Below are positions 1-64,000 of a DNA stretch of 64,000 nt, piece by piece; within the stretch, counting starts at the first letter, position 1, and each line of letters starts with the position of its first letter. The stretch is from contig MFGN01000001.1 of NCBI GenBank assembly GCA_001780285.1, positions 22-64,021 of the forward strand. The letters are read 5' to 3'. The notes beneath the pieces were generated by a model, which did no database searches, was not told where the DNA came from, and worked only from the letters and a program-made list of their open reading frames with translations. The stretch is from Candidatus Falkowbacteria bacterium RIFOXYD12_FULL_34_57. Its GTDB lineage: Bacteria > Patescibacteriota > Patescibacteriia > Patescibacteriales > UBA12075. The position numbers were made by a program, and so were the translations under genes.

Positions 1-67
1 TTAAACCCCATTTGCATACTTATTGTCCTGCTTCGCAGTCCAATATGTATCTGAACTTATACAATTA

Positions 68-95
68 TTGACATATAATCAAAATATGCTAAAGT
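68..95 (+). promoter_or_regulatory. sigma70-type promoter (TTGACA-N16-TAAAGT) for the 158..1174 gene
   Basis: TTGACA at 68-73 and TAAAGT at 90-95. An AAGGAG SD precedes the ATG at 158. Confidence 0.5.
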
Positions 96-157
96 ATGGC
101 TAAAATAAAGACCTTTAACAATATTTTAAAAAACAAAAAAACACAAGGAGTCTAAAA

Positions 158-1174
158 ATGGCAAAAAAAATTAAGGCTGGAATTATAGGATTCGGAAATG
201 TTGGTCAAGCTCTTGAAAAACAATTATCTAAAGATCAAGCTTGGAATGTTAAATTTGTAAGTAACAGTAAACATGTTTACAACAACACCAAACAATGTAT
301 ACAATTCATTGATGAAGTCTCTAATTATTTGAAATACTTTAAAGACCTTGATATTGTTTTTCTATGTATTCCCAGTAACACCCCTAAGATTGCCCATAAC
401 TATATATGGCAACTAATACATCAAAATGTTAAAGTTGTTATTTGTGAAAAGGGGGCTATTTCTAGTGGATACAACATTCTTATGTGGGGAGGAGTGGGTT
501 ACAATGCTACGGTTGGCGGCGGAACTATGATGTTAGATGAATTAAAAAACAGAATTAACCTAAATAATTTCAGTAATATTTACTTGGTAATCAATGGTAC
601 CATCAATTTCATCTTAGATGAAATGACGAAAAGAGAACAAAGTTTAGATACTATTATTAAAAAAGTGCAAGCTGCCGGATATTGTGAACCGGGTCAAAAC
701 AATATATTGGATATTATCAATCAGGAAATTATTGAAGATGTCGGCAAAAAAATATCCATTCTTTTAAGAGTAATTTTCAAAAGTCACCTTGATCTAAATT
801 CAGATTCTAATCATTTTCATAAAATTTTAAAAAGTGATTTAAAGAAAATCAGAAAAGAAGCTCGTGATAAAAGATATGTGGTAATATTTCAAAATCCCAA
901 AAATCCGGGAAAATATAATTTAAGTAAAAACGACATCATTACAATCAACTCTATTAATGATATTAATAAAAAAACTCAAATCAGTGCCGGGTTTATGCAT
1001 TTAAACCACGATTCTTGCCTTGGAAAACTCATCATACCAGGAGTAAACAATGCCTTCTGGATTGAAGGAGAAAAGGATATATTCCCCTCCCCTTGTGGTG
1101 GTCCGGGAGCAGGTCCGGAAGCTACAGCCCAAACCATGATCAAAGACGCTAAAAGATTATTGAATATAAAATAA
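158..1174 (+). CDS. homoserine dehydrogenase-family NAD(P)-binding oxidoreductase (no ACT domain)
   Basis: N-terminal GxGxxG (IIGFGNVG). The motifs ATVGGGTMM, INGTINFILDEM, AAGYCEP and a C-terminal GPGAGPEATA resemble the homoserine dehydrogenase catalytic domain. A good SD is present. Confidence 0.55.
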   Translation: MAKKIKAGIIGFGNVGQALEKQLSKDQAWNVKFVSNSKHVYNNTKQCIQFIDEVSNYLKYFKDLDIVFLCIPSNTPKIAHNYIWQLIHQNVKVVICEKGAISSGYNILMWGGVGYNATVGGGTMMLDELKNRINLNNFSNIYLVINGTINFILDEMTKREQSLDTIIKKVQAAGYCEPGQNNILDIINQEIIEDVGKKISILLRVIFKSHLDLNSDSNHFHKILKSDLKKIRKEARDKRYVVIFQNPKNPGKYNLSKNDIITINSINDINKKTQISAGFMHLNHDSCLGKLIIPGVNNAFWIEGEKDIFPSPCGGPGAGPEATAQTMIKDAKRLLNIK

Positions 1175-1182
1175 AATTTTCT

Positions 1183-1263
1183 GTCATTCTGAACGCAGTG
1201 AAGAGTCCCGTGATACAACAAAAACAAGATTCTTCACTTCGCCATCATTATACTCAAAATGAC
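1183..1263. repeat. GTCATTCTGA...GAATGAC hairpin repeat, copy 1 (right arm degenerate)
   Basis: The sequence gtcattctgaacgcagtgaagagtc...gattcttcacttcgcc...ctcaaaatgac aligns with the copies at 4026 and 4532. It lies between convergent genes. Confidence 0.75.
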
Positions 1264-1282
1264 ATACTATAAACACACAAAA

Positions 1283-1308
1283 GACCGCTTATAAAAGCGG
1301 CCTTTTTT
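1283..1308. terminator. bidirectional intrinsic terminator
   Basis: Stem CCGCTT/AAGCGG with an ATAA loop. An A-tract lies upstream and TTTTTT downstream, between convergent genes. Confidence 0.7.
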
Positions 1309-1334
1309 ATTTATTTAAACCAAATATTAAAATA

Positions 1335-2429
1335 TTACATTCGTCCTAGTTCCACTACCTTAATTATTACTTTATTTCCTCTTTGAATCTTAAGTCCTAT
1401 TTTATCTCCGGGCTTATACTTTTGTATCACCGAAAGCAAAGTATTGTTATTTTTTATTTCTATCGCATTAACCTCGAAAATAATATCCCCATCCTGAATT
1501 TCCCCCTTTTTTGCCGGAGAATCAGCGACCACTGACGGAGATTCGTCTGTAGAGTGTACCCAGGCGCCATAATTAATAGGCAATTCATTATCCAGGGCGA
1601 TCTCCGGAGTAAGCGCCACATATCTTACGCCGAGCATAGGCCTTACAATGGCTCCGGTTTCAATAATACTGCGAATTACATTGCGCGCATCATTAATTGG
1701 AATAGCAAAACCGATTGATGATCCTTGTTGCTCTATAGCAGTATTAATGCCCACAACTTCGCCACTGAGGTTAATAAGCGGCCCGCCGGAATTGCCGACA
1801 TTGATCTTGGCATCAGTTTGAATTACATTATCCAGAATTTCGCTGTTTCCAAATTGATCACTGGCACTCAAACTTCGCCCCAAACCGCTCACAATTCCCT
1901 TAGTAACGCTATTTTGATATATGCCCAGAGCGTTGCCGATGGCAATCACGCTTGTGCCGATAGGTAATTTATCACTATTTCCCAATTTTACACAAGGTAA
2001 ATCTTTATCAAAAATTTTCAAAATAGCTATATCATTAAAAGCGTCTTTGGCGATGAGCTGCGCATAATACTGCTTTCCGGAATTTAAAATAACCCGAAAC
2101 TCTCCGCTTTTCTCGTCTACCACGCTAACAACATGCCGATTGGTAACAATATATCCATCGCTTGAAATTAAAAATCCGGTACCTTTTATTTTCTGTTTTT
2201 TATACTTAAGCATCTCTTTTTGTCCGGTTGGAGCATCAAGAGCCTCAAAATAATCCCAATCATAAACTGTAATACTGACAACGGCTGGCATCACGCTATT
2301 TATCGCCCTAACAGTCGCCTCCTGCTCATCAAAGCGTAAATCATCCGCCACCGCGCCCCTGTTATAAGTAAAAACAAAAAAATTTAATCCTAAAGATAAA
2401 ATTAATAATGTTATTAAAAAATATTTCAT
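1335..2429 (-). CDS. htrA: HtrA/DegP-family serine endoprotease (S1C trypsin-like domain + PDZ)
   Basis: Motifs TNRHVV and GNSGGPLINLSGEVVGINTAI, plus a C-terminal PDZ-like PGDKIGLKIQRG. The hydrophobic N-terminus MKYFLITLLILSL supports a start at ATG 2429 rather than the track start at 2504. Confidence 0.9.
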   Translation of the reverse strand: MKYFLITLLILSLGLNFFVFTYNRGAVADDLRFDEQEATVRAINSVMPAVVSITVYDWDYFEALDAPTGQKEMLKYKKQKIKGTGFLISSDGYIVTNRHVVSVVDEKSGEFRVILNSGKQYYAQLIAKDAFNDIAILKIFDKDLPCVKLGNSDKLPIGTSVIAIGNALGIYQNSVTKGIVSGLGRSLSASDQFGNSEILDNVIQTDAKINVGNSGGPLINLSGEVVGINTAIEQQGSSIGFAIPINDARNVIRSIIETGAIVRPMLGVRYVALTPEIALDNELPINYGAWVHSTDESPSVVADSPAKKGEIQDGDIIFEVNAIEIKNNNTLLSVIQKYKPGDKIGLKIQRGNKVIIKVVELGRM

Positions 2430-2518
2430 TTTAACATTTTCCAACATTTTATATTTATTATTATTTTTTGTTTGATCCGCCTTGAACGGGAAACATTTTA
2501 ACATATCAACAATTAATA

Positions 2519-2899
2519 TTAATTATTATTTAAATCTTCCGGAGAAATTCCGGTTCTTCTCTCCTCTCCTAATTGTTGTCTTCTAGCGCTCTCATTGATC
2601 CAATTTTGATTTTTAATTTTATCATCTTCTACACCCTCCTGTTCTCCGGAGGAGGTGATGGTGGGCCCTCTTCTTCCCCTTTTTATTTTACCAACAGCAA
2701 TATTAATTTGTTTTACTGCTTCCGCGTAGTCAAATTGCTGATTGCCAAAAATACTCCTCACAAAAACAGGACTATTTACTTCATAATCACTTTTATCCAG
2801 CGCTTCTTCTACTTTCCTTAAAAAAACATCATAACTTTCAAAAGTATTATGAATTAAATTATTCGGTTGTGTAATTTGTTCCTTCATAAAGCAAAACAT
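2519..2899 (-). CDS. hypothetical protein (orf126) inside the chaperone cluster
   Basis: Intact ORF co-directional between dnaJ and htrA with no recognisable motifs. An alternative start exists at 2887. The palindrome at 2901-2920 abuts the start. Confidence 0.5.
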   Translation of the reverse strand: MFCFMKEQITQPNNLIHNTFESYDVFLRKVEEALDKSDYEVNSPVFVRSIFGNQQFDYAEAVKQINIAVGKIKRGRRGPTITSSGEQEGVEDDKIKNQNWINESARRQQLGEERRTGISPEDLNNN

Positions 2900-2900
2900 A

Positions 2901-2920
2901 TTAACATTTTAGCATGTTAA
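2901..2920. promoter_or_regulatory. palindrome TTAACAT-N6-ATGTTAA (candidate operator)
   Basis: Perfect 7-bp arms, identical to the arms of the palindrome in the dnaK promoter (6583-6600). Confidence 0.45.
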
Positions 2921-2925
2921 CATGA

Positions 2926-4008
2926 TTACAATCCTAACTCCTCAATTAATTTCTTCTGCTTTCTGGTTATCCTACTTGGAATATTTACCCTTATCTCCAC
3001 CAAGTGATCTCCCCGCCCCCTACCCTGAAGGACATTTATTCCTTTATTTCTTAATTTAAATATGGTGCCAGACTGGGTTCCAGCCGGAATTTTTAAACTT
3101 ACCACTCCCTCAACTGTATCTATATCTATTTTATCACCCAATACTGCTTGTGTGAAGCTTATATTTTCCACGGAATGAATATCATAACCATCTCGCTCAA
3201 ATCGAGGATCGTCTTTTATATTCATTTTAATATATAAATCTCCTGCTGCCGCCCCCCTTTCTCCCGCCTCTCCTTGTCCTACCAGACGAATTGATTCCCC
3301 ATCATTAATTCCTGCCGGAATTTTTACTTGCAGTCTTACAGTATCCATATTAACACCCCTGCCGGAACACTGAGTACATTTCTTTTCATAAGACCTTCCT
3401 TCTCCGCCACATTGATCACAAGCAGACTGCACCTGCATATTACCAAGTATTGTTCTCTGAACTCGAGTTACCTTGCCGGTACCCCTGCAATTGCTACATG
3501 TAATAATTTTACTTCCCGGCTCGGCTAAATTTCCGTTGCAATGTGAACATTTTACTTTTTTATGCAAGCTTATTTCTTTTTCTGCTCCAAAAACAGCTTC
3601 TTTAAAATCAATAGTAAGAATTGTTTGAATATCATTACCGCGCCTTGCTCTTGGGCCATTTTCGCTTCTTGAACCGCCAAAACCGAACATATCTCCAATA
3701 CCGCCGAATATATCCCCCAAATCATCCATATCTACATGTATCCCGCCCTGAGAAAAACCGCCGAATCCCCCGCCGCTAAAACCGCCGGCCATGCCATTCG
3801 TAAAGTCGGAGCCAAACTGATCGTATTGCGCGCGTTTCTGTTCATTTCCTAAAACTTGATAAGCCTCATTAACCTCTTTAAATTTAGCTTCATCACCAGT
3901 AACTTTATCCGGATGATAAACATGCGCCTTCTTGCGGAAAGCTTTTTTTATTTCTTCCTGGCTGGCGTTCTTATTCACACCAAGAATATTGTAATAATCT
4001 TTAGACAT
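2926..4008 (-). CDS. dnaJ: molecular chaperone DnaJ (Hsp40, type I)
   Basis: J domain with HPD (YHPDK), a G/F-rich linker, four CxxCxGxG zinc-finger repeats and the C-terminal substrate-binding domains. Confidence 0.95.
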   Translation of the reverse strand: MSKDYYNILGVNKNASQEEIKKAFRKKAHVYHPDKVTGDEAKFKEVNEAYQVLGNEQKRAQYDQFGSDFTNGMAGGFSGGGFGGFSQGGIHVDMDDLGDIFGGIGDMFGFGGSRSENGPRARRGNDIQTILTIDFKEAVFGAEKEISLHKKVKCSHCNGNLAEPGSKIITCSNCRGTGKVTRVQRTILGNMQVQSACDQCGGEGRSYEKKCTQCSGRGVNMDTVRLQVKIPAGINDGESIRLVGQGEAGERGAAAGDLYIKMNIKDDPRFERDGYDIHSVENISFTQAVLGDKIDIDTVEGVVSLKIPAGTQSGTIFKLRNKGINVLQGRGRGDHLVEIRVNIPSRITRKQKKLIEELGL

Positions 4009-4025
4009 TTATTATCATTTCAGAT

Positions 4026-4123
4026 GTCATTCTGAATATAGCGAAGTGGGGTGAAGAATCTCATTAGTAACAGTAAAATCTAAATTCACGGGATTCTTCG
4101 TCGCTTTTGCTCCTCAGAATGAC
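4026..4123. repeat. GTCATTCTGA...TCAGAATGAC hairpin repeat, copy 2
   Basis: The 10-bp termini and the inner GAAGAATC/GATTCTTC arms are both complementary. It lies between the dnaJ start and the DUF3467 stop. Confidence 0.8.
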
Positions 4124-4129
4124 AAAATA

Positions 4130-4435
4130 TTAATTTTTTGCATTAAACCCTATTTCTTTATTGGTTGGACCAACCGATTCTTTTACCTCCCCAAACTGAT
4201 CTTCGTATTTTTTTAAATTATCCTGCATAGCCGCAAGCATCCTCTTGAAATGACCGGGATTGGTTATAATTTTACCAGTTACTCGTCCGCTTCCACCCAT
4301 AATATTCAAAAACATCATGTGCATTTCATCTTTATTATGATTAATTTGCATCGCATTGGCATATTCCGCCCCAGGAATATTGTCTGCAATCTTAATTTCA
4401 ATTTTTTTTTCGCCTTGCGGCAGTTGATTATTCAT
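4130..4435 (-). CDS. DUF3467-family protein
   Basis: The segments IEIKIADNIPGAEYANAMQINHNKDEMHMMF, ITNPGHFKRMLAAMQDNLKKYEDQFGE match my recollection of DUF3467 (PF11950). Start moved to MNNQLPQ at 4435. Confidence 0.7.
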   Translation of the reverse strand: MNNQLPQGEKKIEIKIADNIPGAEYANAMQINHNKDEMHMMFLNIMGGSGRVTGKIITNPGHFKRMLAAMQDNLKKYEDQFGEVKESVGPTNKEIGFNAKN

Positions 4436-4531
4436 ATAATTATTTAAATTGTTATATTTTTTATAATAAAATGTACTTAACTGGTTGCTCAAAACATTTG
4501 AACAACCCATGAGAACACTTTAAACCCGAAT

Positions 4532-4618
4532 GTCATTCTGAACGAAGTGAAGAATCTCGTAAATAACGGTAGTCATAATTCAACGAGATTCTTCGTCGCT
4601 ATCGCTTCTCAGAATGAC
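4532..4618. repeat. GTCATTCTGA...TCAGAATGAC hairpin repeat, copy 3 (best preserved)
   Basis: The left arm gtcattctgaacgaagtgaagaatctcg pairs with the right arm cgagattcttcgtcgctatcgcttctcagaatgac. It lies between the dnaK stop and the DUF3467 gene. Confidence 0.85.
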
Positions 4619-4630
4619 ATTATGGTTGAT

Positions 4631-6556
4631 TTATTTTTTATCGTCCTTTTTTTCTTCAAACTCTGCATCAACGGTTCCATCTTTTTTTTCTTTTTTGGCT
4701 TCACTATTTGCAGCCTGATCTGCCCCAGGTTCTCCGGCTTGTGATCCCGCCTGTGCTTGCTGCTGATACATAGCCGTACCAATCTTCTGCGCGATCTCGT
4801 TCATAGCCTCCATCTTAGCCTTGATATCTTCGGTGTTGCCGGAATCTTTTATCTTCTTTAAATCTTCTAATTTTTCTTCCAACTCTTTTTTATCTTCTGT
4901 CTTCATTTTATCTCCCGATTCTTTTATTAATTTTTCTGTGGTAAAGATAACGGTATCGGCCTGATTTTTAATTTCTATTCCCTCTTTCTTCTTTTTATCT
5001 TCGTCAGCGTGCATTTCCGCATCTTTTTTCATTTTTTCCACCTCCGCCTCTGAAAGTCCGGAAGAAGCTGTAATTGTAATCTTTTGCTCTTTTCCCGATG
5101 CCATGTCCTTAGCGGAAACATTTAAAATACCGTTAGCATCAATATCAAACTTTACTTCAATTTGCGGAATACCTCTTGGTGCCGGTGGGAGTCCGTCAAG
5201 CATAAACCTTCCCAATGTTTTGTTATCCGCAGCCATAGATCTTTCACCTTGTAATACATGAATTTCTACTCCCGGCTGATTATCTGCTGCTGTAGAAAAT
5301 ATTTGGGTTTTAGAGGTTGGAATAGTGGTATTTCTTTCAATTAACGGAGTGGATACGCCGCCCAGTGTTTCTATTCCAAGCGTCAGCGGAGTTACATCAA
5401 GCAATAAAACATCCTTTACATCCCCCTGCAAGACACCCGCCTGGACCGCTGCTCCGTTCGCAACCACCTCATCAGGATTTACCCCTAAATGCGGTTCTTT
5501 ATTAAAAAATTCTTTTACTATTTTTTGAACCATGGGCATTCTGGTCATACCTCCAACTAAAATAACCTCTTCCAGATCACCAACAGAAAGCCCTGCATCT
5601 TTTAGGGCAGCACGACACGGAGTTAATGTTTTTTCAACCAAATAACCAACCAATTCCTCAAGTTTTGATCTGGTTAATTTTATCACTAAGTGTTTTGGTC
5701 CATTTTCATCAGTAGTTATAAAAGGTTGATTAATTTCTGTTTCTCCGGATGTGGATAGTTCAATTTTGGCTTTTTCGGCTGCTTCTTTTATTCTTTGCAA
5801 AGCCAGGGAGTCTTTAGACAAATCAATCCCTTGATCTTTCTTGAATTCATCAATAATCCATTTAATAATCACTTGATCAAAATCTTCACCGCCCAAATGA
5901 GTATCTCCATTTGTTGATTTTACCTCTACTGTATCTTCTGAAACATCTAAAATTGACACATCAAAAGTTCCGCCGCCAAGATCATAAACTGCAATTTGCT
6001 GGCCCTTCTTTTTTTCAAAACCATAAGCAAGCGCTGCAGCAGTCGGTTCATTGATAATTCTCTTTACATCAAGTCCGGCAATCTTACCGGCATCTTTGGT
6101 TGCCTGACGCTGAGCATCATTAAAATAAGCCGGAACGGTAATTACTGCTTCTGTTATTTTTTCTCCAATCTTTGCTTCAGCATCTGCTTTTAATTTAGAG
6201 AGTATCATAGCCGAAACCTCTTGCGGACTATACTCCTTATCATTCATTTTTACCCCCACACTATCACCGATCTTCACAATGTCAAAGGGAACTGTTTTTA
6301 TATCCCCCTGAACTTCCGCATCATCATATTTTCTCCCAATTAGACGCTTTACGGCAAAAACCGTATTCTTTGGATTGGTCACCGCCTGTCTTTTTGCGGC
6401 TTGACCAACTAATCTTTCACCACTTTTAGAAATGGCTACAACAGAAGGAGTTGTTCTGTTTCCCTCTGCATTTTCTAATATTTTTGGCTGACCACCCTCA
6501 ATAATCGCCATAGCGCAATTTGTGGTTCCCAAATCTATTCCTAATATTTTTCCCAT
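4631..6556 (-). CDS. dnaK: molecular chaperone DnaK (Hsp70)
   Basis: Full-length Hsp70 with [17 protein letters not shown] and [11 protein letters not shown] signatures and an acidic/Lys-rich tail. Confidence 0.98.
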
Positions 6557-6571
6557 ATTTTTATAATATTA

Positions 6572-6600
6572 ATTTTAAAATATTAACATGCTAATGTTAA
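6572..6600 (-). promoter_or_regulatory. dnaK promoter (TTAACA-N17-TAAAAT) overlapped by palindrome TTAACAT-N4-ATGTTAA (6583-6600)
   Basis: On the sense strand the sequence is TTAACATTAGCATGTTAATATTTTAAAAT. The -35 element and most of the spacer lie inside the palindrome. Confidence 0.5.
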
Positions 6601-6612
6601 TTTATTAATTTG

Positions 6613-7548
6613 TTAATTTGTTAATTGCATTGATTCTACTACCTCTATAAAATCATTTAATGGCAACATGCCGAAATCCGAATTTATAAAAGATAGGCCT
6701 CTGCATATTTCACTATTTAAATTTATTAATGCTCCTACATTTTCACCAATATCCACCATTAAATCCTCTTCATTCGTGCTTGTGACAAAGCTTTTTTTAT
6801 CCACCAACAGGGCTTTTCCTTTTTCAAAATTAATTATTTTGGCGGGATTCAATTTATAGTCTTTACTATCTTTCCCTTGTGCGAAAAAATAATAACCCTT
6901 GTCATCCTCTAAAAACCCCTGGGAATCTAAAAAAGATAATTTCTGCACATTTTCATTTTCCGGCAACTCCCTGCTAACACAGCCAAAAGAAAATTTATCG
7001 TTTTCCAAAAATTCACCGCGAACAATCTTGCCATCCCCCTTTTCGGTTATTTGCACATTAACCTTGCCAAAACGAGCCGGATACTCAAAAGATAATCCAA
7101 GCATCGAGTCCGTAAATTTGAGTTTAGCCGACTCTATCAATTCAGCTTTTTTCTTTAATTCTTCATTTTCGGTTAAAAGGCTGGATTTTTCAGTCTCAAT
7201 GCCGTCTATTTTATCTTTTAAATTAGAAATACGAGCCTCAAAATCTATTCTGGTTTGCCTGGCGCTATTTTGAATTTTTTCCACGCTTGTATTGGTATAT
7301 TTTTTCTGCCAAGCATAAATAACGCTTCCCACCACCACAGCCGTAATTACCACAACAATAAAAGTAAATAATGGGCTTGTTTGCCTCTCGGGCTTCCTAG
7401 TGGAGGTCTTTTTCTCTGCCGCGGGCGCGGGCGCGCTGCTTAAAGAAGTTTTTTTTCTTAAAACCTTCTTAACTTTTTTTAGAGGCGGATTCCCAGAAGA
7501 GATGCCGCCACCTTCATTGCTAACGCTTATTTTTAATTCATTTGCCAT
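6613..7548 (-). CDS. hypothetical membrane-anchored protein (basic N-terminus, 1 TM, coiled coil, globular C-domain)
   Basis: TM segment LFTFIVVVITAVVVGSVIYAW followed by a heptad-rich region. It lies between hsp20 and dnaK on the same strand. Confidence 0.6.
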   Translation of the reverse strand: MANELKISVSNEGGGISSGNPPLKKVKKVLRKKTSLSSAPAPAAEKKTSTRKPERQTSPLFTFIVVVITAVVVGSVIYAWQKKYTNTSVEKIQNSARQTRIDFEARISNLKDKIDGIETEKSSLLTENEELKKKAELIESAKLKFTDSMLGLSFEYPARFGKVNVQITEKGDGKIVRGEFLENDKFSFGCVSRELPENENVQKLSFLDSQGFLEDDKGYYFFAQGKDSKDYKLNPAKIINFEKGKALLVDKKSFVTSTNEEDLMVDIGENVGALINLNSEICRGLSFINSDFGMLPLNDFIEVVESMQLTN

Positions 7549-7693
7549 AATTTGTTGATAATTAATTCAAAATATTCAATAACCAATATTCAATATTCAT
7601 TGAGTCTGTCGCCAAACTTTCATAAAACTTTCAATGCTTAACCTCAAAATTAAACATTAAATGAATATTGAAATATTGAATATTGGATATTTT

Positions 7694-8125
7694 TTATTTT
7701 TTTTTAGTTTTAATCTTTATAGTTTTCGGTTTTGTCTCTATGGCTTTGGGGATGGATATTTTCAAAACCCCGTCTTCAGCTACAGCAGATGCTTTTTCCC
7801 CCACCACATGCGCCGGAAGCGGAATATTTCTATAAAAACTTCCACGCCTTATTTCTTTTTTATAATAATTTTTTTCTTCTACTTCGCTCTTTTTTTCACT
7901 TTCCCCCTTAATGCAAAGAACATCATTCTCAATAGAAATATCAACCTTATCCGGATCAATTCCGGCGAGCTGCGTTTCTACGATTACATTATCCTTATCT
8001 TCATACATATCAATAGCCGGCATAAAACCTAAGTTATTGCGCATGGTTGGCGCTAATTCGGAAAAAATTTTGTCCACATCTTCAAATGAATCAAAGAATG
8101 GGGACCACTTAATTAGTGATGTCAT
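7694..8125 (-). CDS. Hsp20/alpha-crystallin small heat-shock protein
   Basis: Alpha-crystallin domain pattern (PAIDMYEDKDNVIVETQLAGIDPDKVDISIENDVLCIKGE, AEDGVLKISIPK). An AAGGGGGA SD is present. Confidence 0.9.
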   Translation of the reverse strand: MTSLIKWSPFFDSFEDVDKIFSELAPTMRNNLGFMPAIDMYEDKDNVIVETQLAGIDPDKVDISIENDVLCIKGESEKKSEVEEKNYYKKEIRRGSFYRNIPLPAHVVGEKASAVAEDGVLKISIPKAIETKPKTIKIKTKKK

Positions 8126-8239
8126 GCTTTTCCCCCTTTGACCGCGTGTTTTGTAAAAATTTCACAAAATCCACACAATCAAAAAATTAATTATTATAAA
8201 ATTTAAAATTACTTAATACTTTTAATTAAATACTATATA

Positions 8240-9103
8240 CTAACCTACTACCACCCTAGCTGGAATTATTACCTTACCCCTTAATTTATAACCGGGCTTT
8301 ACTTCTTTTATAACCACTTCTTTTTTCTCTTCTTTTTCTTCAATTTTCTTGTCATGATTTTCTTCTTTCCTGTTATTATCTTCAACGGCTTCCATGGTGT
8401 GGATATCAAATTTTTCGCCCATAGTTTTAATTTCCTCCACCCCCTCTTTTTCCAAAATATCTTTGAATTGTTTTAAAACATATTTTACCCCCTCAAACCA
8501 AGGATCGGTTATATTATTATTGTTGTGTTCTACAGATATCTTTAAATTTTCATAAACCGGTAAAATTTCTAGCAAAATTTGTTCATTACTGTATTTTATA
8601 AACTCCATCCTTTCTTCCGTGCTCCGTTTTACTAAATTTTGATAATCAGCCAGAGCGCGCTTATATCTGTGTTCAAAACTTTCGTTGTCCAATAAATATT
8701 TTTCTATAATCTCTCTGGTGAATTCTCCCAAATCTTTTTGCAGCCATTCTTCAGGTTTTAACCATCTATACTTAACCCCCTCATCACTCAACTTTATTTT
8801 ATCTGTTTTTCTTGCCCTGGCCTTATAATTTAAAAATATTAAATGCTTTTGATCTTTTTTATATTTCTCACCTAATTTCAAGCCCTCTGAAACACCCATA
8901 AATTCAATATTCTCAATTTTCATGTTTGTTTCTTCTCTAATTTCTCTTTCCACAGCATCCTTAATTTTTTCACCATATTCAATTTTTCCCCCCGGTACTG
9001 TATACTTATTTTCCCAACAAGGAGCCTTCATTAAAAATAGTTCATCTTTATCATTAAAAATAAAAACACCAACTACGACTCTGGGATATTTTTTTTCACT
9101 CAT
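8240..9103 (-). CDS. grpE: NUDIX hydrolase domain fused to nucleotide exchange factor GrpE
   Basis: Residues 1-140 carry a Nudix box (GGKIEYGEKIKDAVEREIREETNM). Residues about 141-287 carry GrpE motifs (YKRALADYQNLVKR, LLEILPVYENL, GEKFDIHTMEAV, GYKLRGKVIIPARVVV). Confidence 0.85.
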   Translation of the reverse strand: MSEKKYPRVVVGVFIFNDKDELFLMKAPCWENKYTVPGGKIEYGEKIKDAVEREIREETNMKIENIEFMGVSEGLKLGEKYKKDQKHLIFLNYKARARKTDKIKLSDEGVKYRWLKPEEWLQKDLGEFTREIIEKYLLDNESFEHRYKRALADYQNLVKRSTEERMEFIKYSNEQILLEILPVYENLKISVEHNNNNITDPWFEGVKYVLKQFKDILEKEGVEEIKTMGEKFDIHTMEAVEDNNRKEENHDKKIEEKEEKKEVVIKEVKPGYKLRGKVIIPARVVVG

Positions 9104-9123
9104 AATATATTCAATAACTTAAA

Positions 9124-9807
9124 TTAATTAGATATTTTTTTATTAATATATTTAATTAATGCGATATTTTTTTTATAATCCATTCTCATGGGACCCAAAA
9201 CACCAAACAGTCCAACATTATCTTCTGTTCTGTGTTTAGAAATAATCACGCTGCAAAAATTACCAAAAGGATTTTTGGAACCGATTAGGGTGTGAACACC
9301 TATATCAATCTCATCAAAAATACTATCAATCACTTCGTCCATGCGATCAATAACGGTGGATATGTCATGAATTAAGCTAAGCTCATTGAATTCTGGCTGT
9401 TGAAATAAGTTTGAAATTCCTGTATAGTATAAATTATTCCTATGAAATGCGCAAAATACGGCGCCGTCCGAAATTCTAGCTGTAACTTTTGCCGTTTCCT
9501 TGAGGCTTTGTTCGTCGGTATTTTGAAGTACGGAGCAAAAATGATCAGTAATCTGCTTGCTTAGCTTGGAATTTGAAAATTGTTCTAAGAACAAATTATA
9601 CGCTTTTTCGGTTGGAACCCTTCCGGCAGAAGTGTGTGGCTGTATAATATATCCCTCGGACTCCAGCCAGGCTAATTCGTTTCTAGCTGTCGCCGGCGAT
9701 ATATCCAGATTATATTTTTCAACCAAAACACCCGACCCCACCGGCGTGCCCGTCTTGATATGCTCTTGTATTAAAATTTTTAAAATCAATTCCTTTCTTG
9801 AATCCAT
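9124..9807 (-). CDS. hrcA: heat-inducible transcription repressor HrcA (short form, 227 aa)
   Basis: N-terminal wHTH with GTPVGSGVL, LDISPATARNELAWLESEGYIIQPHTSAGRVPTEKAY. The C-terminal region is about 110 aa shorter than in typical HrcA proteins. Confidence 0.85.
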   Translation of the reverse strand: MDSRKELILKILIQEHIKTGTPVGSGVLVEKYNLDISPATARNELAWLESEGYIIQPHTSAGRVPTEKAYNLFLEQFSNSKLSKQITDHFCSVLQNTDEQSLKETAKVTARISDGAVFCAFHRNNLYYTGISNLFQQPEFNELSLIHDISTVIDRMDEVIDSIFDEIDIGVHTLIGSKNPFGNFCSVIISKHRTEDNVGLFGVLGPMRMDYKKNIALIKYINKKISN

Positions 9808-9829
9808 ATAAAAATTTAAATGTATTTAT

Positions 9830-9859
9830 ATTATATATCTTTTGGCACTCAGGTGTCAA
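9830..9859 (-). promoter_or_regulatory. hrcA promoter TTGACA-N18-TATAAT
   Basis: The sense-strand TTGACA (plus 9854-9859) lies inside the CIRCE spacer. TATAAT is at plus 9830-9835. Confidence 0.65.
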
Positions 9860-9868
9860 GAGTGCTAA
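9842..9868. promoter_or_regulatory. CIRCE operator (TTGGCACTC-N9-GAGTGCTAA)
   Basis: One mismatch to the CIRCE consensus TTAGCACTC-N9-GAGTGCTAA. It lies between divergent hrcA and the 9908 ORF. Confidence 0.9.
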
Positions 9869-9907
9869 TAAATAAACAAAAAAACCCTAATTTTAAAGGA
9901 GTAAAAC

Positions 9908-10306
9908 ATGGTAGACACAAATCTCATGGACAGACTTTATGAAAAAATTAAAACTGAATTAAAAGGGCTTGAAGGCGAGGCTTTTGAGAAAAAAAAACGG
10001 GAAATTATTGAAGAATTTATTTCTCAATGTCCGGAAGATCAACAGGGGAAACTAAGAAAAAAACAAAAAGATTTTGACAAAAAAACACCGGAAGAAAAAT
10101 TAGCATACTTACAAGCAATGATTCCGAAACAAAAAGAAAAACAAAACGATGCTTTAAAAACTTTTAATGAGGCTGAAAATAAAATTCAAACAGTACTTGA
10201 AGCTATAAAAAATATAAACATAGATGATATGAAGATAGAAATAGATAAAGTGGAAAATATACTAAAGAATATCCAAAAAAACTTAGGTAAATTAGAAAAA
10301 AAATAA
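9908..10306 (+). CDS. hypothetical coiled-coil protein divergent from hrcA
   Basis: AAGGAG SD and a terminator at 10318-10341. The protein is Lys/Glu-rich and helical. A possible promoter TTGGCA-N18-TAATAA overlaps CIRCE. Confidence 0.6.
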   Translation: MVDTNLMDRLYEKIKTELKGLEGEAFEKKKREIIEEFISQCPEDQQGKLRKKQKDFDKKTPEEKLAYLQAMIPKQKEKQNDALKTFNEAENKIQTVLEAIKNINIDDMKIEIDKVENILKNIQKNLGKLEKK

Positions 10307-10317
10307 AAAAATAAAAA

Positions 10318-10341
10318 AGCAGAAAAGAATCTGCTTTTTTC
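10318..10341 (+). terminator. intrinsic terminator
   Basis: AGCAGA-AAAGAA-TCTGCT followed by TTTTTT. Confidence 0.7.
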
Positions 10342-10439
10342 TTTGACTTTTAATATGCTTTACTTTATTATTTAAATTAACGGTCATTAACCACCATGAA
10401 TTCTTGCATGCATTTACGGGAATAACGGGGTCACTTAAT

Positions 10440-11225
10440 ATGAAAAATAGTTATAAAAAAATAGCAGCAGAAGCCGCCAGAGAAGCCGGCGATAAATTAT
10501 TGTGGTATTTTGAAAGACTCAAAAAGGGTGATGTAATTTCTAAGGCAAAACACGACATTGTTACTCCAGCCGATCTGGCTTCAGAAAAAATAATTTTGCG
10601 CGCCATCAAAAAAAACTTTCCTAACCACAACATATTATCGGAAGAAGGCGGACAGCAAAAAAAGAAAAATTCTGAATACTTGTGGGTAGTAGACCCGTTA
10701 GACGGCACTACAAACTTTGCTATGGGCAATCCCCTATTCTCAATTTCTATCGGACTCTTTAAAAATAACGAGCCCATTCTGGGTGTAATTTATGTGCCGA
10801 TTTTAAACAATCTATACACAGCAAAAAAGGGAATTGGTGCTTTTTTGAATAATAAAAAAATTCAAGTGTCAAAAGAGGGAAAAATTTCCAACGCATTTCT
10901 CACCTTCTGTCACGGATCCCAAAGAAAAGACATAGAAAGAGCGACCAATATTCATAAAAAATTAAAACTTAAGGCTCGAGATATTAGACAAATCGGATCA
11001 GCGGCTATTGAATGCGCCTGGGTAGCCCAAGGAAAAGTAGAAGCAATAATTATCCCCGGGGTGCATGTTTGGGATATAGCGGCCGGCGCCTTGTTGGTTA
11101 GGGAGGCCGGGGGAAATGTAACAGACATCAATGGAAAAAATTGGAATATTTATAGTAACGGGATAATCGCCAGCAATAAAGCCATAAAAACAACTTTATC
11201 CAGGACAATTAAAAGTATTAAATAA
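10440..11225 (+). CDS. inositol monophosphatase-family phosphatase (SuhB/IMPase/FBPase-like), paralog 1
   Basis: WVVDPLDGTTNF metal-binding motif, EE at LSEEGG, and C-terminal WDIAAG. Start moved to MKNSYKK at 10440. Confidence 0.85.
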   Translation: MKNSYKKIAAEAAREAGDKLLWYFERLKKGDVISKAKHDIVTPADLASEKIILRAIKKNFPNHNILSEEGGQQKKKNSEYLWVVDPLDGTTNFAMGNPLFSISIGLFKNNEPILGVIYVPILNNLYTAKKGIGAFLNNKKIQVSKEGKISNAFLTFCHGSQRKDIERATNIHKKLKLKARDIRQIGSAAIECAWVAQGKVEAIIIPGVHVWDIAAGALLVREAGGNVTDINGKNWNIYSNGIIASNKAIKTTLSRTIKSIK

Positions 11226-11246
11226 AAAAACATTTTCATACAAGAA

Positions 11247-11268
11247 AAGCCAAAAAGGCTTTTTGAAG
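11247..11268 (+). terminator. weak intrinsic terminator after the IMPase gene
   Basis: AGCC-AAAAA-GGCT followed by TTTTT. Confidence 0.4.
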
Positions 11269-11430
11269 TCTCCGCCCAAAGCGGACACAGCACCTTTCCA
11301 TGTCCGCCTCAGGTGTGGGCGTAATGAATAATGGAATAATAGTAAAAAATAATCCACCTTCGAGAGATCCCCCACAAGATGAAGCCATATAACAGATATG
11401 GGATTAAGGGGAAAATTCCTATAGAATAAA
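11265..11430. ncRNA. candidate structured RNA / structured 3' UTR (unclassified)
   Basis: A locally GC-enriched island between two terminators. It contains the nested hairpin CGCCCA-AA-GCGGAC...GTCCGC...TGGGCG (11273-11321) plus CCATAT-AACAG-ATATGG. There is no convincing ORF and no family assignment. Confidence 0.25.
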
Positions 11431-11460
11431 AAAGACTTAAATTTTTTAAGTCTTTTGTTT
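11427..11460. terminator. bidirectional intrinsic terminator
   Basis: AAGACTTAA-ATTTT-TTAAGTCTT flanked by an A-tract and TTTTGTTTT. Confidence 0.7.
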
Positions 11461-11466
11461 TATTTT

Positions 11467-11679
11467 CTAATTATATTCCATATCACTATCTTCTTTTACT
11501 TCTATCTTTCCATGGTCTATAAATTTAATCTGTTCAATTGATACCAAGCAGCGAATATAAATATCTGTTTTTCCAAATGATTTTACAGCCCAAGTATTGT
11601 AACCAGAACATGCCTCTTTTTTTATAAATTTCTCAAAATCTTTTTCCTCAAACCAAACCTCTACCATTCTTTCAGACAT
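11467..11679 (-). CDS. hypothetical small protein (70 aa)
   Basis: Strong SD (AAGGGGGGA) 5 nt upstream and a terminator downstream. No recognisable motif. Confidence 0.5.
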   Translation of the reverse strand: MSERMVEVWFEEKDFEKFIKKEACSGYNTWAVKSFGKTDIYIRCLVSIEQIKFIDHGKIEVKEDSDMEYN

Positions 11680-11765
11680 ATTATCCCCCCTTGTTTTAAT
11701 TTATAGGTTAAATATATAAAAAGACTACAACAATCAATAAAATAAGTCAAAGTTTCGTCAATAAA

Positions 11766-11794
11766 TTGACTTTCGGTTTTTGTTCGTGTATAAT
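11766..11794 (+). promoter_or_regulatory. consensus-like promoter TTGACT-N17-TATAAT upstream of recQ
   Basis: Read directly from the sequence, about 95 nt upstream of the recQ ATG. Confidence 0.6.
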
Positions 11795-11888
11795 TTAAAA
11801 CATATGTGAATAACCTAAAAATTATTGTTAAACTTGCCATAAAAAGATATAATGCAATTATGTTGAAAGTTTAAAAAAAGCAAAAAAC

Positions 11889-14048
11889 ATGAAGAAACTT
11901 CTTAAAAAATATTTCGGATATGATCAATTTCGTCCCCTACAGGAAGAAATTATTAATAATGTTGTTAATAAAAAAGATACCTTTGTACTCATGCCGACCG
12001 GCGGTGGGAAATCTCTCTGTTTTCAGCTTCCCGCACTCAAGTTTTCCGGTATTACACTGGTTATCTCTCCCTTAATAGCTCTCATGAAAGATCAGGTTGA
12101 TAATTTAAAAAAGAACGGTATTTCTGCCGACTTTCTGAATTCCACACAGAGTGAAAAAGAACAAAATGAAATCGGGCAAAAATTAAAAAATAACGAAACT
12201 AAATTGTTATATGTAGCACCAGAGAGACTGGCACTTCCTGGATTTCAAGAATTCTTAAAAACTTTAAATATTAACCTAATCGCCATTGATGAAGCCCATT
12301 GTATATCCGAGTGGGGTCATGATTTTCGTCCAGATTACAGAAATCTAAAAATACTCAAAAATATTTTTCCGGGCACTCCGATTATTGCCCTTACTGCCAC
12401 AGCAACACCAAGAGTACAGGAAGATATTGTTGGTCAACTATCCCTGCAAAAAGCCAAAATATTTATTTCCAGCTTCAATCGGGAAAATTTAAATATTTCT
12501 ATAATCAACAAAGAAAAAGCTTTTAACAAACTTACTAATTTACTTGCGGAATATAAAAATAAGTCCGTAATTATTTATTGTTTTAGCCGCAATGATACTG
12601 AAAAAATAACAGAAAAATTAAATAAACTTGGATTCAATGCGCTTCCCTATCACGCCGGACTAAACGCAGAAATACGCAAAAAAAATCAAAACATGTTCAT
12701 TAAGGATAGCATAAATATTATGGTAGCAACCATCGCTTTTGGTATGGGCATTGATAAGCCCGATGTCCGGCTGGTGGTGCACTACACCTTTCCCAAAACA
12801 CTGGAAAGTTATTACCAAGAAATTGGCCGTGCCGGACGAGACAATCTGCCCAGTGAGTGCGTGATGTTCTATACTTATGCTGATACGCGCAAGCATGAAT
12901 TTTTTATCGGTCAAATCAATGATAAAAAAATGCGCGAAACCGCGCAAAATAAATTAAATGAGGTGCTCGAATTTGCCGAAGGCAATGTCTGCCGCAAAAA
13001 ACATCTACTTAAGTACTTCGGTGAAGAACTGCATGAAAATTGCAACACCTGTGATGCGTGCTTGACTGACGAAGAAAAATTTGATGCTACCGTAATTGCC
13101 CAAAAAATAATTTCTGCTATCCTGCGCACAGAGGAACGATTTGGAAAAAATCATATTATTGATGTCTTACTTGGTAAGAATACCCAACAGATTAGGAGAT
13201 ATGGGCATGATAAAATAAGCGTATTCGGGATTGTTAATAACATAAACAAGGATAAATTAGCTCAAATCATCAAATCCCTTCTGGATCTAAACCTGATTCA
13301 AAAAAGCACCGGACAATACCCCACCATCTCTATTACCAATAAAGGAAAATTATTTATTAAAAATAAAGAAAAGTTAGAATTGAACAAACCGCGCCAAGAT
13401 AAGTTTAGCGACAAAAAATTAAGTATAGAGGTTGAATACGATACTGCCCTTTTTGAAAAACTAAGAGTAATACGCAAACATATTGCAGAACGGGAAAACA
13501 TACCGCCATTTATGATCTTTGGTGATAAAACTCTGCATCAAATGGCGCACTGCCTCCCTGCTGAAAAAAATACTTTTTCTAGTCTTTATGGTGTAGGTGA
13601 ACTAAAACTACAAAAATATTCTGATATTTTTATCAAAGAAATTAAAAAATATATAAAGGAAAATAATATAAATATTAAAAAAATACAAAACTCTCAAAAA
13701 ATGAATCGCCAATTGCACGATGTAAATAATGTCGTCAATCAAAAGTACTACCAAACAACAATAGAACTCTTACAAAAGAAAACTAATTTAAAGAATATCG
13801 CCAAACATCAGAATCTAAAAGTAAGCACCATTGTAAATCATATCGAAAAAATAATAGACGATGAAATAAATATTGATCTGGAATATCTTAAACTTCCCCG
13901 CGATAGATTTGAATCTATAAAAAAAGCCTTCACAACCTGCGAAGACGAAAAACTAAAACCAGTATTTGAACTATTAGACGGCAAATACGATTATGATGAA
14001 ATCCGATTGGTTCGCGCCCTACTTAACACACAAATCACCTCCCAATAA
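11889..14048 (+). CDS. recQ: ATP-dependent DNA helicase RecQ (helicase + RQC zinc/WH + HRDC + extra C-terminal HTH-like domain)
   Basis: Motifs PTGGGKSLCFQLPA, DEAHCISEWGHDFRPDY and a Cys4 cluster CRKK...CNTCDAC. An HRDC-like segment is followed by about 100 extra residues. Confidence 0.95.
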   Translation: MKKLLKKYFGYDQFRPLQEEIINNVVNKKDTFVLMPTGGGKSLCFQLPALKFSGITLVISPLIALMKDQVDNLKKNGISADFLNSTQSEKEQNEIGQKLKNNETKLLYVAPERLALPGFQEFLKTLNINLIAIDEAHCISEWGHDFRPDYRNLKILKNIFPGTPIIALTATATPRVQEDIVGQLSLQKAKIFISSFNRENLNISIINKEKAFNKLTNLLAEYKNKSVIIYCFSRNDTEKITEKLNKLGFNALPYHAGLNAEIRKKNQNMFIKDSINIMVATIAFGMGIDKPDVRLVVHYTFPKTLESYYQEIGRAGRDNLPSECVMFYTYADTRKHEFFIGQINDKKMRETAQNKLNEVLEFAEGNVCRKKHLLKYFGEELHENCNTCDACLTDEEKFDATVIAQKIISAILRTEERFGKNHIIDVLLGKNTQQIRRYGHDKISVFGIVNNINKDKLAQIIKSLLDLNLIQKSTGQYPTISITNKGKLFIKNKEKLELNKPRQDKFSDKKLSIEVEYDTALFEKLRVIRKHIAERENIPPFMIFGDKTLHQMAHCLPAEKNTFSSLYGVGELKLQKYSDIFIKEIKKYIKENNINIKKIQNSQKMNRQLHDVNNVVNQKYYQTTIELLQKKTNLKNIAKHQNLKVSTIVNHIEKIIDDEINIDLEYLKLPRDRFESIKKAFTTCEDEKLKPVFELLDGKYDYDEIRLVRALLNTQITSQ

Positions 14049-14778
14049 TCACCACAAACTCCCCCCGTTGCTCGTCTTTATTATTCTTAATTTTCTCGAT
14101 TATTTCTTCCAAATCACCTCGATAAACCGTCTCATGCATCTTGGATATTTCCCGGCAAACCACCACCGAAGTTACCGGAATTCTTTTTTCAGTTTTATCT
14201 TTATAATTTCCCCTTTCTTCCTGTTTCTCATTTTCTTTTTCAATTTTTCTATTAGCCTCATTTATCTCCTCTAGAAATTTTATAATTCTATGCTTTGACT
14301 CATAAACCACAACAGGATAAACACTATCTATTATTTTATTTATAAAAGTTTGTCTACCCTTTTTATGCGGCGGAAAACCCATAAAAACAAATTTATCCGT
14401 GGGTATCCCGGAAATAGACAAAGCGGCGGCTACCGCCGATGGACCGGGTACCGACTCAATCTTCACTTCACCATCAAACCTCTCCAACACCGCCTGCACT
14501 AATTTTCCGCCAGGATCGGATATTCCCGGCGTACCGGCATCCGATACCAGCCCCAAATCCTTTCCCTGCTTCAATAAACCCAGAATATAATCAATTTTTT
14601 TAATATCTGAATGCTGATGATAAGAAATGGTTGGGGTGTGAATATTATAATGATTTAAAAGTTTTTGAGTAACACGCGTATCTTCACATAAAATAAAATC
14701 AACTTCGCTTAAAATGCGAAGCGCCCTGAGGGATATATCTTCCAAATTTCCTATTGGGGTTGCGATGATATACAGCAT
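14035..14778 (-). CDS. rsmI: 16S rRNA (cytidine1402-2'-O)-methyltransferase RsmI
   Basis: LYIIATPIGNLEDISLRALRIL...ILCEDTR signature of the tetrapyrrole-methylase-fold RsmI. There is a 14-nt convergent overlap with recQ. Confidence 0.9.
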   Translation of the reverse strand: MLYIIATPIGNLEDISLRALRILSEVDFILCEDTRVTQKLLNHYNIHTPTISYHQHSDIKKIDYILGLLKQGKDLGLVSDAGTPGISDPGGKLVQAVLERFDGEVKIESVPGPSAVAAALSISGIPTDKFVFMGFPPHKKGRQTFINKIIDSVYPVVVYESKHRIIKFLEEINEANRKIEKENEKQEERGNYKDKTEKRIPVTSVVVCREISKMHETVYRGDLEEIIEKIKNNKDEQRGEFVVIIGR

Positions 14779-14780
14779 AA

Positions 14781-14808
14781 ACTAAAAGTTAAAAGTGAAA
14801 AACTAAAA
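14781..14808. repeat. 7-bp-periodic A-tract leader repeat (ACTAAAA GTTAAAA GTGAAAA ACTAAAA)
   Basis: Begins 3 nt upstream of the rsmI ATG. It is T-rich on the sense strand. Confidence 0.7.
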
Positions 14809-14901
14809 ATAATAACTCAAAGTTCAAAACTTTTTATACAACTATTTTTGTTAATTTTAATTTTTAACTGTTGTTTTGGTTTTTCGTTCTTAATTTTTGG
14901 C

Positions 14902-16572
14902 TTAAATCTCATCTTTCCTCTCCCTAACATATTTAGTCCATTCTTCAGCTACTGTTATAAATATCTTAAAAGGGGCTTCAATGATGACATCCATTATAAA
15001 AACAAAGACATTTATTTTGGAAAATTTTTCAGAAAGCCATTTTCCTGCTTCAATAATCGGAACATAAAAAAAGTCTATTAAGAGGGTTAAAAATTTTTCC
15101 TTAGATTCTAAAACCATTAATTCACGCGCTCCCTTGCGAATACGAATACTGAAAAAACTAACAAAGGCCAAAAAGAATAAAAATATCACCATACTTACCC
15201 AGCTAAAATTTATTTTGTCTAATGCCCAAATTATGGCACCAAAAGATAAAAAGAAGGTCACAGCATAAATTAAACCAAAAATAGTATGAAGCACAGCACT
15301 TCTTTTGGCTGGTTTGCGAAGTTTATGCTTTATTTCTTCTTGTTTTTCTAAAAATATCACACCTTCTATTCCACTCACCACCTTAACGGAATTATCATCT
15401 GATGGAAATTTTGTAAAAAGTACAACAAAAAACAAAAGAATGGCCGGAAAGGCAATGTTAATTAAAAGAGAGAAAGCATTCAATTCTTCTCCAAGCCATT
15501 TATTAGCCGGCACCTCCAGGGCAATCGCGAAAACCGATTTAGTAATAAAAATATAAATGATACTCCTGATAGCCGCTCTCCATAATTTTTTCCTAACTTC
15601 TCCATACTTTTTCTTGCAAACCTTTTTTATGGATCTATCCAGGGCCTTTGGATCATTTTTAAAACTGGTATATACATCTTCTGGGTTTTCCTCTATGGCA
15701 TCAACAAGCATGGAAAAGAAAACAGTATAACGACTAATAATACGATTTAACTGTCCAGCTAATGGATGATTAATTTGTTCTTGAATTTTATCTTTTAAGT
15801 CTATAATATTTTTTGCCACACTCTCTACAGCTCTTTCATCACACCCGCTCCAGCCGCGATTATAATATTTAAAAAGAATGTGACTCATCATACCTTGGTC
15901 AAATTTCAAAAAATTTCTATAAATACCGATAAATATCTGAATCTTTCGATCATCTTCATATGGTGAATTTTTTGGTAAAGTAATGCCGCCAGCCAAAAGC
16001 TCAAACATGTAATCAACCACCGTTAAGTCCACTCTGCTTCTTCCTAAATTTTCTTCTATATCACTGGCAAGAAGTGCAATAATCCATTTAACAATTTCAT
16101 TTTTTTCGTTAATTTTTAAATCCTTAAATTCTATTAAAAAATATTTCTTTAAAATTAAATATTTATTAATTATTTTACTAATTTCATTAATCTTGGATTC
16201 CGGTATTTTATTATTCGGTAAATATGCAGCGCTGATTAATTCAGTAATCAGGTGCTTAGATATTTCGGGAATATTTAATTCCTTGGATATTACCTCAGTA
16301 ATCTTTCCTTCTATTACAATTTGTCTTCTTAGAATACGTTCAATGGCATTTTTGCGAAGCAGATACTCTTCTTCATAATCAACCATATTGCGAATTTTTT
16401 CATAATAAAAAGACATTTTGGAAACTAGTTCCGAAACTTTAATTTTTGGTATTTCATCATCATCTTTTTCCTCTTGATTCTGTTCGTGATAAATGACCTG
16501 AAAAAGCCTTTTAGCATTTTCAGAAAGAGTGAGTGACTGATTTGATTTTCTTGAAAGAGTGGGGCTGGGCAT
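14902..16572 (-). CDS. hypothetical multi-pass membrane protein (about 330-aa soluble N-domain + about 6 TM)
   Basis: Long intact ORF with hydrophobic segments from residue about 335 onward. No motif I can assign. Confidence 0.7.
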   Translation of the reverse strand: MPSPTLSRKSNQSLTLSENAKRLFQVIYHEQNQEEKDDDEIPKIKVSELVSKMSFYYEKIRNMVDYEEEYLLRKNAIERILRRQIVIEGKITEVISKELNIPEISKHLITELISAAYLPNNKIPESKINEISKIINKYLILKKYFLIEFKDLKINEKNEIVKWIIALLASDIEENLGRSRVDLTVVDYMFELLAGGITLPKNSPYEDDRKIQIFIGIYRNFLKFDQGMMSHILFKYYNRGWSGCDERAVESVAKNIIDLKDKIQEQINHPLAGQLNRIISRYTVFFSMLVDAIEENPEDVYTSFKNDPKALDRSIKKVCKKKYGEVRKKLWRAAIRSIIYIFITKSVFAIALEVPANKWLGEELNAFSLLINIAFPAILLFFVVLFTKFPSDDNSVKVVSGIEGVIFLEKQEEIKHKLRKPAKRSAVLHTIFGLIYAVTFFLSFGAIIWALDKINFSWVSMVIFLFFLAFVSFFSIRIRKGARELMVLESKEKFLTLLIDFFYVPIIEAGKWLSEKFSKINVFVFIMDVIIEAPFKIFITVAEEWTKYVRERKDEI

Positions 16573-16620
16573 ATGTTTTGGTTGGGGAAGTTTATAAAAT
16601 CTGGAGTCGCTTTACGACAT

Positions 16621-16932
16621 TTATTCATCTTCCGTTACTACTTTTATTTTGGTTTTGCGATAAATCCTTTGTACGGGTTGCTGTTTTTCTTCTGATTCCT
16701 CATGATGTTGGCGATTATGTTCTCCGTGTTCATATTCATGCTGTTTTTTATTGTCCCATTCTTCCTCAACTCCTTCCGCACCAGCACCATGAAAACTAGT
16801 TTCAATTACCTCGTGAATCTCTTTTCTATAAGCTGTATACTCAAGAGCTTTTCGCACCTTTATCAACTCCATTAAAATTGAACCGCTTACAAATAAGGCG
16901 GCGGCTACGCTAATCATTATAAATAGTGTCAT
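16621..16932 (-). CDS. hypothetical small membrane protein with His/Glu-rich tail
   Basis: N-terminal TM segment LFIMISVAAALFVSGSILM and the tail HEYEHGEHNRQHHEESEE. Confidence 0.5.
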   Translation of the reverse strand: MTLFIMISVAAALFVSGSILMELIKVRKALEYTAYRKEIHEVIETSFHGAGAEGVEEEWDNKKQHEYEHGEHNRQHHEESEEKQQPVQRIYRKTKIKVVTEDE

Positions 16933-17040
16933 ATTTATTTAATTAAATTTTTAATTTTATAAATAATTTTCTAATTTCTGATTTTTAAAAATTTTAATTT
17001 GTGATTATTCAAAAATTAAAAAATTACATACTTAATTATA

Positions 17041-17916
17041 CTATTTATTTATCAATAAATCAAAATCATTATTAGTAATTCCAACACCCAAATCTTGCAT
17101 TATTCCAAAGGCATCATGGGGACGATTCAAAAAATAACGCTCTCCGTTTTCCGGATTTATGTACCAAGCTTCGCCATTTTCCTCTACCTGCAAAAATATC
17201 TTACCCAGATGAATATCAATAAAATCATCTTCAATTAAGATATTATCATTATTTTTACCATTTTCTCTAAATTTTGTCAAATTATTATTAGAAATACCTA
17301 TTCCCTGAGAACGCATCACGGAAAAAGCTTCGTTGGGCGAACCCAAAGAAAACATCTTGTTTAAAATAGGGTGGATGTAATAAGCTCTGCCCAAATCCTC
17401 TGGTTTGACAATAATCCTGCCACGCAACTTATTTAAAATTGGTGATGTATAAACTTTTATATAACTTGTTTGAGTAACATCAATTTTTATAATCGACCTA
17501 ACGCCAATATTCACATTCATGGCCACACCATCTTGTTGAATCTTATCACCCGAAGATATCACAAATAAAACACTTCCCTGATAACTACCAATATCAGCAT
17601 TTTCCGGTACTAAAACTTTCAATTTAATATTATGCAGCTCCTCTCCTTTTAAAAATTTAAGGCTTGAGTCGGAATCAAACTTTATCCAGTCATAAATATC
17701 GGATTCATCAACTGTCGCCTTAATATTATATGGCACATCAACGCACCACCTGATTAATTTTATATCACATAACAAATTATCTCCGGTCGTTACATCTGAA
17801 AAATTAATAATAGGCGGAACAATTTTGATTCCAAAATCATTACAATCCGCCAAGACTGGTTTTCGGCTTAAGCTGAATAAAAAAATTAACAATAAAATAA
17901 CAAATTTAAATTTCAT
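17041..17916 (-). CDS. secreted protein with an N-terminal Ig-like region and two copies of a roughly 50-aa GEAWY-NP...DAF..M repeat
   Basis: Signal peptide MKFKFVILLLIFLFSL (start moved to 17916). The repeats at residues 190-241 and 262-314 are homologous to the two repeats in the 62348 ORF. Confidence 0.7.
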   Translation of the reverse strand: MKFKFVILLLIFLFSLSRKPVLADCNDFGIKIVPPIINFSDVTTGDNLLCDIKLIRWCVDVPYNIKATVDESDIYDWIKFDSDSSLKFLKGEELHNIKLKVLVPENADIGSYQGSVLFVISSGDKIQQDGVAMNVNIGVRSIIKIDVTQTSYIKVYTSPILNKLRGRIIVKPEDLGRAYYIHPILNKMFSLGSPNEAFSVMRSQGIGISNNNLTKFRENGKNNDNILIEDDFIDIHLGKIFLQVEENGEAWYINPENGERYFLNRPHDAFGIMQDLGVGITNNDFDLLINK

Positions 17917-18511
17917 AAAAATAAGCTTTTTTTTCTTTTTTGAATTTCTTACCGCTTCTTTGGAACAATTTTTGATTTTTAGATAAAAAATCAAATCTTC
18001 CTTTTCGGTCTTCCAGATTTATTTCTTTTTTAATTTTAAGCACCGGCATATTGAATCCGGTGCTTATTACTAATGCGCCGGGCTTGCACTCAAATTTAAA
18101 TTTACTGTCTACCTGCCTTATTCCATCTGGATCTAAATGGCTATATATCAAATCTGCTTCTTTCACATTTACTCGATGTATTTTTTGATAGGTTACCTTT
18201 ATTCTTGTTCTTCTTATTAATCCTTGAATTTTAGAAATAATATATGGAAAAACGTTGTTTTCAACTGCTATAAGCTCTGCATCCGGATACCTTTTTTCCA
18301 AAGCATGAAAAAATCCGGATCGTCCGGTGCTAAAAGCTATAAATTTTGGATTTTTTTTATTAATTTTTATTTCACCCAAAAGCTGTTCTACCACCCATGG
18401 ACGCGACGGCAAAAAAGGAGCAAAGCCTCTAAGTAATAAATCGAAAATGATAATAGTAATAAAATAAACAACAGGCGCTATTACTATGCCATAAATAATA
18501 AAATCTTGCAT
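17906..18511 (-). CDS. hypothetical membrane-anchored protein, possibly class I methyltransferase-like
   Basis: N-terminal TM segment. The stretch FIAFSTGRSGFFHALEKRYPDAELIAVENN weakly resembles a SAM-MTase motif I/II arrangement. Confidence 0.45.
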   Translation of the reverse strand: MQDFIIYGIVIAPVVYFITIIIFDLLLRGFAPFLPSRPWVVEQLLGEIKINKKNPKFIAFSTGRSGFFHALEKRYPDAELIAVENNVFPYIISKIQGLIRRTRIKVTYQKIHRVNVKEADLIYSHLDPDGIRQVDSKFKFECKPGALVISTGFNMPVLKIKKEINLEDRKGRFDFLSKNQKLFQRSGKKFKKEKKAYFYEI

Positions 18512-18575
18512 AAAAAATATTAATAAATAATTATACCTATATTTTACATTAAATAAACATTTTTTCCAATTAAAA

Positions 18576-18604
18576 TTTTCAAATTCATTTAAATGTGGTA
18601 TAAT
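18576..18604 (+). promoter_or_regulatory. promoter TTTTCA-N17-TGgTATAAT (extended -10)
   Basis: Read directly from the sequence, about 30 nt upstream of ATG 18634. Confidence 0.55.
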
Positions 18605-18633
18605 AAATATGTACTAAAATTACGAAAAATTAT

Positions 18634-18930
18634 ATGAATCAAGAAAATAATAAAGCATTACCACACCAAAAACACGATGTTAGGCCGGAAGAAATCATAG
18701 AACACACCCAAGAACCACCAAGTGCCATGCACTGCGATATCCATACCACGGCTGAAAAAATAACCGATAAAAAGAATTATGACTCGCTTAATCTTACTCC
18801 GAAACTAGAAACAGAATTTCGCACGGCACAAATTAAACAAGAAAAACTCATAAAATGCCAATCATACAAACAAGCAGAAGAACCTGTTAAAAAGAAGGAA
18901 TCATTTTTTGCTAAAATATTCAAAAAATAA
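18634..18930 (+). CDS. hypothetical small protein (98 aa)
   Basis: Has its own promoter. The protein is hydrophilic with no motif. Confidence 0.45.
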   Translation: MNQENNKALPHQKHDVRPEEIIEHTQEPPSAMHCDIHTTAEKITDKKNYDSLNLTPKLETEFRTAQIKQEKLIKCQSYKQAEEPVKKKESFFAKIFKK

Positions 18931-19019
18931 ACCCCAGCCATTCCCGCACCGCGGAGCAAACTTTTTCAACTAATAATAAATTAAATAAATAATCCGCCCA
19001 GGGCGGACGATTCAACTTT

Positions 19020-19259
19020 ATGTCAAAAGCAGAAGAAAAGAAATCAACTACAAAAAAATGTTGTTGCTGCGCAGATAGCGCAAAAAAGGTATGCAATGAC
19101 ATTCACAAACTTGGAGACAATCTAATCTCCATGGTTAAAACCGCAAAAACAAAATACGAAAAAGCTGATAATAAAACCAAAAAGGCAGTAATAGCCGGAA
19201 TAGCCGGAGCCGCTGCCCTAATCGCGGGAGCAATTGCCCACAAAAAAAATAAAAAATAA
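19020..19259 (+). CDS. hypothetical tail-anchored small protein with a CCCC cluster
   Basis: KKCCCCADSAKKVC and a C-terminal TM segment AVIAGIAGAAALIAGAIA. A terminator (imperfect palindrome TTCGGAAAT/ATTTCCGGA followed by TTTTTT) lies at about 19289-19315. Confidence 0.5.
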   Translation: MSKAEEKKSTTKKCCCCADSAKKVCNDIHKLGDNLISMVKTAKTKYEKADNKTKKAVIAGIAGAAALIAGAIAHKKNKK

Positions 19260-19315
19260 AAATCATTAAAACATTTAATAATTAAAGAATTCGGAAATAT
19301 TTCCGGATTTTTTAA

Positions 19316-19344
19316 TTGACAATAAGGTATATAAAATATAAAAT
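19316..19344 (+). promoter_or_regulatory. promoter TTGACA-N17-TAAAAT
   Basis: Read directly from the sequence, upstream of the first zinc-ribbon ORF. Confidence 0.6.
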
Positions 19345-19380
19345 TATATTATAATCAAACCTTAACAAAGGAAAAAAATC

Positions 19381-19641
19381 ATGTCTTATGTTCTAGATGC
19401 CTGCCCTAATTGCAAAAAAGAAACAATGTATCACCCCAATCCTTTTTATCTTCATATTTGCGAGCACTGTAAATATGAATGTACTTTAAAAGACCTAATC
19501 ACAGCTGTAGATAAAGATAAAATAGAAAAAGAAATTCAAAAATTAAAACGATTATTAGAAAATTATCCACATATCCAAAACGGAAAATTAATAGAAAAAT
19601 TTTCGATAACTGAAATCTCTTTAACGGATAAAATAACATAA
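19381..19641 (+). CDS. small zinc-ribbon protein, paralog A
   Basis: CPNC...CEHC Cys4 ribbon followed by a coiled coil. It shares CP.CK, HIC..C, L.DLI.A.D, KEI and GKLIEK with the next ORF. Confidence 0.6.
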   Translation: MSYVLDACPNCKKETMYHPNPFYLHICEHCKYECTLKDLITAVDKDKIEKEIQKLKRLLENYPHIQNGKLIEKFSITEISLTDKIT

Positions 19642-19666
19642 TGTTAATATCTGAAAAAAATAAAAG

Positions 19667-19694
19667 ACCACTCCTAAAAGGTGGTTATTTTTTT
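19667..19694 (+). terminator. intrinsic terminator
   Basis: ACCAC-N9-GTGGT followed by a T-run. Confidence 0.55.
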
Positions 19695-19826
19695 GACTAA
19701 AATAAATATTTGTGATTAAATAATAAATTATGAACCTTAACAAAAAAGGTAAAAAATGAAAACTAAAAAACCTAAACACATGGTAAACACATGGCAGTAA
19801 GACCAATTACAAACAAGGGGGAAATA

Positions 19827-20132
19827 ATGTCTCAGCTTGTAGATGTATGCCCAAAATGCAAATATGAAATAAGTGTTTGTGGAAATATGCATATCTGCGA
19901 CTTTTGCGGCCATTATTGCGGATTAAGAGATTTGATTATTGCCATAGATAGATATATGGTAAAAAAAGAAATTAAAATGTTAAACGCGAAACTCTCATGC
20001 TCTCAAAAACCAAACCCAGAAGAAAAAGAAAAAATAAAAAATAAGATAAAAAATTTAAAAAAAATGTTTAAAGAGTTGGGGCATACCAGATATGGCAAGT
20101 TAATAGAGAAAAACTCCACCGATGTGTCATAA
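19827..20132 (+). CDS. small zinc-ribbon protein, paralog B
   Basis: CPKC...CDFC ribbon. The SD AAGGGGGA sits before ATG 19827, so the track start at 19791 is rejected. Confidence 0.6.
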   Translation: MSQLVDVCPKCKYEISVCGNMHICDFCGHYCGLRDLIIAIDRYMVKKEIKMLNAKLSCSQKPNPEEKEKIKNKIKNLKKMFKELGHTRYGKLIEKNSTDVS

Positions 20133-20135
20133 TAA

Positions 20136-20167
20136 GAAAAAGCAGAGATCAATTTCTCTGCTTTTTA
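20136..20167. terminator. bidirectional intrinsic terminator
   Basis: AGCAGAGA-TCAATT-TCTCTGCT flanked by A5 and T5. Confidence 0.75.
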
Positions 20168-20202
20168 AATTATAGATTATTTAAATTTATTTCTTTTTTG
20201 CT

Positions 20203-21168
20203 CTAAGCATTGTTTCTTGTAACTTTTTCCCAAATAACAAGTATTGGGCTAGCTAAAAATATTGAAGAATAAGTACCAATAAATATACCAATTGATAAGG
20301 CTAGCACAAAATCTTTAATTGAATCGCCTCCGAAGAAAAAAATTGCCAATAAAACCAAAATGGTAGTAAAAGATGTATTAATCGAACGGGTAATAGTGTC
20401 ATTAACACTGGTGTTGATTGTTTCCTCAAAGTTATCGTCGCTCTTAGGTAAATTTTCTCGCACCCTATCAAACACCACAATAGTATCATTTACCGAATAC
20501 CCAAGTACGGTAAGAATAGCGGCTACAAAAGGAGCATTAACTTCTATTCCATAAAATCTTCCTAAAACAGCAAAGGCCCCAACAACAATAATCACATCGT
20601 GAAACAGGGCAATAATAGCCGAAATCCCATATTTCCATGAAGCAACCGGCCTAGAAACCTTTCTAAAAGCCCAAGCAATATACAACACAATAACAATCAA
20701 AACTATCACAATCGCTGTTATTGACTTTCTTCTTAATTCTTGTCCAATGGTTGGTCCGACAGCATCATAACGAAGCTCTTCTACATTAGAAGCATCGATT
20801 TCTTTGGTATTCAAGAAGGCCTTCTGATCTGCCTCGCCTTCTGTATCTACTAATCCTCTATCTACTAATCCTCGTAATCTTTTTAATACTTCCTGGTGCT
20901 TATCTTCACTGATATTTTGAAAGCGTAAAATAGTTCCCTGATCACCGACATTTTGTGTAATCAAACTTCCCAAATCAAGATCTTCTACTGCTTTTTGCAC
21001 ATCATTAATGGCTGGTCGTTCATTTTTAAACCGAACCTCCAAAAGACTTCCTCCGGTAAAATCAATACCAAATTTAAGCCCCCATATAAACAAGGCTATT
21101 ATTGAAAGTGCCACTAAAATTGTTGATATCGTAATCCATATCCCTCTTTTTTGTATTATTTGATACAT
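20203..21168 (-). CDS. secF: protein translocase subunit SecF
   Basis: Motifs GIDFTGGSL and VGPTIGQELR, six TM segments, and YSVNDTIVVFDRVREN. Confidence 0.92.
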   Translation of the reverse strand: MYQIIQKRGIWITISTILVALSIIALFIWGLKFGIDFTGGSLLEVRFKNERPAINDVQKAVEDLDLGSLITQNVGDQGTILRFQNISEDKHQEVLKRLRGLVDRGLVDTEGEADQKAFLNTKEIDASNVEELRYDAVGPTIGQELRRKSITAIVIVLIVIVLYIAWAFRKVSRPVASWKYGISAIIALFHDVIIVVGAFAVLGRFYGIEVNAPFVAAILTVLGYSVNDTIVVFDRVRENLPKSDDNFEETINTSVNDTITRSINTSFTTILVLLAIFFFGGDSIKDFVLALSIGIFIGTYSSIFLASPILVIWEKVTRNNA

Positions 21169-21185
21169 AGTATTTTAAACTAAGA

Positions 21186-21209
21186 GCTAAAAGCTAAAAG
21201 CTAAAAGCT
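21186..21209. repeat. tandem heptamer (GCTAAAA)x3 + GCT in the secF leader
   Basis: Three perfect units lie 18 nt upstream of the secF ATG. The same unit recurs at 61841-61873. Confidence 0.9.
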
Positions 21210-21234
21210 GCTGAAATCGCTTGCGCGACATTTA

Positions 21235-22014
21235 TTATTTAATTATTTTTAAAATCTTTTTAGATAAACTCAAACTGGTTGTGGCGATAAATTTGTTTTC
21301 ATCTACCTTTATTTTTTTTGAACCATCAAAACCAATAATTGATCCGCCAGCTTCTGTAATTATTAATTTACCGATAATTGCTTCATGCTTATCATCATCA
21401 TTATTTAAAACACACTCAATTTTACCAGAAGCCAGCAGGCAGTAATCAAGAGTCGGACACCAATTATCCAATATTCTAGATACATTGTTGTCGTATAATT
21501 TTTTTCCAAATTTTTTTCTGGTCTCGGTCATGGTGCTATATCCGGCCACAAGTGCCACAACTGAAGAATCTATATATTTCTTTTTATTAACAATTATTTT
21601 TTTATAATTTCTATAAGCGCCATTCCCGCGCTTAGCATAATATGTTTCATTTAATATTGGGTTATAAACACATGAAAAAATTTCTTCATTATTTTCCATA
21701 AGTCCGATAGCAACCGCAAAATAAGGAATACCAAGTGCAAAACTATTAGTGCCATCCAGAGGATCAATTACAAAAGTATAATTTGAACCATTTTTAAAAC
21801 TTCCTGATTCCTCTGCTAGAATATTATACTTGGGAAAATTTTTATTTAAAATATTTAAAATCTTCTTCTCCGCGTTTATATCTACTTTTGTACAAAAATC
21901 ACCGCTAGTAGTCTTTCTGTGTGTCTTCAGGGCTTTTCCAAAACCATCTCTCGCAATTTTCCCAGCTTCGTGCGCCGCATAAATTATACATTTTTCTCTG
22001 TCGGTCAATAACAT
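21235..22014 (-). CDS. inositol monophosphatase-family phosphatase, paralog 2 (between secD and secF)
   Basis: Motifs FVIDPLDGTNSF and LAEESG. Start moved to MLLTDRE at 22014 because the upstream codons fall inside a hairpin (TGTCTG-TTTGG-CAGACA) just after the secD stop. Confidence 0.85.
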   Translation of the reverse strand: MLLTDREKCIIYAAHEAGKIARDGFGKALKTHRKTTSGDFCTKVDINAEKKILNILNKNFPKYNILAEESGSFKNGSNYTFVIDPLDGTNSFALGIPYFAVAIGLMENNEEIFSCVYNPILNETYYAKRGNGAYRNYKKIIVNKKKYIDSSVVALVAGYSTMTETRKKFGKKLYDNNVSRILDNWCPTLDYCLLASGKIECVLNNDDDKHEAIIGKLIITEAGGSIIGFDGSKKIKVDENKFIATTSLSLSKKILKIIK

Positions 22015-22052
22015 ATTTAAATATATATCTGTCTGCCAAACAGACAAACAAA

Positions 22053-24128
22053 TTATGAATTACGAGACTTCACTCCTATTAACCATTTTTTGTTTTCCAT
22101 CCAGCTGCCGCTCAAAATCTGTAAAAATGTCTTTGTTACTATAATTGCCGAAAACATAGAAATACAAACCCCCAAAAACAAAGTAATCGCAAAACCCTTC
22201 ACTATACTAGTAGAAAACCAAATCAAGATAATACAGGTCAGAAGCGTGGAAACATTTCCATCACGGATTGATGGCCATGCCCGATCAAAAGAATCATTAA
22301 TAGCAAGACTTAATGGCTTGCCGTTCTTAAGCTCTTCTTTCAGTCTTTCAAATATCAAAACATTAGCATCAACCGCCATTCCAATTGAAAGAATAAATCC
22401 GGCAAGTCCGGCAAGTGTAAGCGTTACAGAGAATATTTTAAATATTGCGAGCACTAAAATACCATAAATAGTAAGAGATATTACCGCTATTACCCCAGGA
22501 AGGCGATAAAACAAAACCATAAATAAGGCTACAAGCAGAAGACCCAACAACCCCGCCTTGAGAGATTCGGCCATTGAAGCTTTTCCCAAAGTAGCACCGA
22601 CAGTCTGTTGATTTATAAGTTCAATTGGTACCGGAAGCGCCCCAGCATTCAATCTTTGTGCTAACAGTTTTGCCTCTTTAATGTTAAAACTGCCGGAAAT
22701 TACAGCTCGGCCCCCAGTTATTTTACTGTTTACCGTCGGTATGCTGATTGGATAATTGTCTAAAAATATTGCTACCGGCTTGCCCACATTTCTCTCTGTA
22801 ATTTCTGCAAACATATCTGCTCCCTCTGAATCAAACTCCAAACCAACTTCCGGATTATTGGTGTTTGGATCAAATTGAACCAAGGCACGATCCAGATTCT
22901 TTCCTGTAAGCTCTGTATTCTCCCAATCTTTTTCATCGCCAATAATATCCTTTTCAGTTATTGTCCTAAGGAAAATATGACTAATATTGTATTCTTCTAT
23001 ATCTCTTTCTTCTTGTTTATATATCAAATGATATCCAAATTCGGTTTCTACTATATCAGAAATTGTTCCGTTTCCTTGATTAAAAACAGCATCAGAAAAG
23101 GGCTTTACCATAGAAGCTCTATCAAACCAACCCAAATCTCCCCCACTTGGTCCGCTTGGACCGGTAGAATTTTCCCGAGCCAACTTGGCAAAATTTTGCG
23201 GGTTTGCCTCTGTTTTGAGTTTATTAACCTTTTCCATGGCCTCTTCTTGCGTTAAACCGCTCTCACACGAATCAATTCCTTCATAACAAATTAAAATATG
23301 TGCTGCTTTTATTTCTTTTTCCGTTTCTGCTTCATTGAAGGGGTTGGTTTTCTTTCTTTTTTCGTTAAGCTTGATAATCTCATAACCATTTGATGCTGGT
23401 ACTATATTGTGGGTATATTCACCAGGATTTAAACCCTCTATTTCCTTGATAATATCTGCGTGCTCTTTTTTTGTAATCCATCCAAAATTTCCGCCATTTT
23501 CTTTAGTATTTGTATCATCACTATATTCTTTTGCTAATTCAGCAAAATCGCCACCGGATGATAATTTTTCCAAAATTTCTGCACCCTTTTCATTGGCTTG
23601 TTTGTTTATTTCATTCATCTGCTGTCTTTCCTCTTCTGTTAGTTCGCGCAGTTGTTCTATTTGTTCCTTAAACTCAAGCAATGGAGTCTCTCCAATCATT
23701 TTAATCGCTTCATTCACATCTTTGATTCCGGCAAGTTCGGCAATTACTCGGTACTCTTCTCCGGAAACATTGGTTTGAATATTCGGCTCACTAACTCCAA
23801 ATACATTTACTCTTCGTTCTATTACATCGCGTACCCCCTCCAGGGCGCTGACCTTATCCTTGTCGGCAATATTTGACATATCAGCCTTATAAACCAGGTG
23901 GCTTCCACCCTGTAAATCAAGCCCCAATCTAAAAGGAACTTCTTTTACTTTTGGTAAATTAATAGAGTATCCTGTTTTATTCGCTACCCAAGTCGTTCCT
24001 CGGTTATAATAATCCCCGGCATCAATCAAGCCCCCTATAACTATCAAGATAATTATGAGTAAAAAAATACGCCAAATCTTTCCCCTCTCACTTGGCTGAA
24101 ACAATTTTTGCACTATATTTTCGGACAT
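22053..24128 (-). CDS. secD: protein translocase subunit SecD with two parvulin-like (PpiC) modules inserted in the periplasmic domain
   Basis: SecD motifs GLDLQGGSHLVY, GETPLLEFK, AIFLDNYPISIPTV and a C-terminal 6-TM bundle. The insertion at residues about 155-400 includes AAHILI, GGDLGWF and FGYHLIY. Confidence 0.9.
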   Translation of the reverse strand: MSENIVQKLFQPSERGKIWRIFLLIIILIVIGGLIDAGDYYNRGTTWVANKTGYSINLPKVKEVPFRLGLDLQGGSHLVYKADMSNIADKDKVSALEGVRDVIERRVNVFGVSEPNIQTNVSGEEYRVIAELAGIKDVNEAIKMIGETPLLEFKEQIEQLRELTEEERQQMNEINKQANEKGAEILEKLSSGGDFAELAKEYSDDTNTKENGGNFGWITKKEHADIIKEIEGLNPGEYTHNIVPASNGYEIIKLNEKRKKTNPFNEAETEKEIKAAHILICYEGIDSCESGLTQEEAMEKVNKLKTEANPQNFAKLARENSTGPSGPSGGDLGWFDRASMVKPFSDAVFNQGNGTISDIVETEFGYHLIYKQEERDIEEYNISHIFLRTITEKDIIGDEKDWENTELTGKNLDRALVQFDPNTNNPEVGLEFDSEGADMFAEITERNVGKPVAIFLDNYPISIPTVNSKITGGRAVISGSFNIKEAKLLAQRLNAGALPVPIELINQQTVGATLGKASMAESLKAGLLGLLLVALFMVLFYRLPGVIAVISLTIYGILVLAIFKIFSVTLTLAGLAGFILSIGMAVDANVLIFERLKEELKNGKPLSLAINDSFDRAWPSIRDGNVSTLLTCIILIWFSTSIVKGFAITLFLGVCISMFSAIIVTKTFLQILSGSWMENKKWLIGVKSRNS

Positions 24129-24350
24129 AATAATTTTAACTCAAAATGCAAAATTTTCCACCTGAAGCGGATCAGCCAAAATAATAAATTAATTATTGCC
24201 GGCTGAAAAACCAAAAATTGCAGATTGAATATATTTATATTATAAGTTTTAATTAAAAATAAACAACCTTAAAAAAGGCAGTTATTATAATATATAATAA
24301 ACCATAATAAAATAAAAATCAATTGACAAAACACGAAATATATATCATTT

Positions 24351-24380
24351 AAAAAACCCGTCTTTTAACGGGTTTTTTGT
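24351..24380. terminator. bidirectional intrinsic terminator
   Basis: AACCCGT-CTTTTA-ACGGGTT flanked by A- and T-runs. Confidence 0.75.
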
Positions 24381-24387
24381 TTAAAAC

Positions 24388-24996
24388 TTATAGGGCGCCA
24401 TCTATTACGCTGCCGCCAATTTGTCCACCCAAATCCTGAATAAAACCAAGCGGTTTTTTGTCTCTACGCAATATTGCCGGTCCTAATTTATCTTCGGGCT
24501 TATCTTTGTAAATAATCAAGTTATCCTTTACGATAAACATGCCGGATACCGACCAATCCCTGGTCTTGTTTACCCTTTTAAATCCTAGCCAGTCTTTCCA
24601 AAAAGCTCCGGTACCCTCGGCAATTCTTTCTTGTTCTATGCCTCTTTTTTCAAAAAATATGGTGCGAACTCCACTTGGTGCATTCTTACATTCTTCAAAA
24701 AACTCAGTTCTTACCAAAGGAACTCCATCGGGGCAAATACTCTTCATGGTAGTTATATGTCCAAACCTTTTTATGGTGATATTTTGGATATTAAATCCGA
24801 TTCTTTCTAATTCCTGGACGGTTGTAACACCAGGCTGTACCAAATCATATGCCCTTAACACTTCTTCAAAAGTATTCCACTGAGCTGACATCAGTGTTTC
24901 TTCTGAAGATGGTAAAAGATGCTTGCCACTGCAGCTTACAAGCACTGAAGAGCAAATAAATACAAAAATCATTAAAATCCAAATTCGTTTTTTCAT
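24388..24996 (-). CDS. hypothetical lipoprotein
   Basis: Signal peptide with the lipobox-like LVSCSG and an AAGGAG SD. No assignable domain. Confidence 0.6.
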   Translation of the reverse strand: MKKRIWILMIFVFICSSVLVSCSGKHLLPSSEETLMSAQWNTFEEVLRAYDLVQPGVTTVQELERIGFNIQNITIKRFGHITTMKSICPDGVPLVRTEFFEECKNAPSGVRTIFFEKRGIEQERIAEGTGAFWKDWLGFKRVNKTRDWSVSGMFIVKDNLIIYKDKPEDKLGPAILRRDKKPLGFIQDLGGQIGGSVIDGAL

Positions 24997-25199
24997 AACC
25001 ACTACTCCTTTTTCTTACATTCCTAAGTTTTTTTATTTATATTTTTTTAATTCTAAAATTCAATAAAAATCGAAAGATAATCCGTTAAAATATAAATAAA
25101 GGTTAATAAAAAATTTTAAAACTTTAAAGTACAAATCTATATTTATATACTTCTTAACACATATTTTCAAAGAAGTCAATAACCAAGTAACCGCTTAAA

Positions 25200-25228
25200 T
25201 TGACAAACAAAAACCAAAATGATAAGAT
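25200..25228 (+). promoter_or_regulatory. promoter TTGACA-N17-TGaTAAGAT (extended -10)
   Basis: Read directly from the sequence. A roughly 70-nt leader with hairpin CTCTTA-AAA-TAAGAG and a strong AAGGAGGT SD follows. Confidence 0.6.
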
Positions 25229-25302
25229 TTTTTCAACGCTAACGGCAATCGGGCTGTGGGCGCAAATTCTCTTAAAATAAGAGATTTATAAGGAGGTAGG
25301 CG

Positions 25303-26424
25303 ATGACCAAGGAAAAAATCATTGCGAACCGATCCGAGCTTATAAAAGCTCTGGGGCGTGTAAATGAATTATGTCGAAGATTAGAGGAAGCGGGAATGGT
25401 AATGGATAACGATCTGCAAGCTATTATTGATGACTCTGAACTGTGTACACGGTTTGTGAATTTATTACAAGCAAATAAATCCAAATCATCCCCTAAATCA
25501 CCTATCGTCAGCGACATTTTGTTTAAAGTAGCAAAGGGGATTGAAGCTCTGGAAAAAGAAGGTTTAACATTTAATGACCTGCAAATTCCGATTGATAACC
25601 CTGAAAAAAGAAAAGAGCTGATTAAGCTTTTGCAAAAAAGACACAAAAGTACCCCTTCAGAAAAAAAGTTCATTAAAAAGACAAAGGAAATAAAAATGGA
25701 TAATATAGGCGTGTTAGAAGAACATTCTTTGTGGTATAAGTACAAATCGCAGGTTTGGCTGGAAAAATCAAAACAAAATATCCTTGTACATAACATCATG
25801 AGAATGATTAGGGGAATTCACAATATCAGAGAATTGCATTATTATTCCGCACCAATTACATCCGGCATGGTCTTGTATAAACTTCGCCTTGAAAAACCAG
25901 AAGAAGATATTGGTAAATTAATCAGTCTGGCAATACCCATAAATCAACAAAAAAGCTATAAAAGATTTATGGAATATTGCAGAAAATTAAATTATCCCAG
26001 TATTTTCCCTCCGAGTTTAACTCCAATTAATATTGAAATGGAACAAACCCATTTCCAGGCCCTTTGGCTGAGCGTCATTGCGGAAAAATGCACAGATCAT
26101 CCTCTTGATACGGGATGGGAATTTTCCAACGGAGGCTGTGAAGAATTTGTACATAGCTGGCAGCTGAAGCTCGGCCTTCCTAGACATCCGAATCTTTTAT
26201 TTTTTAATACTAAAGAAGATGAGGAACTGTCCAGAATTAGAATGCGCAATATCAAAACTTATGACCACAAAGGTAATTATATTTCACTAAACGAAGGTTA
26301 CAAAAAAATGGAAAAATCCCTTTCCTGGATCCATGAAAACGGCTTTGAATCTCCAAAAATTGAAAATTGCCTTCATCTCCTGGAATGGACCGGAAATATG
26401 ATAGAAAAAGGATTTTACCAATAA
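25303..26424 (+). CDS. hypothetical two-domain protein; C-terminal half resembles the DUF4406 / nucleoside 2-deoxyribosyltransferase-like fold
   Basis: YYSAPITSG, YPSIFPP, LDTGWEFSNGGCEEFVHSWQLKLGLP resembles the (Y)ISGPITG...gW..S.Ga..E pattern. The N-terminal roughly 170 aa are unassigned. Confidence 0.55.
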   Translation: MTKEKIIANRSELIKALGRVNELCRRLEEAGMVMDNDLQAIIDDSELCTRFVNLLQANKSKSSPKSPIVSDILFKVAKGIEALEKEGLTFNDLQIPIDNPEKRKELIKLLQKRHKSTPSEKKFIKKTKEIKMDNIGVLEEHSLWYKYKSQVWLEKSKQNILVHNIMRMIRGIHNIRELHYYSAPITSGMVLYKLRLEKPEEDIGKLISLAIPINQQKSYKRFMEYCRKLNYPSIFPPSLTPINIEMEQTHFQALWLSVIAEKCTDHPLDTGWEFSNGGCEEFVHSWQLKLGLPRHPNLLFFNTKEDEELSRIRMRNIKTYDHKGNYISLNEGYKKMEKSLSWIHENGFESPKIENCLHLLEWTGNMIEKGFYQ

Positions 26425-26654
26425 TGCCTGAAGTATTCAAAGTATATCCAGGTTTTAATAAAAAAAAATTAAAAATTATAACCTTTTACGCCAAAGGCGG
26501 AAAAGAAAATCTGGAAGAATTAAGAGCTCTTGTTTACAAATATAAAAACAAAAATATCGGCATAAAAATGATAGGCAAAATAAGTATAATGAGCCATTTC
26601 GGCGAATTATTAATGATAAACAAAATACCATCCATACTTATCAAAACGAATTAA
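26424..26654 (+). CDS. hypothetical small protein (76 aa), thioredoxin-fold-like without CxxC
   Basis: Its ATG overlaps the upstream stop (TAATG). The pattern KIITFYAK...IPSILI looks beta-alpha-beta. The track start at 26367 would overlap the upstream CDS. Confidence 0.4.
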   Translation: MPEVFKVYPGFNKKKLKIITFYAKGGKENLEELRALVYKYKNKNIGIKMIGKISIMSHFGELLMINKIPSILIKTN

Positions 26655-26686
26655 AAAAAACAGAATCAAAAATGATTCTGTTTTTT
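26653..26686. terminator. bidirectional intrinsic terminator
   Basis: CAGAATC-N6-GATTCTG flanked by A8 and T6. Confidence 0.75.
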
Positions 26687-26745
26687 AATTTTATCTTTAA
26701 TGTTTTTATTTTGATTCAAATTTCTAATACAAAATTTCTTTATAA

Positions 26746-27210
26746 TCATTTTCCTTCTTCAAAATAAATTGCAGTATCTCTCTTTAGTGCGTCTAGGCAT
26801 TTCTGTAATCTTATACTTAATTTCTCACTTAATAGTGGTAACGCTTCGGAAATTTTCATAAATCTATATTCGATAATTTCTTTTCCGTCCAATCTAATCT
26901 TCTTAACCTCTCCTTCATTTAATCTTCCGCCAAAGAAAATGAATTGTAAACTTTCTCCTTTTTCGTCAATATTTGATGTGTACCCAACACATAAAAATCT
27001 TACCTCTTCTAAATTTATTCCAATTTCCTCTTTTACTTCTCTGATACACGCACCCCCGGGAGATTCATTTTTATCAACAACCCCGCCAACTATTGACCAG
27101 TGATTCTTATAACTAGGTTTTACAATAAGAATTTCATCATTTTCGTTCAAAATCAAGGCTCCGACACCCATTCGCTTTTTTGGTAAATTTTTATAATATT
27201 CACTGCTCAT
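26746..27210 (-). CDS. NUDIX hydrolase
   Basis: Nudix box GGVVDKNESPGGACIREVKEEIGI. Confidence 0.85.
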   Translation of the reverse strand: MSSEYYKNLPKKRMGVGALILNENDEILIVKPSYKNHWSIVGGVVDKNESPGGACIREVKEEIGINLEEVRFLCVGYTSNIDEKGESLQFIFFGGRLNEGEVKKIRLDGKEIIEYRFMKISEALPLLSEKLSIRLQKCLDALKRDTAIYFEEGK

Positions 27211-27235
27211 ATATTTTAATTTTCTTTATTGTGGG

Positions 27236-30025
27236 TTATTTTCCGCAACATTTCTTATATTTTTTTCCGGATCCACACGGACAAGAATCATTTCTTCCCA
27301 CCTTGATACCGTCTTCGTTTTTTAATTTTTTAGCTACCATATCTCTGGCGTTATTATCTTTAAGTCCTCCATCCATTGGTCCTGCGCCACTGGGCATTCC
27401 CGTTAATCCGGCAGGCAGGCCCGAGAAGGAAGATGTTCCTTTTTCCATTGTTTTTTGCGGTGCACTGAAACTGCTTATCCTGTCCGCAAGGCCAGGAGCC
27501 GCAAAACGGTGCATCTGCTCTTCGGCGGTAATTCCCAATTTATACACACCGTAAACAACTTCTTTTTGTATTAAACTATTAAGTTCGTTAAATAATCGAA
27601 ATGCCTCTTTTTTATATTCAACTAATGGGTCCCTCTGTCCATACCCCCGAAGACCTATCCCTTGACGCACAGAAGACATAGCTTCCAGATGCTCAATCCA
27701 CAAAGTATCAATAGAGCGAATCAAAATAGATTTTTCAATTTCCTTCCAATCTAAACCAATCTCCTCGGCTCTTTCTTTTATCTTCTTATACTTCCCCTTA
27801 GACAAATCCACTAGATACTCAATGATTTGGGTACGTGCCTTTGCTTTATCAAGTTTTCCGTTTTCGGCATATTGGTCCAAATTTTCTTTTATTTTTTCCT
27901 CTACTGTAAAAATGGTTGACACCACTTCTCTAATTTCCTCCAAATTCCAATCGGATATTTTATCTTGAGAAGTATGAAAACCAACCACTTGTTCAATTTC
28001 ATTTTCTACCATTCCCAACACAATATCAGATAAATCATCTTTTTCTTCCCGATTGTCTGCTTTATAAATAATATCAAACCTCTTTTTATAAATCGTTTCC
28101 CGATGCTTATTGATTACATCATCATATTCCACTAAGTGTTTTCGGATATCAAAATTATTTCCTTCCACCTTGGTTTGCGCTGATTCAATTGATTTGGATA
28201 TCAGCTTATTTTCAATCGGCATATCCTCCGGAACCCGGAGAGTGGTCATAATACTTTTCATGCGATCCCCGCCGAAAATCCGCATCAAGTCATCTTCGGC
28301 AGACACGAAAAACTGCGAAGATCCTGGATCGCCCATACGACCGGCGCGCCCGCGAAGCTGATTGTCAATTCGCCTGGACTCATGGCGTTCTGTGCCGATT
28401 ACATGTAGACCACCCAGTTCTAGTACTCTTTTCTGCTCCTCCTTGTTAACCGGATCTCCCCCTAGAATAATGTCCACTCCCCGACCAGCCATATTGGTGG
28501 CAATAGTAATCACACCCGGTTTTCCGGCCTGTGCAATCATCTTTGCTTCTTTTTCATGGTTTTTAGCGTTCAAAACCTGCGGCTGTAACCCATTTTGCTC
28601 CATAAATCGCGCTAAAAGCTCATTTTTTTCAATGGATACTGTACCAATTAAAACTGGTTGTCCTTTTTCATGTCTTTCTTTAACATTCTGAATAATTGCT
28701 TTGAATTTTCCAATTTCAGATTTATATATTAAATCATTGAAATCTTTTCTAATGTTTGGTTTGTGCGTGGGAATAATCACGGTTTCCAAATTATAAATCT
28801 TAGAAAATTCCTCGGCTTCAGTTGCTGCTGTTCCAGTCATACCAGCAAGTTTTTCGTACATTCTAAAATAATTTTGAAAAGTAATGGTAGCGAGTGTCTC
28901 TGATTCTCTTTGTATCTTTACACCCTCCTTGGCTTCAATAGCCTGATGCAAACCCTCACTATAGCGCCTGCCATGCATTAGTCTTCCCGTAAATTCATCA
29001 ACAATTATTACCTCTCCATCCTTAACTACATAATCCCGATCATATTTAAAAAGAACCTGCGCCTTTAAGGCTTGCTCTATGTGATGTACTTCCCGCACCC
29101 CTCCGGTAGTATAGATATTATCAACACCTAGCCATTTTTCCATTTTTGATATTCCCTCATCGGTTAGGGTGGCCGCTCTCATTTTTTCATCAATATTATA
29201 ATCTTCATTTTCCTTAAGCCTTCCCACTAGTTGCATGAATTTATTATACTTATCAGTGGATTCTTCTGCTGGCGCGCTAATAATCAAGGGGGTACGAGCT
29301 TCATCAATCAAAATAGAATCAACCTCATCCACAATCGCATAATACAATTTTCTTTGAGCCATTTTCTCTAAACTTGGCACCATATTGTCGCGCAAATAAT
29401 CAAAACCGAATTCATTGTTAGTGCCGTATAAAATATCGCAGGCGTAAGCTTCTTTTCTGGAAACAGGTCGAAAATGCTTTAATCTTTTATCATACTGAGA
29501 ATCATCTATAAATTCCGGATCATACTGCAAAGCGGAGTCATGAATCAAAACTCCGGTAGTAAGCCCCAATAGGTGATAAACCGGTGCCATCCATCCGGCG
29601 CCTACGCGCGCCAAATAATCGTTTACTGTAATTAGTTGCACCCCCTCGCCGGTTAAAGCATTTAAATAAAGCGGCGTGGTGGCCACCAAGGTTTTTCCCT
29701 CCCCCGTCTTCATTTCCGCGATCTGTCCGCGATGCAAAACTATCCCACCAATCAGCTGTACATCATAATGGCGTTGTCCCAAGACTCTTTTCGCGGCCTC
29801 TCTTACAGACGCAAAGGCTTCCGGCAATATTTCATCCAAGATTTCCCCTCTCTTATCTGTGTTATTTTTTAATTTTTCCTGCCATTTTCTGGTTTTTTCT
29901 TTCAACTCCTCATCTTTTAACTTCTCCAAACCTTCTTCAAAACTATTAATTTTGTCAATTACGGTCTGCATAGACTTCACAATCTTCTCATTTGGATCTC
30001 CGAATATTTTACTTAAAAATTTCAT
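27236..30025 (-). CDS. secA: preprotein translocase ATPase SecA
   Basis: Motifs MKTGEGKTLV, DEVDSILIDEARTPLIIS and TNMAGRGVDI, plus the C-terminal zinc motif CPCGSGKKYKKCCG. Confidence 0.98.
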   Translation of the reverse strand: MKFLSKIFGDPNEKIVKSMQTVIDKINSFEEGLEKLKDEELKEKTRKWQEKLKNNTDKRGEILDEILPEAFASVREAAKRVLGQRHYDVQLIGGIVLHRGQIAEMKTGEGKTLVATTPLYLNALTGEGVQLITVNDYLARVGAGWMAPVYHLLGLTTGVLIHDSALQYDPEFIDDSQYDKRLKHFRPVSRKEAYACDILYGTNNEFGFDYLRDNMVPSLEKMAQRKLYYAIVDEVDSILIDEARTPLIISAPAEESTDKYNKFMQLVGRLKENEDYNIDEKMRAATLTDEGISKMEKWLGVDNIYTTGGVREVHHIEQALKAQVLFKYDRDYVVKDGEVIIVDEFTGRLMHGRRYSEGLHQAIEAKEGVKIQRESETLATITFQNYFRMYEKLAGMTGTAATEAEEFSKIYNLETVIIPTHKPNIRKDFNDLIYKSEIGKFKAIIQNVKERHEKGQPVLIGTVSIEKNELLARFMEQNGLQPQVLNAKNHEKEAKMIAQAGKPGVITIATNMAGRGVDIILGGDPVNKEEQKRVLELGGLHVIGTERHESRRIDNQLRGRAGRMGDPGSSQFFVSAEDDLMRIFGGDRMKSIMTTLRVPEDMPIENKLISKSIESAQTKVEGNNFDIRKHLVEYDDVINKHRETIYKKRFDIIYKADNREEKDDLSDIVLGMVENEIEQVVGFHTSQDKISDWNLEEIREVVSTIFTVEEKIKENLDQYAENGKLDKAKARTQIIEYLVDLSKGKYKKIKERAEEIGLDWKEIEKSILIRSIDTLWIEHLEAMSSVRQGIGLRGYGQRDPLVEYKKEAFRLFNELNSLIQKEVVYGVYKLGITAEEQMHRFAAPGLADRISSFSAPQKTMEKGTSSFSGLPAGLTGMPSGAGPMDGGLKDNNARDMVAKKLKNEDGIKVGRNDSCPCGSGKKYKKCCGK

Positions 30026-30080
30026 AAACTTCTCATAACTCGTAACGCATAGCTCATAACAAGCACTTTTGTTATTATGG

Positions 30081-30163
30081 GTATCAACGAAAAATCTTAT
30101 TAAAACGCGCTAACTAATCCTAATTTCAAGAGAGTCTTCGTCTTTTTCGCTCCCCAGAATAAC
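30081..30163. repeat. degenerate copy of the GTCATTCTGA hairpin repeat (right arm recognisable)
   Basis: gagtcttcgtctttttcgctccccagaataac aligns with the right arm of copy 2. The left arm has decayed. Confidence 0.5.
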
Positions 30164-30194
30164 ATCAGAGAGTAATACGCAACGAATAAAATAC

Positions 30195-30215
30195 TAAAAA
30201 ACACGCAAAAGCGTG
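30195..30215 (-). terminator. intrinsic terminator after the hpf-methyltransferase pair
   Basis: Minus strand CACGC-TTTT-GCGTG followed by TTTTTT. Confidence 0.65.
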
Positions 30216-30318
30216 AATATTAAGTTATGTCTGCATTATAAATCGTTTTTAGCTAAAAATCAAGGCTGAATTATTTTAACAAAACAGCGTTCACATACAT
30301 TAATAATATCAGTATTTA

Positions 30319-31002
30319 CTATAATTTTTGCATATAAACAACCCAAAAATTTCTTTTATAACTTTGTCCTTGAAATTTTGTATAACTTGATTTTTTGTCT
30401 AATTTTAAAATCTTAAAATTTTTTCCGTATAACACATAAACATCTTCTTTGGTAAATACTCGTTCTACAAAACCTGTCTCCGGCATAATATAGGTATTTT
30501 TTTCTTTTCCTGGAAATTCTTTTAATAATTTTTTAGCGTTCTTGTCTCCCTCCAGGCGTAGTGTCCGCAGTCCCAGATAGCCGCCCAGTTTTAATACTCT
30601 GGAGATTTCTTTCAAATATATTTCTCTCTCTTTATCATTTAAGGCATTAGAAGAAGTAAAATCTATTATTACATCAAAACTATTGTCTTCCCAATTATAT
30701 TTCTCTCCTATGTTCTCCACTGCATACTTTACTACTAAATTTTCTTTTTGAGCTCTATTTTTGGCGATTTTAATCGCTGTCGGAGAAATATCCATACCGC
30801 TCACTTCCGCCCCAAGGGAAGCTAAATAATTTGCATTTCTCCCGGTGCCACATCCTAGATCTAAAACTTTCAAATTATCAAAACCTACTCCTTCTTTTTT
30901 TAAAAACCGAAAAAACCGCAATGCAAAAGATTGCGGTTTATTGCTCTTAGTAACTAGTTTGGAATCTTGGTATTCACACTCCCAATAATTAACTGAATTC
31001 AT
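30319..31002 (-). CDS. class I SAM-dependent methyltransferase
   Basis: Motif I VLDLGCGTGRNANYL. There is a 4-nt overlap with hpf. Confidence 0.85.
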   Translation of the reverse strand: MNSVNYWECEYQDSKLVTKSNKPQSFALRFFRFLKKEGVGFDNLKVLDLGCGTGRNANYLASLGAEVSGMDISPTAIKIAKNRAQKENLVVKYAVENIGEKYNWEDNSFDVIIDFTSSNALNDKEREIYLKEISRVLKLGGYLGLRTLRLEGDKNAKKLLKEFPGKEKNTYIMPETGFVERVFTKEDVYVLYGKNFKILKLDKKSSYTKFQGQSYKRNFWVVYMQKL

Positions 31003-31325
31003 TTTTGTTTTCTCTTTGCATCTTGAATTTTTTCTTTGTACTTTTTTACAGATCTGGCTAAATGGTCTTTTACTTTATCAATAGCCTTGAATAAATCTTT
31101 TTCCGTCTTTTCTACACGAAGCATCTCTCTTGGCACTTGCAGGTTTACCTCCGCCCTATAAACATCTCCTGATTTTTGACTAGGAAGAGTCTTTTCGATC
31201 TCTACATCACAATGCAAAACCTGCACATCACCCAAATATTTATCAAGCATATTCATTTTGAGCTGAACATAATCATTGATCTTGGGTGTTAATTTAATTT
31301 TCGTTCCTTTGATCTTAATTTTCAT
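30999..31325 (-). CDS. hpf: ribosome hibernation promoting factor (short HPF/RaiA type)
   Basis: The pattern I.G..I.LT..I..YV..K...L.KY is followed by RAEVNLQVP and AIDKVKDHLARSVKKYKEK. Confidence 0.85.
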   Translation of the reverse strand: MKIKIKGTKIKLTPKINDYVQLKMNMLDKYLGDVQVLHCDVEIEKTLPSQKSGDVYRAEVNLQVPREMLRVEKTEKDLFKAIDKVKDHLARSVKKYKEKIQDAKRKQK

Positions 31326-31408
31326 ATATTTGTATTATTTAACATTTTTATATTTAATTTAATTAATATATAAATAAATTAACCATAACTCATGCAAACA
31401 TTTTATTT

Positions 31409-32575
31409 TTAAAAAAGACTCAAAAATGCATGCCAAAGCGACACGAATTTATCTCCATATCTAGCTATATCTTTGAAGGTGACAAATACCACCAAAATCA
31501 TCAAAAGCACAAAACCAATATAATGAACCATTGCCTCTACTTCTTTTTTTACCGGACCCCCTTTAAATTTCTCAATAATCAAAAATAATATTCTTCCTCC
31601 ATCCAACGCCGGAAAAGGAAGCGCGTTAATAATCGCCAAATTCATAGAAAGAATTGCGGTAAACTGTAAAAAATAAACAAATCCCATGCGAGCAAATTGT
31701 CCGGTTAAAACCGCTATCCCAACAGGTCCTGAAATATCCGCGCCCACCCCCGCTCCCATTATCAAACCTTTAATCATTTCATAAAAAGCAAAAAGTATAG
31801 CTAAAATAAAAATAATAGTGGTCTTGATTCCGTACCAAATAGCCAAATGAACCGGATACTTAACTAAACCAATATCAGCCATACCAATCCCAATTCCGGG
31901 AAGCCCGGTTTCTTCCATTATTTCCGGCACTATCTTTTTTTCTATTTCCACATTTCCCCTGCGGATTATTAAACTTAACTCTTGCCCATCTTTTTCTTTT
32001 ATATAATTTTGAAATTCTTCGCTAACATTAATTTTCTGTGTATCAACAGATACAATCATGTCCCCCATTCTAATATCAGCATCTTTAGCAGGCGTTTCTT
32101 TGACCACTGCCACTATTTGAATCTGCCTATTACTGATTTTAGCATGACTACTAACGCCCTCAATCCCCTGCGGAAGTCCGACCATAAAACCAAAAGAGAT
32201 CAAGATAGCGGCTAAAACCACATTCATTGAAACTCCGGCAAGAAGTATCATAGCCCTCTGCCAAATGGGCTTGCTGTTAAAATGATTAGGATTTCCGCCC
32301 GCCTCATCGTCTTCTCCTAGCTTTACAAACCCTCCAAGAGGCACCCAATTAACAGAATAAATGGTATCATCAGCGTCTTTCACGCTCTTGTTGCCTTTTA
32401 CCTTTTTCCATTTGCCATTTTTATCCCTATAAACACCAAATGCTCTAGGTGGCAAACCAAAACCAAATTCTTCCGGCTTTAGATCAAATTTCTTTGCCAT
32501 CCAAAAATGCCCAAATTCATGCACGAACACCAAAATAGATAAAAGAAAAACAAATGATATAATTGTTATAAACAT
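31409..32575 (-). CDS. rseP: RIP metalloprotease RseP (site-2 protease, M50, with PDZ)
   Basis: HEFGHFWMAK and a PDZ-like ADIRMGDMIVSV, plus the C-terminal NLAIINALPFPALDGG. Start moved to 32575 because the track N-terminus translates a tandem repeat. Confidence 0.9.
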   Translation of the reverse strand: MFITIISFVFLLSILVFVHEFGHFWMAKKFDLKPEEFGFGLPPRAFGVYRDKNGKWKKVKGNKSVKDADDTIYSVNWVPLGGFVKLGEDDEAGGNPNHFNSKPIWQRAMILLAGVSMNVVLAAILISFGFMVGLPQGIEGVSSHAKISNRQIQIVAVVKETPAKDADIRMGDMIVSVDTQKINVSEEFQNYIKEKDGQELSLIIRRGNVEIEKKIVPEIMEETGLPGIGIGMADIGLVKYPVHLAIWYGIKTTIIFILAILFAFYEMIKGLIMGAGVGADISGPVGIAVLTGQFARMGFVYFLQFTAILSMNLAIINALPFPALDGGRILFLIIEKFKGGPVKKEVEAMVHYIGFVLLMILVVFVTFKDIARYGDKFVSLWHAFLSLF

Positions 32576-32579
32576 AATA

Positions 32580-32613
32580 AAAATGCAAAAATCAAAATGC
32601 AAAAATCAAAATG
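32580..32613. repeat. tandem 14-mer (AAAATGCAAAAATC)x2 + partial, in the rseP leader
   Basis: Read directly from the sequence. It begins 5 nt upstream of the rseP ATG. Confidence 0.8.
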
Positions 32614-32649
32614 ACTTTAAACTTTTCAATCAGCAATAATTTACTTAAT

Positions 32650-32685
32650 ATTCTTAAATATCACAAAATTCTTAAATATCACAAA
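32650..32685. repeat. perfect tandem 18-mer (ATTCTTAAATATCACAAA)x2
   Basis: Read directly from the sequence, in the frr-rseP intergenic region. Confidence 0.85.
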
Positions 32686-32788
32686 GCGATTCCGGACTTT
32701 TAACTTTTCAGTCATTAATTAAAATAATGAATAATTAATCCGCCCCGTTATGCCCGCCTTGGGCTGATGGCGGAATAAGTTTTGAACT

Positions 32789-33343
32789 TTAAATCGTCAT
32801 TATCTCCGCTTCTTTTTTTTCTCTTATTTCCTTTATTTCATTATTACGCTTTGTAATCTCCTCATCTAACTCCTTGATATACTTAAATTTTTCATCCTCT
32901 GTTACGGCTTTTTCTTTTTCTTCTTGCTCTATTTTAGTTTTAATTTCATCTCTTATCTGTCTAAAAGAAATTCTGGCTTGTTCGTATTTTTCGTTCAATT
33001 TTTTTACCAGATCTTTGCGATTTTCTTCAGTCATTCTAGGAACTGTCACCCTAATCTGCCCCCCCTCATTTACCACACTAACTCCGAGATCGGCTTCAAT
33101 AATCGCTTTTTCTATCTCTTTTATTATATTCTTGTCCCACGGGGCAATGGTAATACTTTGCCCGTCAGCCACATTAATAGCAGCCACCCCATTAAGCGGC
33201 GTTCTCACGCCATAAGCACTGACAACTACCGCATCAAATATATTTGGATTTGCTCTACCGGTTCTAAGTGAACCGATTTCTTTTTTGAAAAATTCAATAG
33301 TTTTTTCAAATTCCCCCTTTTTAGCTTCAATATATTGGTTCAT
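32789..33343 (-). CDS. frr: ribosome recycling factor
   Basis: Motifs LRTGRANPNIFD, ITIAPWDKN and RISFRQIRDE. Start moved to MNQYIEAKK at 33343. Confidence 0.93.
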   Translation of the reverse strand: MNQYIEAKKGEFEKTIEFFKKEIGSLRTGRANPNIFDAVVVSAYGVRTPLNGVAAINVADGQSITIAPWDKNIIKEIEKAIIEADLGVSVVNEGGQIRVTVPRMTEENRKDLVKKLNEKYEQARISFRQIRDEIKTKIEQEEKEKAVTEDEKFKYIKELDEEITKRNNEIKEIREKKEAEIMTI

Positions 33344-33420
33344 ATGATTTAAACATTTTAATATTAATAATTTATTATATAAATTTGCATAATACAAATT
33401 CATTATATTCGTATTATTAT

Positions 33421-34500
33421 TTATTTTTTCTCAAAACCTTTTACCCCCATATATATAATGTTGGGGTCTGTTGGGTCGATCAGGAGCGCCCATCCGGCTT
33501 TAGTTGTTGGCAGTTTCTTAGTAGCCCAATTTTGTCCGCCATCTTGAGATCTAAAAAATGTGGTATTGGTAACATAGTATATTTCATTCGGATTCTTTTC
33601 ATTTATAGCTATGGCGTTAATAGTGGCTTTTTTCTCGGGTGGAATTAATTCAATTTTTTCCCAATTATTTCCGCCATCGCTTGATTTAATCAAACCATAG
33701 AAAGTAGCTACGAAAATTTTTTCTTCTTCTGATTTCGTAACCACAAAATCCTTGATATCGTTTGATAATTTTAATTCCTTCATTTTATCTTGCAAACTAT
33801 TAAATTCTTCCCAATTTTCTCCTCCGTCAATTGTTTTAAAAACCTGAGTACTGGTAACCACATACATCTTTCTGCTGTCATTTGGATTAATAATCATCTT
33901 TTGAACACCCCCCTTAATCCTGGTGATGGTTTGCCAATCCTGTCCACCATTACTGCTCTTTACTACATCCCCCCGAGATATAAGAATATAAACATTGGAA
34001 CTGTTATACTGGTCAACAACAACATGAACAACTTTCGCGGCCACATCATTGTCATAATAAACCTGCGACCAACTACGATTACAATCTGTTGATTTATACA
34101 ACCTGTTTCCAATCGCCGCATAAATGGTACACTTAAAACTCGGATCAATAGCTATTGATTTGATAGTAGCTTGAATTAGTTTGCCCGCAGGCTGCCAACC
34201 CTCTCCTCCATTATAAGAGTAAAGCAATCCATTTGCTTCACTGCCAAAATATACGGCTTTTTCGTCACTGGGATCAATAATCATTGATGATACACTCATT
34301 CCGGCAAAACTACCCGGTTTGCCCGATGTGGTTGGAATTAAAACCTTTTGCTGCCAGGTATCCCCTTTATTAAAAGTTTTAAAAATTCCCCCATCAACAT
34401 TGGATGTGTCTTTGGTGGATTTAACACTAACACATCCGCTCGTTACAAATAAAATACTAATTAATAAGAACAAGAATGAAATTTTTTTTATTTGGTGCAT
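33421..34500 (-). CDS. BNR/Asp-box repeat beta-propeller lipoprotein (Ycf48/sialidase-like fold)
   Basis: Lipobox VTSGC. About seven S-x-D-G-G-x-x-W-type repeats (SNGGQDWQ, IDGGENWE, SDGGNNWE, QDGGQNWA and others). Confidence 0.75.
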   Translation of the reverse strand: MHQIKKISFLFLLISILFVTSGCVSVKSTKDTSNVDGGIFKTFNKGDTWQQKVLIPTTSGKPGSFAGMSVSSMIIDPSDEKAVYFGSEANGLLYSYNGGEGWQPAGKLIQATIKSIAIDPSFKCTIYAAIGNRLYKSTDCNRSWSQVYYDNDVAAKVVHVVVDQYNSSNVYILISRGDVVKSSNGGQDWQTITRIKGGVQKMIINPNDSRKMYVVTSTQVFKTIDGGENWEEFNSLQDKMKELKLSNDIKDFVVTKSEEEKIFVATFYGLIKSSDGGNNWEKIELIPPEKKATINAIAINEKNPNEIYYVTNTTFFRSQDGGQNWATKKLPTTKAGWALLIDPTDPNIIYMGVKGFEKK

Positions 34501-34580
34501 ATGTTTTTAAAAGTATATTGCGCGCCCCTATTCCAACAAGGGAAGGTGGGAAGCATGTCAAATGCGTTATTTTAGTATTT

Positions 34581-35633
34581 TTAAATAATATTTATAGCAA
34601 TATTCTCCAGTACCAATCTGGGATTTACATTAGCACTCAAGGCCTCCAAACCGTCCTTGATGCTTTGATTTAATTTTAAAATTCTTTTACTGGACAAATT
34701 AATAGTTTGAATACGCGACAAAAATACCTCGTTCTGAGTAATACTTCCGCATCCGCAGTCAAAAAGCAGCATATCTCGAATAGCCCCATTCCAAACTTGC
34801 AATATATCAAACGCTAAACTGGCCAAATTTTGTCCAACCGTTTTATTTGGTAACAATTCACTTATAGCCAACATGCGATTATTTATGTCTTGGTGGAAAA
34901 AATTGAAAAAAATGTCTACTTTCTTCTCATGGGCGCTTAAAGCATCTGCGTCTTCCATTAACTTAACTGCTAGCCTTGGTCGTCCTATACAAATTCTGGA
35001 AAATTTTTTAGCATCATCGCGCGTCGCATGACACTTATGAAACAAATAATCATAAATATCCGCTTGTTTTACTAATTTAAAATTTAAAATTTGACTGCGG
35101 GACAAAATGGTTTTTGGTAAACTATCAATATCATGTGTTACTAAAATTAATATGGTATTTTTTTTGGGTTCTTCCAGTGTTTTCAAAAGCGCATTTAATG
35201 CTTTTTCACTCAACTTTTCGGCTATATTAATAATTCCAACTTTATAAAAGCCCCCGAACGAACTCATGTTTAATTTGGTGATAAAATCCCTGACTTGTTC
35301 TATTGATATATTTTTCTTATCTTCTTCTCTGGAAAGCACAAAAAAATCCCCATGTCCGTCTATTTGCCCGTTTCTTAAAATATTACAAGAGGCACAAGCC
35401 CCGCAAGGAAAATCTTTTTCACCACTGTGTACATTTTGGCATAATAAACTCTTGGCAAAATAAACAGCAGCATTAAACTTGCCAAGATATTCGGGACCTG
35501 CAAAAATATATGTTCCTTGAATGCGCTGATTGTCTTGTTTATCGGCGGGCTGATTGACGCTTTTTTCTAAAAAATCAGTAATGGGGATATTACCAATAAT
35601 CGGCCAATCAGGCTTGAATCTTTCTTTTTTCAT
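34581..35633 (-). CDS. holB: DNA polymerase III subunit delta' (HolB)
   Basis: YIFAGPEYLGK (degenerate P-loop), zinc module CGACASC, and KTLEEP...ILVT sensor motifs. Confidence 0.8.
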   Translation of the reverse strand: MKKERFKPDWPIIGNIPITDFLEKSVNQPADKQDNQRIQGTYIFAGPEYLGKFNAAVYFAKSLLCQNVHSGEKDFPCGACASCNILRNGQIDGHGDFFVLSREEDKKNISIEQVRDFITKLNMSSFGGFYKVGIINIAEKLSEKALNALLKTLEEPKKNTILILVTHDIDSLPKTILSRSQILNFKLVKQADIYDYLFHKCHATRDDAKKFSRICIGRPRLAVKLMEDADALSAHEKKVDIFFNFFHQDINNRMLAISELLPNKTVGQNLASLAFDILQVWNGAIRDMLLFDCGCGSITQNEVFLSRIQTINLSSKRILKLNQSIKDGLEALSANVNPRLVLENIAINII

Positions 35634-35639
35634 GGTTAA

Positions 35640-35668
35640 ATTATAACATTATAGATATTATTTTGCAA
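35640..35668 (-). promoter_or_regulatory. promoter TTGCAA-N17-TATAAT placed 6 nt from the holB ATG (leaderless architecture)
   Basis: Sense strand reads TTGCAAAATAATATCTATAATGTTATAAT-TTAACC-ATG. No SD is present. Confidence 0.55.
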
Positions 35669-35678
35669 TTATTTTGCA
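35657..35678. repeat. perfect tandem 11-mer (ATTATTTTGCA)x2
   Basis: Read directly from the sequence. It overlaps the holB -35 region. Confidence 0.8.
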
Positions 35679-35689
35679 ATTTTTTATGT

Positions 35690-35722
35690 AAAAAGACAGT
35701 AAATTGATTACTGTCTTTTGTT
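35690..35722 (-). terminator. hairpin terminator after lon
   Basis: AGACAGTAA-N5-TTACTGTCT. The U-run is short on the minus strand and strong on the plus strand. Confidence 0.5.
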
Positions 35723-35744
35723 TTTCTCTGCACATCGGCAGATT

Positions 35745-38039
35745 CTAATCTTTAAGCGCAAAATTTACCGCATCTATCATATTGTGAAAAAATTTAAACT
35801 GCATTTTTTTCTTAATTTCCGAAGGTATATCATCTATATCCTGCTTGTTATTTTTGGGAAGTATAATGCATTTTATACCTTCGCGGTATGCCGCTAAAAC
35901 TTTTTCCTTAACACCGCCTACAGCTACAACATCACCCCGTAGAGTTATCTCGCCGGTCATGGCAATATCATCTCTTACCCTTTTTCCTGTAGCTCTGGAA
36001 ATCAGAGCGGTGAGCATGGTAATACCGGCCGAAGGTCCGTCTTTGGGAACAGCGCCGCCAGGCACATGAATATGAACCTTGTTTTCATTAAAAAAATTTT
36101 CATCTTCAATATTGAATTGCCCAATATTAGCTTGGGCAAAATTAAGTGCTATCATCGCCGACTCCTGCATTACATCGCCAAGCTGCCCCGTTAATTCACA
36201 AGATGGATTCGGATCTTTAAAAACCAACGTCTCAATATATAAAAGCTCTCCACCCATGGGCGTCCAAGCGAGTCCAGCCACTACTCCAGGAAGAATATTT
36301 TTTAACCTTTGCTCGCATTGTTGCCCGTTTCCTAAATATTTTTTTACATCCTGTTTGTGTATCTTAAATCCTCTAGAATTATTTTCAATAATTCCAACTG
36401 CAATCTTTCGACAAATTTTAGCTATCTTTTGTTCAAGCTCCCGCACTCCGGCTTCTGCAGTATAAGAAGCAATAATATTTTTTATTGCTGCTTCAGAAAA
36501 TTGTATATTTTTATCCGCAAGTCCTTTGGACATGATTTGTCTGGGCACCAAATGCTTTTCGGCAATTTTTACTTTTTCCTCTTGAGTATACCCGGGAAGC
36601 TGAATTACCTCCATCCTGTCCCGCAATGGATTGGGAATGGAATATAAATCATTCGCAGTAGTAATAAACATTACTTTTGACAAATCAAAAGGAACACTTA
36701 AATAATGATCGCTAAAACTATTGTTTTGTTCCGGGTCCAGAGCTTCAAGTAGCGCAGAAGACGGGTCGCCTCTGTGATCGCTTCCCAGCTTATCAATTTC
36801 ATCAAGCATAAAAACCGGATTATTGGTTCCTGCTCTTTGAATTCCCTGAATGATATTTCCAGGAAGAGCCCCAATGTATGTTCTTCTGTGTCCGCGAATT
36901 TCGGCTTCATCACGCACTCCACCGAGAGAAATACGATAAAATTCCCGTCCCAAGGCCCTCGCTATAGATTTCCCCATAGAGGTCTTTCCCACACCGGGAG
37001 GACCAACAAAACAAAGTATGGCTCCGCGCGCATTAGGATTTAAAACCTTAACAGCTAAATTTTCAATAATTGTTTCTTTGATGCTCTCTAAACCATAATG
37101 ATCTTCTTGTAAAATTTTTCTGGCTTTTTTAATATCCAAACCATCTTCAGTATATGTTTCCCATGGAAGATCAATAATTAAACCCAAATAGGTTCTTACC
37201 ACCTCCGCCTCTGAGCTACTGGGGCTCATGCGAGAAAGCCTTTCTAGTTCTTTCTCTGCCTCTTCCCTGGCTTTTTCCGGCAAATCTATAGAGTCCAACC
37301 GTTTTTGATATTCCGCAATGTCATCCTCTTTATCGTCTGTAATACCAAGTTGTTTATGAATATCTTGATGCAATAATTCCAATATCTTTTTGTCTTGTTC
37401 ATTTTTTAAATTCTTGCCAATATTTTGAAAAATTTTTATTTGTGTCTCAAATTTTCTCATTTCCAAATCAAGAGTATTTAAAATTTTCTCTAAACGCTTT
37501 TTCACATCTATGGTTTCTAGTATTTCCTGCCGCCACCCAATATCCGTGGATAATGCATTGGCCATGGAGTCAATCCTGTCAGAAATGCTTTCAAAACCAC
37601 CTTCTAAAAATTGTCTTCCCGTCAATTGCAAAAATTTATTAAAACGCTCGCACAAAGTGTTGTATAATGCTTTTATATTATTTTGTTCATTCTCTACTTG
37701 AACAAATTTAAATCTAACCACTAGCGGATTTTTTGTTAATACTTCTTTTATTTGAAATCTGCCAACGGTTTTTACTTCCAGAATAACATCCTGTCCAGAA
37801 AGCTGTACTGCCAATATCTTTGCCAGTGTCCCAATTTTTATTGTTTCAATATTTTGAGAATTTACAATTCCCAAAATTCCATTATTTTCTCTTTGAATAA
37901 AATCAATATGTTGACGAAACGAATTATTTAAATTAATAATAATTATTGTTCCAGGTAAAACAACACATCGATCCAAGGAAACCACAATTAGCTGCGCCGG
38001 TAAATCACTTGCCTGAAAAAAGGCCTTTTGAATTTGCAT
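35745..38039 (-). CDS. lon: ATP-dependent Lon protease (LonA)
   Basis: Motifs GPPGVGKTS and DEIDK, and the proteolytic PKDGPSAGITM with a downstream K. An AAGGAGGA SD is present. Confidence 0.97.
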   Translation of the reverse strand: MQIQKAFFQASDLPAQLIVVSLDRCVVLPGTIIIINLNNSFRQHIDFIQRENNGILGIVNSQNIETIKIGTLAKILAVQLSGQDVILEVKTVGRFQIKEVLTKNPLVVRFKFVQVENEQNNIKALYNTLCERFNKFLQLTGRQFLEGGFESISDRIDSMANALSTDIGWRQEILETIDVKKRLEKILNTLDLEMRKFETQIKIFQNIGKNLKNEQDKKILELLHQDIHKQLGITDDKEDDIAEYQKRLDSIDLPEKAREEAEKELERLSRMSPSSSEAEVVRTYLGLIIDLPWETYTEDGLDIKKARKILQEDHYGLESIKETIIENLAVKVLNPNARGAILCFVGPPGVGKTSMGKSIARALGREFYRISLGGVRDEAEIRGHRRTYIGALPGNIIQGIQRAGTNNPVFMLDEIDKLGSDHRGDPSSALLEALDPEQNNSFSDHYLSVPFDLSKVMFITTANDLYSIPNPLRDRMEVIQLPGYTQEEKVKIAEKHLVPRQIMSKGLADKNIQFSEAAIKNIIASYTAEAGVRELEQKIAKICRKIAVGIIENNSRGFKIHKQDVKKYLGNGQQCEQRLKNILPGVVAGLAWTPMGGELLYIETLVFKDPNPSCELTGQLGDVMQESAMIALNFAQANIGQFNIEDENFFNENKVHIHVPGGAVPKDGPSAGITMLTALISRATGKRVRDDIAMTGEITLRGDVVAVGGVKEKVLAAYREGIKCIILPKNNKQDIDDIPSEIKKKMQFKFFHNMIDAVNFALKD

Positions 38040-38215
38040 GAGTATTCCTCCTTATGAATTTCCGTAATTTCCGCCAAAAATTTTACGCTTAAATTTTTAA
38101 AGTACTTTTAAATTTTTTAGTTTATGATAAAAAAATAACATAATAATACAATAAAAACAACAAAAAAAATCAAATTGTAATCATTTAAAAATATTATTAT
38201 TTTAAGATAAAAACA

Positions 38216-38249
38216 AATTGATTCTGTGAATTGATTTTGTGTTTAAAAT
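38216..38249 (+). promoter_or_regulatory. tandem 13-bp direct repeat AATTGATT(C/T)TGTG x2 abutting a TAAAAT -10 box
   Basis: Read directly from the sequence. It replaces a -35 element about 65 nt upstream of the Na/Pi transporter ATG. Confidence 0.4.
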
Positions 38250-38310
38250 ATGTTAATTTGAATCTACAATTTTAGAACTTTAACAATTTAAATTATTAAC
38301 AGGAGGAGAA

Positions 38311-40095
38311 ATGGATTATAAAACTGTTTCTGCGGCGCCCGAATGGATAAAATCCTCAAAAATTTATATTTTTATAATTTTTGCTTTTTTGATTTTATTC
38401 CCTGAGAATATTTTTGCCGGAAATGATGCTCAAGGCATCTCGTGGATTTTTTTGACGATTAATTGTCTTGGCGGTCTAGCCCTATTTCTTTATGGCATGG
38501 AAATTATGAGCGATAGCTTAAAAAAATCTGCCGGAAGCAAAATGAAAGATATTCTTTCCAAAGTAACCCAGAATCGTTTTTCCGCTCTTTTGGCCGGAAT
38601 ATTTATTACCGCCACTATTCAATCCAGCAGTGCTACCACCGCTATTCTTATCAGTTTGGTACAGGCTGAACTTATTAAATTTACCCAAACACTAGGGGTG
38701 ATACTGGGTGCGGATATTGGCACCACAATTACTGTCCAGCTAATCGCTTTTAAATTTTCTGAATATCTTTATGGAATTATCGCTTTAGGATTTATCTTAA
38801 AAATACTAGGAAAAAAAGATCATATCAAAAATATCGGCGCCATCATGTTGGGATTCGGACTTTTGTTCTTAGGAATGAAAACTATGAGCGGAACAATGGC
38901 TCCTCTGCAGCAGCTGCCAATCATTACCGAAACCTTAAAAACATTAAGTAATCCAATTTTGGGGATACTGGCTGGTACTTTCATTACCGCCATTATTCAA
39001 GCCAGTGGCGCTTTTATGGGAATTATAATTCTTTTAGCCGGCCAAGGGGTAATCAATCTAGAAATAGCGATTCCTTTAATGTTTGGAGCTAATATCGGTA
39101 CTTGCATTACGGCGGGACTGGCTAGTATCGGCACATCACGAGAAGCAAAAAGAGTAGCAATAGCGCATGCAATCTTTAAAATCGCCGGCGTAGCAATATT
39201 CTATTTCTTTATTCCGCAATTCATAGATCTGATCCGGTATTTATCCGCACAATTTAATTTTAGCATTGAACGAGATATTGCCAACGCACATACCATATTC
39301 AATGTGGCACTGGCATTCATCTTTATATTCTTCACCGGCGCCTTTGCTTGGGTGGTAAATAAAATATTACCATACAAAAAAGAAGAAAAAGTTCTGGATC
39401 TCAGAACACAATATCTGGATGATAAAGTTCTCAATACGCCGACAGTTGCTCTGCAACTTGCCAGAAAAGAAATATCACGCATGGCTGATCTGTTAGAGGT
39501 CATGTTATCTGAATCCATTATTCTCTTTACAAAAAAGGGGGAAATGAAAGATAAATTATACCCAGAACTATCACTAATAGAAGGTCTGGATAGAAGAGAA
39601 AATCTGATAGATTTTCTGGAAGATGAAACGGGAAAATATTTAAACAAAATCGGACAACAAACTATTACACCCGCACAATTTGATGAAACCAGCGGCATGA
39701 GAACTATTCTCAGAAAAACCGAAAGAATTGGAGACATAATCCATAGACATATTTTATTTTTATATTACGAAAAGCAAAAATTAAAATATGACTTTTCACC
39801 GGATGGTAAAAAAGAACTTTTGGAATTCAACCAAAAAATATGCGAACAGTTAAACCGCCTGCAAAGAGCTTTTGCGCAAACAGATCCAGGAGAAGCTAAA
39901 AGAATCACAACAGAAGACCAAAAATATTGTCTTTTAAGCTCTAAAATAGAACAACAACACAAAGATCGTGTTTTAAAAGGAATTCAAGAATCTAAGGAAA
40001 CCCACGAAATTCACTGGAAATTATTAGATGCCATGAAAAGAATCAACAGGCACACATGTGAAATCGCCGATGTTATCCTCTCTGCTAATTGGTAA
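38311..40095 (+). CDS. Na/Pi cotransporter family protein with a C-terminal PhoU-like domain
   Basis: Duplicated GADIGTTITVQL / GANIGTCITA motifs, multiple TM segments, and a helical C-terminal half. Confidence 0.85.
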   Translation: MDYKTVSAAPEWIKSSKIYIFIIFAFLILFPENIFAGNDAQGISWIFLTINCLGGLALFLYGMEIMSDSLKKSAGSKMKDILSKVTQNRFSALLAGIFITATIQSSSATTAILISLVQAELIKFTQTLGVILGADIGTTITVQLIAFKFSEYLYGIIALGFILKILGKKDHIKNIGAIMLGFGLLFLGMKTMSGTMAPLQQLPIITETLKTLSNPILGILAGTFITAIIQASGAFMGIIILLAGQGVINLEIAIPLMFGANIGTCITAGLASIGTSREAKRVAIAHAIFKIAGVAIFYFFIPQFIDLIRYLSAQFNFSIERDIANAHTIFNVALAFIFIFFTGAFAWVVNKILPYKKEEKVLDLRTQYLDDKVLNTPTVALQLARKEISRMADLLEVMLSESIILFTKKGEMKDKLYPELSLIEGLDRRENLIDFLEDETGKYLNKIGQQTITPAQFDETSGMRTILRKTERIGDIIHRHILFLYYEKQKLKYDFSPDGKKELLEFNQKICEQLNRLQRAFAQTDPGEAKRITTEDQKYCLLSSKIEQQHKDRVLKGIQESKETHEIHWKLLDAMKRINRHTCEIADVILSANW

Positions 40096-40114
40096 AATCT
40101 ATTATCAATCCACA

Positions 40115-40139
40115 AACCGCTCAAAAACGAGCGGTTTTT
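40115..40139 (+). terminator. intrinsic terminator
   Basis: AACCGCTC-AAAAAC-GAGCGGTT followed by TTT. Confidence 0.75.
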
Positions 40140-40180
40140 AAATTTTTTATATTAATATAAATAAAAAATGACTTTTATGC

Positions 40181-40209
40181 TTGATTTTTTCTTAAAAACC
40201 TGTTATATT
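40181..40209 (+). promoter_or_regulatory. promoter TTGATT-N17-TGtTATATT, 6 nt from ATG 40216 (leaderless architecture)
   Basis: Read directly from the sequence. This supports 40216 as the true start. Confidence 0.55.
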
Positions 40210-40215
40210 GCAGGC

Positions 40216-41565
40216 ATGAATGATAAATTAAAAAAAATTATATTACTTCTTGGAGATATTGGTGTTTTGTATTTATCACTTTATATTACGCTGATTATTA
40301 GATACCAATCACTTCCAAATGTTCAAACATGGCAAAGCCACATTACCCCGTTTTCCATTATCTTTTTTGTTTGGATTGTTGTTTTTTTTATTGCCAACCT
40401 ATACAACCTTCATTTAGCCGTAAATAACTCCAAATTCATTGTAACCTCTATTCGTTCCATGCTTGTTGCCGGACTTCTTTCAGTGGTCTTTTTTTATACA
40501 AATCCAAATCTGCCCATTACACCAAAAACAAATCTTATTATTTTTTTGATAATATCAATATTATTTTTCTTGCTATGGAGGAGAGCTTTTAACTGGGTAC
40601 TTGGCGCCTACTTACCAAAAAACAAAATCGCCTTCATAGGATACAACGAACAAATCAAGGAGCTTATAAAAATTTTTAATGAAAAACCCCATTTGGGCTA
40701 TATCCCCTCTTTGGTTATTAGTAAAAATAAAATTGATGAAAAAATTTTTCATGAAAAAAATACTTATAAACTTTCTAAATTAATAAAAGAAAAAAACATC
40801 AATACGGTAATACTGGCTGATGATCCCCACCAATCTCACGCTATAAGATCGTCCCTTTTTTCCTGCCTGCATTTAAACATTAACCTTTTTTCTCTGCCAA
40901 ATTTCTATGAAGTAATTACCGGAAAAATTCCCCTGGATGCGATTAACCAAATGTGGTTTTTGGAAAATTTAAACAAAGGCACAAAAACATTTTTTAACAT
41001 ATTTAAGCGTGTTTCCGATATCGCGCTAGCTCTGATTATTTTATTTTTAACTTTACCTTTTTGGCTTATAATAATAATTATTATTAAATATGAAAGCCCG
41101 GGATCAATTTTTTATTTCAGCCGAAGATCCGGCAAAAATAAAAAAATATTTAATTTGATAAAATTTCGTACAATGCGAGAAAATGGAAACAATCATGCAT
41201 ATACCAAAAAAAACGATCCGCGAATTACTAAATTCGGTGTTTTTATGCGAAAAACAAGAATTGATGAAATTCCACAGGTTATAAATATTTTAAGGGGGGA
41301 AATTAGTTTTGTGGGTCCGCGTCCGGAGCGTCCGGAATTAATAATAAATCTGGAAAAAGAAATACCGTTTTACAACGAAAGAATGCTGGTCAAACCAGGC
41401 CTCTCTGGTTGGGCGCAGATCGCAGAGTATCACTCTCCCACTGTAGAAGATACTATTAAAAAATTACAATATGATCTATTCTATGTAAAAAACAAATCTA
41501 TCTATTTAGATTTGGTGATTATGTTAAAAACTATTTTAATGATAGCAAAAGGGGGGGGACGATAA
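40216..41565 (+). CDS. polyprenyl-phosphate sugar phosphotransferase (WbaP/EpsB-type priming glycosyltransferase)
   Basis: Motifs [53 protein letters not shown] and GLSGWAQI. Confidence 0.9.
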
Positions 41566-41632
41566 ATTTTTTTACAAAAAATTTATCTAGTTAAAAGTTA
41601 AAAATCTATAAAGTTGAAAGTAGTTTATATAA

Positions 41633-41661
41633 CAAAAAACAGACCTTGGGTCTGTTTTTTG
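41633..41661. terminator. bidirectional intrinsic terminator
   Basis: ACAGACC-TTG-GGTCTGT flanked by A6 and T6. Confidence 0.8.
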
Positions 41662-41740
41662 TTATATCAAAACGTTAAAATAAAACTTAATCTATCGCGC
41701 AAGCGATACTCGGGCGGAATAAATTTTTAACTAAGACCCC

Positions 41741-43051
41741 CTAATAATCTCTAAGCTTCTTGATTCCCTCGTGCTTTTGAATCTTTTCTAGCGCCTTGGC
41801 TTCAATCTGTCTGATACGCTCACGGGTTACATCAAATTCTCGCCCCACCTCTTCCAGGGTATGAGCCACTCCATCATCAAGACCAAAACGCATTTCTAAT
41901 ATCTTTTGTTCACGCGGAGAAAGCTGAATAATCACATCGTGTACATAATCTTTTAAGAGTTGCAGAGCGGCTGATTTATCAGGAGTAACATTTTTTACAT
42001 CTTCAATAAAATCTTCAAGTGTTGAATCTTCTTCATCATCCCCCACTGTCGTTTCAAGTGAAATAGTATCTTGAGAAATTTTCATAATGTGGCGAACTTT
42101 ATCTATTTCCTCCCCCATCTCAGCAGAAATCTCTTCCGGCAGAGGTTCTCGGCCCAAATCCTGTATTAACTGTCTTTGGATTTGCTGAAATCTGTTAATG
42201 GTTTCTACCATATGAACCGGAATGCGAATGGTTCTGGATTGGTCGGCGAGCGCCCTGGTAATTGCCTGTCTAATCCACCATGTGGCATAGGTAGAAAATT
42301 TATAACCCTTTCGATATTCAAACTTTTCTACAGCCCTAAATAAACCAATGTTTCCCTCCTGAATCAAATCAAGCAAAGAAAGCCCCTTGGCCCCTGAAAA
42401 TTTCTTAGCAATTGAAACCACTAATCTTAGATTAGCCTCTATAATATATCTCTCAGCCTCCTTATCTCCCTTTTCCTTTCTTTTAGCAAGTTCTACTTCC
42501 TCTTCGGATTTTAACAAGGGAACCTTGCCAATTTCCTTAAGATACATTTGTATGGAATCCGAACTCAATTTAGATAAATCCACCATATTTTTAGGATTCA
42601 AAATCTTGCCGCCACCGGTTTCCTGATGTTCCATCTTATCCTTTTCATATTCTAATATTTTTCCCGAATCTTCTATGATTTGCACGCCATTCTTTTGTAG
42701 TTTCTCTAAAAATAATTCATAACCAAAAATATATTCTTCCACCTCCGGAAAAACATATAATAATTCTGTTTCGGTAATAAAACCCCTGGATCTTCCTTTG
42801 GCAATTAACTTTTCGGTTTGTGCTTCTTCCGGAAAAATAATTTCTCTTTTTTCTGCCGCCTTTGGCGCAATTTTTTTCTTTGGTGTAGCTTTTTTGGTTG
42901 AAATTTTATTTTTCGGTACAAGCTTTTTCTTTGGTGCAACCTTTCTTACCGGAGATTTTTTTGTAATTGCCTTCTTTTTTGGTGTAGCTTTTTTAGTTGT
43001 TGCTTTCCCTCCAGGGCTTTTGCGCAGGGGGAATTTTTTAGTCTTTACCAT
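41741..43051 (-). CDS. rpoD: RNA polymerase sigma factor RpoD with a Lys/Pro-rich basic N-terminal extension
   Basis: Regions 1.2-4.2 are present ([34 protein letters not shown]...[10 protein letters not shown]). The first roughly 70 aa are KKATPKKK-type repeats. Confidence 0.97.
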
Positions 43052-43060
43052 TTTTTGTAT

Positions 43061-44920
43061 TTATATAGAACTTAATTCATCTGATAAAATTTTAAATTCT
43101 TCCAACAATTCATTTATTTCTCTCTGTTTATTTTCTTTTTCTTTGCTAGAAATCTCTTTTTCAATTATTTTCATCCTACCGGATATATAGCTTCTCTTTA
43201 AAAACGAAATTGCATTAATTGTATTTTCTTTTATTACACCTATTTCCAACCCCGAAAATTCTTTGTCACCCAAAAGAACCAGTCTATCTAAACTATTTGA
43301 CTGGTTTATCCCATTTTCTTTATCTTCATTTAATAACCATTCTCTAAAACTAAAATAATCAAACAAATCATCTTGAGATGATTTATCTAAACCGTGATTA
43401 TTTATATTATTATTATAATAAAAAATTAATTTTTTGTAAATAGCTATATTTGATAAACCAACCAATTCATTTACCTGAATATGATTAATTACATATTCAA
43501 ATACTGATAAATTCCTTAATGTTGCGGATAAAACGAGCTCGCTTAATTTTTCCTCCCTGCTTAATACTTGAGCATCAGACTTGTTTTCGCGTAGCTTTGT
43601 TTCTGTATTTACCTTAAATGTTGTTGGCTTGTTCTGGCTTGCAAAAATCTTTGTTAGTTCCCCCCTAATACTCCTCTCTTCTGCTCCCATTTTTTCACTA
43701 ATCTTTTTTACCCAAAAATCCTTTTCAATTTCATTTGGTAATTTTAAAACATGCGGCAACAAATTAGTTTTAATGCTATCTCGATCTTCAATTCTATCCA
43801 AATTTAATCCTTCAAAAGTTTTATCAAAATAATAATCCATAAAATATTTTGCTTCTTTTATGGCAGTTCTCCATCCATCTAAATTCTTACGAATACATTC
43901 ATCGGGATCTTTTCCATCTGGCAAGGATAAAATTTTTACCATCATCCCCAATTTCATAGCCTCAGTAATTCCTTTTTCAGCAGCTTGTATCCCGGCATTA
44001 TCCATATCAAAAGCTATTATTATTTGATTTGTAAAACGCTTTAATAGCACAATTTGCTCATCGGTTAAGGCAGTACCAGAAGATGCTACTACATTTTTAA
44101 AACCGTACTTATGAGCAGTAATTGCATCCATCTGTCCTTCCACTATTATCGCATAACCCTGATTTTTAATTTCTAGTTTTGCCTTGTCTAAACCAAACAA
44201 AATCTTACTCTTGTTATAAACATCTGTTTGCGGACTATTGATGTATTTCCCCATTTTTTCCCTTGCTTCCTTTTCTGGACTGACTCTAGCCGTAAAAGCA
44301 ACGATATTTCCGTTTACGTCGTTGATTGGAAACATAATTCTTCCGCGGAACCTGTCATAATATCCGGAAGAACCACTTCTTTTAAGCGACATCCCGGCTT
44401 CAAATATCTCATTGTCATGAAAGCCTTTTTTTCTCAAGGGGCTATAAACATTATCCCATCCCTCGGGGCTGTATCCAATTCCCCATTCAACAATCACTTT
44501 GTTGTCTACTCCCCTTTCGGTTAAATATTTTCGGGCGTTTTCAGCCGTCTTACTTTCTGTTAAAAATCTATTATAGTATTTACTGCACATCTCCAAAATG
44601 TCCAACAACCTGTTTCTTTTTGATATCTCCTGAAAATTTTGTTTTTTCAACTCCACACCCGCTTTTGGCGCTAAAAGCCTAAGGGTTTCTGCAAAATTTA
44701 TCCCCTCTATTTCTTTCACAAATTCTAAAACATCTCCTCCTTTACCACAGCCAAAACAATGCCAAATCTGTTTTTCCGGACTTACCATAAAAGATGGGGT
44801 TTTCTCACTATGAAATGGGCACTTGGCGCGAAAATTAGATCCGGCTTGCTGCAATTGAATATAATCGCGGATCACATCCACAATATCCAATCTAGATTTT
44901 ATTTCTTCGGATGGTTGCAT
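43061..44920 (-). CDS. dnaG: DNA primase DnaG
   Basis: Zinc ribbon CPFHSEKTPSF...CFGCG and Toprim EGQMDAI...DMDNAG. rpoD follows 9 nt downstream. Confidence 0.95.
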   Translation of the reverse strand: MQPSEEIKSRLDIVDVIRDYIQLQQAGSNFRAKCPFHSEKTPSFMVSPEKQIWHCFGCGKGGDVLEFVKEIEGINFAETLRLLAPKAGVELKKQNFQEISKRNRLLDILEMCSKYYNRFLTESKTAENARKYLTERGVDNKVIVEWGIGYSPEGWDNVYSPLRKKGFHDNEIFEAGMSLKRSGSSGYYDRFRGRIMFPINDVNGNIVAFTARVSPEKEAREKMGKYINSPQTDVYNKSKILFGLDKAKLEIKNQGYAIIVEGQMDAITAHKYGFKNVVASSGTALTDEQIVLLKRFTNQIIIAFDMDNAGIQAAEKGITEAMKLGMMVKILSLPDGKDPDECIRKNLDGWRTAIKEAKYFMDYYFDKTFEGLNLDRIEDRDSIKTNLLPHVLKLPNEIEKDFWVKKISEKMGAEERSIRGELTKIFASQNKPTTFKVNTETKLRENKSDAQVLSREEKLSELVLSATLRNLSVFEYVINHIQVNELVGLSNIAIYKKLIFYYNNNINNHGLDKSSQDDLFDYFSFREWLLNEDKENGINQSNSLDRLVLLGDKEFSGLEIGVIKENTINAISFLKRSYISGRMKIIEKEISSKEKENKQREINELLEEFKILSDELSSI

Positions 44921-44927
44921 GAATTTT

Positions 44928-44959
44928 AACTCAAAGCTTAAAGTGTAGAACTCAAAGCT
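44928..44959. repeat. direct repeat AACTCAAAGCT x2 (21-bp period) in the dnaG leader
   Basis: Read directly from the sequence. The proximal word AATTTTAACTCAAA is shared with the secD leader (24130-24146). Confidence 0.7.
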
Positions 44960-44965
44960 ACAACA

Positions 44966-45427
44966 TTAATTTTGATAATTAAAAATAAATTCTTTCAAAG
45001 ACTCTATTAGGCATTTTTCATTAGGGGCAATATAATCTAATGGTACACTAATCATGGGATTTAATTTTGAATCCAAAAATGCGGCTCTTATATCTGTTTG
45101 CAGCCCTACCAATAATCTGTTTTTATTATTTAATTTTTTGTCTGCATAGGCTATTCCAAGCTCAACACAAGCTCCTTCGTCGGGCACGCGGCCATCCAAA
45201 ACAAACAAAAAAATATTTGATTCTATTATTTTATCCCTGTCCAATTCAAACATTTTGTGGCGGCGCTCTTCTCTTACCATTTTATTATAAGGTGATTTAT
45301 TTTTTTCTACACCATCCCTCTGTGGTAAAAAAACATCAACACCCAAAGCCTCAATTTTTTTTGCAAGAAGTTTATTAAACTCTTTTTCTGTATTATTAAA
45401 TAATGGTCCTGCAAAATATAATAGCAT
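44966..45427 (-). CDS. nucleoside 2-deoxyribosyltransferase-like protein
   Basis: LYFAGPLFN...FLPQRDG...DGRVPDEGACVELGIAY pattern. Confidence 0.7.
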   Translation of the reverse strand: MLLYFAGPLFNNTEKEFNKLLAKKIEALGVDVFLPQRDGVEKNKSPYNKMVREERRHKMFELDRDKIIESNIFLFVLDGRVPDEGACVELGIAYADKKLNNKNRLLVGLQTDIRAAFLDSKLNPMISVPLDYIAPNEKCLIESLKEFIFNYQN

Positions 45428-45499
45428 AATGTTTTAGTTAATTTGTTGATTATTAACTAGGCGCCTAATTCACCAAGTAACTAATCAACTACATATAAA

Positions 45500-45928
45500 T
45501 TATCCGAATATTTTTTTAAACCAGCTAATTTTTTCTTTAACATTCTTAGATTTTTCTAAACTACCATCCCCCACTTTATCAAAAACATCTTCCTGTTTAA
45601 TATTACCGCTCGATATTTTATCCGCTGCCGAATTAATTAAAATCTTTAATCTTTCTATTTCTCTTTCTACTATTTCTCCGTCATATTCCGCATTGTGCAT
45701 GTGTGCGCCCGCGTAGCTAGCTTGTTTTTGATCCAGATGCAGGTTAAAAATAACTTCTGTATCTTTTTTGTCAACATACATGTGGAGCCGAGGATAAAAA
45801 TCACGAGTCAAACGGCGTACAAAGCTTTCGTTTCCGCTTCTCCTGTCCTGAATAAATCCGTAACCCGCCCTTCTCAGAAACTGTTCCGGATTTTCATTTA
45901 TTTGATTTTTATTTATTATTAGCTTCAT
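45500..45928 (-). CDS. conserved hypothetical protein (YPR.H.Y ... HLDQK ... H.H..EYDG motifs)
   Basis: Intact ORF. The His-rich motif set is one I recall from other uncultivated-bacteria proteins, but without a name. Confidence 0.55.
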   Translation of the reverse strand: MKLIINKNQINENPEQFLRRAGYGFIQDRRSGNESFVRRLTRDFYPRLHMYVDKKDTEVIFNLHLDQKQASYAGAHMHNAEYDGEIVEREIERLKILINSAADKISSGNIKQEDVFDKVGDGSLEKSKNVKEKISWFKKIFG

Positions 45929-45935
45929 TTTTTAT

Positions 45936-45964
45936 TTGTTATCTTAATTTTTTTATGATATAAT
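45936..45964 (+). promoter_or_regulatory. promoter TTGTTA-N17-TGaTATAAT (extended -10)
   Basis: Read directly from the sequence, upstream of the ZIP transporter gene. Confidence 0.6.
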
Positions 45965-46008
45965 ACAGTCAAAGATTATACTATTTTAAAAATTAAGTCA
46001 ATTTATTT

Positions 46009-46755
46009 ATGAGTTATTTTTACATTTTTACCAGTCTGCTAATTGTTTCTTTAGTATCTTTTGTGGGGATATTTTTTATTTCTCTAAGAGATAATGTGCT
46101 AAAAAAAATAACAATTTATCTGGTAAGCCTCTCTGCCGGCACGCTTCTCGGTGGTAGTTTCATTCATTTATTGCCGGAAGTGTTATCTGAAAATAATTTT
46201 CAAATTAGCATACTATACTGGGTGCTATTTGGAATAATAATATTTTTTATTTTAGAGAAAATTATCTGCTGGCGCCATTGCCATATTCCCACCTCCGAAA
46301 ACCATCCTCATCCAGTAGGAATCATGAATCTTGTCGGAGACGCTTTTCATAATTTTCTAGACGGCATATTGGTTGCCGGAGCTTTTATGGTTAACACTCA
46401 AATGGGAATTGCTACTACTATCGCCGTCATTACCCATGAAATACCGCAGGAAATCGGTGATTTTGGAGTATTGATTCACGCCGGGTTTAATCGTACCAGA
46501 GCTCTATTTTACAATTTCTTGTCTGCCCTATCTGCCATGATCGGGGCGCTTGTTACAATCTTTTTAGGGAAATATGTGGAAGATGTGAACTTTTATATTA
46601 TTTCGCTCGCAGCCGGCGGATTTATTTATATTGCCACCGCCGACCTGATACCAGAATTAAAAAAAGAAGTGAAACCATTCGGATCTATTGCACAACTCGC
46701 TGTTATCCTAATCGGAATCGTAATAATGGCCGGACTAAAAATGCTATTTGAATAA
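46009..46755 (+). CDS. zupT: ZIP-family divalent metal transporter (ZupT-like)
   Basis: HNFLDG and the HEIPQEIGDFGVLI signature, with about 8 TM segments. Confidence 0.9.
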   Translation: MSYFYIFTSLLIVSLVSFVGIFFISLRDNVLKKITIYLVSLSAGTLLGGSFIHLLPEVLSENNFQISILYWVLFGIIIFFILEKIICWRHCHIPTSENHPHPVGIMNLVGDAFHNFLDGILVAGAFMVNTQMGIATTIAVITHEIPQEIGDFGVLIHAGFNRTRALFYNFLSALSAMIGALVTIFLGKYVEDVNFYIISLAAGGFIYIATADLIPELKKEVKPFGSIAQLAVILIGIVIMAGLKMLFE

Positions 46756-46763
46756 TAAACTTT

Positions 46764-47531
46764 TTATTTTTTAACTCCACTTACTATAAATCCCGTACCC
46801 AACCACCTCAAGTTTCCTTTATAAAATTTTTCAAAGAATTTACTGATAGGCACTGTTAAAAATGGAAGGTATTTATCTATTGGAAATGGCAGAATTTGAA
46901 AATTATAATAAAAAGTATCACCTACCCTAAAACCAATATTTTGCATTGATTCTTTATATTCTTCTTCTCTGTATTCTCTGTGATCCAATCCATGGCGCTC
47001 TCCTCCTAAAAACATTTTTACAACTTTTGACAAATTCTTTATAACAAACTTATTCCATATTCGATATGGACTTTTTTTATTGGGCAAAGTAATAATGGCT
47101 ACACCGCCGGGTCTTAAAACCCTATACATCTCTTTTAGCGCTCCATAATCATCATCTAAATACTCCACCACCCCCATACAAATTATAATATCAAAAAATC
47201 CATCAGGAAATCCTATTTTTTCTACCCTGCCCACAGAGAAATGCACATTATCCAAATTGCCATATTTTTCAAGGCATTTATCAATCATGTCCTGAGCCAA
47301 ATCTACCCCATAAAAATCATAATCTTTAGCCTTAAAACCATCAACCATCACCCCTGGACCGCACCCCACATCCAAAACTTTTCCCTTTTTATCACCCACC
47401 AACTCAAAAACCCTCTGTCTGCGCATATTAAATGAATGCGCCGTACTGTTCATGCCTTTGTATCTGTTATCATAACGAGGGGCTTCATCATTAAATTTTT
47501 TAACTACTTTTTTTTCTTTACCACTCTCCAT
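46764..47531 (-). CDS. class I SAM-dependent methyltransferase
   Basis: Motif I VLDVGCGPGVMV and post-I DLAQDM. Confidence 0.85.
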   Translation of the reverse strand: MESGKEKKVVKKFNDEAPRYDNRYKGMNSTAHSFNMRRQRVFELVGDKKGKVLDVGCGPGVMVDGFKAKDYDFYGVDLAQDMIDKCLEKYGNLDNVHFSVGRVEKIGFPDGFFDIIICMGVVEYLDDDYGALKEMYRVLRPGGVAIITLPNKKSPYRIWNKFVIKNLSKVVKMFLGGERHGLDHREYREEEYKESMQNIGFRVGDTFYYNFQILPFPIDKYLPFLTVPISKFFEKFYKGNLRWLGTGFIVSGVKK

Positions 47532-47633
47532 ATATTTTTTGTTATTAAATTTATAAATTTTATCTTTCTAATTTTGTTAAATTTTTGTTTAAGGCGGACT
47601 TTAAAAATTAAATAAAATCCAACAAACAAGCAA

Positions 47634-48653
47634 CTATATTAAATTCTTTATTTTATTTAAGAATGACGAAATACCGGAAAGTATTATTTTAAATTCTACA
47701 AGATCATCTCTATTGCTTACCGGATATCTTTTTAGTTTATAAAGATTTGTGTCCGGATTATTCTTACCAGCAACTGTCGTTAGGGCGCATTTATAATTTA
47801 TTCTTTTCAAGCACCCCACAACCTCCTCGCTAAAATCTTCCGGCTGCCCATTGGGATATGCAAAATCATTACACTTTATTCCAATTTCTCTTTCTAATAA
47901 GTTCTTAGAAAATAATAATTCATTTTTTATTTGTTTCTTATTGCATTGAGACAAAATCGGATGAGTGTGGGTATGGCTGCCAAAATTAACTAATCCGCTT
48001 TGTTTCATTTCTTTTATTTTATTCCATGATAATGGTCTATATATATCGGGTGCATTATTAGAATTTAATTTCGCGCCCAATTCATTTTCTATACCCTCCA
48101 GAATCACCATTCTCTTACCAGGCTTAATCTTTTTTAATTTTGATTTAATGCTTCGTACACAATCTAATTTAGTGTTCGTATCTGATAAAATATATTTATT
48201 ATTATCAATATTCAATTTTTCTTCCTTGGTATTATTAATAGCATATTCCAATCTATCTACCCACAAAAATTTTTGTTCATCTACAAAAGAAGTGGTCAAA
48301 AAGATGGTTGCTGGCGCTCTCAATTTCTTAATTATTGGATATGCCAAACTGTAATTTGAATTATAACCATCGTCTATTGTTAAAACAATTGAGTTCTTCG
48401 GTATTTTTTTCTTATTCTTAATAATATCAACCGCCTTCTTTAATGAAATAATATTATAATCTTTTTGTAGATATTGTAACTGCTTTTCAAACGCGCTTTT
48501 AGGAATATGGAAGCCTAAATAATTTTCCACTCCTCTGTGGTCATGATCAGTAAAGCCATGATACATAAGAATTATGATCGTATTCCTATTGACATACTGA
48601 AATAATCTATGTATCTTCAAAAAAATTAATACTTTATATAAAACAATCTTCAT
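47634..48653 (-). CDS. polysaccharide deacetylase (NodB homology domain) with an N-terminal TM segment
   Basis: LTIDDGYNSNY, FGSHTHTHP and YPNG motifs. There is an ATGA overlap with the upstream GT gene. Confidence 0.85.
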   Translation of the reverse strand: MKIVLYKVLIFLKIHRLFQYVNRNTIIILMYHGFTDHDHRGVENYLGFHIPKSAFEKQLQYLQKDYNIISLKKAVDIIKNKKKIPKNSIVLTIDDGYNSNYSLAYPIIKKLRAPATIFLTTSFVDEQKFLWVDRLEYAINNTKEEKLNIDNNKYILSDTNTKLDCVRSIKSKLKKIKPGKRMVILEGIENELGAKLNSNNAPDIYRPLSWNKIKEMKQSGLVNFGSHTHTHPILSQCNKKQIKNELLFSKNLLEREIGIKCNDFAYPNGQPEDFSEEVVGCLKRINYKCALTTVAGKNNPDTNLYKLKRYPVSNRDDLVEFKIILSGISSFLNKIKNLI

Positions 48654-49768
48654 ATTCTTGCCTTAGCAAAACTTTTCTTATGCATCCTTAATGTTTCTTC
48701 TTTTGTCGGCATGCCCAAAACGGACTTTCTGGCATTTTTGCCGAGATACATCCTCATACCTTCGTCATCCATCAATTTTTTCATGGCTGCTTCCAAAGCT
48801 TCGCCGTCATTAACAGGAACTACCATGCCGTTCTTGCCGTTGATTATCAACTCCCCAGCAGAACCCACATCGGTCATAATAACCGGTAAACCATAACCGG
48901 CCGCTTCCATAATAGACACCGGCCATCCCTCAGAATGTGATGTCAATAAAAATACATCGGCCCGTTTATATATTGAAGCTATATCATTTTGCCACCCTAA
49001 AAATTTAATATTTATTTCTATGTTTAATTCTTTTGCCAAATTTTTCAAATTATTTTCCAACCCCCCCTCTCCCACAATCCACAACTCAACATCTTTTCTG
49101 GCTTTTAAAATCTCCGCCATGGCCCCGATTTGCATGGCAATATTTTTTACCGGCACCAATCTTCCAACTGTTAAAAATACAAACTTATCCGAAGAATTTT
49201 TGGACACTTGGTGTCCTATAGGGCATCGGGTGTCTAAAAATTCTTCTGGTTTAAAAAACACCGGCACTATCGTAATTTTTTCTTCTTTTACGCCAAATTC
49301 TTGTATTAATCTATTCTTAAGTCGTTTACTTACGGTTCTTACCGCGCTGGCTCGGGGAAAAATAAACTTAGCAATTAATTTTCTTATTCCAGAAAATTTT
49401 TCAAATCCATGATTTTGAATTTCTAAACCAATCTTAAACTTTTTAGATAAAAGCCAGGCTACAAATCCCAGATAATATTGGTCTTGAACGGTAATAATAT
49501 TATATTTTTCATTTTGCAATATTTTTCCAGCCTTAACATAAACCTTGAATAGTTTAAATATTTTATTCTTGCCAACCACGCCGAAAACAGTTACCTTCTC
49601 CGATAAGTCAACTTTTGCTTCCTTTTCTGCCGGCGTGATAATGGTGTATTTATCCACTAAATCCCCATAATCAATAACCCTGCGGGCTATCCTGGAATCT
49701 TTATCCAAAGTGCTGGCGTCCGTGCCTATGCTTAAAATTTTAAATTTCTGATTATCCATAACATTCAC
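48650..49768 (-). CDS. glycosyltransferase family 4 (GT-B)
   Basis: Contains EGWPVSIMEAAGYGLPVIMTDVGSAGELI (EX7E region). Confidence 0.9.
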   Translation of the reverse strand: MNVMDNQKFKILSIGTDASTLDKDSRIARRVIDYGDLVDKYTIITPAEKEAKVDLSEKVTVFGVVGKNKIFKLFKVYVKAGKILQNEKYNIITVQDQYYLGFVAWLLSKKFKIGLEIQNHGFEKFSGIRKLIAKFIFPRASAVRTVSKRLKNRLIQEFGVKEEKITIVPVFFKPEEFLDTRCPIGHQVSKNSSDKFVFLTVGRLVPVKNIAMQIGAMAEILKARKDVELWIVGEGGLENNLKNLAKELNIEINIKFLGWQNDIASIYKRADVFLLTSHSEGWPVSIMEAAGYGLPVIMTDVGSAGELIINGKNGMVVPVNDGEALEAAMKKLMDDEGMRMYLGKNARKSVLGMPTKEETLRMHKKSFAKARI

Positions 49769-49954
49769 CCCCCAACACTCCCCAATATTTTTAATAATTT
49801 ATTTTTATTAAATTTACTCGCTTGAAGCGGAGTAAAAATTCAAATAAACTATTATTATCATCGAGCAAACATAAATCATAACAACAAATAATTTACTTTG
49901 GGGGAGCTGAGCTTAAATTTAGTAAAAATAAATTATTAAAAATAATAACCACCG

Positions 49955-50998
49955 CTATTCTATATTTCCGCATTTCTTGCAAAGCGGGAATTTTCTGTTG
50001 TACGCAGCATCTCTTAATTTTTTATTCTTTGCCAAATTCCACATCTTCCTTAAATCCATCTTATCCATTTCTCCGTACACATAATCCCCGTAAAGATCAA
50101 AGCAGCACATTACCGCCCGGCCGTCGGCCAAAACCGTAAAAACCCTTTTTACATCTGCGCATTTTTTATATTCAAGCTTTGGTTTCAGTCCATGCTCATC
50201 TTTTTTGTAAACAATCGCCTCGTCCTCAATATCCTTATCCGCAAAAAACTGTTCTGATAAATTTTGTATTTCTTCTTCGTTATAAGCATATCCGCTTAAG
50301 ATAAAAGGCTTAATATATAATTTGTCTATTTTATTAATTCCGGCAAAATCTTTAATATTCTGCACCTCATCCTGATTCAGCTTGTTTAAAATAAACTGCA
50401 AAGTGGCGATCGGCCTTTTTTTCTTCAGTTCCTGCTTGCGTCGGCAAAAATATTCAATATTCTTTTTTACCGTCTCAAAATTGCCACCGCGCCTGAATTT
50501 TTCAAATGGTTCTTTTTTTAGACTATCCAAAGCAAAACGAATTTCTCCCAATCCGGAGTTGAGTAATTTTTCCGTCATTTTTTCATCCAATAAGGAGCAG
50601 TTAGTAGAAAGCATGGTATGCAAATTATTATCCGACGCGTATTTTGCCATCTCCACGATATCCGGATGTAAAAGCGGCTCATTGGAATTATAAATATAAA
50701 CTATATGCACATAATCCTTTACATTATCAATAATGCGCTTATATTTTTCCAGATTCATATATTCCGGCTGGCGCTTTTGAAAAATCAAGCGGTGAGGAGT
50801 CGGACATGTCGGGCAATTAAAATTACAGGTGTTGGATGTTTCAATGATAACCGCATAAGGCATTTTAAAAACAACATGCTTAAACATAGCCATAAACAGA
50901 TGCCAAACTTTTTTATGCTCCCCATTCCAAAGATTGTACCAAACAAACCACTTAAAAACCTGTAATGTGTATTTAATTTTTTTTATATATTTTTTCAT
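49955..50998 (-). CDS. radical SAM protein with a C-terminal SPASM-like Cys cluster
   Basis: CNFNCPTC (CX3CX2C) and a C-terminal CCFD...CKKCGN. There is an ATGA overlap with the upstream GtrA-GT gene. Confidence 0.85.
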   Translation of the reverse strand: MKKYIKKIKYTLQVFKWFVWYNLWNGEHKKVWHLFMAMFKHVVFKMPYAVIIETSNTCNFNCPTCPTPHRLIFQKRQPEYMNLEKYKRIIDNVKDYVHIVYIYNSNEPLLHPDIVEMAKYASDNNLHTMLSTNCSLLDEKMTEKLLNSGLGEIRFALDSLKKEPFEKFRRGGNFETVKKNIEYFCRRKQELKKKRPIATLQFILNKLNQDEVQNIKDFAGINKIDKLYIKPFILSGYAYNEEEIQNLSEQFFADKDIEDEAIVYKKDEHGLKPKLEYKKCADVKRVFTVLADGRAVMCCFDLYGDYVYGEMDKMDLRKMWNLAKNKKLRDAAYNRKFPLCKKCGNIE

Positions 50999-52665
50999 AT
51001 TAATGAATCAAAGACTTGTAAATGCGCATCTATAATCTTTTCTTTTTCCCAAAAAATATTACTCATCACATCATTGTCGGCTAAATTATCGTTTTTATTT
51101 GCCAAGAAATATTCAATAGCTTTTTCTATTTTCTTTTTCATGTCATCAACGCTCAGAGGATCGATATAAAAAATCTTATCGCTTTTAATGCCCAGATATC
51201 CCAACTCGCTTTCCTTGGTGTGGATTATGACCTTGCCCATCTTCAGGCCCTCGGCAATAAAATTGGAATTGATTTCAGTCAGCGACGGCAGCACCAAAAT
51301 ATCGCTTTCTATAATTTTTTTCATTAAGTCCCCGTGCTTCATGGGGCCGAATATTTTTATTCTTTTTTCCAGCTTATTGAATTTAATATATTTTTTTATT
51401 TCTCTTTCTTCCGGCCCCCCTCCTATCATTTCCAAAACTATATTCTGATGGTATTTCTTATAATCAATTTCGGCAAAAGATTCCACGAAATTTTTCAAAT
51501 TGCGGATTTTTATCATTCTGCCGGCAAAAACAAGTTTTATTTTATTTTTATCTTTATTGATTGCGCAAATATTCGTAAAATCCGGCTCTATATTTTTTAT
51601 TATTACTGTCTTGTTTTTATGAATAAGCCTGCGGCTGTTTAAATAAATATCTCGCAAAAATTGGGAATTAAAAATTATTTTATTGCTTTTAAGCAAAACA
51701 AAATTATTAATACTATAAATTATTTTTTCCCATAAATTAAAATTTTTTTTATTGTAATATTCCCGTAAGGTGCTGTCGGCATAGCCTTTCTGCGAGGCTT
51801 GTTCCCACTGATAATCTCCGCCTAATCTGGTTACCAATCTCAATTTAGGATTTAATAATTTAACCAAGGCGCACGGAAAACCTGTACTTATAGCATCAAA
51901 ACTATAAACGATATCAGCCTTTGAACTTAAAAAAAACATTTTCCAAAAATATTTTATATAGCGCAATAACAAGTTTTGATGTTTAGCTACGGTATAAATT
52001 TTAAATTCCGAATTATCAATCTTCTTGCCATATGTCAATATTTTCACATTATATCCGTTATCAGCAAATTCCCTGGCAAAAGAACTGGCATAGGTGGCCG
52101 GCCCGCTGATATCGGGCGGGAAGCTTCCCGCGGCCATAACAATCTTAAAGCTCTTATCAGATGTTTTTCTGAATTTTCTGCATTTTCTGAAAATAATAAA
52201 TTTATAAATCAAGAAACTACCAACCCCCAGCATGCCCGCAATGAATCCTTGGACAAAAACATACCAAATTTTATATTTATCTATCAAAGATATTAAAGGG
52301 TGCAACAATCTGCTTTGGCTAAAAATATTTTTAACTATTGGCCAGGTATCGTATTTTTCTATTAATAAATAAATCAAGCCGGCATTAATGCTTAAGTTAA
52401 TAAGCCCGACTATTAAATACAAAATCATTTGCCCGCTCATTCTTTCTTTGTCGTTATCGCTGAATGTCCAGAATTTCTGCAGGCAAAAACTCACAAAAAA
52501 AGCTATGGCATAAGCGATAGTAGCGGATAATACCACGTTAACCAATAAAACGCTGTGGAGGAAATAAATACAAAAAAAGTCCACTCCGGCGGCGGTCATT
52601 CCGGAAATTATGAACTTAATCGGAGTTTTATGTTTTTGAAATTGACAATAAATCAACTGAACCAT
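50995..52665 (-). CDS. GtrA-like 4-TM domain fused to a GT-B glycosyltransferase
   Basis: N-terminal FIISGMTAAGVDFFCIYFL and further TM segments. A GT-B starts at FKIVMAAGSFPPDISGPATYA and ends with LPSLTEINSNFIAEGLKMGKVII. Confidence 0.8.
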   Translation of the reverse strand: MVQLIYCQFQKHKTPIKFIISGMTAAGVDFFCIYFLHSVLLVNVVLSATIAYAIAFFVSFCLQKFWTFSDNDKERMSGQMILYLIVGLINLSINAGLIYLLIEKYDTWPIVKNIFSQSRLLHPLISLIDKYKIWYVFVQGFIAGMLGVGSFLIYKFIIFRKCRKFRKTSDKSFKIVMAAGSFPPDISGPATYASSFAREFADNGYNVKILTYGKKIDNSEFKIYTVAKHQNLLLRYIKYFWKMFFLSSKADIVYSFDAISTGFPCALVKLLNPKLRLVTRLGGDYQWEQASQKGYADSTLREYYNKKNFNLWEKIIYSINNFVLLKSNKIIFNSQFLRDIYLNSRRLIHKNKTVIIKNIEPDFTNICAINKDKNKIKLVFAGRMIKIRNLKNFVESFAEIDYKKYHQNIVLEMIGGGPEEREIKKYIKFNKLEKRIKIFGPMKHGDLMKKIIESDILVLPSLTEINSNFIAEGLKMGKVIIHTKESELGYLGIKSDKIFYIDPLSVDDMKKKIEKAIEYFLANKNDNLADNDVMSNIFWEKEKIIDAHLQVFDSLI

Positions 52666-52672
52666 TGATTTT

Positions 52673-52703
52673 GTATTAAGTGTATAGTATTAAGTATTAA
52701 GTG
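52673..52703. repeat. short tandem/dispersed TATTAAG words in a gene leader
   Basis: gTATTAAGtgtatagTATTAAGTATTAAGtg lies 8 nt upstream of ATG 52665. Confidence 0.6.
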
Positions 52704-52720
52704 AAAATTAACAACACCGC

Positions 52721-53818
52721 TTATCCTTCATAAATATTTTCAATATCTTTTATAATTTTGTTCCAATCAAATCTTTTAACAGATTCTTTGGCATTTTTCA
52801 CAAGTTTATTTCGTAGATCGGTATCTTTAAGAAGTTTAATAAGCGCCCCGGCAATTTGTTCGGAATTTTTCGGCTCAATCAACAATCCTGTTTTCTGATC
52901 ATCTATAACTTCTGGTATCCCCCCTACATTTGTACCAATAATTGGTCTGCCGCATAATTGAGCTTCAATAAACGCAATTCCCAGCCCCTCGGCCAATGAA
53001 GGACATATAACCACTTCTGATTTTTTGAACTCTTTCATATATTCATCATGAGGAATGGTAAGTTTAAGCTCTACTGAATCCTCTATATTTAAATCCTTAA
53101 TAATTTTAAAAGCCTCTTCCCTCATGTCGCCGTCACCAACCTGAACCAATTTAGCTCCGGGTATTTCCTTAAGCACCAATGGCCAGGCTTGCAACATATA
53201 ATAAGCGCCCTTTTCCCGTGATAACCTACCGGCAAAAAATACTCTATTTGATATAGATTTTACTTCGGATGGAATATTAGAAAAATCTGCTCCATTTGGA
53301 ATAACTTTAATCTTATCCGGATCAGTGCCTAAATCTACAGAACATTTTTTTAAAAACCTGCTAATAGCCGTTATTACATGCGGTGATTTGTGAATGGTTT
53401 TCATTATAAATTTAAACAAAAAATTATCCATTTTTTCCGATGTATATAAATCACCTGATTGCAAAGTTAAAATTCTTTTGGCTTGCGGATACAAATATTT
53501 TAAGATCACCAGAACAGCTCCGGCATAACTCTCCATTATTGCATGTATAATATCCGGTTTAATAGATTGGGCTTTAAAAGCTGCCAAAACTGGATATAAA
53601 AATTTATCAATTTTTTTATGCCCAATACCCAAACGAATTATTTTAAAATTTTTTCGTTCTTCTATAAAAGGTAAATTTTCATCAAAACGACCGGTTAACA
53701 AAACAGTTTCATAATTACTTCCCAATCTTTCTAACACCTCCCTAACCATTTGTTCTGCTCCGCTCATATACGGCTCGTAAAAAGCAGATAATACGACTAA
53801 CTTTTTATTTTTAGACAT
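52721..53818 (-). CDS. glycosyltransferase family 4 (GT-B)
   Basis: Contains EGLGIAFIEAQLCGRPIIGTNVGGIPEVI. Confidence 0.9.
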   Translation of the reverse strand: MSKNKKLVVLSAFYEPYMSGAEQMVREVLERLGSNYETVLLTGRFDENLPFIEERKNFKIIRLGIGHKKIDKFLYPVLAAFKAQSIKPDIIHAIMESYAGAVLVILKYLYPQAKRILTLQSGDLYTSEKMDNFLFKFIMKTIHKSPHVITAISRFLKKCSVDLGTDPDKIKVIPNGADFSNIPSEVKSISNRVFFAGRLSREKGAYYMLQAWPLVLKEIPGAKLVQVGDGDMREEAFKIIKDLNIEDSVELKLTIPHDEYMKEFKKSEVVICPSLAEGLGIAFIEAQLCGRPIIGTNVGGIPEVIDDQKTGLLIEPKNSEQIAGALIKLLKDTDLRNKLVKNAKESVKRFDWNKIIKDIENIYEG

Positions 53819-53857
53819 AAAGATTTATTCTTAAATCTTAAACCTTGGCTCTTTGAT

Positions 53858-55420
53858 CTATAGCGGCCTGGCCAATTTTCCCTCCTGTTTATCCAGTAAT
53901 TTAGAATATTCTTTTTTAATTCTCTTGGCCATATCTTCATCATATTCCATAACCTCCATGCCGGACTTGCTGTGCAAGGCAACGGCGCTATCGCTTTTAG
54001 CATCATTGGTTAAATATACAGAATCAGCTGTTTTAAAAATCAATTTATAAATCGGCATATAAATGCTTCTATGCAAAAAACCTTTTTTCTGCGCTTCGGT
54101 CTTGTCGAAAGTAAGAAGAAAATTTATCCGTTTATTTAAAAACTTTAAAAATACAGCCGCCAAGCCTCCATAACTAGCCATCACAGACCAGGCAAAACGA
54201 AAATTATATTTTGTGCTCAGCTGATACGCCCTCCATGCGCCGATAAAAGGAAATAAATATTTTCCAATGATACCGGAAGGACCCACTCGATAAATAAGAG
54301 AGTTGCCTAATTGTTTAATATTTTCTAGTCCTTTTCTGGATCTAGTAGTAATAATATAAAATTCTGTATCAGACATATTATTTATCATCTCCATCATTGC
54401 GTTCTCCGCCGGACCCATATCGGGATAATAAGTTGTCGCAAAAACAATAATCTTCTTTTCCGGCATCTCCAAATTTTTATAGTGTTCTATGGTCTTTTTA
54501 ACCCCCTCTTCCAAACCAACCTTAGGCTCCCAATCTAAGACCCTCTTAGCTAAGCCAATATCCGGCTTGCGAAATTTAGGATCTCCTGTAAGCTCCTTAT
54601 CATAAACGATGCGTGATTTAGAGTTGGTCATCTTAATTACAATATCAGCTAACTCTTTTATGGTTATTTCCTTAGTGCTACCAACATTGACGGGACCCGT
54701 AAATTCAAAAGATTTTTTCATCATCCTGTCTACCGCTTCTACTAAATCATCAACATACATATGAGACCTAGTAAAAGAACCGTCTCCATATATAATAAGG
54801 TTATTACCATTCAAGGCCGCAATAATAAAATTGCTCATTACCCGGCCATCGCGATAATACATATTTGGTCCGTAAGTATTAAAAATCCTTACAATCTTAA
54901 CATTCACATTGTATTTTCGGTGGTAATCCATGCACAGTGTTTCTGCCATTCTTTTTCCTTCTTCATAACAAGCTCTGGCGGTAAGCGTGTCAACTTGACC
55001 CAGCATATCTTCCCGCATTACTTCCCCCTTTTCCCGTACCCCATAAACATCGGAGGATGAAGCTTGAATAAATACTGCATCATGCTTGCGCGCTATTTCC
55101 AACATATTAATTACGCCATGCACATTAGATTTGGCGGTATGAATCGGATCCACCTGCAGATCAACGCAGGAGACCGGACAGGCAAAATTCATCACCCAAT
55201 CAATCTTTTCTTTGAATTCTATAGGATTATTAATGTCATGCTTGATGAATTTGAAATTTTTGTTTTTCTCAAAAGGATCAATATTATCCGTAGTTCTGCT
55301 TTTTTGCAAATTATCAATACAAATCACCTTGTGCCCCTCGCCCAGATACCGCTTGCATAAATGCGATCCGACAAATCCGGCTCCTCCGGTAATTAAAATT
55401 GTTTTTTTGTCTTTTGACAT
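53858..55420 (-). CDS. UDP-glucuronate decarboxylase (UXS-type SDR) fused to a GT4 N-terminal-half-like domain
   Basis: TGGAGFVGSHL, ACYEEGKRMAE (YxxxK) and RIFNTYGP. C-terminal residues about 321-520 are paralogous to the N-terminal half of the downstream GT4. Start moved to MSKDKK at 55420. Confidence 0.85.
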   Translation of the reverse strand: MSKDKKTILITGGAGFVGSHLCKRYLGEGHKVICIDNLQKSRTTDNIDPFEKNKNFKFIKHDINNPIEFKEKIDWVMNFACPVSCVDLQVDPIHTAKSNVHGVINMLEIARKHDAVFIQASSSDVYGVREKGEVMREDMLGQVDTLTARACYEEGKRMAETLCMDYHRKYNVNVKIVRIFNTYGPNMYYRDGRVMSNFIIAALNGNNLIIYGDGSFTRSHMYVDDLVEAVDRMMKKSFEFTGPVNVGSTKEITIKELADIVIKMTNSKSRIVYDKELTGDPKFRKPDIGLAKRVLDWEPKVGLEEGVKKTIEHYKNLEMPEKKIIVFATTYYPDMGPAENAMMEMINNMSDTEFYIITTRSRKGLENIKQLGNSLIYRVGPSGIIGKYLFPFIGAWRAYQLSTKYNFRFAWSVMASYGGLAAVFLKFLNKRINFLLTFDKTEAQKKGFLHRSIYMPIYKLIFKTADSVYLTNDAKSDSAVALHSKSGMEVMEYDEDMAKRIKKEYSKLLDKQEGKLARPL

Positions 55421-55440
55421 AATTATATATTCAAAAATTT

Positions 55441-56415
55441 TTATATTTTGTAATAATCTTGATACCACTCCACAAATCTTTTTATCCCCTCTTCTACCGT
55501 AACTTGCGGCTTATATCCAAGCATTTTCTCCGCCTTGGAAATATCCGCCGAACTTACCGGCACATCTCCGGGTTGCATCGGCATCATGTTCTTTTTTGCC
55601 CTTTTGCCCAAATTTTTTTCAATCTCAGCGATATAATCCAATAATTTCACCGACCTGCCGCCGGCTAAATTAAATATTTCATAAGAATGCTCCTCGCTTC
55701 TATTGATTGCGGACACCACCCCGTCTACGATATCCGATACATAAGTAAAATCTCTGGCCATATTGCCATAATTGAAAACATTAATCGGTTTATCCCTGGC
55801 AATAGCATCGGTAAATAAAAATAAAGCCATATCCGGCCGGCCCCATGGCCCGTAAACCGTAAAAAACCTAAGTCCCGTGCATCTCAAACCGAACAAATTA
55901 TGATAAACGAAAGCTTTTTCCTCGTTGCCTTTTTTGGTCGCCGCATACAGAGACATCGGCGCATCCACCTTGTCATCTTCCGAAAAAGGCATTTTTTTAT
56001 TAGCCCCGTAAACAGAGCTGGAAGAAGCAAAAACAAAATCTTTGATATCATGATGCCGGCACAGCTCCAACATATTCAAAGTGCCAAGATAATTAGAGTG
56101 CTGATAAGCAAAGGGATTAGTAAGCGAATACCGCACTCCGGCTTGCGCCGCTAAATGTAATATCTTGTCTATCTTTTCTGTTTTAAAAATTTTATCCATT
56201 TCCTCGTAATTCGTAATATCTGTTTCAAAAATATAAAAATTATTAAAATCTTTCTCTAAATTTTTTATCCTATCTCTTTTTATCCGCGGATCATAATAAT
56301 TATTAAAATTATCAACAATCAATATTCTATCTCCCCGATTAAGTAAAACACGAGCTACACTAGATCCGACAAATCCGGCCCCTCCGGTAATCAAAATTGT
56401 TTGATTAACTTTCAT
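55441..56415 (-). CDS. NAD-dependent nucleotide-sugar epimerase (UDP-glucuronate 4-epimerase-like)
   Basis: Motifs TGGAGFVGS, DNFNNYYDP and YAATKKGNE. Confidence 0.88.
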   Translation of the reverse strand: MKVNQTILITGGAGFVGSSVARVLLNRGDRILIVDNFNNYYDPRIKRDRIKNLEKDFNNFYIFETDITNYEEMDKIFKTEKIDKILHLAAQAGVRYSLTNPFAYQHSNYLGTLNMLELCRHHDIKDFVFASSSSVYGANKKMPFSEDDKVDAPMSLYAATKKGNEEKAFVYHNLFGLRCTGLRFFTVYGPWGRPDMALFLFTDAIARDKPINVFNYGNMARDFTYVSDIVDGVVSAINRSEEHSYEIFNLAGGRSVKLLDYIAEIEKNLGKRAKKNMMPMQPGDVPVSSADISKAEKMLGYKPQVTVEEGIKRFVEWYQDYYKI

Positions 56416-56460
56416 ATAAACATTTAATCATTTAAACATGTAAGCAAAAATTTATCTCTT

Positions 56461-56487
56461 GTCATTCTGAACTTGATTCAGAATGAC
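56461..56487. repeat. minimal copy of the hairpin repeat (GTCATTCTGAA-CTTGA-TTCAGAATGAC)
   Basis: Perfect 11-bp stem using the same termini as copies 1-3. It lies between the epimerase start and the NUDIX stop. Confidence 0.8.
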
Positions 56488-56513
56488 ACAGGTGGAAAAT
56501 ATTTTCAAACCAC

Positions 56514-57068
56514 TTAAAGTAATCCCTTATATTCCAATATCTTTAGTGTTCCTAATATTTTGATATCAACCGTAAAATCATCATGCTTTTTTACACAAAA
56601 ATCCACCAAATCTTTCAAGGGTATTTTAATTACTTCAATATCCTCCGCATCATCGCTTTCTACCCCTTCAAAACCGACATATTCCGCATCAGGAGCATAA
56701 TAAATATCCATAACACAATCAGACATGCCGGCATTAAACGGTCCGCCATGCACATAAATAAATTTATCCGCGCTATATCCGGTTTCTTCCTGTAATTCTC
56801 TTTTTGCGGTATCTGTAAAATTTTCCCCGTCTTTATCCACTAGGCCGGCGGGGGTTTCTACCACGCATCCCTCATGAGGAATCCTGTATTGTTTAGTTAA
56901 AACAACTTCTTTTTCTTTTTTGGTTACAGCAAAAACAGCCACTATCCCGCGGACATTGCTGCGCTCCACGCATTCCCATAAACAATCTTTGCCGGTTTTG
57001 GTTTGAAATTCCTTGCCGATTACGCGAAGAAACTTGCCGTTATATAAATTTGTCTTTTTAAAATTCAT
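56514..57068 (-). CDS. NUDIX hydrolase (ADP-ribose/nucleotide-sugar pyrophosphatase-like)
   Basis: Nudix box AGLVDKDGENFTDTAKRELQEETGY. Confidence 0.85.
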   Translation of the reverse strand: MNFKKTNLYNGKFLRVIGKEFQTKTGKDCLWECVERSNVRGIVAVFAVTKKEKEVVLTKQYRIPHEGCVVETPAGLVDKDGENFTDTAKRELQEETGYSADKFIYVHGGPFNAGMSDCVMDIYYAPDAEYVGFEGVESDDAEDIEVIKIPLKDLVDFCVKKHDDFTVDIKILGTLKILEYKGLL

Positions 57069-57178
57069 AAATAAATAATTAGTCGAAAGTCCATAAAGTC
57101 TATAAAGTTAAAAGTAATTTATTAAAATTTTTAACTTTCAACTTTTGACTTTTAAATTTCTACCAGACAACTAGTTAT

Positions 57179-58114
57179 CTAGTTGTCTCTATATTTATTA
57201 ATCATATCTTCCCCATAAACCCCCATAAGCAAATCAAGATCCTTTTCACTTCTCACAAGCAAATGAATATTTTTATCCCGCAATGCTTCCAAAACCCGAA
57301 GCCCATATTCATTGGCAACATCCCTCTCGTACATTTCATGAAAAGCTGCAAAATCCTTGATAAAACAATGCCCACCGGCTCCTCTTCCGGATTTATGTAT
57401 CGGCTCCATGTGCAAGTCATTAAATTTCAATGTCTGGGCGACATGGCCGCCAGGCTGTCCGCTATTGTGTACCGGATTCATATGGGTAGAACCGATCCGC
57501 GGATCCGCAGCCATGGCCTCTTTGATAATATCCCACTCTAAATCATGGGCGCGGGTCAAATCATAAAGCATGTTAAAAAATATCACCTTAAAATAAAACC
57601 AATTATTGCCGCCATACTTGATAAATTCCGCTTCTTTAGCCCTGCAAATTTTTTCATAAGGGGCTTTCGGCAAACAATCCAATACTTCCTGCGCCCTGCT
57701 TATATATTCATCTGTTTCCAGCGGAATACCGATTATATTTCTAATCGGATTGGCTGCGTCATGAGCTGCTGTAGCTTCACTTAAAAATTCAGGGGCATGC
57801 AAAACAAAAAAACGAGGATTTTCCCTCTGAATAGATTCGGTGGTGCCGGGTAAGACAGTAGATTTAATTACGACAGTAGCATCGTCTCCGGCTATTTGTA
57901 TTGATTTTCTGATAAAACTGTCATCAAAACCCTTGGGCGTAGAAGGCGTAGGCACAGCCACAAAAACAATTCTACAATCCCTGATTAATTCTTTATTTTG
58001 TATATAAGGCTCCTCAAGTGAAAACCTTACTACATCATGCCCCCTGTTTTCAAAGTCATCGGCATAATTTTTGCCGATCCAACCTTGACCAATAAAACCA
58101 ATTTTTTTGCTCAT
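57179..58114 (-). CDS. UDP-glucose/GDP-mannose dehydrogenase-family protein, short form
   Basis: N-terminal Rossmann IGFIGQGWIG and the catalytic-Cys motif GGHCFIKD. At about 311 aa it appears to lack the usual C-terminal UDP-binding domain. Start moved to 58114. Confidence 0.65.
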   Translation of the reverse strand: MSKKIGFIGQGWIGKNYADDFENRGHDVVRFSLEEPYIQNKELIRDCRIVFVAVPTPSTPKGFDDSFIRKSIQIAGDDATVVIKSTVLPGTTESIQRENPRFFVLHAPEFLSEATAAHDAANPIRNIIGIPLETDEYISRAQEVLDCLPKAPYEKICRAKEAEFIKYGGNNWFYFKVIFFNMLYDLTRAHDLEWDIIKEAMAADPRIGSTHMNPVHNSGQPGGHVAQTLKFNDLHMEPIHKSGRGAGGHCFIKDFAAFHEMYERDVANEYGLRVLEALRDKNIHLLVRSEKDLDLLMGVYGEDMINKYRDN

Positions 58115-58292
58115 AAAATTTAAAATCTCCAAGCCCCGCACTTGGATATCAAGAATTAGTATACCTTCAATAGTATACTATTAATTATTAAATAAAAAAA
58201 ATTTAAAGTCAAGATAAATTACAACACAAAACAATAATAAATTGCAAATATATCCCCTACTTTTTCCTAGCTTAACGGAAGAAAAAAATATA

Positions 58293-58321
58293 TTGCTAAA
58301 ATATAAAAAATATTCTAAAAT
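58293..58321 (+). promoter_or_regulatory. promoter TTGCTA-N17-TAAAAT, 6 nt from ATG 58328 (leaderless architecture)
   Basis: Read directly from the sequence. No SD is present. Confidence 0.55.
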
Positions 58322-58327
58322 AACAAC

Positions 58328-59509
58328 ATGAAAACAGAAAATAATAAAAAAACAATACTCTATCTAATCACTCAATCCGAAATGGGTGGAGCGCAAAAAT
58401 ATATTTTTGATCTGGTTTCGCATCTTAAAGACGAGTATAATGTTGAAGTTGGCTTTGGCGAACAAGGAGAGACCGGAGAACTGGCTATAAAACTCAAAGA
58501 AATAGGGATAAAATACCATGTTATTCGCAACTTAAAAAGAAAAATATCATTTAAAAATGACTTTTTAGCTTTTTGGCAAATCAGAAAACTTATCAAAAAA
58601 ACAAAGCCGGATATTGTGCATTTAAACAGCTCAAAAATATCCATCCTGGGATCGTTGGCTTCTATTTTTTTAAAAATAAAAATTATCTATACCGCCCACG
58701 GGTGGGTTTTTAATGAACCTGATTGCAATAATTTTTATAAAAAAGCTGAAAGATTCTCGGCAAAATTCAAAAATAAAATCATCTGTGTCTCTGAGTTTGA
58801 CAGGCAAGCGGCCTTAAGGGAAAAGATAACAGAGGAAGTAAAATTAATCACGGTTCATAACGGTGTGAGGCCAATAAATTTTTTAGAAAGGCCGGAGGCT
58901 CAAAGAAAATTAAAAGAAAAATTGCCGCCAAGCGCCATGTTTAAAATTAACGAAGGAGATATTTTAATTGGTTCAATTGGAAATCTATACAAAACAAAGG
59001 GTTTTGAATACTTAATTAATGCCGGAAAATTAATTATCAACAACAATCTTCATGTAAAAATAATAATTATCGGCAAAGACGGGGGTGAAAAAGAAGAGTT
59101 GGAAAATTGGATCAGGCAGCTTGGAGTGCAAAAAAACATTATCCTTCTTGGACAACTTGAAAATGCTTCTCAAATTTTAAAAGCCTTTGATTTATATGTT
59201 TGTTCTTCGGTCAAAGAAGGACTGTCTTATACCATTATTGAAGCCATGCTAGCCGGTTTGCCGATTGTGGCAACAAGTGTGGGCGGAAACGGAGAATTGA
59301 TTGAAGATCAACAAACAGGTATATTGGTTGATACCCAAAACGCGGAAAAATTAGCCAAACAAATCATAAATACTTTAAGAAATCAGGAATTAATGAATAA
59401 GATGGCTATAAATGCTAAACAAAAAGCAGAAAAATATTTTACCATCGGTTCCATGGTAGAAAAAACTAAGAACATTTATGAAGAAATCACACAAACACAC
59501 AAACAATAA
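58328..59509 (+). CDS. glycosyltransferase family 4 (GT-B)
   Basis: Contains EGLSYTIIEAMLAGLPIVATSVGGNGELI. Confidence 0.9.
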   Translation: MKTENNKKTILYLITQSEMGGAQKYIFDLVSHLKDEYNVEVGFGEQGETGELAIKLKEIGIKYHVIRNLKRKISFKNDFLAFWQIRKLIKKTKPDIVHLNSSKISILGSLASIFLKIKIIYTAHGWVFNEPDCNNFYKKAERFSAKFKNKIICVSEFDRQAALREKITEEVKLITVHNGVRPINFLERPEAQRKLKEKLPPSAMFKINEGDILIGSIGNLYKTKGFEYLINAGKLIINNNLHVKIIIIGKDGGEKEELENWIRQLGVQKNIILLGQLENASQILKAFDLYVCSSVKEGLSYTIIEAMLAGLPIVATSVGGNGELIEDQQTGILVDTQNAEKLAKQIINTLRNQELMNKMAINAKQKAEKYFTIGSMVEKTKNIYEEITQTHKQ

Positions 59510-59524
59510 AACCATGAAACAAAA

Positions 59525-59556
59525 AATAATTACGTAGTTACGTAATTATTTTTTTA
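59525..59556. terminator. bidirectional intrinsic terminator
   Basis: Perfect 12-bp stem AATAATTACGTA-GT-TACGTAATTATT flanked by A- and T-runs. Confidence 0.75.
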
Positions 59557-59585
59557 TAAGTATATTTCAATATTATATCTGCGCA

Positions 59586-61829
59586 CTATTTCAAACTTTC
59601 AATAAAACTATTTGCGCTTGCTTCAATGCTGGGGTCAACTTTTATAGCCCTGCCCACAGCATCAATAGCCTTTTCCTTCTCTCCTTGTTCTGCGTAAAGT
59701 TTTGCCAAATTTATTAAATGTTTTACTTCTTGCGGTTCTTGAACAGATAATTGTTCATAAAGGCCGGTAACCCTCACCCAGTCTTCCGCGTCAACATAAT
59801 GATTAATAAGTTCTTTTATGTATCCTGCCGGAGTCAAAAGACCATACCCGCCCAAATCTATGCATTTATCTATTTCCTTATAAGCTTCTTCGGTCTGGCC
59901 GTAATGCAAAAGAGTTTTTCCGAGATGACAGAAACTATCATAATATTCATCGTTTAAACTACTGGCATAGCGCAGAGTCTCAATCGCTTTATCCGGTTCA
60001 TTGCGGGTAATGTAAATTTGTGCTTTCTGAAAATAAACCGGAGATCTGCCGGGACTAGCTTCTATGGACCTATTAATAGCTTCAAGCGCCCTATCTGAAT
60101 AATACATAAATTTTTCCTGATTATTCTGATAATATACAGAAGCGGTGTTTAACATTTGAGCAAGCATCATCTGATTCAAACTGTCTCCCTTGTTATAATC
60201 TACATTTTTCTCAGCCAAATCAATCAAATAATCAATATCCTGTTCAACTGTATCCTTATTTAATTGCTTCAGGGCATTTGGATTGGTGGCAAAAATACGC
60301 AAAAGGCTAGTACGGCTATCGCGGTCTAGGACGGTATTATAACTTAAAGCCTTTTTATATATTTCCAAAGTCTCCGGCACTCGACCAGCAGCATAAGCTC
60401 TCTGTCCGTCGATAGTTCCGTTTAACATTCTCCAGGGGCTTATGTTGTATTGATACATAATCATAAATAATAAAAATCCAGCAAAAACCAAAGTATAAAT
60501 TTCTTTATTTTCAAAATATCTGTCTTTAGTAAATTTATCAGATATCATTTTTCCTTTTTCCTGCAAACCCTCCAAAAAATTCTCCTCCCCTTCTTTGTGC
60601 ATCCAATATACATAACCAAAAACTACCATAATCAACATATAGGTTATAAAAGAATCAAAAACAGCCAAGTTTTGCACAAAATAAGCAATGATTAAACATG
60701 AAACCAACACGAAGTCATGGAGACCTATGTATTTCTTTCGATATCCATCTATTAAATAATAAGCGCTGGCTAAAAGTATAAAAAGATAAGTTGAGATTCC
60801 AAAAACTCCGGTAGTAGAGGCGATATCCACCACATTATTGTGCGCCCGATCAAAATATGTCTCACCCCTGGTTTGTAGATAAAAATCAGGAGTAAAATAT
60901 TTATCAAAAATAATCGCATAATTACCATGTCCTACGCCGATAATCGGATGAGCCTTAAAATCTTTAAGTCCGGCCTTCCATGATATTATCCTGGTTTGAA
61001 AAGTATTCTTTTGAAAATCTATACCCCGAATCGCTCGAAGTCCCGGGGTCCTGTCAAGTATCGGGCTGTCTTTGTGCGTAAAGAGCCATGAAATGATAAC
61101 TATGCCCAAAAAACAAATCGCAAGTGTTGCTATCTTTATCTTTTTATTCCTATTCAATACACCGTATAAAAACAATGCTGCCAAAATGCTCAATCCAAGA
61201 CCGACATGCGCGCCGCTAGTGCCAAGCTTATCAAAGTGAACAAAAAATAAGGGCAACGGAAGAAGATACAACCACTTTAACTCCTTAACTTTTTCCTTAA
61301 AAAATAACAATACACAAAAGTACATATTGAATATCAGATATCCGCTGACATAAGCCGAGTTGCCAATAGTACTATATCCTTTCTGATTCTCCCCTAATCC
61401 ATAAAAACTAATGAAAACTCCGCAGACCACCGATGCTATCAAAAGAATTTTCCAATCTTTCTGTTCGCGAAATACAGTAATTAAAATCAAATAAAATATA
61501 AAAAAGTGCAGGATATGAAAAGCGCCAAGCATTCTCTCTACATCTCCCCAAAAACTTAAATTAAAATCAACTCCGGTCACACAGGAAATAACCATTACCG
61601 CAAAAAAACTAATAAGTCCAAAAGTAATCCATGATTTTTTTGGGCGATACTCCGGATATTTCACTAAAAATGCTATCCAAAACACCAAAAGCACCTCCAT
61701 AATAATATTAAACGGTATTTGCTTTGATGTAATATAGGGAAACAAAAGACCTTTAAATACAAAGAATACGCAAATCAAAGAAAGATATATTCCTGATTTA
61801 AGAATGGTTAAATAAGTTTTTTGAGACAT
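59586..61829 (-). CDS. O-antigen-ligase-like polytopic membrane protein with C-terminal TPR repeats
   Basis: About 12 TM segments with a large loop, as in the Wzy_C/O-antigen ligase family, followed by about 300 aa of TPR-like helical repeats. Confidence 0.6.
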   Translation of the reverse strand: MSQKTYLTILKSGIYLSLICVFFVFKGLLFPYITSKQIPFNIIMEVLLVFWIAFLVKYPEYRPKKSWITFGLISFFAVMVISCVTGVDFNLSFWGDVERMLGAFHILHFFIFYLILITVFREQKDWKILLIASVVCGVFISFYGLGENQKGYSTIGNSAYVSGYLIFNMYFCVLLFFKEKVKELKWLYLLPLPLFFVHFDKLGTSGAHVGLGLSILAALFLYGVLNRNKKIKIATLAICFLGIVIISWLFTHKDSPILDRTPGLRAIRGIDFQKNTFQTRIISWKAGLKDFKAHPIIGVGHGNYAIIFDKYFTPDFYLQTRGETYFDRAHNNVVDIASTTGVFGISTYLFILLASAYYLIDGYRKKYIGLHDFVLVSCLIIAYFVQNLAVFDSFITYMLIMVVFGYVYWMHKEGEENFLEGLQEKGKMISDKFTKDRYFENKEIYTLVFAGFLLFMIMYQYNISPWRMLNGTIDGQRAYAAGRVPETLEIYKKALSYNTVLDRDSRTSLLRIFATNPNALKQLNKDTVEQDIDYLIDLAEKNVDYNKGDSLNQMMLAQMLNTASVYYQNNQEKFMYYSDRALEAINRSIEASPGRSPVYFQKAQIYITRNEPDKAIETLRYASSLNDEYYDSFCHLGKTLLHYGQTEEAYKEIDKCIDLGGYGLLTPAGYIKELINHYVDAEDWVRVTGLYEQLSVQEPQEVKHLINLAKLYAEQGEKEKAIDAVGRAIKVDPSIEASANSFIESLK

Positions 61830-61840
61830 AATAATGTAAA

Positions 61841-61873
61841 CTAAAAGCTAAAAGCTAAAAGCTAAAAGCTAAT
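61841..61873. repeat. tandem GCTAAA(A) units x4-5 in the gene leader
   Basis: ACTAAAA GCTAAAA GCTAAA GCTAAAA GCTAATG, about 11 nt upstream of the start codon. The unit is the same as at 21186-21209. Confidence 0.9.
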
Positions 61874-61975
61874 GTCATAAATAATAATATGGTTCTTTAT
61901 AAGTAAACAAAAACAACGATAATTAACCGTTATTTAGCTAACTTTTATTATATCAAAGCCTCAAAACATGTCAAT

Positions 61976-62004
61976 TTGACATTTTTATAACTATATGATA
62001 TAAT
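61976..62004 (+). promoter_or_regulatory. consensus promoter TTGACA-N17-TGaTATAAT
   Basis: Read directly from the sequence. It drives the small ORF at 62028. Confidence 0.7.
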
Positions 62005-62027
62005 AAAAAACAAAAAAAGGAAAAAAA

Positions 62028-62204
62028 ATGTCCATTAACGATCTGGCTCAAATATATAATTTTTTGAGCAACCAAATTCAATCGCTTCGGTATAGAATCT
62101 ATATGCTTGAAGCAAATTTCCAAAACCAAAAAACCATTGAAGCTCTGAAACAAGAGCTGCAAAAAAAAGAAAAAAAACAAAAAGAAATAGAAAAACAATT
62201 CTAA
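62028..62204 (+). CDS. small coiled-coil protein (58 aa), below the ORF-track size cutoff
   Basis: Translation MSINDLAQIYNFLSNQIQSLRYRIYMLEANFQNQKTIEALKQELQKKEKKQKEIEKQF. It has a consensus promoter, an AAGGA SD and a terminator. Confidence 0.55.
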   Translation: MSINDLAQIYNFLSNQIQSLRYRIYMLEANFQNQKTIEALKQELQKKEKKQKEIEKQF

Positions 62205-62206
62205 AA

Positions 62207-62232
62207 AAGACCGGCCATAAATGACCGGTCTT
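62207..62232. terminator. bidirectional intrinsic terminator
   Basis: AAGACCGG-N10-CCGGTCTT between convergent genes. Confidence 0.65.
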
Positions 62233-62347
62233 CAATATTTTTAACTCATTTGTTTAATAGTAAAATTCTATTCAAATGCATAAGTCCTGTAATAATTATT
62301 TCAATTTTACCGGGTTTTATAGTAAGCGACCCGCTAGCCCGCGATTT

Positions 62348-64000
62348 TTACAGAGAATCAAAATTACTATTGGATATCCCCAATCCCAGATTGCGCATGA
62401 CGGCAAAAGCGTCTGCGGGACGGCCCAAAAAATATCTTTTGCCGTCTCGGGGATTTACATACCAAGCCTCGCCTTTCCCCTCAACCTGCAGGAATATTTT
62501 GCCTTTATGGGTGCTTGCAAAATTAATATCTGTATTTATTTTTCCAGCGCCCAAAGGATTGTATCCATCCTCTACTTCTTGTTTATCACCAAATCCGTCG
62601 CTATCCGTATCTTTTTTGTTTTTATCAGTACCGATTGCGTCTTCAAATATATCAGAAAGTCCGTCGCCATCAGCATCTACTCCGCTTAAACTTGCAATAC
62701 CTATCTTGATTTTGTCTAAATTGACGCTAGATATCCCAACTCCCTGCTGCCGCATAACAGCAAAAGCGTCTTGGGGCCGTCCCAGATAATACATAGTCTC
62801 GCTCGCAGGATTCACATAATAGGCTTCTCCCTTGGATTCCACTTTCAATATAATCTTGCCGCGTAAATTCTGATACATGTTCTGGTTTTTTATTTGAACA
62901 GAAGCACTTATTGATTCTTTGTTTTGATTTTGAGTCTCAGTCTGGGTTTGGGTTGTATTGGAGATTCCTGTTTGTGAACCGCCCTCCTCATCACCGCCCA
63001 AGACAGTAAAAGTGCCTGTATCTGATTTGAAAACTGTTCCCGGAGAACTTTTGGAATAAGCATAAAATTCATAAATACCCGCCGCCAGCTTTTCTATTGT
63101 AACGCTATGGCTTGCCGCCAAAGCGTCTTTGCCGATTGATAAGTATTTTGCGTCCCCCTTCTTTTTATAATACACATAGCCGGAAGATAAGATATCAGTG
63201 CTCCAATCTATGGTTATTTTTTTATTTTCTTGATCAATTTTACTGGAAACATCCCCCATAAGGCTTATTTTATCACTTGGAGGCGTAAAGCATTGAAAAA
63301 CAGCCGAAGTTTTTTCAATAGTCTGGTTTTTGGCTTTTATCTCATATAAATACTCTGTCTGCGGTTTTAATCTTTTAAGCGTAACAACATGATTCATGGT
63401 ATCATCCGCCGCAGGCCATTTAGTAAGATATATACTGAGCAAAAAACGATCATATTCAGAATAACCCTTTTCTTTGTACATTATATACCCGTCGCTTTCC
63501 TTGTTAGTGCTCCAGATAATTTGCAGTGAAGAAGAACTGATTGTGCTGCATTTTACATCAGAGATATCAAAATCATACATATCCTCTAATGACTTATAAA
63601 CTGTAATAGTTTTATTAATTGAATTATTTTCTTCATTTGTCTCTGTTAAATCGCCGTGAATATCCGCCCTGAAGCTCAATTCGTGGATTCCGGCATCTTT
63701 TATTGTGCCTAAAAATTTATAACTAATAGTTTCATTTGGATTTAATGGATTGTCCGTATCCGGATATGTGCCATGGATAATTTCCGTAATCTCTATGCCG
63801 GGAAAACTATAAAGCAAATCTCCTCCGGTTGCGTACCCATAATCCCTTTCCAAAAGTCCTTTGGCATCCAAAAGGCTGATGCCGCCGGTATTCTTTACCA
63901 ATACAGTAATAGTAATATCGTCATCAACAATTAATTTGTTCAAGTCCTTACTCAAAGAAATAGAAGTAACAGCCAGATCAATATCATCTTCAGAACCGAC
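62348..64000 (-). CDS. large secreted surface protein, 3' part (CARDB-like + Fn3-like modules + TSP3-like Ca-binding repeats + two GEAWY-NP...DAF..M repeats); the 5' end lies outside the window
   Basis: The reading frame stays open to the window edge (VGSEDDIDLAVTSISLSKD...), so the track start is an internal TTG. Motifs include DADGDGLSD...DTDSDGFGD and the C-terminal repeats at residues 364-416 and 484-535. Confidence 0.75.
   Translation of the reverse strand, partial: VGSEDDIDLAVTSISLSKDLNKLIVDDDITITVLVKNTGGISLLDAKGLLERDYGYATGGDLLYSFPGIEITEIIHGTYPDTDNPLNPNETISYKFLGTIKDAGIHELSFRADIHGDLTETNEENNSINKTITVYKSLEDMYDFDISDVKCSTISSSSLQIIWSTNKESDGYIMYKEKGYSEYDRFLLSIYLTKWPAADDTMNHVVTLKRLKPQTEYLYEIKAKNQTIEKTSAVFQCFTPPSDKISLMGDVSSKIDQENKKITIDWSTDILSSGYVYYKKKGDAKYLSIGKDALAASHSVTIEKLAAGIYEFYAYSKSSPGTVFKSDTGTFTVLGGDEEGGSQTGISNTTQTQTETQNQNKESISASVQIKNQNMYQNLRGKIILKVESKGEAYYVNPASETMYYLGRPQDAFAVMRQQGVGISSVNLDKIKIGIASLSGVDADGDGLSDIFEDAIGTDKNKKDTDSDGFGDKQEVEDGYNPLGAGKINTDINFASTHKGKIFLQVEGKGEAWYVNPRDGKRYFLGRPADAFAVMRNLGLGISNSNFDSL

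Follow-up and report, generated by a model that had tools for sequence, protein, structure and literature searches.

A CPR/DPANN family of DUF4406-related proteins with an N-glycosidase-type motif, represented in a Falkowbacteria genome by a two-gene operon with a rare small partner

The enzyme DNPH1 (also called Rcl), a 2′-deoxynucleoside 5′-phosphate N-hydrolase and 5-hydroxymethyl-dUMP N-hydrolase (PDB 4p5e, 9i3q and 4fyh), is a stand-alone nucleotide-sanitising or salvage enzyme. Nucleoside 2-deoxyribosyltransferase (NDT), as in Lactobacillus leichmannii (PDB 1f8x/1f8y; PF05014), and the PF15891 (Nuc_deoxyri_tr2) proteins are further systems to which the locus described here is compared, and the ADP-ribosyl cyclases and NADases belong to the same structural clan. 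NDT-like and SLOG folds also occur in conflict systems. The DUF4406 proteins (PF14359) include gp54 of Mycobacterium phage ZoeJ, annotated as "nucleoside deoxyribosyltransferase", and a literature search for the function of any DUF4406 member found nothing relevant. The CPR bacteria and DPANN archaea, in which the proteins of interest here are found, generally cannot make nucleotides de novo.

We analysed a two-gene operon on the plus strand of contig MFGN01000001.1 of Candidatus Falkowbacteria bacterium RIFOXYD12_FULL_34_57, within a window (the whole stretch of DNA that was analysed) of 64,000 nt. We estimate a probability of about one half that the product of its first gene, ORF A, belongs to a branch of DUF4406 that has diverged strongly, has grown in size and is restricted to CPR bacteria and DPANN archaea, and that it would act as a stand-alone member of the N-(deoxy)ribosyltransferase-like clan of enzymes, that is, as a nucleotide or nucleoside N-glycosidase for salvage or pool sanitation.

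Layout and expression signals of the operon

The features of the locus are collected in Table 1. The operon is the sole plus-strand coding sequence between positions 20203 and 38039 of the window, and non-coding DNA of 300 bp (25003-25302) lies directly 5′ of ORF A. An earlier note on this DNA had described the strand inversion, the non-coding upstream region, the 373-aa reading frame, its TAATG overlap with a second frame and the 76-aa length of the latter, and all of these are present in the sequence. The two genes would be co-transcribed and translationally coupled. The window neighbours of the operon include SecDF, SecA, RseP-like and HPF-like genes, and a tRNA scan around the operon found none.

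Table 1. Coordinates of features of the operon and its surroundings, in positions of the window.
Feature	Position	Strand	Description
Putative promoter, sigma-70-type	25200-25228	+	Best site in the region; function assigned from position
5′ leader	25229-25302	+	GC-richer; two small hairpins; SD
ORF A	25303-26424	+	373 aa
ORF A N-terminal extension, residues 1-131	25303-25695	+	Two helical repeats and a Lys-rich linker; orphan
Internal SD-like AAGGA and ATG of M132	25684-25688 and 25696-25698	+	Start position of all other family members
ORF A putative catalytic domain, residues 132-373	25696-26424	+	CPR/DPANN subfamily; DUF4406-related; proposed NDT-clan fold
Overlap of ORF A stop TAA and ORF B ATG	26422-26424 and 26424-26426	+	TAATG
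ORF B	26424-26654	+	76 aa
Bidirectional intrinsic-terminator-like hairpin	26655-26686	both	14-bp stem; A-run 5′, T-run 3′
NUDIX hydrolase gene	26746-27210	-	Convergent with the operon; Pfam NUDIX E 5.5e-20

The putative promoter consists of a -35 element TTGACA (25200-25205), a 17-nt spacer with TG at 25220-25221, and a -10 element TAAGAT (25223-25228), and it matches 10 of 12 positions in addition to the TG extension; this is the extended -10 site (TGaTAAGAT) noticed earlier. The region contains 11 promoter-like sites, which is not above the 11.1 expected from shuffled sequences, and therefore it is the position of the site and not statistics that argues for a promoter. The leader has a GC content of 0.43, compared to 0.19 in the upstream intergenic DNA, and it contains the SD AAGGAGGT (25290-25297), spaced 5 nt from the ATG at 25303. 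The GC enrichment, a hairpin and the strong SD had all been noticed earlier, as had a terminator shared with the convergent NUDIX gene, and a suitable hairpin lies between ORF B and that gene.

The further suggestion that the leader is regulatory was not borne out. Its predicted fold of -19.8 kcal/mol is of ordinary stability (z = -1.64, not significant, with 14 of 200 shuffles folding equally well), and the Rfam covariance models gave nothing at the gathering score against the leader, the output being two chance-level snoRNA matches on the wrong strand with E = 3-6. A scan of the 12 kb around the leader with Rfam gave no match, and the leader was seen in this genome alone, no other genome having the same one.

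The conserved domain of ORF A and its distant relatives

It was found that residues 132-373 of ORF A belong to a family of proteins of about 243 aa in CPR bacteria and DPANN archaea, with 36-55% identity. A sequence search returned 36 homologs covering 51-66% of the ORF A query, with 41-55% identity across residues ~132-373, and the relatives include proteins of several CPR phyla and of the Woesearchaeota. The subfamily alignment contains 22 invariant columns, among them S275, G277 and E281, and W272 is likewise invariant. Two motifs stand out, Y180-x-S-x-P-I-T-S-G188 (YYSAPITSG, about residues 179-188) and G271-W-E-x-S275-x-G277-x-x-x-E281 (GWEFSNGGCEE, residues 271-281), and the sequences YYSAPITSG and GWEFSNGGCEEF that the earlier note had quoted coincide with the best-conserved columns of the family alignment. 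The two motifs correspond to Y-x-A-G-P-M-T-G and G-W-E-x-S-x-G-A-x-x-E, which are conserved in DUF4406. The AF2 model of residues 132-373 has a pLDDT above 90 and consists of short parallel strands alternating with helices, in which S275-N-G277-G-C-E-E281 comes after strand 265-268 and opens helix 276-290.

This domain is missed by standard models. Pfam gave no match at E ≤ 1 for the full protein or at E ≤ 10 for residues 132-373, NCBIfam had no match for ORF A even at E ≤ 10, the PADLOC and PHROGs models gave nothing usable for it, and PDB sequence searches using the subfamily and wider-family profiles returned chance-level matches only. The relation of the C-terminal part of ORF A to DUF4406, which had been proposed from the sequence, was instead established transitively. 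A family profile search reaches 882 cluster representatives; of 118 distant members, 56 match PF14359 at E ≤ 0.01. When ten distant members were scanned singly, two exceeded the Pfam gathering cut-off of 22 bits, P0143 at 32.5 bits (named "DUF4406 domain-containing protein" by NCBI) and P0093 at 22.4 bits; ORF A itself is below this cut-off. Alignment of the subfamily to the wider family in hhalign had a probability of 100, and the DUF4406 domain of ZoeJ gp54 aligned to the subfamily with a probability of 55 and to the wider family with one of 81, with the block KC..v.M..GWE.S.G...E placed on the ZoeJ sequence SGWEDSRGASLE (hhalign/hmmsearch). The G-x-x-x-E element is invariant across the 118 distant members, and its Glu is retained without exception in 155 sequences whose identities reach down to very low values. 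When the ORF A model was compared in Foldseek with the viral protein models of BFVD, NDT, DUF4406 or BlsM-like proteins made up more than 12 of the 40 best matches, with probabilities up to 0.99, an rmsd of 2.6-4.4 Å over 108-121 columns and marginal E-values of 0.03-1. These results support the homology of residues 132-373 to DUF4406 proteins.

The spacing of the second motif is the same as that of S-L-G-V-G-Y-E in human DNPH1 and D-V-G-L-G-M-E in L. leichmannii NDT, as checked against the PDB chains, and E281 is the putative equivalent of the catalytic Glu of these enzymes, by motif spacing and not by superposition. The chain of PDB 8qhq has a Gln where the motif Glu stands. Neither NDT nor DNPH1 chains were among the 50 best matches when the ORF A model was compared with the PDB in Foldseek, and no match had an E-value below 0.1. 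Single DNPH1, NDT and PF15891 sequences showed no similarity to the family profiles in hhalign, and a PDB sequence search with the ZoeJ DUF4406 domain gave chance-level matches only.

The N-terminal extension and the partner ORF B

The description of the N-terminal domain as novel holds, in that no relatives of residues 1-131 were found in 35 fetched loci, the window, the proteins returned by our searches or the JGI metagenomes, and comparison with Pfam, NCBIfam, PADLOC, PHROGs and PDB sequences gave nothing usable. Small ORFs upstream of homologs (L001 and L004) were considered as relatives and were rejected, as there is no resemblance. The extension contains two repeats of about 30 residues each, LEEAGMVMDNDLQAIIDDSELCTRFVNLLQ and LEKEGLTF-NDLQIPIDNPEKRKELIKLLQ, followed by the Lys-rich linker. 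In all other family members the protein starts a few residues ahead of the LE..SLWYKYK motif, and in ORF A the AAGGA sequence lies 7 nt 5′ of the ATG at 25696. The extension is a gain of this genome only. Because the ancestral SD and start codon survive at M132, it most likely came about by 5′ extension or fusion, and, judging from these retained signals, a short isoform starting at M132 may also be made.

It could be argued that translation starts at M132 and that the extension is outside the functional protein, the upstream frame being young and perhaps a non-functional read-through of former intergenic or small-gene sequence. The exact coincidence of the SD-like sequence and ATG with the homologs' start and the failure to find a homolog anywhere favour this idea, as does the low confidence of the AF2 model, in which the extension forms helices with a pLDDT of 41-63. 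The read-level variants P0001 and P0002, which have lost 17 and 87 residues within the extension or across it, can be cited in the same sense, but these deletions preserve the reading frame. We consider the idea rather improbable, in view of the strong SD and ATG (25290-25305) that directly follow the promoter and leader, the chance probability of only 1.7e-5 that 131 codons stay open in the local AT-rich DNA, a GC content of 0.36 that equals that of the rest of the gene, compared to 0.19 in intergenic DNA, and an internal repeat with a Smith-Waterman score of 48, compared to 21.7 ± 3.9 in shuffled sequences and reached in 0 of 2000 shuffles.

Three members of the ORF B family are known, and each adjoins a member of the ORF A family. 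In addition to the window protein, these are a protein of locus L010 with 39% identity, encoded 10 nt downstream of its partner with its own SD, and a protein of locus L034 with 40% identity over 52 residues, encoded by a convergent gene 44 nt away and recovered only when the fetched loci were translated in six frames and searched with an HMM. A search of a set of 5.8 billion proteins returned the window and L010 proteins only, a pattern scan in metagenomes gave nothing, and there was no usable match in Pfam, NCBIfam, PADLOC, PHROGs or PDB sequences. This adjacency in three of three occurrences supports ORF B as a genuine and conserved, though rare, gene with a link to ORF A. It is present at 3 of about 26 loci and lacking from the other 23, and is therefore dispensable for the putative enzyme. 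Because adjacency is kept even after inversion in another genome, we infer that ORF B is probably an accessory subunit or modulator of the ORF A enzyme.

A thioredoxin fold had been suggested for ORF B, and the analysis does not support it. There is no profile match and no CxxC, the window protein being without Cys. The AF2 model, which was built on two sequences and is therefore tentative, predicts a generic beta-alpha-beta-alpha-beta order with a pLDDT of 71.8, and one of five models was confident. The Foldseek matches were to assorted Rossmann-like and STAS folds, with a thiol-disulfide oxidoreductase at rank 31 and a probability of 0.21.

The locus presents a gene gaining a new N-terminal domain while its old start signals remain, together with a very rare micro-protein that is beside the enzyme gene in all three genomes that have it. 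We regard these features, like the wider significance of the family discussed below, as being of moderate importance and not transformative.

Genomic context, proposed function and comparison with known systems

The loci of the family are housekeeping contexts with no conserved partner, and a Pfam scan of 90 flanking ORFs found no recurrent one. The exceptions are two phage-like loci belonging to a short divergent branch (P0035 and P0038), which contain HNH, sigma-70 region 4, many small ORFs, DHFR and ThyA. At L029/L030, the homolog P0005 closes a contiguous operon of the order NadE-PncB (NAPRTase)-Nuc_deoxyri_tr2-homolog, in which the gene ends abut or overlap, and at L009 and L010, both of Falkowbacteria, the gene directly downstream encodes a glutamine-dependent NadE joined to a cytidylyltransferase-like (NadD-type) domain. 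Other nearby nucleotide genes across the loci are NT5C, PRTases and DHFR with ThyA. Nucleotide-metabolism neighbours were present at about 8-9 of about 24 independent loci, compared to a roughly estimated 6 expected, and an enrichment of such neighbours was dropped as statistically unsupported. The NUDIX protein of the window is generic among NCBIfam models, with a weak resemblance to the NAD diphosphatase and NadM-Nudix models. A functional link between this gene and the operon had been raised, but the adjacency is seen in this genome only, and the NUDIX gene is a neighbour rather than a demonstrated part of the operon.

By analogy with DNPH1 and NDT, we infer a chemistry in which the loop Y180-x-S-x-P-I-T-S-G188, after the first strand, would hold the sugar or phosphate, and the invariant Glu281 of S275-x-G277-x-x-x-E281, at the start of a helix, would attack C1′. 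The N-glycosidic bond of a (deoxy)nucleoside 5′-monophosphate or nucleoside would be cleaved, yielding (deoxy)ribose 5-phosphate and a base that is set free or possibly exchanged. Organisms lacking de novo nucleotide synthesis would use such an enzyme for salvage or to remove unwanted nucleotides.

A narrower proposal is that ORF A is specific for pyridine nucleotides, as an NMN, NaMN or NAD glycohydrolase or base-exchange enzyme feeding PncB-NadD-NadE salvage. It is a substrate-level variant of the main explanation. The position of P0005 at the end of its NAD-related operon, the NadE-NadD-type fusions of L009 and L010, the clan relationship to ADP-ribosyl cyclases and NADases and the weak likeness of the window NUDIX protein to NAD-related models all point in this direction. 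We nevertheless think that this specificity is unlikely, because NAD genes are near in only two of about 24 independent lineages (for which an a-posteriori chance estimate, itself rough, is about 0.005), no NAD gene adjoins the operon in the window, and other loci carry purine or pyrimidine genes, including an Apt-like PRTase, NT5C, DHFR and ThyA.

The operon is most likely that of a salvage or clean-up enzyme and not a defence system. The possibility of a conflict module, raised in the earlier note, would make ORF A a nucleotide-depleting or signal-degrading effector in defence or anti-defence and ORF B its immunity or regulatory partner, in keeping with the known use of NDT-like and SLOG folds in conflict systems, the abundance of DUF4406 in phages, the phage-like contexts of the P0035 and P0038 branch, the tiny size and patchy distribution of ORF B, and the form of the operon, an insert on the opposite strand that has a promoter and a terminator of its own. 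However, PADLOC had no match for ORF A or ORF B, the window NUDIX neighbour alone matching a candidate model (PDC-S07); the CPR subfamily has no relatives in IMG/VR; and the neighbours of the operon in the window, like the other loci, are of a housekeeping kind without a recurrent partner. Furthermore, 23 of about 26 loci lack ORF B, and therefore the enzyme is not toxic in its absence, and the high, uniform conservation across phyla resembles that of a metabolic enzyme. A conflict role is accordingly very unlikely. We give as little credence to a non-catalytic domain that binds a nucleotide or other ligand as a sensor or regulator, with the helical repeats serving for output or interaction. 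The many aromatic and polar residues that are invariant but lie outside the NDT motif (W255, W272, H284, Q287, N302 and R313) could form a pocket, the N-domain is helical and repeat-like, and the literature searches turned up no enzymatic function for any DUF4406 member; but the Glu of G-x-x-x-E is invariant in very divergent sequences, as expected of a catalytic residue, the output domain is absent from all other family members, and a Pfam scan of ORF A found no DNA-binding or signalling domain.

Returning to the N-glycosidase reading, the family is a concrete candidate for a salvage or sanitation step in CPR and DPANN organisms because it is well conserved, is missed by standard models and carries an NDT/DNPH1-type N-glycosidase signature, and it would give a first functional handle on the large DUF4406 group. 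A more speculative version, to which we assign a low likelihood, is that of a CPR/DPANN-restricted enzyme that cleaves or exchanges the base of a host-scavenged pyridine or purine/pyrimidine mononucleotide, with ORF B as a second component in some lineages and with a helical-repeat N-domain, acquired de novo in this genome, retargeting or regulating it. If true, this enzyme would be a missing nucleotide or NAD scavenging step in ultra-small symbionts.

ORF A would share a fold class with NDT and the PF15891 proteins, and one ORF A homolog has a PF15891 gene directly upstream of it in its operon. In NDT (DVGLGME) the Glu follows a Gly by four residues and a polar residue by six, as in ORF A, although the polar residue is Ser in ORF A and Asp in NDT. 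There is no sequence-level similarity to either, and transferase activity is not implied. Compared to DNPH1, ORF A is much larger, differently decorated and without detectable sequence-profile similarity, whereas S-x-G-x-x-x-E occurs at the same spacing (SLGVGYE in DNPH1, SNGGCEE in ORF A) and both have a Ser/Thr/Gly-rich loop after a Tyr-containing first strand (LYFCGSIRGG and YYSAPITSG, respectively). DUF4406 proteins are mostly found in phages, whereas the ORF A subfamily is found in CPR/DPANN genomes, and the Pfam model spans about 91 residues compared to 242 in the ORF A domain, which is thus not a compact domain of 90-100 residues. ORF A differs from DUF4406 in having about 45 extra N-terminal helical residues (SLWYKYK..VHNIMR.LR), a helical insertion of about 45 residues after the first strand, the subfamily-specific segment FFNTKE...R.RM.NI and a C-terminal helical hairpin of about 55 residues ending in GFYQ. 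Despite these differences, the first strand of ORF A, Y-x-[AS]-x-P-[IM]-T-[S]-G, resembles VVYIAGPMTG of ZoeJ, and the block KC..v.M..GWE.S.G...E...A..LG is common to both.

Anatomy and setting of the two-gene unit

The promoter, leader, SD, two ORFs, overlap and terminator described in the earlier note were all located, and their positions are given in the table together with those of flanking genes. The unit encodes ORF A, a DUF4406-like protein, and its downstream partner ORF B, and it is the sole plus-strand coding within a minus-strand block made up of housekeeping genes such as SecD, SecF and SecA. The terminator hairpin sits between ORF B and the convergent NUDIX gene. Identical ORF A and ORF B proteins are recorded, labelled hypothetical, from Candidatus Falkowbacteria MAGs (RIFOXYB2_FULL_34_18 and relatives).

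Features of the unit and of flanking genes (positions in the window)
Feature	Position	Strand	Remarks
SecD homolog	22053-24128	-	PpiC-type rotamase domains inserted
Divergent upstream gene	24388-25002	-	204 aa, lipoprotein-type signal (…FICSSVLVSCSG)
Promoter -35	25200-25205	+	TTGACA, 17-nt spacer to extended -10
Extended -10	25220-25228	+	TGaTAAGAT; with -35, 10/12 positions matched plus TG
Leader	25229-25302	+	GC 0.43 vs 0.19 in 197 bp upstream
SD	25290-25297	+	AAGGAGGT, 5 nt ahead of ATG at 25303
ORF A	25303-26424	+	373 aa, TAA stop overlaps ORF B ATG
SD-like site	25684-25688	+	AAGGA
ATG of M132	25696	+	
ORF B	26424-26654	+	76 aa
Terminator hairpin	26655-26686		14-bp stem, A-run and T-run at flanks
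NUDIX gene	26746-27210		Convergent to ORF A/ORF B, Pfam E 5.5e-20

The TTGACA/TGaTAAGAT pair was the top-scoring promoter-like site in 24800-27400; such sites were no more numerous there than in shuffles, and therefore the promoter call is argued from position. The suggestion that the leader is a regulatory element was not borne out, as an Rfam scan of it gave no match and its fold, consisting of two small hairpins, was of unremarkable energy (z = -1.64).

Within the minus-strand block, the 204-aa protein had no family match in any library. The SecD homolog looked like an unusual fusion; Pfam Rotamase, Rotamase_2 and Rotamase_3 are listed for the SecD gene of locus L025, which is identical to that of the window.

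A probable diverged branch of DUF4406

ORF A was recognised by none of the Pfam, NCBIfam, PADLOC or PHROGs models. A homology search yielded 36 relatives of about 220-266 aa, which match residues ~132-373 only, with 41-55% identity, the source-named ones being from Parcubacteria-group bacteria. Of the columns in the family alignment, 22 are invariant and 35 nearly so; the standout blocks are SLWYKYK..VW, VHNIMR.LR, Y.S.PITSG, WEQ.HFQALWLSIIAEKC, GWE.SNG..EE..H..QL.LG.P, FFNTKE.E...R.RM.NI and a C-terminal GFYQ.

In an exhaustive profile search, 882 cluster representatives scored E <= 0.001, of which 345 reached E <= 1e-10 and 37 reached E <= 1e-30. When 118 of the more distant representatives were aligned, only the G of PITSG, a P, a W, and the G and E of G-x-x-x-E were invariant, and Pfam DUF4406 was matched by 56 of the 118 at E <= 0.01. 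Ten members were scanned individually: two exceeded the 22-bit DUF4406 cut-off (P0143, named a DUF4406 domain-containing protein by NCBI, at 32.5 bits and P0093 at 22.4 bits); the other eight mostly scored slightly below it. Profile-profile comparison of the subfamily with the distant-member alignment gave a probability of 100. The Mycobacterium phage protein ZoeJ gp54, which matches PF14359 at E 3e-26, has a segment (KCSHVVMLSGWEDSRGASLEH) that aligns with kCte.hM..GWEySNG.sEE..H of the ORF A family; hhalign to this protein put the subfamily at a probability of 55 and the wider family, over 78 columns, at 81.

The AlphaFold2 model of residues 132-373 (pLDDT above 90) has short strands at 179-182, 232-233, 265-268 and 318-320 alternating with helices, and extra helices at the N- and C-terminal ends. 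In a fold search against the viral models of BFVD, nucleoside deoxyribosyltransferase, DUF4406 or BlsM-type proteins made up over a dozen of the 40 best matches, including MazZ-type proteins named only for their dATP/dGTP-diphosphohydrolase N-terminal domain; probabilities reached 0.99, with rmsd 2.6-4.4 Å over about 110 columns and E values of only 0.03-1. Foldseek of the model against the PDB gave no convincing match, and hhalign against single DNPH1, NDT or PF15891 sequences was negative. The motif-based DUF4406 assignment of the earlier note holds in the form that ORF A is very probably a member of a diverged, enlarged DUF4406 branch. Its placement in the NDT clan rests on the fold matches, the motif described below and the assignment of DUF4406 to that clan. 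Among the publications searched, none addressed DUF4406 function.

Further members from GTDB genomes (36-56% identity) belong to Falkowbacteria, Staskawiczbacteria, Levyibacteriota, Saccharibacteria and four Woesearchaeota (DPANN archaea), and more distant forms of 296-322 aa are present in Buchananbacteria and another Woesearchaeote. No relatives of the subfamily were found in IMG/VR. Among the genomes and contigs sampled, the subfamily is essentially confined to candidate phyla radiation (CPR) and DPANN organisms. Five Woesearchaeota loci (L015, L016, L018, L019 and L023) carry the same family as CPR bacteria, four of the proteins being 36-45% identical to ORF A and the fifth, the distant form of L023, 26%; this sharing suggests inter-domain transfer among ultra-small symbionts. 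The family also occurs in L007, L011 and L022, MAGs whose label, 'uncultured Gammaproteobacteria', may reflect mis-binning.

The N-terminal extension and ORF B

Residues 1-131 of ORF A are absent from every other family member, 20 of the 20 other loci examined starting a few residues ahead of LE..SLWYKYK, and no relatives of this extension were found in protein searches, 35 loci, the window or JGI metagenomes. The extension looks translated because a strong SD and an ATG of its own follow the promoter, its open frame is long (131 codons, with a chance probability of 1.7e-5 in DNA of this locus) and its GC content is gene-like (0.36, the same as in the remainder of the gene). It contains an internal repeat (LEEAGMVMDNDLQAIIDDSELCTRFVNLLQ vs LEKEGLTF-NDLQIPIDNPEKRKELIKLLQ) whose score was reached by 0 of 2000 shuffles, and ends in a Lys-rich linker of low AlphaFold2 confidence. 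That the extension is non-functional appears improbable. Because the AAGGA and the ATG of M132 are kept where family members normally start, we infer from the sequence that the gene was recently extended or fused at its 5′ end; translation may start at both sites.

Read-level variants in run SRR3989339 (P0001/P0002; window 25303-25740), from the same population as the window, have in-frame deletions in the extension region: one removes 17 residues of the Lys-rich linker, the other 87 residues (59-145), including the enzyme domain's conserved start, SLWYK. Short direct repeats flank both deletions, which may be genuine variation within the population or artefacts of assembly.

The only ORF B family members in the protein database searched were the window protein and a 73-aa protein of another Falkowbacteria MAG (39-40% identity), encoded with its own SD 10 nt downstream of its DUF4406-like neighbour; L009, from a closely syntenic sister genome, is without ORF B. 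A third member (E 1.5e-9) emerged when six-frame translations were searched with an HMM; it is in L034, on the opposite strand 44 nt from the stop of its relative of ORF A, P0032, with a hairpin between them. In that locus, ORF B (4329-4541, minus strand) is convergent with its neighbour (3530-4285), the hairpin is GC-rich, and a Y1 transposase gene lies about 2 kb off. Since all three members adjoin the enzyme gene, the pairing proposed in the earlier note stands as adjacency, which persists across a rearrangement and 42-50% divergence of the partner enzyme, but ORF B is present in only 3 of ~26 independent loci. That the pair forms a conflict module is quite improbable.

Conserved ORF B positions include PG, LRAL, G..SI.[ST]H, [DE][IL]L and IPS, and no Cys is conserved. 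The AlphaFold2 model, of moderate confidence and good in one of five models, is beta-alpha-beta-alpha-beta, and its Foldseek matches were assorted Rossmann-like and STAS folds, not the thioredoxins that had been proposed.

Gene neighbourhoods and putative chemistry

No recurrent partner gene emerged when 90 ORFs flanking the family gene at 15 loci were scanned against Pfam, and the NUDIX association did not extend beyond the window, no other family member being accompanied by such a gene. In the identical loci L029 and L030 (L029 1-3232), the relative P0005 is last in a contiguous operon, after genes for NadE, nicotinate phosphoribosyltransferase (NAPRTase) and a PF15891 Nuc_deoxyri_tr2 protein, and beyond it come genes for an HTH protein and an Apt-like PRTase; two different NDT-clan proteins thus lie within one NAD-salvage operon. 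Two Falkowbacteria have a NadE-NadD-type fusion directly downstream of the family gene, and other nucleotide-metabolism neighbours are NT5C, PRTases and a weak DeoC match, with DHFR and ThyA at a phage-like locus of a short divergent branch. By a rough estimate, such nucleotide and NAD neighbours are not clearly above chance, the tight L029 operon excepted. A pyridine nucleotide is an unlikely substrate of ORF A.

The short, AT-rich branch (P0035, P0038; 220-224 aa; L004/L005, L036) lies amid many small overlapping ORFs. Its neighbours include either genes for HNH, sigma-70 region 4 and DUF7788 proteins or those for DHFR and thymidylate synthase; these elements look phage-like. Among the distant 296-322-aa forms, the Buchananbacteria loci L021 and L024 and the Gammaproteobacteria-labelled L022 have a common downstream gene starting MKKLLKNK…, and L021 and L022 a common upstream gene of ~295-299 aa (…LILPFDHRSSFS…).

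The best-supported reading of the chemistry, to which we give a probability of about 0.5, is that ORF A is a stand-alone NDT-clan N-glycosidase whose Glu281 would act on a nucleoside monophosphate or nucleoside, in salvage or pool sanitation, and which ORF B may assist in a few lineages. In the model, S275-N-G277-G-C-E-E281 comes after strand 265-268 and starts helix 276-290. Its spacing is identical to that of S-L-G-V-G-Y-E in human DNPH1 and D-V-G-L-G-M-E in L. leichmannii NDT (both sequences agreed with PDB chains on checking). The DNPH1 motif Glu is the known nucleophile, and the Gln at this position in PDB chain 8qhq fits that role. A non-catalytic, binding role for the domain is improbable to a similar degree as a conflict function.

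The first-strand motif YYSAPITSG of this putative N-glycosidase parallels LYFCGSIRGG of DNPH1 and VVYIAGPMTG of ZoeJ gp54. The Ser, not Asp, at the start of the catalytic motif and the Ser/Thr/Gly loop would place ORF A nearer to nucleotide hydrolases than to nucleoside transferases. Compared with DUF4406, the subfamily is about 2.5-fold larger. The fold and motif are already of a known kind; what is new is a subfamily missed by current models, whose member here bears an orphan N-domain and has a partner protein that is very rare.

Follow-up and report, generated by a model that had tools for sequence, protein, structure and literature searches.

The gene at 53858..55420 of the window (the whole 64-kb stretch of DNA that was analysed), from a groundwater member of the Patescibacteria (Falkowbacteria), raises the question of what half a glycosyltransferase may do at the end of a sugar-nucleotide decarboxylase. 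It lies in a single ORF, unbroken on the minus strand from 53858 to 55468. Translation from ATG 55420 gives 520 aa, in line with the gene call made for the source contig, and NCBI lists a 536-aa version starting at GTG 55468; the lengths of the orthologues (514-523 aa) favour ATG 55420 as the start. About six residues link the last helix of an SDR domain to strand 1 of a half-domain derived from a GT4 glycosyltransferase, and the protein ends about 200 aa past this junction. The earlier note had placed the half-domain at 53861-54460, corresponding to residues 321-520. In databases, the protein is labelled either "hypothetical protein" or "UDP-glucuronate decarboxylase". A full-length AF2 model, built from a 7-sequence alignment, reached a mean pLDDT of 58.6 and was too poor for a fold search or for domain packing. 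The gene and its two domains are:

53858..55420, minus strand: whole fusion gene, 520 aa plus stop codon
54467..55420, minus strand: UXS-type extended SDR domain, residues 1-318, assigned by Pfam, by the match to human UXS1 and by its motifs
53861..54466, minus strand: GT4-derived half-domain, residues 319-520, comprising the N-terminal GT-B Rossmann domain, a terminal helix and a basic tail

The SDR domain was recognised by PF16363 (E 3e-52) and PF01370 (E 9e-51) over residues 9-310. Its best solved relatives are the structures of human UDP-glucuronate decarboxylase/UXS1 (4gll and 2b69), which align end to end with residues 1-316 (E ~1e-78; 9e-79 for the best), and the next non-UXS SDR structure scores far weaker (E 3e-36). 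The NAD-binding GxxGxxG motif (TGGAGFVGSH), the catalytic residues S122, Y152 and K156, the segments S-S-S-D-V-Y-G and Y152-E-E-G-K156 (Tyr-x3-Lys in UXS1), and DPKFRKPD, the counterpart of DP..R.PD in the human enzyme, are all present. Besides the additional 200-aa GT4-derived domain, two substitutions distinguish this protein from human UXS1: the canonical S-T-S-E reads S-S-S-D (Glu to Asp), and the catalytic Tyr is followed by Glu where Asp is canonical. Both swaps co-occur in six orthologues, a state seen in the loci L002 and L025-L028; most orthologues retain S-T-S-E and Y-D-E-G-K. The claim of a complete UXS-like SDR at residues ~1-320 thus held for its extent, but the active site is not fully canonical. 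The Glu of S-T-S-E is the UXS active-site acid, according to the literature on hUXS1, and because it is Asp here, the product is uncertain. The SDR domain probably makes a UDP-pentose from UDP-GlcA, with UDP-xylose as the likeliest product. In one genome (L006), a stand-alone UXS adjoins the fusion, and therefore the fusion is not required merely for the supply of UDP-xylose.

Of the Pfam families foreseen in the earlier note, PF01370 and PF16363 were found on the SDR domain, but the half-domain had no Pfam or NCBIfam match, with nothing past residue 310 in the Pfam scan; at E <= 10, Pfam gave only a chance-level hit to DUF5872 and no Alg14 (PF08660) signal. BLASTP matched the half-domain with the GT4 encoded by the next gene (52721-53818; residues 5-144; E 2e-11, 28% identity over 144 aa), and among the ORFs of the window only the fusion and this GT4 match this type of N-domain. 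With the half-domain as profile, a search of 1.84 billion representatives retrieved 741 proteins (E <= 1e-3). Most of these are full-length GT4 enzymes (PF13439 and PF00534) whose N-domain is the part aligned, at E values as low as 1e-40. Similarly, hhalign against full GT4 relatives aligned positions 3-181 of the half-domain with positions 6-205 of the GT4 (E 3.8e-47). The AF2 model of the half-domain (pLDDT 88.5) contains one Rossmann domain only, and its top Foldseek matches were the GT4 structures BshA, MshA, SPS and PimB', which identifies the C-terminal domain as having the GT-B N-domain fold and not a non-GT fold. The closest full-length relatives belong to the GT4 subtype with the motifs GGAE...LTLQEGD (mean identity 29-32%, versus 24% for the neighbouring GT4 of the window). 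The proposed paralogy with the N-half of the next gene's product was borne out, although that product is not of the closest subtype. Neither the donor-binding C-domain PF00534 (Pfam) nor E-x7-E (motif search) occurs in residues 319-520, in agreement with the claim that the EX7E-bearing C-terminal half is missing. A word-indexed protein search yielded only six homologues, all contig-end fragments; the family was seen through the exhaustive profile search and a genome scan.

Within the half-domain, three elements stand out:

54404..54415, minus strand: G-P-A-E loop, residues 336-339, joining strand 1 to helix 1 and corresponding to GGAE in the catalytic relatives
53885..53938, minus strand: terminal helix, residues 495-512 (AF2 helix, model residues 180-197, block pLDDT 86-88)
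53861..53890, minus strand: basic C-terminal tail KQEGKLARPL, with the clade-1 signature K-Q-E-x-K-L-x-R-P

The half-domain shares a homologous N-terminal Rossmann domain, the same fold and a basic charge with GT4 enzymes (BshA, MshA, SPS, PimB' and the GGAE...LTLQEGD subfamily), but it lacks their C-terminal donor-binding domain, EX7E, the GG of the Gly-rich loop (GP instead), QEGD and PNGVD. Indeed, the second Gly of the GGAE or SGAE of the catalytic relatives is replaced by Pro, invariantly in clade 1; clades 1 and 2 have GPAE in this loop, whereas clade 3 has G-[PL]-AE. Both LTLQEGD and IS..L..PNGVD are lost in all three fusion clades, the loss of QEGD taking a different form in each. Because it is without any donor-binding domain and has lost key motifs of the cleft, the half-domain is not expected to transfer sugar alone. 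Other cleft-facing motifs are still kept, namely the E of GPAE, R-x-G-x-G...DK-x-LLP and W-x-x-MASYG, and the conserved positions that half-domains share with catalytic relatives lie on the face lining the GT-B cleft, where strands 1, 4, 5 and 6 have their C-terminal ends. The half-domain is strongly basic (median pI 9.7, net charge +10), as are the N-domains of the catalytic relatives, whereas the SDR domain has values of 6.7 and -1. About 40 positions of the half-domain are invariant, the clade-specific C-terminal tail included; this tail is present in the orthologues, and its K, Q, E, K, L, R and P are invariant in A1 and A2.

The terminal helix is predicted (AF2) to pack on the Rossmann domain. 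The best whole-target structural fit of the half-domain was 6ldq (TMt 0.71-0.75, 200 aligned columns), an engineered SPS N-domain with its crossover helix. The helix may be either the GT-B crossover helix, having survived an internal deletion, or a recruited segment that follows PNGVD collinearly. The fit to 6ldq is consistent with the former; the profile alignment, however, runs collinearly as far as the PNGVD linker, with no significant second alignment to the C-terminal helix of GT4. The structure 6ldq is that of the TeSPS A-domain (residues 27-220 and 406-426), and because this engineered construct was crystallised (PMC7264703), a GT4 N-domain with one terminal helix can fold on its own. 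Both are thus GT4 N-domains plus one terminal helix in a self-contained fold, the TeSPS construct being man-made and unfused whereas the half-domain is natural.

The surroundings of the fusion gene contain further genes for sugar-nucleotide conversion and glycosyl transfer:

52721..53818, minus strand: complete GT4 glycosyltransferase, 365 aa (PF13439 and PF00534), 39 bp downstream of the fusion
50995..52665, minus strand: GtrA-type transmembrane domain fused to GT4, 556 aa (PF04138 and PF00534)
55441..56415, minus strand: upstream extended SDR, GalE/TviC-like, 324 aa (Pfam, NCBIfam)
57179..58141, minus strand: short UDP-glucose-dehydrogenase-like gene (PF03721 and PF00984)

The complete GT4 is a paralogue of the half-domain and likely its partner. 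The GtrA-GT4 protein is the membrane-embedded member of the operon, and its relatives follow in many loci. The upstream SDR is likely a UDP-sugar 4-epimerase, with UDP-GlcA as its putative substrate. The dehydrogenase-like protein carries a GGHCFIKD motif with the catalytic Cys that aligns to UGDH structures and is without the C-terminal domain; its gene recurs in related loci, and it presumably supplies UDP-GlcA to the SDR domain. In about 25 of 38 loci, the fusion is followed downstream, on its own strand, by a GT4 of the same subfamily, which in 12 loci starts -4 to +60 bp from the stop codon of the fusion; a recognisable GT4 directly downstream is missing in about a third of loci. Furthermore, SDR, half-domain and full GT4 are joined in one chain in two cases, P0010 (876 aa) and an ORF of locus L034 (869 aa, without Ns, on a 1.3-Mb Uhrbacteria contig). 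Two other long ORFs, of 1023 aa (L036) and 903 aa (L017), were rejected as new fusions, their runs of N having been read as X.

The distribution of the architecture, which the earlier note had left to a survey, covers about 38 of the 41 genome loci, each with the same ORF of ~520 aa for SDR and half-domain, in about 38 Patescibacteria species genomes of many classes; all six database homologues have it as well. In clade 3, the half-domain is fused to a different type of SDR ('YAGSSTKF'). The half-domain was never found trimmed off, even in these small genomes. Its dN roughly equals that of the SDR domain (0.077 versus 0.111; 0.082 versus 0.061), and dN/dS was ~0.04 where computable, which was for two ratios, as dS was saturated in nearly all pairs. 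Because synonymous sites are saturated, the argument for selection rests on the similar dN of both domains; on this comparison, the half-domain is under purifying selection. Support in the neighbour-joining trees is weak, both for one common origin of the half-domains as a whole (35% bootstrap) and for P0067, a 705-aa fusion of SDR and full GT4, as their sister (19% bootstrap).

The reading that we favour, with a probability of roughly 0.5, is that the half-domain is a non-catalytic module that docks onto the membrane, an acceptor or a GT4, placing the decarboxylase at a GT4 assembly line. Its ancestor would be the Rossmann domain on the acceptor side, at the N-terminus, of a Patescibacteria GT4. 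UDP-GlcA from the dehydrogenase-like enzyme of the cluster would be converted by the SDR domain into a UDP-pentose, most probably UDP-xylose, while the folded basic half-domain may hold the decarboxylase against the inner face of the membrane and bind it to the adjoining GT4. In this way, the nucleotide sugar would arise where the GT4 assembly line consumes it; we infer the docking or membrane binding and the adjoining GT4 as partner, as well as the product and any channelling. A membrane- or anionic-ligand-binding character is suggested because the half-domain is basic and the operon includes the GtrA-type transmembrane GT4. The proposal in the earlier note of scaffolding or channelling with a neighbouring glycosyltransferase gains comparative support from the synteny with GT4 genes, the two Rosetta-stone chains and the purifying selection.

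A different function, which we consider rather unlikely, is that of a ligand-sensing regulatory domain, whose retained acceptor pocket would bind the acceptor or a pathway intermediate and tune the decarboxylase allosterically. Indeed, the retained cleft motifs could point to a ligand-binding or regulatory role rather than to simple docking, and the conservation of the cleft-lining face and the very short linker to the SDR domain fit allosteric coupling. Moreover, the half-domain is joined to two SDR types, and therefore a general SDR-coupled role is suggested. Yet the subfamily-specific QEGD has been lost, and differently in each clade, and the synteny and triple fusions indicate a protein partner.

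That the half-domain is a vestige of an ancestral fusion of SDR and full GT4, kept only for folding or solubility of the SDR, is unlikely. Fusions of that kind exist, as P0067 demonstrates, with its weakly supported place beside the half-domains in the best tree, and the catalytic motifs are degraded as in a remnant; but a remnant agrees poorly with conservation over many Patescibacteria classes at the amino-acid rate of the SDR domain, with the invariant positions and the clade-specific tail, and with the absence of any trimming in small genomes.

It is decidedly unlikely that the half-domain forms a second active site in trans, whether its partner were the C-domain of the GT4 next to it or a donor-binding half from a separate gene. 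The precedent invoked in the earlier note is Alg13/Alg14, a GT-B enzyme split in halves with Alg14 as the membrane-side recruiter. Split GT-B enzymes are thus established, and the half-domain is an intact GT-B N-domain under selection that keeps some cleft residues; as in Alg14, a GT-B N-half is encoded without its C-half. However, Alg13/Alg14 and their bacterial split homologues are GT1/GT28-like and not GT4, and the half-domain has neither an Alg14 profile match nor a TM anchor and is joined to an SDR. No ORF with a GT4 C-domain only was found in the 64-kb window, and none recurs near the orthologues (41 loci). With the Gly-rich loop mutated to GP and QEGD gone, the precedent lacks support. 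In addition, for TeSPS, the one GT4 tested in this respect, mixing of the separately expressed halves did not restore activity (PMC7264703).

A composite site, in which the half-domain would be more than an anchor, is very unlikely. In such a site, the retained acceptor-side cleft, held against the UDP-sugar-binding SDR domain by the six-residue linker, would stand in for the partner of a GT-B donor domain, and the new UDP-pentose (or a 4-keto intermediate) would pass directly to the adjoining GT4 or to an acceptor. Glycosyl transfer built or gated in this way, by combining half of a GT-B enzyme with an SDR, would have no precedent. Finally, an artefact that joined two genes through a frameshift, a chimeric assembly or a missed stop codon can be practically dismissed, with nothing found in its favour. 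The ORF is continuous, and 12 contigs carry the same protein sequence. The junction (...PEKK-ILVF-TTYYP-GPAE) runs collinearly through independent assemblies that come from many studies, and because about 38 genomes share both this junction and the stop codon, a frameshift or an error of assembly is refuted, so that the junction read from the window is genuine.

Among other systems, ArnA likewise fuses a UDP-GlcA-decarboxylating SDR with another domain that serves the same glycan pathway, but in reversed order and with a catalytic formyltransferase of unrelated fold as partner. Indeed, the NCBIfam ArnA model matches the SDR part only (profile positions 313-648, E 3e-22, 78.6 bits versus a cut-off of 777), and the SDR begins at residue 6 of the fusion, with no formyltransferase domain preceding it. 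In the accessory Sec system, GtfB is a catalytically dead GT-B paralogue beside the active GT4 GtfA, and joint action of the two has been proposed; GtfB differs in keeping both Rossmann domains and in having no sugar-nucleotide enzyme fused to it.

The fusion is genuine and has been conserved across the phylum, and its architecture is undescribed; no description of an SDR joined to half a GT4 was found in the open-access literature, an absence that is no proof. The two domains of GT-B glycosyltransferases are usually regarded as inseparable, with the Alg13/Alg14 split as the known exception. The present family, of about 500 aa and with a second domain that standard domain libraries miss, provides a natural single-domain derivative of GT4 that is under strong selection phylum-wide, always joined to an SDR and usually located beside a GT4. 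If the half-domain is a docking or acceptor-binding module, it would be a natural, stable 'acceptor half' for studies of acceptor and membrane recognition by GT4 enzymes, and it would show how genome-reduced Patescibacteria organise the synthesis of their surface glycans, with the supply of sugar nucleotides coupled to membrane transferases.

A single uninterrupted frame encodes the fusion protein, in which a UXS-type (UDP-xylose synthase or UDP-glucuronate decarboxylase) extended SDR (residues 1-318) is followed by a half-domain (residues 319-520).

53858-55420, minus strand: fusion ORF, uninterrupted, with its stop at 53858 and its start at ATG 55420 or at GTG 55468

The ATG start gives a protein of 520 amino acids, in agreement with the gene call on a public contig bearing the identical protein, a Rifle-aquifer scaffold, and with the lengths of the orthologues (514-523 amino acids). 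This protein is recorded at NCBI as a 'hypothetical protein' of Candidatus Falkowbacteria bacterium RIFOXYB2_FULL_34_18 (OGF28058.1) and carries the UniRef label 'UDP-glucuronate decarboxylase'. In a word-indexed search, the end of the SDR domain directly preceded the half-domain in six of six homologues, all of them contig-end fragments, and the junction was collinear across homologues ('...P-[ED]-K-K-[IV]-[IL]-V-F-x-T-T-Y-x-P-x-x-G-P-A-E'). Furthermore, a scan in which a single genome stood for each GTDB species recovered 41 loci, nearly all from MAGs of Patescibacteria by record title (Falkow-, Lloyd-, Azam-, Kaiser- and Uhrbacteria, Paceibacterota and Parcubacteria). In about 38 of these, the match sat within an SDR-plus-half ORF, typically of 514-523 amino acids and closed by a basic tail (K-Q-E-x-K-L-x-R-P). 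A frameshift or mis-assembly, a danger raised in the earlier note, is ruled out by the occurrence of the same junction and architecture in independent homologues and these approximately 38 loci. Five loci (L005, L017, L023, L025 and L027) are titled 'uncultured Gammaproteobacteria', yet possess the Patescibacteria-type fusion and gene order, and several further loci bear 'Saccharibacteria' titles; the taxonomic labels of such third-party assemblies look unreliable. Two giant ORFs (L036, 5499-8570, 1023 amino acids; L017, 1078-3789, 903 amino acids) were rejected as masked N-runs translated as X, which would pass as novel fusions under automatic ORF calling.

The N-terminal domain belongs, by homology, to the UXS branch of the extended SDRs, as the earlier note had proposed, with one defining residue being atypical. 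Indeed, PF16363 and PF01370 matched residues 9-310 (E about 1e-51), and the best solved relatives were human UDP-glucuronate decarboxylase structures (E about 1e-78, residues 1-316), which led other solved relatives by 40 orders of magnitude. Most orthologues contain the canonical UXS motifs S-T-S-E-[IV]-Y-G, C-Y-D-E-G-K-R and T-R-S-F-Q-Y; S-S-[SA]-D and C-Y-E-[EK]-G-K-R occur instead in the window, in its closest relative L002 and in L025-L028.

54950-55060, minus strand: SDR active-site motif swap, also found in L002 and L025-L028

The Glu-to-Asp change was always paired with an Asp-to-Glu change beside the catalytic Tyr. The pair looks like a compensated swap in a predicted active enzyme and may signal that product or specificity has altered. 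Locus L006 harbours a stand-alone canonical UXS of 310 amino acids (5978-6910, plus strand) immediately upstream of the fusion (7059-8618, plus strand) in the same operon, and therefore the fusion is not simply the only source of UDP-xylose in that cell.

Residues 320-520 gave no Pfam or NCBIfam match, even when scanned alone at E <= 10, and this Pfam scan gave no homology to Alg14 either. The paralogy to the next gene product noticed from the sequence was borne out by BLASTP, as residues 321-520 matched the N-terminal half of this 365-amino-acid GT4 (52721-53818; E 2e-11, 28% over 144 residues); the other three GT4 genes of the window gave no match. Neither a PF00534 domain nor an E-x7-E motif was present, in line with the C-terminal half that had been reported missing. 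The window domain was combined with six homologues into a profile, which retrieved 741 proteins at E <= 1e-3 from 1.84 billion representative proteins. The non-fusion matches fell into two length classes (about 375-400 and about 720-770 amino acids), both aligning through the initial 180 or so residues at E values as low as 1e-40, and Pfam identified them as GT4 enzymes, either single (PF13439 plus PF00534) or in tandem (GT4-GT4). When a profile of 36 half-domains was compared with one of 61 full-length relatives having a single GT4 (probability 100%, E 3.8e-47), half-domain positions 3-181 aligned with GT4 positions 6-205, which span the entire N-domain as far as the PNGVD linker. For residues 316-520, a confident AlphaFold2 model (45-sequence alignment, mean pLDDT 88.5, pTM 0.86) predicted a seven-stranded Rossmann-type alpha/beta fold followed by a long terminal helix. 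A non-GT fold, the other way in which the proposal could have failed, was not found, as the best 19 Foldseek matches in the PDB were all GT4 enzymes (BshA, MshA, sucrose-phosphate synthase, PimB' and BA1558). As judged from these comparisons, the C-terminal domain is derived from a GT4.

The best whole-target structural fit was 6ldq (TMt 0.71-0.75, about 200 aligned columns), an engineered construct pairing the sucrose-phosphate-synthase N-domain (27-220) with the C-terminal crossover helix of that enzyme (406-426), which is reported to fold and crystallise alone (PMC7264703). The half-domain therefore appears to be the natural counterpart of this construct, with a single helix capping a GT-B N-domain. 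This helix may be the original crossover helix, left behind by an internal deletion, or may correspond to the collinear stretch that follows PNGVD; the profile-profile alignment was collinear and gave no second significant alignment to the GT4 C-terminal helix.

Group consensus sequences revealed which motifs were lost and kept. After strand 1, catalytic relatives have P-x-x-G-G-A-E (or S-G-A-E) and the fused halves G-P-A-E; after strand 6, the L-T-L-Q-E-G-D of the catalytic relatives has its QEGD degraded in the fused halves, differently per clade. The I-S-x-x-L...P-N-G-V-D segment leading into the C-domain, and all beyond it, are absent from the fused halves. As two defining features of GT4 enzymes are thus missing, the half-domain should not be called a glycosyltransferase. 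The G-loop Glu, R-x-G-x-G...D-K-x-L-L-P and W-x-x-M-A-S-Y-G were kept and map, in the AlphaFold2 model, to the C-terminal ends of strands 1, 4 and 5; given the Rossmann topology, this face would line the interdomain cleft as in GT-B enzymes. In every orthologue the half-domain had a strongly basic character (median pI 9.7, net charge +10), compared with a median pI of 6.7 and a net charge of -1 for the SDR domain, and the N-domains of catalytic relatives had a pI of 9.7-9.9. Such a charge usually marks the N-domains of peripheral-membrane GT-B enzymes (PimA, WaaG and MurG, for example), by which anionic lipids or lipid-linked acceptors are bound.

Selection on both domains was compared in the closest pairs, in which synonymous sites were saturated (dS >= 1.6 or not computable).

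L009/L010: dN 0.077 (half-domain) and 0.111 (SDR); dS 2.1 (half-domain) and 1.6 (SDR)
L025/L027: dN 0.082 (half-domain) and 0.061 (SDR); dS not computable (half-domain) and 2.1 (SDR)

Wherever computable, dN/dS was about 0.03-0.07. The comparable dN values, with dS saturated, argue that the half-domain is constrained as strongly as the catalytic SDR domain.

Three groups of fusions were defined by their C-terminal tails.

Clade 1 (that of the window): UXS-type SDR, tail KQExKLxRP
Clade 2: UXS-type SDR, tail '...ELEILxxRL'
Clade 3: a different extended SDR (YAGSSTKF, Y-x-W-x-K), tail 'GDAFANQIRFAY'

The non-UXS SDR of clade 3 indicates that the half-domain is tied to nucleotide-sugar SDRs generally and not to UXS alone. 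Two clade 3 proteins, P0010 (876 amino acids) and the L034 ORF (6537-9146, plus strand, 869 amino acids; on a 1.3-Mb Uhrbacteria contig without Ns), carry SDR, half-domain and complete GT4 on one chain, the terminal helix of the half-domain being followed by a short linker and the full GT4. In P0067 (705 amino acids), an SDR is joined to a complete GT4. Neighbour-joining trees placed the half-domains in one group (35% bootstrap) with P0067 as sister (19%), the only better-supported nodes being clade 3 (95%) and clades 1+3 (78%); it is plausible that the half-domain arose once, when a fused GT4 lost its C-domain.

The fusion lies in a minus-strand run of a short UDP-glucose dehydrogenase (UGDH)-like gene, NUDIX, a GalE/TviC-like SDR, the fusion, GT4, GtrA-TM-GT4, a radical-SAM/SPASM gene, GT4, polysaccharide deacetylase and methyltransferase. 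One flank holds a divergent GT4 and a Wzy_C-TPR protein, and the other, further off past DnaG and sigma-70, a Bac_transf initiating transferase.

57179-58141, minus strand: UGDH-like gene (about 311-320 amino acids), NAD-binding and central domains, catalytic-Cys motif GGHCFIKD
50995-52665, minus strand: GtrA-type TM domain fused N-terminally to GT4
49955-50998, minus strand: radical-SAM/SPASM protein encoded between GT4 genes within the glycan cluster

The UGDH-like protein stops where the C-terminal UDP-binding domain of canonical UGDH (390-490 amino acids) starts, making it the second enzyme of the operon without one Rossmann domain; short versions (280-360 amino acids) recur in related Patescibacteria clusters. 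The GtrA and GT4 parts are separate genes in L002 and occur in reverse order, GT4 then GtrA, in P0033, a 522-amino-acid relative, and a radical-SAM/SPASM homologue is present in the related L004 cluster. The order fusion-GT4-GT4-GT4, often with a short dehydrogenase, recurs across the 41 loci. In about 25 of the 38 loci with enough sequence, a same-subfamily GT4 is encoded in the same direction no more than about 2.5 kb downstream, starting -4 to +60 bp from the fusion stop in 12 loci. Mean identity to clade 1 half-domains was 24% for the downstream subtype 'SAFYEPYMSGAE' (window, L002, L004, L006, L025 and L027), 29% for 'GGAEVAIKEITDR' (most other genomes) and 32% for additional 'GGAE...LTLQEGD' subfamily members taken from the database. 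Fusions with the Glu/Asp swap mostly have an 'SGAE'-type downstream GT4.

Elsewhere in the window, a SecD-like protein carries an inserted PPIase pair that separates the first P1 segment of SecD from its P1 head, an arrangement that would place a foldase within a translocon accessory subunit. Two further ORFs gave no Pfam match at E <= 1e-5.

22053-24128, minus strand: SecD-like protein (691 amino acids) with two parvulin-type PPIase domains (PF13145, PF00639/PF13616)
14902-16572, minus strand: ORF of 556 amino acids
25303-26424, plus strand: ORF of 373 amino acids

The best-supported reading is that the half-domain is a non-catalytic derivative of the GT4 acceptor side and a putative anchor of the decarboxylase at the membrane and the neighbouring GT4. 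Several features suggest this: the donor domain and the cleft motifs are gone, selection is strong, the charge is basic, the operon links genes that overlap or nearly abut and includes the membrane-embedded GtrA-GT4, and two triple fusions exist. A rival explanation, a ligand-sensing regulatory domain, is favoured by the cleft-face residues that were kept and by the six-residue linker to the SDR. A split enzyme on the Alg13/Alg14 precedent, as invoked in the earlier note, is disfavoured by the GP loop and the missing C-half, as no ORF consisting of a GT4 C-domain only was found in the 64-kb window and none recurred in the 41 loci; moreover, mixing the separate N- and C-domains of sucrose-phosphate synthase (TeSPS) did not restore activity (PMC7264703). 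A vestigial remnant is disfavoured by the conservation of the half-domain.

No description of the SDR-plus-half-GT4 architecture was found in the open-access literature. Alike in concept are the ArnA-type fusions, in which a decarboxylase is joined to another pathway domain, and GtfB, a non-catalytic GT-B partner that keeps both domains. As far as the sampled genomes show, the fusion represents a domain architecture that is conserved, lacks annotation and is specific to Patescibacteria, and it is of moderate interest to glycobiologists and researchers of the CPR cell envelope. As a membrane anchor, the half-domain would tether the decarboxylase to the membrane and the adjoining GT4, and UDP-pentose would then be made at the site of its use.

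Follow-up and report, generated by a model that had tools for sequence, protein, structure and literature searches.

The locus described here raises the question of what a repeat of about 57 amino acids, found in two proteins encoded on the minus strand of the window (the whole 64,000-nucleotide stretch of DNA that was analysed), might be and what it might do for the proteins that carry it. A preliminary description of this DNA had reported that the repeat is common to both proteins, with two copies in each, and that the four copies align without gaps over about 50 residues. Both statements hold: the reading frames, coordinates and alignment are as it had placed them, and the four copies, which form one C-terminal pair (R1 and R2) in each protein, align without an internal gap over 57-60 columns, 15 of them invariant, with identities to the first copy of 42-56%. 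The pair regions of the large and the small protein match each other by BLASTP (E = 4e-38), a four-copy profile (A1) gave 58 database matches with a best E-value of 1.5e-44, and a six-frame profile scan of the whole window found only these four copies. All four also match profile A2 (60 columns, 39 sequences; consensus G-x-I-L-L-Q-V-E-x-x-G-E-A-W-Y-V-x-P ... Y-x-L-G-R-P-x-D-A-F-x-x-M-R-x-x-G-x-G-I), which includes them, and independent support comes from the BLASTP comparison and the A1 matches. The PROSITE-like motif first proposed for the repeat is followed literally by three of the copies, whereas R1 of the small protein (GRIIVKPEDLGRAYYIHP...MFSLGSPNEAF) deviates from it at about five positions.

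The gene of the large surface protein (62348..64000, minus strand, stop codon at 62348-62350) is represented by its 3' part and is cut by the window end. No stop occurs within 63956-64000 and the frame is open to base 64000; because it runs past the window end, the 535-amino-acid reading frame of this protein is cut at its N-terminus, and residues 364-535 of that frame correspond exactly to DNA 62351-62866. With the N-terminus and signal peptide beyond the window supplied by a database record of 100% identity (P0321), the complete protein has about 745 amino acids and comprises a signal peptide, two CARDB domains, two FN3 domains, a T/Q-rich linker and a repeat-TSP3-repeat unit. On the minus strand of the window, its cargo includes a CARDB domain (63614..63937; Pfam PF07705, E = 7e-07, 29.8 bits against a cut-off of 22.7), an FN3 or purple-acid-phosphatase-N-like beta-sandwich (63293..63562) that matches both PF16656 (Pur_ac_phosph_N; 33.8 bits, cut-off 30) and PF00041 (29.1 bits, cut-off 25), and a second FN3-like domain (62999..63274), without a Pfam match, which was recognized by BLASTP against the first (E = 2e-06). 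A low-complexity linker rich in G, S, T, Q and N, read from the translation (GGDEEGGSQTGISNTTQTQTETQNQNKES...; 62879..62998, minus strand), precedes the pair. The boundaries of the copies were taken from profile envelopes and the alignment: R1, YQNLRGKIILKVESKGEAYYVNPASETMYYLGRPQDAFAVMRQQGVGISSVNLDKIKIG, spans 62699..62878 (minus strand; residues 375-434 when the open frame is numbered from base 64000), and R2, FASTHKGKIFLQVEGKGEAWYVNPRDGKRYFLGRPADAFAVMRNLGLGISNSNFDSL, spans 62351..62521 (minus strand; residues 494-550) and ends at the C-terminus, directly before the stop. Between them lies a 59-amino-acid, putatively calcium-binding linker of the TSP3 type (DADGDGLSD...DTDSDGFGD...GYNP; 62522..62698, minus strand).

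The small protein (17041..17916, minus strand, ATG at 17916) has 291 amino acids and consists, in order, of a signal peptide (MKFKFVILLLIFLFSLSRKPVLA; 17848..17916, minus strand, read from the translation with an inferred cleavage site), a beta-rich domain of about 135 amino acids, R1, a 12-amino-acid spacer, and R2. It matched no Pfam or NCBIfam family at a significant E-value. By profile envelope and alignment, its R1 (17260..17439, minus strand) is the most divergent of the four copies, and its R2 (17044..17223, minus strand) ends three residues short of the C-terminus. Both proteins had been described as secreted; for the small protein this is visible within the window, and for the large protein only through record P0321.

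The functional unit, overlooked in the preliminary description together with the TSP3-type linker and the fact that N-terminal placement is commoner than C-terminal, is a differentiated pair. A profile search of 1.84 billion 50%-identity clusters yielded 3,636 representatives at E ≤ 0.001, among them 2,518 at E ≤ 1e-30, and a profile of the pair gave 2,686 matches. An initial search with a 61-amino-acid profile had returned only fragments and proteins shorter than 110 amino acids, and the architecture was therefore taken from the exhaustive search. Exactly two copies are present in 148 of the 150 best-scoring representatives. The figures for pairing, position and conservation derive from this sample, which is biased towards proteins that have both copies in canonical form; among all matches, about 30% are weaker than 1e-30 and may represent partial, divergent or single-copy forms. 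Nearly all reading frames in 60 GTDB loci likewise have two copies. Across proteins, the nearest neighbour of a copy is the copy of the same index in 262 of 297 cases (about 50% by chance), and in the window R2 is 65% identical to R2 and R1 50% identical to R1, whereas R1 and R2 of the small protein share 34%. Thus, R1 and R2 are differentiated and inherited together.

The position of the pair is equally regular: among the best 150 proteins it directly follows the signal peptide in 125, lies at the extreme C-terminus in 19, a class to which both window proteins belong, and is internal in four. Consistent with the expected enrichment in secreted proteins, an N-terminus resembling a signal peptide, called by a crude hydrophobicity rule and not by a trained predictor, was found in 141 of 148 proteins; both window proteins conform to this pattern of two differentiated copies at a terminus and a signal peptide. 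No membrane-like helix was detected downstream of the pair in 127 proteins of the N-terminal type, and no LPXTG motif in the best 150. Stand-alone forms also exist, consisting of a signal peptide and the pair, or of these plus a single domain. A C-terminal sorting signal was considered and rejected, as the pairs are mostly N-terminal.

The domain is restricted to the Patescibacteria lineage, as the preliminary description had suspected in calling it lineage-enriched. The organism names attached to the matches are Patescibacteria, Falkowbacteria, Kuenenbacteria and Parcubacteria, and the sole exceptions come from one TPA project, which accounts for all 18 GTDB loci titled 'uncultured Gammaproteobacteria' or 'Muribaculaceae'. 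One of these (L003) has the two-gene synteny in common with both the window and a Falkowbacteria MAG and is 50% identical to them; the labels were judged unreliable, and no spread beyond Patescibacteria was read from them. With a single 10-amino-acid search pattern, two or more module genes were found in at least 12 MAGs, and the window has two in 64 kb. Across 297 copies from 50%-non-redundant clusters, 20 of about 59 columns are at least 90% identical, including the polar or aromatic positions E14, Y21, R34, D37 and R43, while W20 is conserved at 74-90%. The net charge of the repeat is near neutral (+1 to +1.7), unlike that of many domains that bind anionic wall polymers, which counts against an anchoring role.

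No search matched the repeat to a characterised domain. The earlier statement that strings of this kind are widespread among Patescibacteria surface proteins, with no Pfam family that could be named for them, agrees with the profile and Pfam searches: neither Pfam nor NCBIfam has a family for the repeat in either window protein, and at E ≤ 10 the 39 isolated copies gave only scattered Pfam matches to WW, SH3_15 and Arm-DNA-bind_1 in one or two members each. PHROGs gave no match to the repeat, tblastn against GenBank phages was negative, two profiles found no significant match among PDB sequences (a cortical-lytic enzyme, 4s3j, appeared at E = 1.2), and Foldseek against BFVD found no identity for the repeat. 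Among known anchoring and docking domains, SLH (PF00395) was not matched by HMM at E ≤ 1 on whole proteins or at E ≤ 10 on the 39 copies, and the copy number here is two; LysM (PF01476), CW_binding_1 (PF01473) and PG_binding_1 (PF01471) are absent over the repeat. A choline-binding-like repeat was rejected for want of HMM support, and replacement of an HtrA-type anchor was rejected because the trypsin-like cargo has no PDZ domain. A search of the Patescibacteria literature, including full text for the motif strings, found no description of the repeat.

The preliminary description had proposed a module for cell-surface anchoring or ligand binding; its account of the module stands, while the function is a matter of fit to anatomy. 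Anchoring or ligand binding fits because the position is terminal, the cargo is promiscuous, no other retention signal is present, there are several paralogues per genome and conservation is strong. We give about an even chance (roughly 0.5) to the reading that the R1+R2 pair is a non-covalent retention, or anchor, module. In this mechanism, proteins exported through Sec carry the pair either directly behind the signal peptide or at their very C-terminus, with its copies abutting directly or braced by a putatively calcium-binding TSP3 linker of about 60 amino acids. After export, it would bind a conserved component of the envelope, most likely a wall glycopolymer or the peptidoglycan of the producing cell, and would thereby hold diverse cargo at the surface, such as proteases, CAP, transglutaminase, nuclease, PA14 and Ig-like arrays (e.g., the CARDB-FN3 protein of the window).

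The pair is most likely a lineage-specific, general-purpose surface tag comparable, and not homologous, to SLH, CWB2, LysM and WxL. As in the SLH and CWB2 (PF04122) systems of Firmicutes S-layer and wall proteins, a short module in a fixed number of repeats sits at one end, N- or C-terminal, of exported proteins, is common to paralogues with unrelated domains, and is far better conserved than the cargo. The SLH fold is helical and the CWB2 fold alpha/beta; by contrast, the repeat is predicted to be beta3-alpha-alpha with an optional TSP3 brace, shows no sequence match or significant PDB fold match to either, occurs as two differentiated copies instead of three, and comes from Patescibacteria in every reliably named source. 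The LysM, WxL and choline-binding repeats, which are non-covalent wall binders of monoderms, are likewise small modules variably fused to enzymes and adhesins, and the string G-E-A-W-Y-V-N-P...G-K-R-Y-Y-L bears a superficial likeness to the aromatic beta-hairpins of choline-binding repeats, but none of them was matched by HMM at E ≤ 10 in the 39 copies, and their copy number is variable, whereas here it is fixed at two. Module-only stand-alone proteins are also described for WxL clusters (PMC10599100), as seen for the pair.

Anchor domains co-locate with genes for wall-polymer synthesis, and the genes for the cognate polymer are often nearby (10.1101/2025.04.02.646754). Similarly, the large gene of the window adjoins Wzy_C-TPR and GT4 genes. 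The orthologues of the large protein have a gene for a Wzy_C (O-antigen-ligase-like) protein with TPR immediately downstream in four other MAG loci (L015, L006, L013, and L003), and in L030 the Wzy_C+TPR homologue is upstream instead; a GT4 gene is kept beside the orthologues in two loci (L015 and L030). Most family members lie amid unrelated housekeeping genes, and one neighbourhood of the N-terminal type contains housekeeping genes only. The synteny with glycan genes is confined to one subfamily, and shared ancestry may be its cause. A more ambitious proposal, which we hold only tentatively and consider doubtful, is that the pair forms the protein side of a Patescibacteria-specific surface-display system of separate evolutionary origin, comparable to SLH and the pyruvylated secondary cell-wall polymer that SLH binds. 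The pair would then be an anchor of new fold, with two copies and in some proteins a calcium brace, that recognizes a lineage-specific wall glycopolymer made by the products of the Wzy_C-TPR and GT4 genes beside the large CARDB-FN3 surface-protein gene.

The way in which the two copies are joined bears on a different possibility. Among the 150 pairs, 74 have a TSP3 linker of about 60 amino acids, and 63 have a spacer of 0-13 amino acids. The window linker contains two D-x-D-x-D-G-x-x-D calcium-binding motifs and matches TSP3_bac (PF18884) at E = 0.0022 and 18.3 bits, under the 25-bit cut-off; NCBIfam CglD and MtsD match the same stretch of the large protein, and TSP3_bac is found at E ≤ 0.001 in 33 of 118 homologues. 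In the AF2 model of the pair, no other part is predicted as confidently as the linker (pLDDT 93-96), and it is probably on the linker that the best PDB fold match of that model falls, the Bap B domain 7c7r (rmsd 1.6 over 47 columns, 38% identity). The likeness to TSP3 proteins (Myxococcus CglD/MtsD and the Bap B domain) is limited to the linker and does not extend to the repeat. These features recall the dockerin of cellulosomal enzymes, which is likewise terminal, internally duplicated, equipped with calcium loops and attached to many unrelated secreted enzymes, and the pair might accordingly plug its cargo onto a scaffold, S-layer or pilus protein instead of a wall polymer, an interface to which its near-neutral charge would be suited. 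However, the 63 pairs with short spacers do without a calcium linker, and the calcium loops are therefore not essential to the pair; they are of the TSP3 type and located in a dispensable linker outside the repeat. In addition, Dockerin (PF00404) gave no HMM match, no conserved partner gene adjoins the module genes in the examined loci, a candidate cohesin-like family was not found, and we know of no cohesin-like partner for the pair. Protein docking of this kind is therefore unlikely.

The cargo itself is diverse, with partner domains from 40 Pfam families among 118 proteins, including Trypsin_2, CAP, Transglut_core, PA14, Peptidase_S8, C25, SNase, fn3 and CARDB. When the cargo part of the large protein was used as a query in an anchor-swap search, only the source's own records were matched. 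One homologue (P0146) carries PG_binding_1 as a separate extra domain, and the pair is therefore not always the sole candidate wall-binding element. Patescibacteria have an episymbiotic lifestyle, and the pair could be an adhesin that binds the envelope of a partner organism, host or prey, and delivers lytic or scavenging enzymes to it. The protease, nuclease, CAP and transglutaminase-like cargo could act on another cell, and mobile elements or temperate phages carry module-bearing secreted proteins beside their integrase. Against this, host-recognition modules usually diversify, whereas this module is strongly conserved across many lineages; it is also common to several paralogues per genome and to large Ig-like array proteins that resemble structural surface components. 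We would not expect this explanation to prevail either.

Retention at the producer's own surface also has to be weighed against a role in export, in which the pair would be recognized by a post-Sec sorting or maturation machinery or would serve as an intramolecular chaperone. In 125 of 150 proteins only a few residues separate it from the site of signal-peptide cleavage, which would suit such a role. Pairs at the extreme C-terminus (19 of 150, and both window proteins) and stand-alone proteins would not, and the pair is a folded, duplicated domain instead of a short signal, with no conserved machinery gene nearby in the examined loci, which makes this reading quite improbable.

The predicted fold of the repeat comprises three beta-strands (GKILLQVE / GEAWYVNP / KRYYLG), a helix (P-x-DAF-x-x-MR-x-LG) and a short C-terminal helix. 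AF2 predicts that the two copies and the linker form a single compact unit (pTM 0.72, mean pLDDT 82), with only moderate confidence in the repeat fold: the pLDDT is 63 for an isolated copy, and in the pair model it is 61-73 over R1 and 63-92 over R2. Foldseek searches of the PDB with the single-copy and pair models gave no significant fold match for the repeat and no structural relative with a known ligand; the top matches of the single copy were the lambda Int N-terminal domain structures 1kjk, 1z1b, and 2wcc (E 0.09-0.23, TM 0.36-0.45). Like the repeat, the lambda integrase arm domain (PF09003; 1kjk) has a three-stranded antiparallel sheet on a helix, and it is the best, non-significant fold match (E = 0.09, TM 0.41-0.45); by contrast, it is a cytoplasmic DNA binder, while the repeat is extracellular, duplicated, and near neutral. 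A binder of nucleic acids or other polyanions, capturing extracellular DNA or teichoic-acid-like polymers, is very improbable, since beyond this shared beta3-alpha topology, one weak Arm-DNA-bind_1 match (E = 0.14, 1 of 39 copies) and one family member with an SNase nuclease, no match is significant (the searched model having a pLDDT of 63), a three-stranded sheet with a helix is a very common small topology, the net charge is only about +1 and the cargo is almost wholly unrelated to nucleic acids. DNA binding by the repeat was rejected on the weak matches and the near-neutral charge.

Patescibacteria account for a large part of the diversity of bacteria; nearly all of them are uncultured, and they make their living through contact with the surface of other cells. 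How their envelope is built and decorated is, to our knowledge, little understood. If the pair is an anchor, it would provide a sequence handle that lists the surface-displayed enzymes and adhesins of these bacteria, a candidate route to S-layer proteins, and, as pair-fluorophore fusions, a reagent to label cells or identify the bound polymer; it would also be an independent addition to the few modular wall-anchoring systems known from Firmicutes. Should the more ambitious display system be real, a module search would amount to the displayed surface proteome of these ultra-small bacteria, with the large pair-bearing Ig-array proteins as S-layer candidates. If the pair only serves as a structural spacer or has a minor binding role, it would be one more lineage-specific DUF-type domain, deserving a Pfam entry.

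Downstream of the large gene, a hairpin read from the sequence (AGACCGGTC-ATTTAT-GGCCGGTCT followed by a T-run; 62203..62231, minus strand), not reported by a consensus terminator scanner, resembles an intrinsic terminator and lies about 115 nt past the stop codon.

The repeat occurs exactly four times in the window, as located by a six-frame motif scan and a profile scan, and all four copies lie on the minus strand: two in the large CARDB-FN3 surface protein (R1, 62699-62878; R2, 62351-62521) and two in the small secreted protein (R1, 17260-17439; R2, 17044-17223). ORF translation and the scans place them where the preliminary description had done (62351-62866 and 17053-17427), and the gap-free alignment claimed there is borne out, with 15 invariant columns and no internal gaps; the motif it wrote out is literally true of three copies, whereas small R1 deviates at about five positions. 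Over the pair region, the two proteins match at E=4e-38 (BLASTP).

On the minus strand, the large ORF ends with the stop codon at 62348-62350 and remains open up to base 64000, and therefore the window has only the C-terminal 550 residues. The missing N-terminus is provided by P0321, a database record that matches the large protein of the window at 100% identity, in which a signal peptide (MNFINF...FLFYPAVVQA/AYDLEV) is followed by about 195 aa running into the window's CARDB domain. Translation of the small ORF (17041-17916, minus) likewise gives a typical N-terminal signal peptide, MKFKFVILLLIFLFSLSRKPVLA; both proteins are therefore exported, in line with the earlier view of them as secreted. 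Within the window, the large protein begins with a CARDB domain (63614-63937, minus; Pfam) and an FN3/Pur_ac_phosph_N domain (63293-63562, minus; Pfam). Next are a second FN3-like domain, which resembles other parts of the protein (internal similarity, E=2e-06), a linker rich in G/S/T/Q/N, then R1, a stretch of 59 aa, and R2, which is the C-terminal end of the protein. The 59-aa stretch contains two D-x-D-x-D-G-x-x-D motifs and weakly matches Pfam TSP3_bac (18.3 bits vs. a cut-off of 25), and the NCBIfam CglD and MtsD models match the same residues. In the small protein, the signal peptide is followed by a ~135-aa domain without family assignment, R1, a 12-aa spacer, and R2. The identity of P0321 with the window protein, compared at 62879-62998, extends until ...TQTQTET, where an unrelated 17-aa tail (VKVPVSDLKTVPGELLE) begins and the repeat pair is missing; this record may represent an assembly variant or a strain having lost the anchor. 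Opposite the repeat region, the long + strand ORFs 62250-62789 and 62276-62689 merely shadow the surface-protein gene in antisense; their translations are of low complexity and gave no sign of genes.

Sequence comparisons indicate that the pair is the evolutionary unit. For 262 of 297 copies, the nearest copy from another protein shares the index (R1 or R2), and R1-R1 and R2-R2 identities exceed R1-R2 cross identities within each architecture class. The one small exception is a C-terminal class of four proteins whose spacer is ~10 aa long; in it, R1-R1 (0.513) falls slightly below cross identity (0.526). Within the window, R2 is 65% and R1 50% identical between the large and small proteins, and R1 and R2 of the small protein share 34%. 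Among the 297 copies, 20 of about 59 columns (G7, I9, L11, V13, E14, G17, A19, Y21, P24, G33, R34, P35, D37, A38, F39, M42, R43, G46, G48, and I49) show at least 90% identity, figures somewhat overstated by their derivation from best-scoring representatives. In a sub-family comprising P0039, P0045, P0049, P0050, P0052, and the L062 and L063 proteins, single-copy proteins among them, the near-invariant L-G-R-P-x-D-A-F is replaced by [ML]-K-D-G-x-x-A-[FY].

A profile built from 39 copies and run on 1.84 billion 50%-identity representatives recovered 3,636 proteins at E<=0.001, including 2,518 at E<=1e-30, and a pair profile matched 2,686 clusters in the 90% database. The organism names on these matches are only Patescibacteria group, Candidatus Falkowbacteria, Kuenenbacteria, and Parcubacteria, as expected from the lineage enrichment proposed earlier. 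The proteins are all named "hypothetical protein", the one exception being the 91-aa fragment P0004, which bears the JGI label "NDP-sugar pyrophosphorylase family protein". Scanned with a pattern, the GTDB species representatives yielded 60 loci from about 53 MAGs, most of them titled Patescibacteria, Falkowbacteria, or Parcubacteria, with one titled Omnitrophota on a 2.7-kb contig. Another 18 (L003, L007, L014, L016, L019, L022, L023, L028, L034, L035, L037, L038, L047, L049, L052, L057, L058, and L059) are titled "uncultured Gammaproteobacteria" or "Muribaculaceae", and all come from one TPA project, whose isolates are named binchicken_co* and SRP*_co*. Although titled Gammaproteobacteria, L003 has two adjacent genes in common with the window, in the same order and at 33-50% identity. 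We regard the labels of this project, whose MAGs carry a Patescibacteria module, as unreliable; they look wrong. At least 12 MAGs have two or more module genes, as searched with a single 10-aa pattern. Signal-peptide proteins with the module are also encoded on IMG/VR viral/mobile-element contigs, L062 (5899-6528, equal to L061:490-1119; one copy) and L063 (3702-4943; a pair with a 3-aa spacer). Each gene has a tyrosine integrase nearby, at a distance of a few hundred bp to ~1.3 kb; the L063 gene also adjoins one for a 1,358-aa LPD38 polyvalent protein. Their position is moron-like.

Among the best 150 of the 3,636 representatives, 148 have exactly two copies and the other two have three. In 125 proteins the pair is found no more than about 70 residues from the N-terminus, in 19 it is at the very C-terminus, in four it is internal, and in two it makes up essentially the entire protein. 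A signal-peptide-like hydrophobic N-terminus is present in 141 of the 148 Met-starting proteins, so the co-occurrence with signal peptides that the preliminary description proposed to check is found. R1 and R2 are separated by 0-1 aa (39 proteins), 7-13 aa (24), or 59-62 aa (74), the last class being the TSP3-type linker of the window's large protein. No membrane-like helix follows the pair in any of the 127 N-terminal-type proteins, and LPXTG is found in none of the 150. Pfam searches of 118 of these proteins gave 40 partner families, including Trypsin_2 (8), CAP (6), Trypsin (5), fn3, Pur_ac_phosph_N, Transglut_core, and PA14 (3 each), DJ-1/PfpI (2), and single cases of Peptidase_S8, Peptidase_C25, SNase, YHYH, PBP, NAGPA, beta-propeller, CARDB, LTD, PG_binding_1, and others. 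P0231 consists of a signal peptide and the pair only, and P0019, P0031, and P0039 of a signal peptide and one copy. A large sub-family (P0236, P0227, P0305, and many 310-322-aa pair-profile matches) joins signal peptide, pair, and TSP3 linker to a conserved ~110-aa C-terminal domain (...AIRxxxxxxTxxYFxPxMxxSIEYSxxxxxxExxxxLANILSGSxL...YFYVxKxxxGxWxxxxL) that has no Pfam match.

The pair is a tandem module of constant copy number, placed at one or the other end of exported proteins and fused to dozens of unrelated extracellular domains, with several paralogues per genome, stand-alone versions, no other retention signal, and conservation far exceeding that of its cargo. Together, these features are the hallmark of the modules, such as SLH, CWB2, LysM, and WxL, with which monoderm bacteria anchor proteins non-covalently at their surface. 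A survey describes anchors as swappable modules, co-distributed with genes for their cognate wall polymer (10.1101/2025.04.02.646754). On these grounds, we rate highest, among five readings, the pair as a candidate retention module for a conserved envelope component (probability roughly 0.5); the anchoring or ligand-binding module suggested previously fits the known anchors as an inferred role. Dockerin-like docking to a protein scaffold appears unlikely, and we consider the pair equally unlikely to be a host-surface binder. An export or folding tag is more doubtful still. If the module proves to be the general surface-display anchor of these organisms, it could offer a lead to their wall polymer or S-layer.

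The role inferred for the pair is that of a well-known type of system, and Patescibacteria often have lineage-specific domains of unknown function; the layout, a differentiated pair with an optional calcium brace, is distinctive. The earlier statement that no Pfam family could be named stands: neither Pfam (2025 copy) nor NCBIfam (June 2026) lists the repeat, and neither library matches it in the two window proteins. Searched against Pfam at E<=10, 39 isolated copies gave scattered WW, SH3_15, and Arm-DNA-bind_1 matches of 1-2 members each. Two profiles found no match under E=0.69 among PDB sequences. A characterised relative was found in none of Pfam, NCBIfam, and PDB. PHROGs and GenBank phages contain no match to the repeat, and literature searches, with the motif strings themselves included, found no description of it.

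The single-copy model (39-sequence alignment) is of low confidence (pLDDT 63) and consists of three strands, a helix, and a short helix. The same secondary structure is seen in both copies of the R1-linker-R2 model of the large protein (52-sequence alignment; mean pLDDT 82, pTM 0.72), in which the TSP3-type linker is best predicted (pLDDT 93-96), with values of 85-92 for the sheet of R2, 63-77 for its helices, and 61-73 for R1. Foldseek found no structural relative in the PDB at E<=0.001 for either model, and a BFVD fold search gave no significant match. For the pair model, the top PDB match, above E 0.001, is to the Bap B domain, which binds calcium, and probably stems from the modelled linker. 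The top matches of the single copy are lambda integrase arm-binding domains (E=0.09, TM 0.41-0.45, not significant), which share its beta3-alpha topology. The net charge of the repeat is about +1 to +1.7. That the pair binds DNA or another polyanion is the least probable of the five readings, and very improbable.

Downstream of the large gene are, in order, a hairpin with a T-run (62203-62231, minus), a small convergent ORF, a strong promoter, and a surface-glycan gene cluster. The 58-aa ORF (62028-62204, +), between the large gene and the Wzy_C gene, encodes the coiled-coil-like MSINDLAQIYNFLSNQIQSLRYRIYMLEANFQNQKTIEALKQELQKKEKKQKEIEKQF, and its stop directly precedes the hairpin, which also ends the large gene and may terminate transcription in both directions. 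At 61947-62004, two promoters that match the sigma-70 consensus perfectly face in opposite directions, their -35 boxes forming the palindrome TGTCAAATTGACA: one is directed towards the Wzy_C-TPR gene and the other (61976-62004, +; TTGACA-17-TATAAT with extended -10 TG) towards the 58-aa ORF. Between the former and the Wzy_C-TPR start codon (ATG, 61829) lies a perfect tandem heptamer of 4.6 copies (61841-61872; + strand unit CTAAAAG, coding strand AGCTTTT/TAGCTTT), which could serve in the 5' leader as an element for phase variation by strand slippage.

The cluster encodes an O-antigen-ligase-like Wzy_C protein with TPR repeats (59586-61829), a GT4 glycosyltransferase (58328-59509), and UDP-glucose dehydrogenase-like, NUDIX, and NDP-sugar epimerase/dehydratase proteins. 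Window positions 55441-61829 are syntenic with L015, L006, L013, L003, L030, L025, and L012 (43-51% identity), and the conserved arrangement is the large CARDB-FN3-pair gene with one or two Wzy_C-TPR genes and the GT4 gene. The Wzy_C-TPR gene is kept immediately downstream of the large-protein orthologue in L015, L006, L013, and L003, and a homologue is upstream of the pair-bearing gene in L030; a second, upstream paralogue occurs in L006, L013, L025, and L012, and the GT4 gene is kept in L015 and L030. The products of these genes might attach glycans to the surface protein at its T/Q/S-rich linker, or synthesise its wall ligand. Unlike the large gene, one N-terminal-type family member lies among unrelated housekeeping genes.
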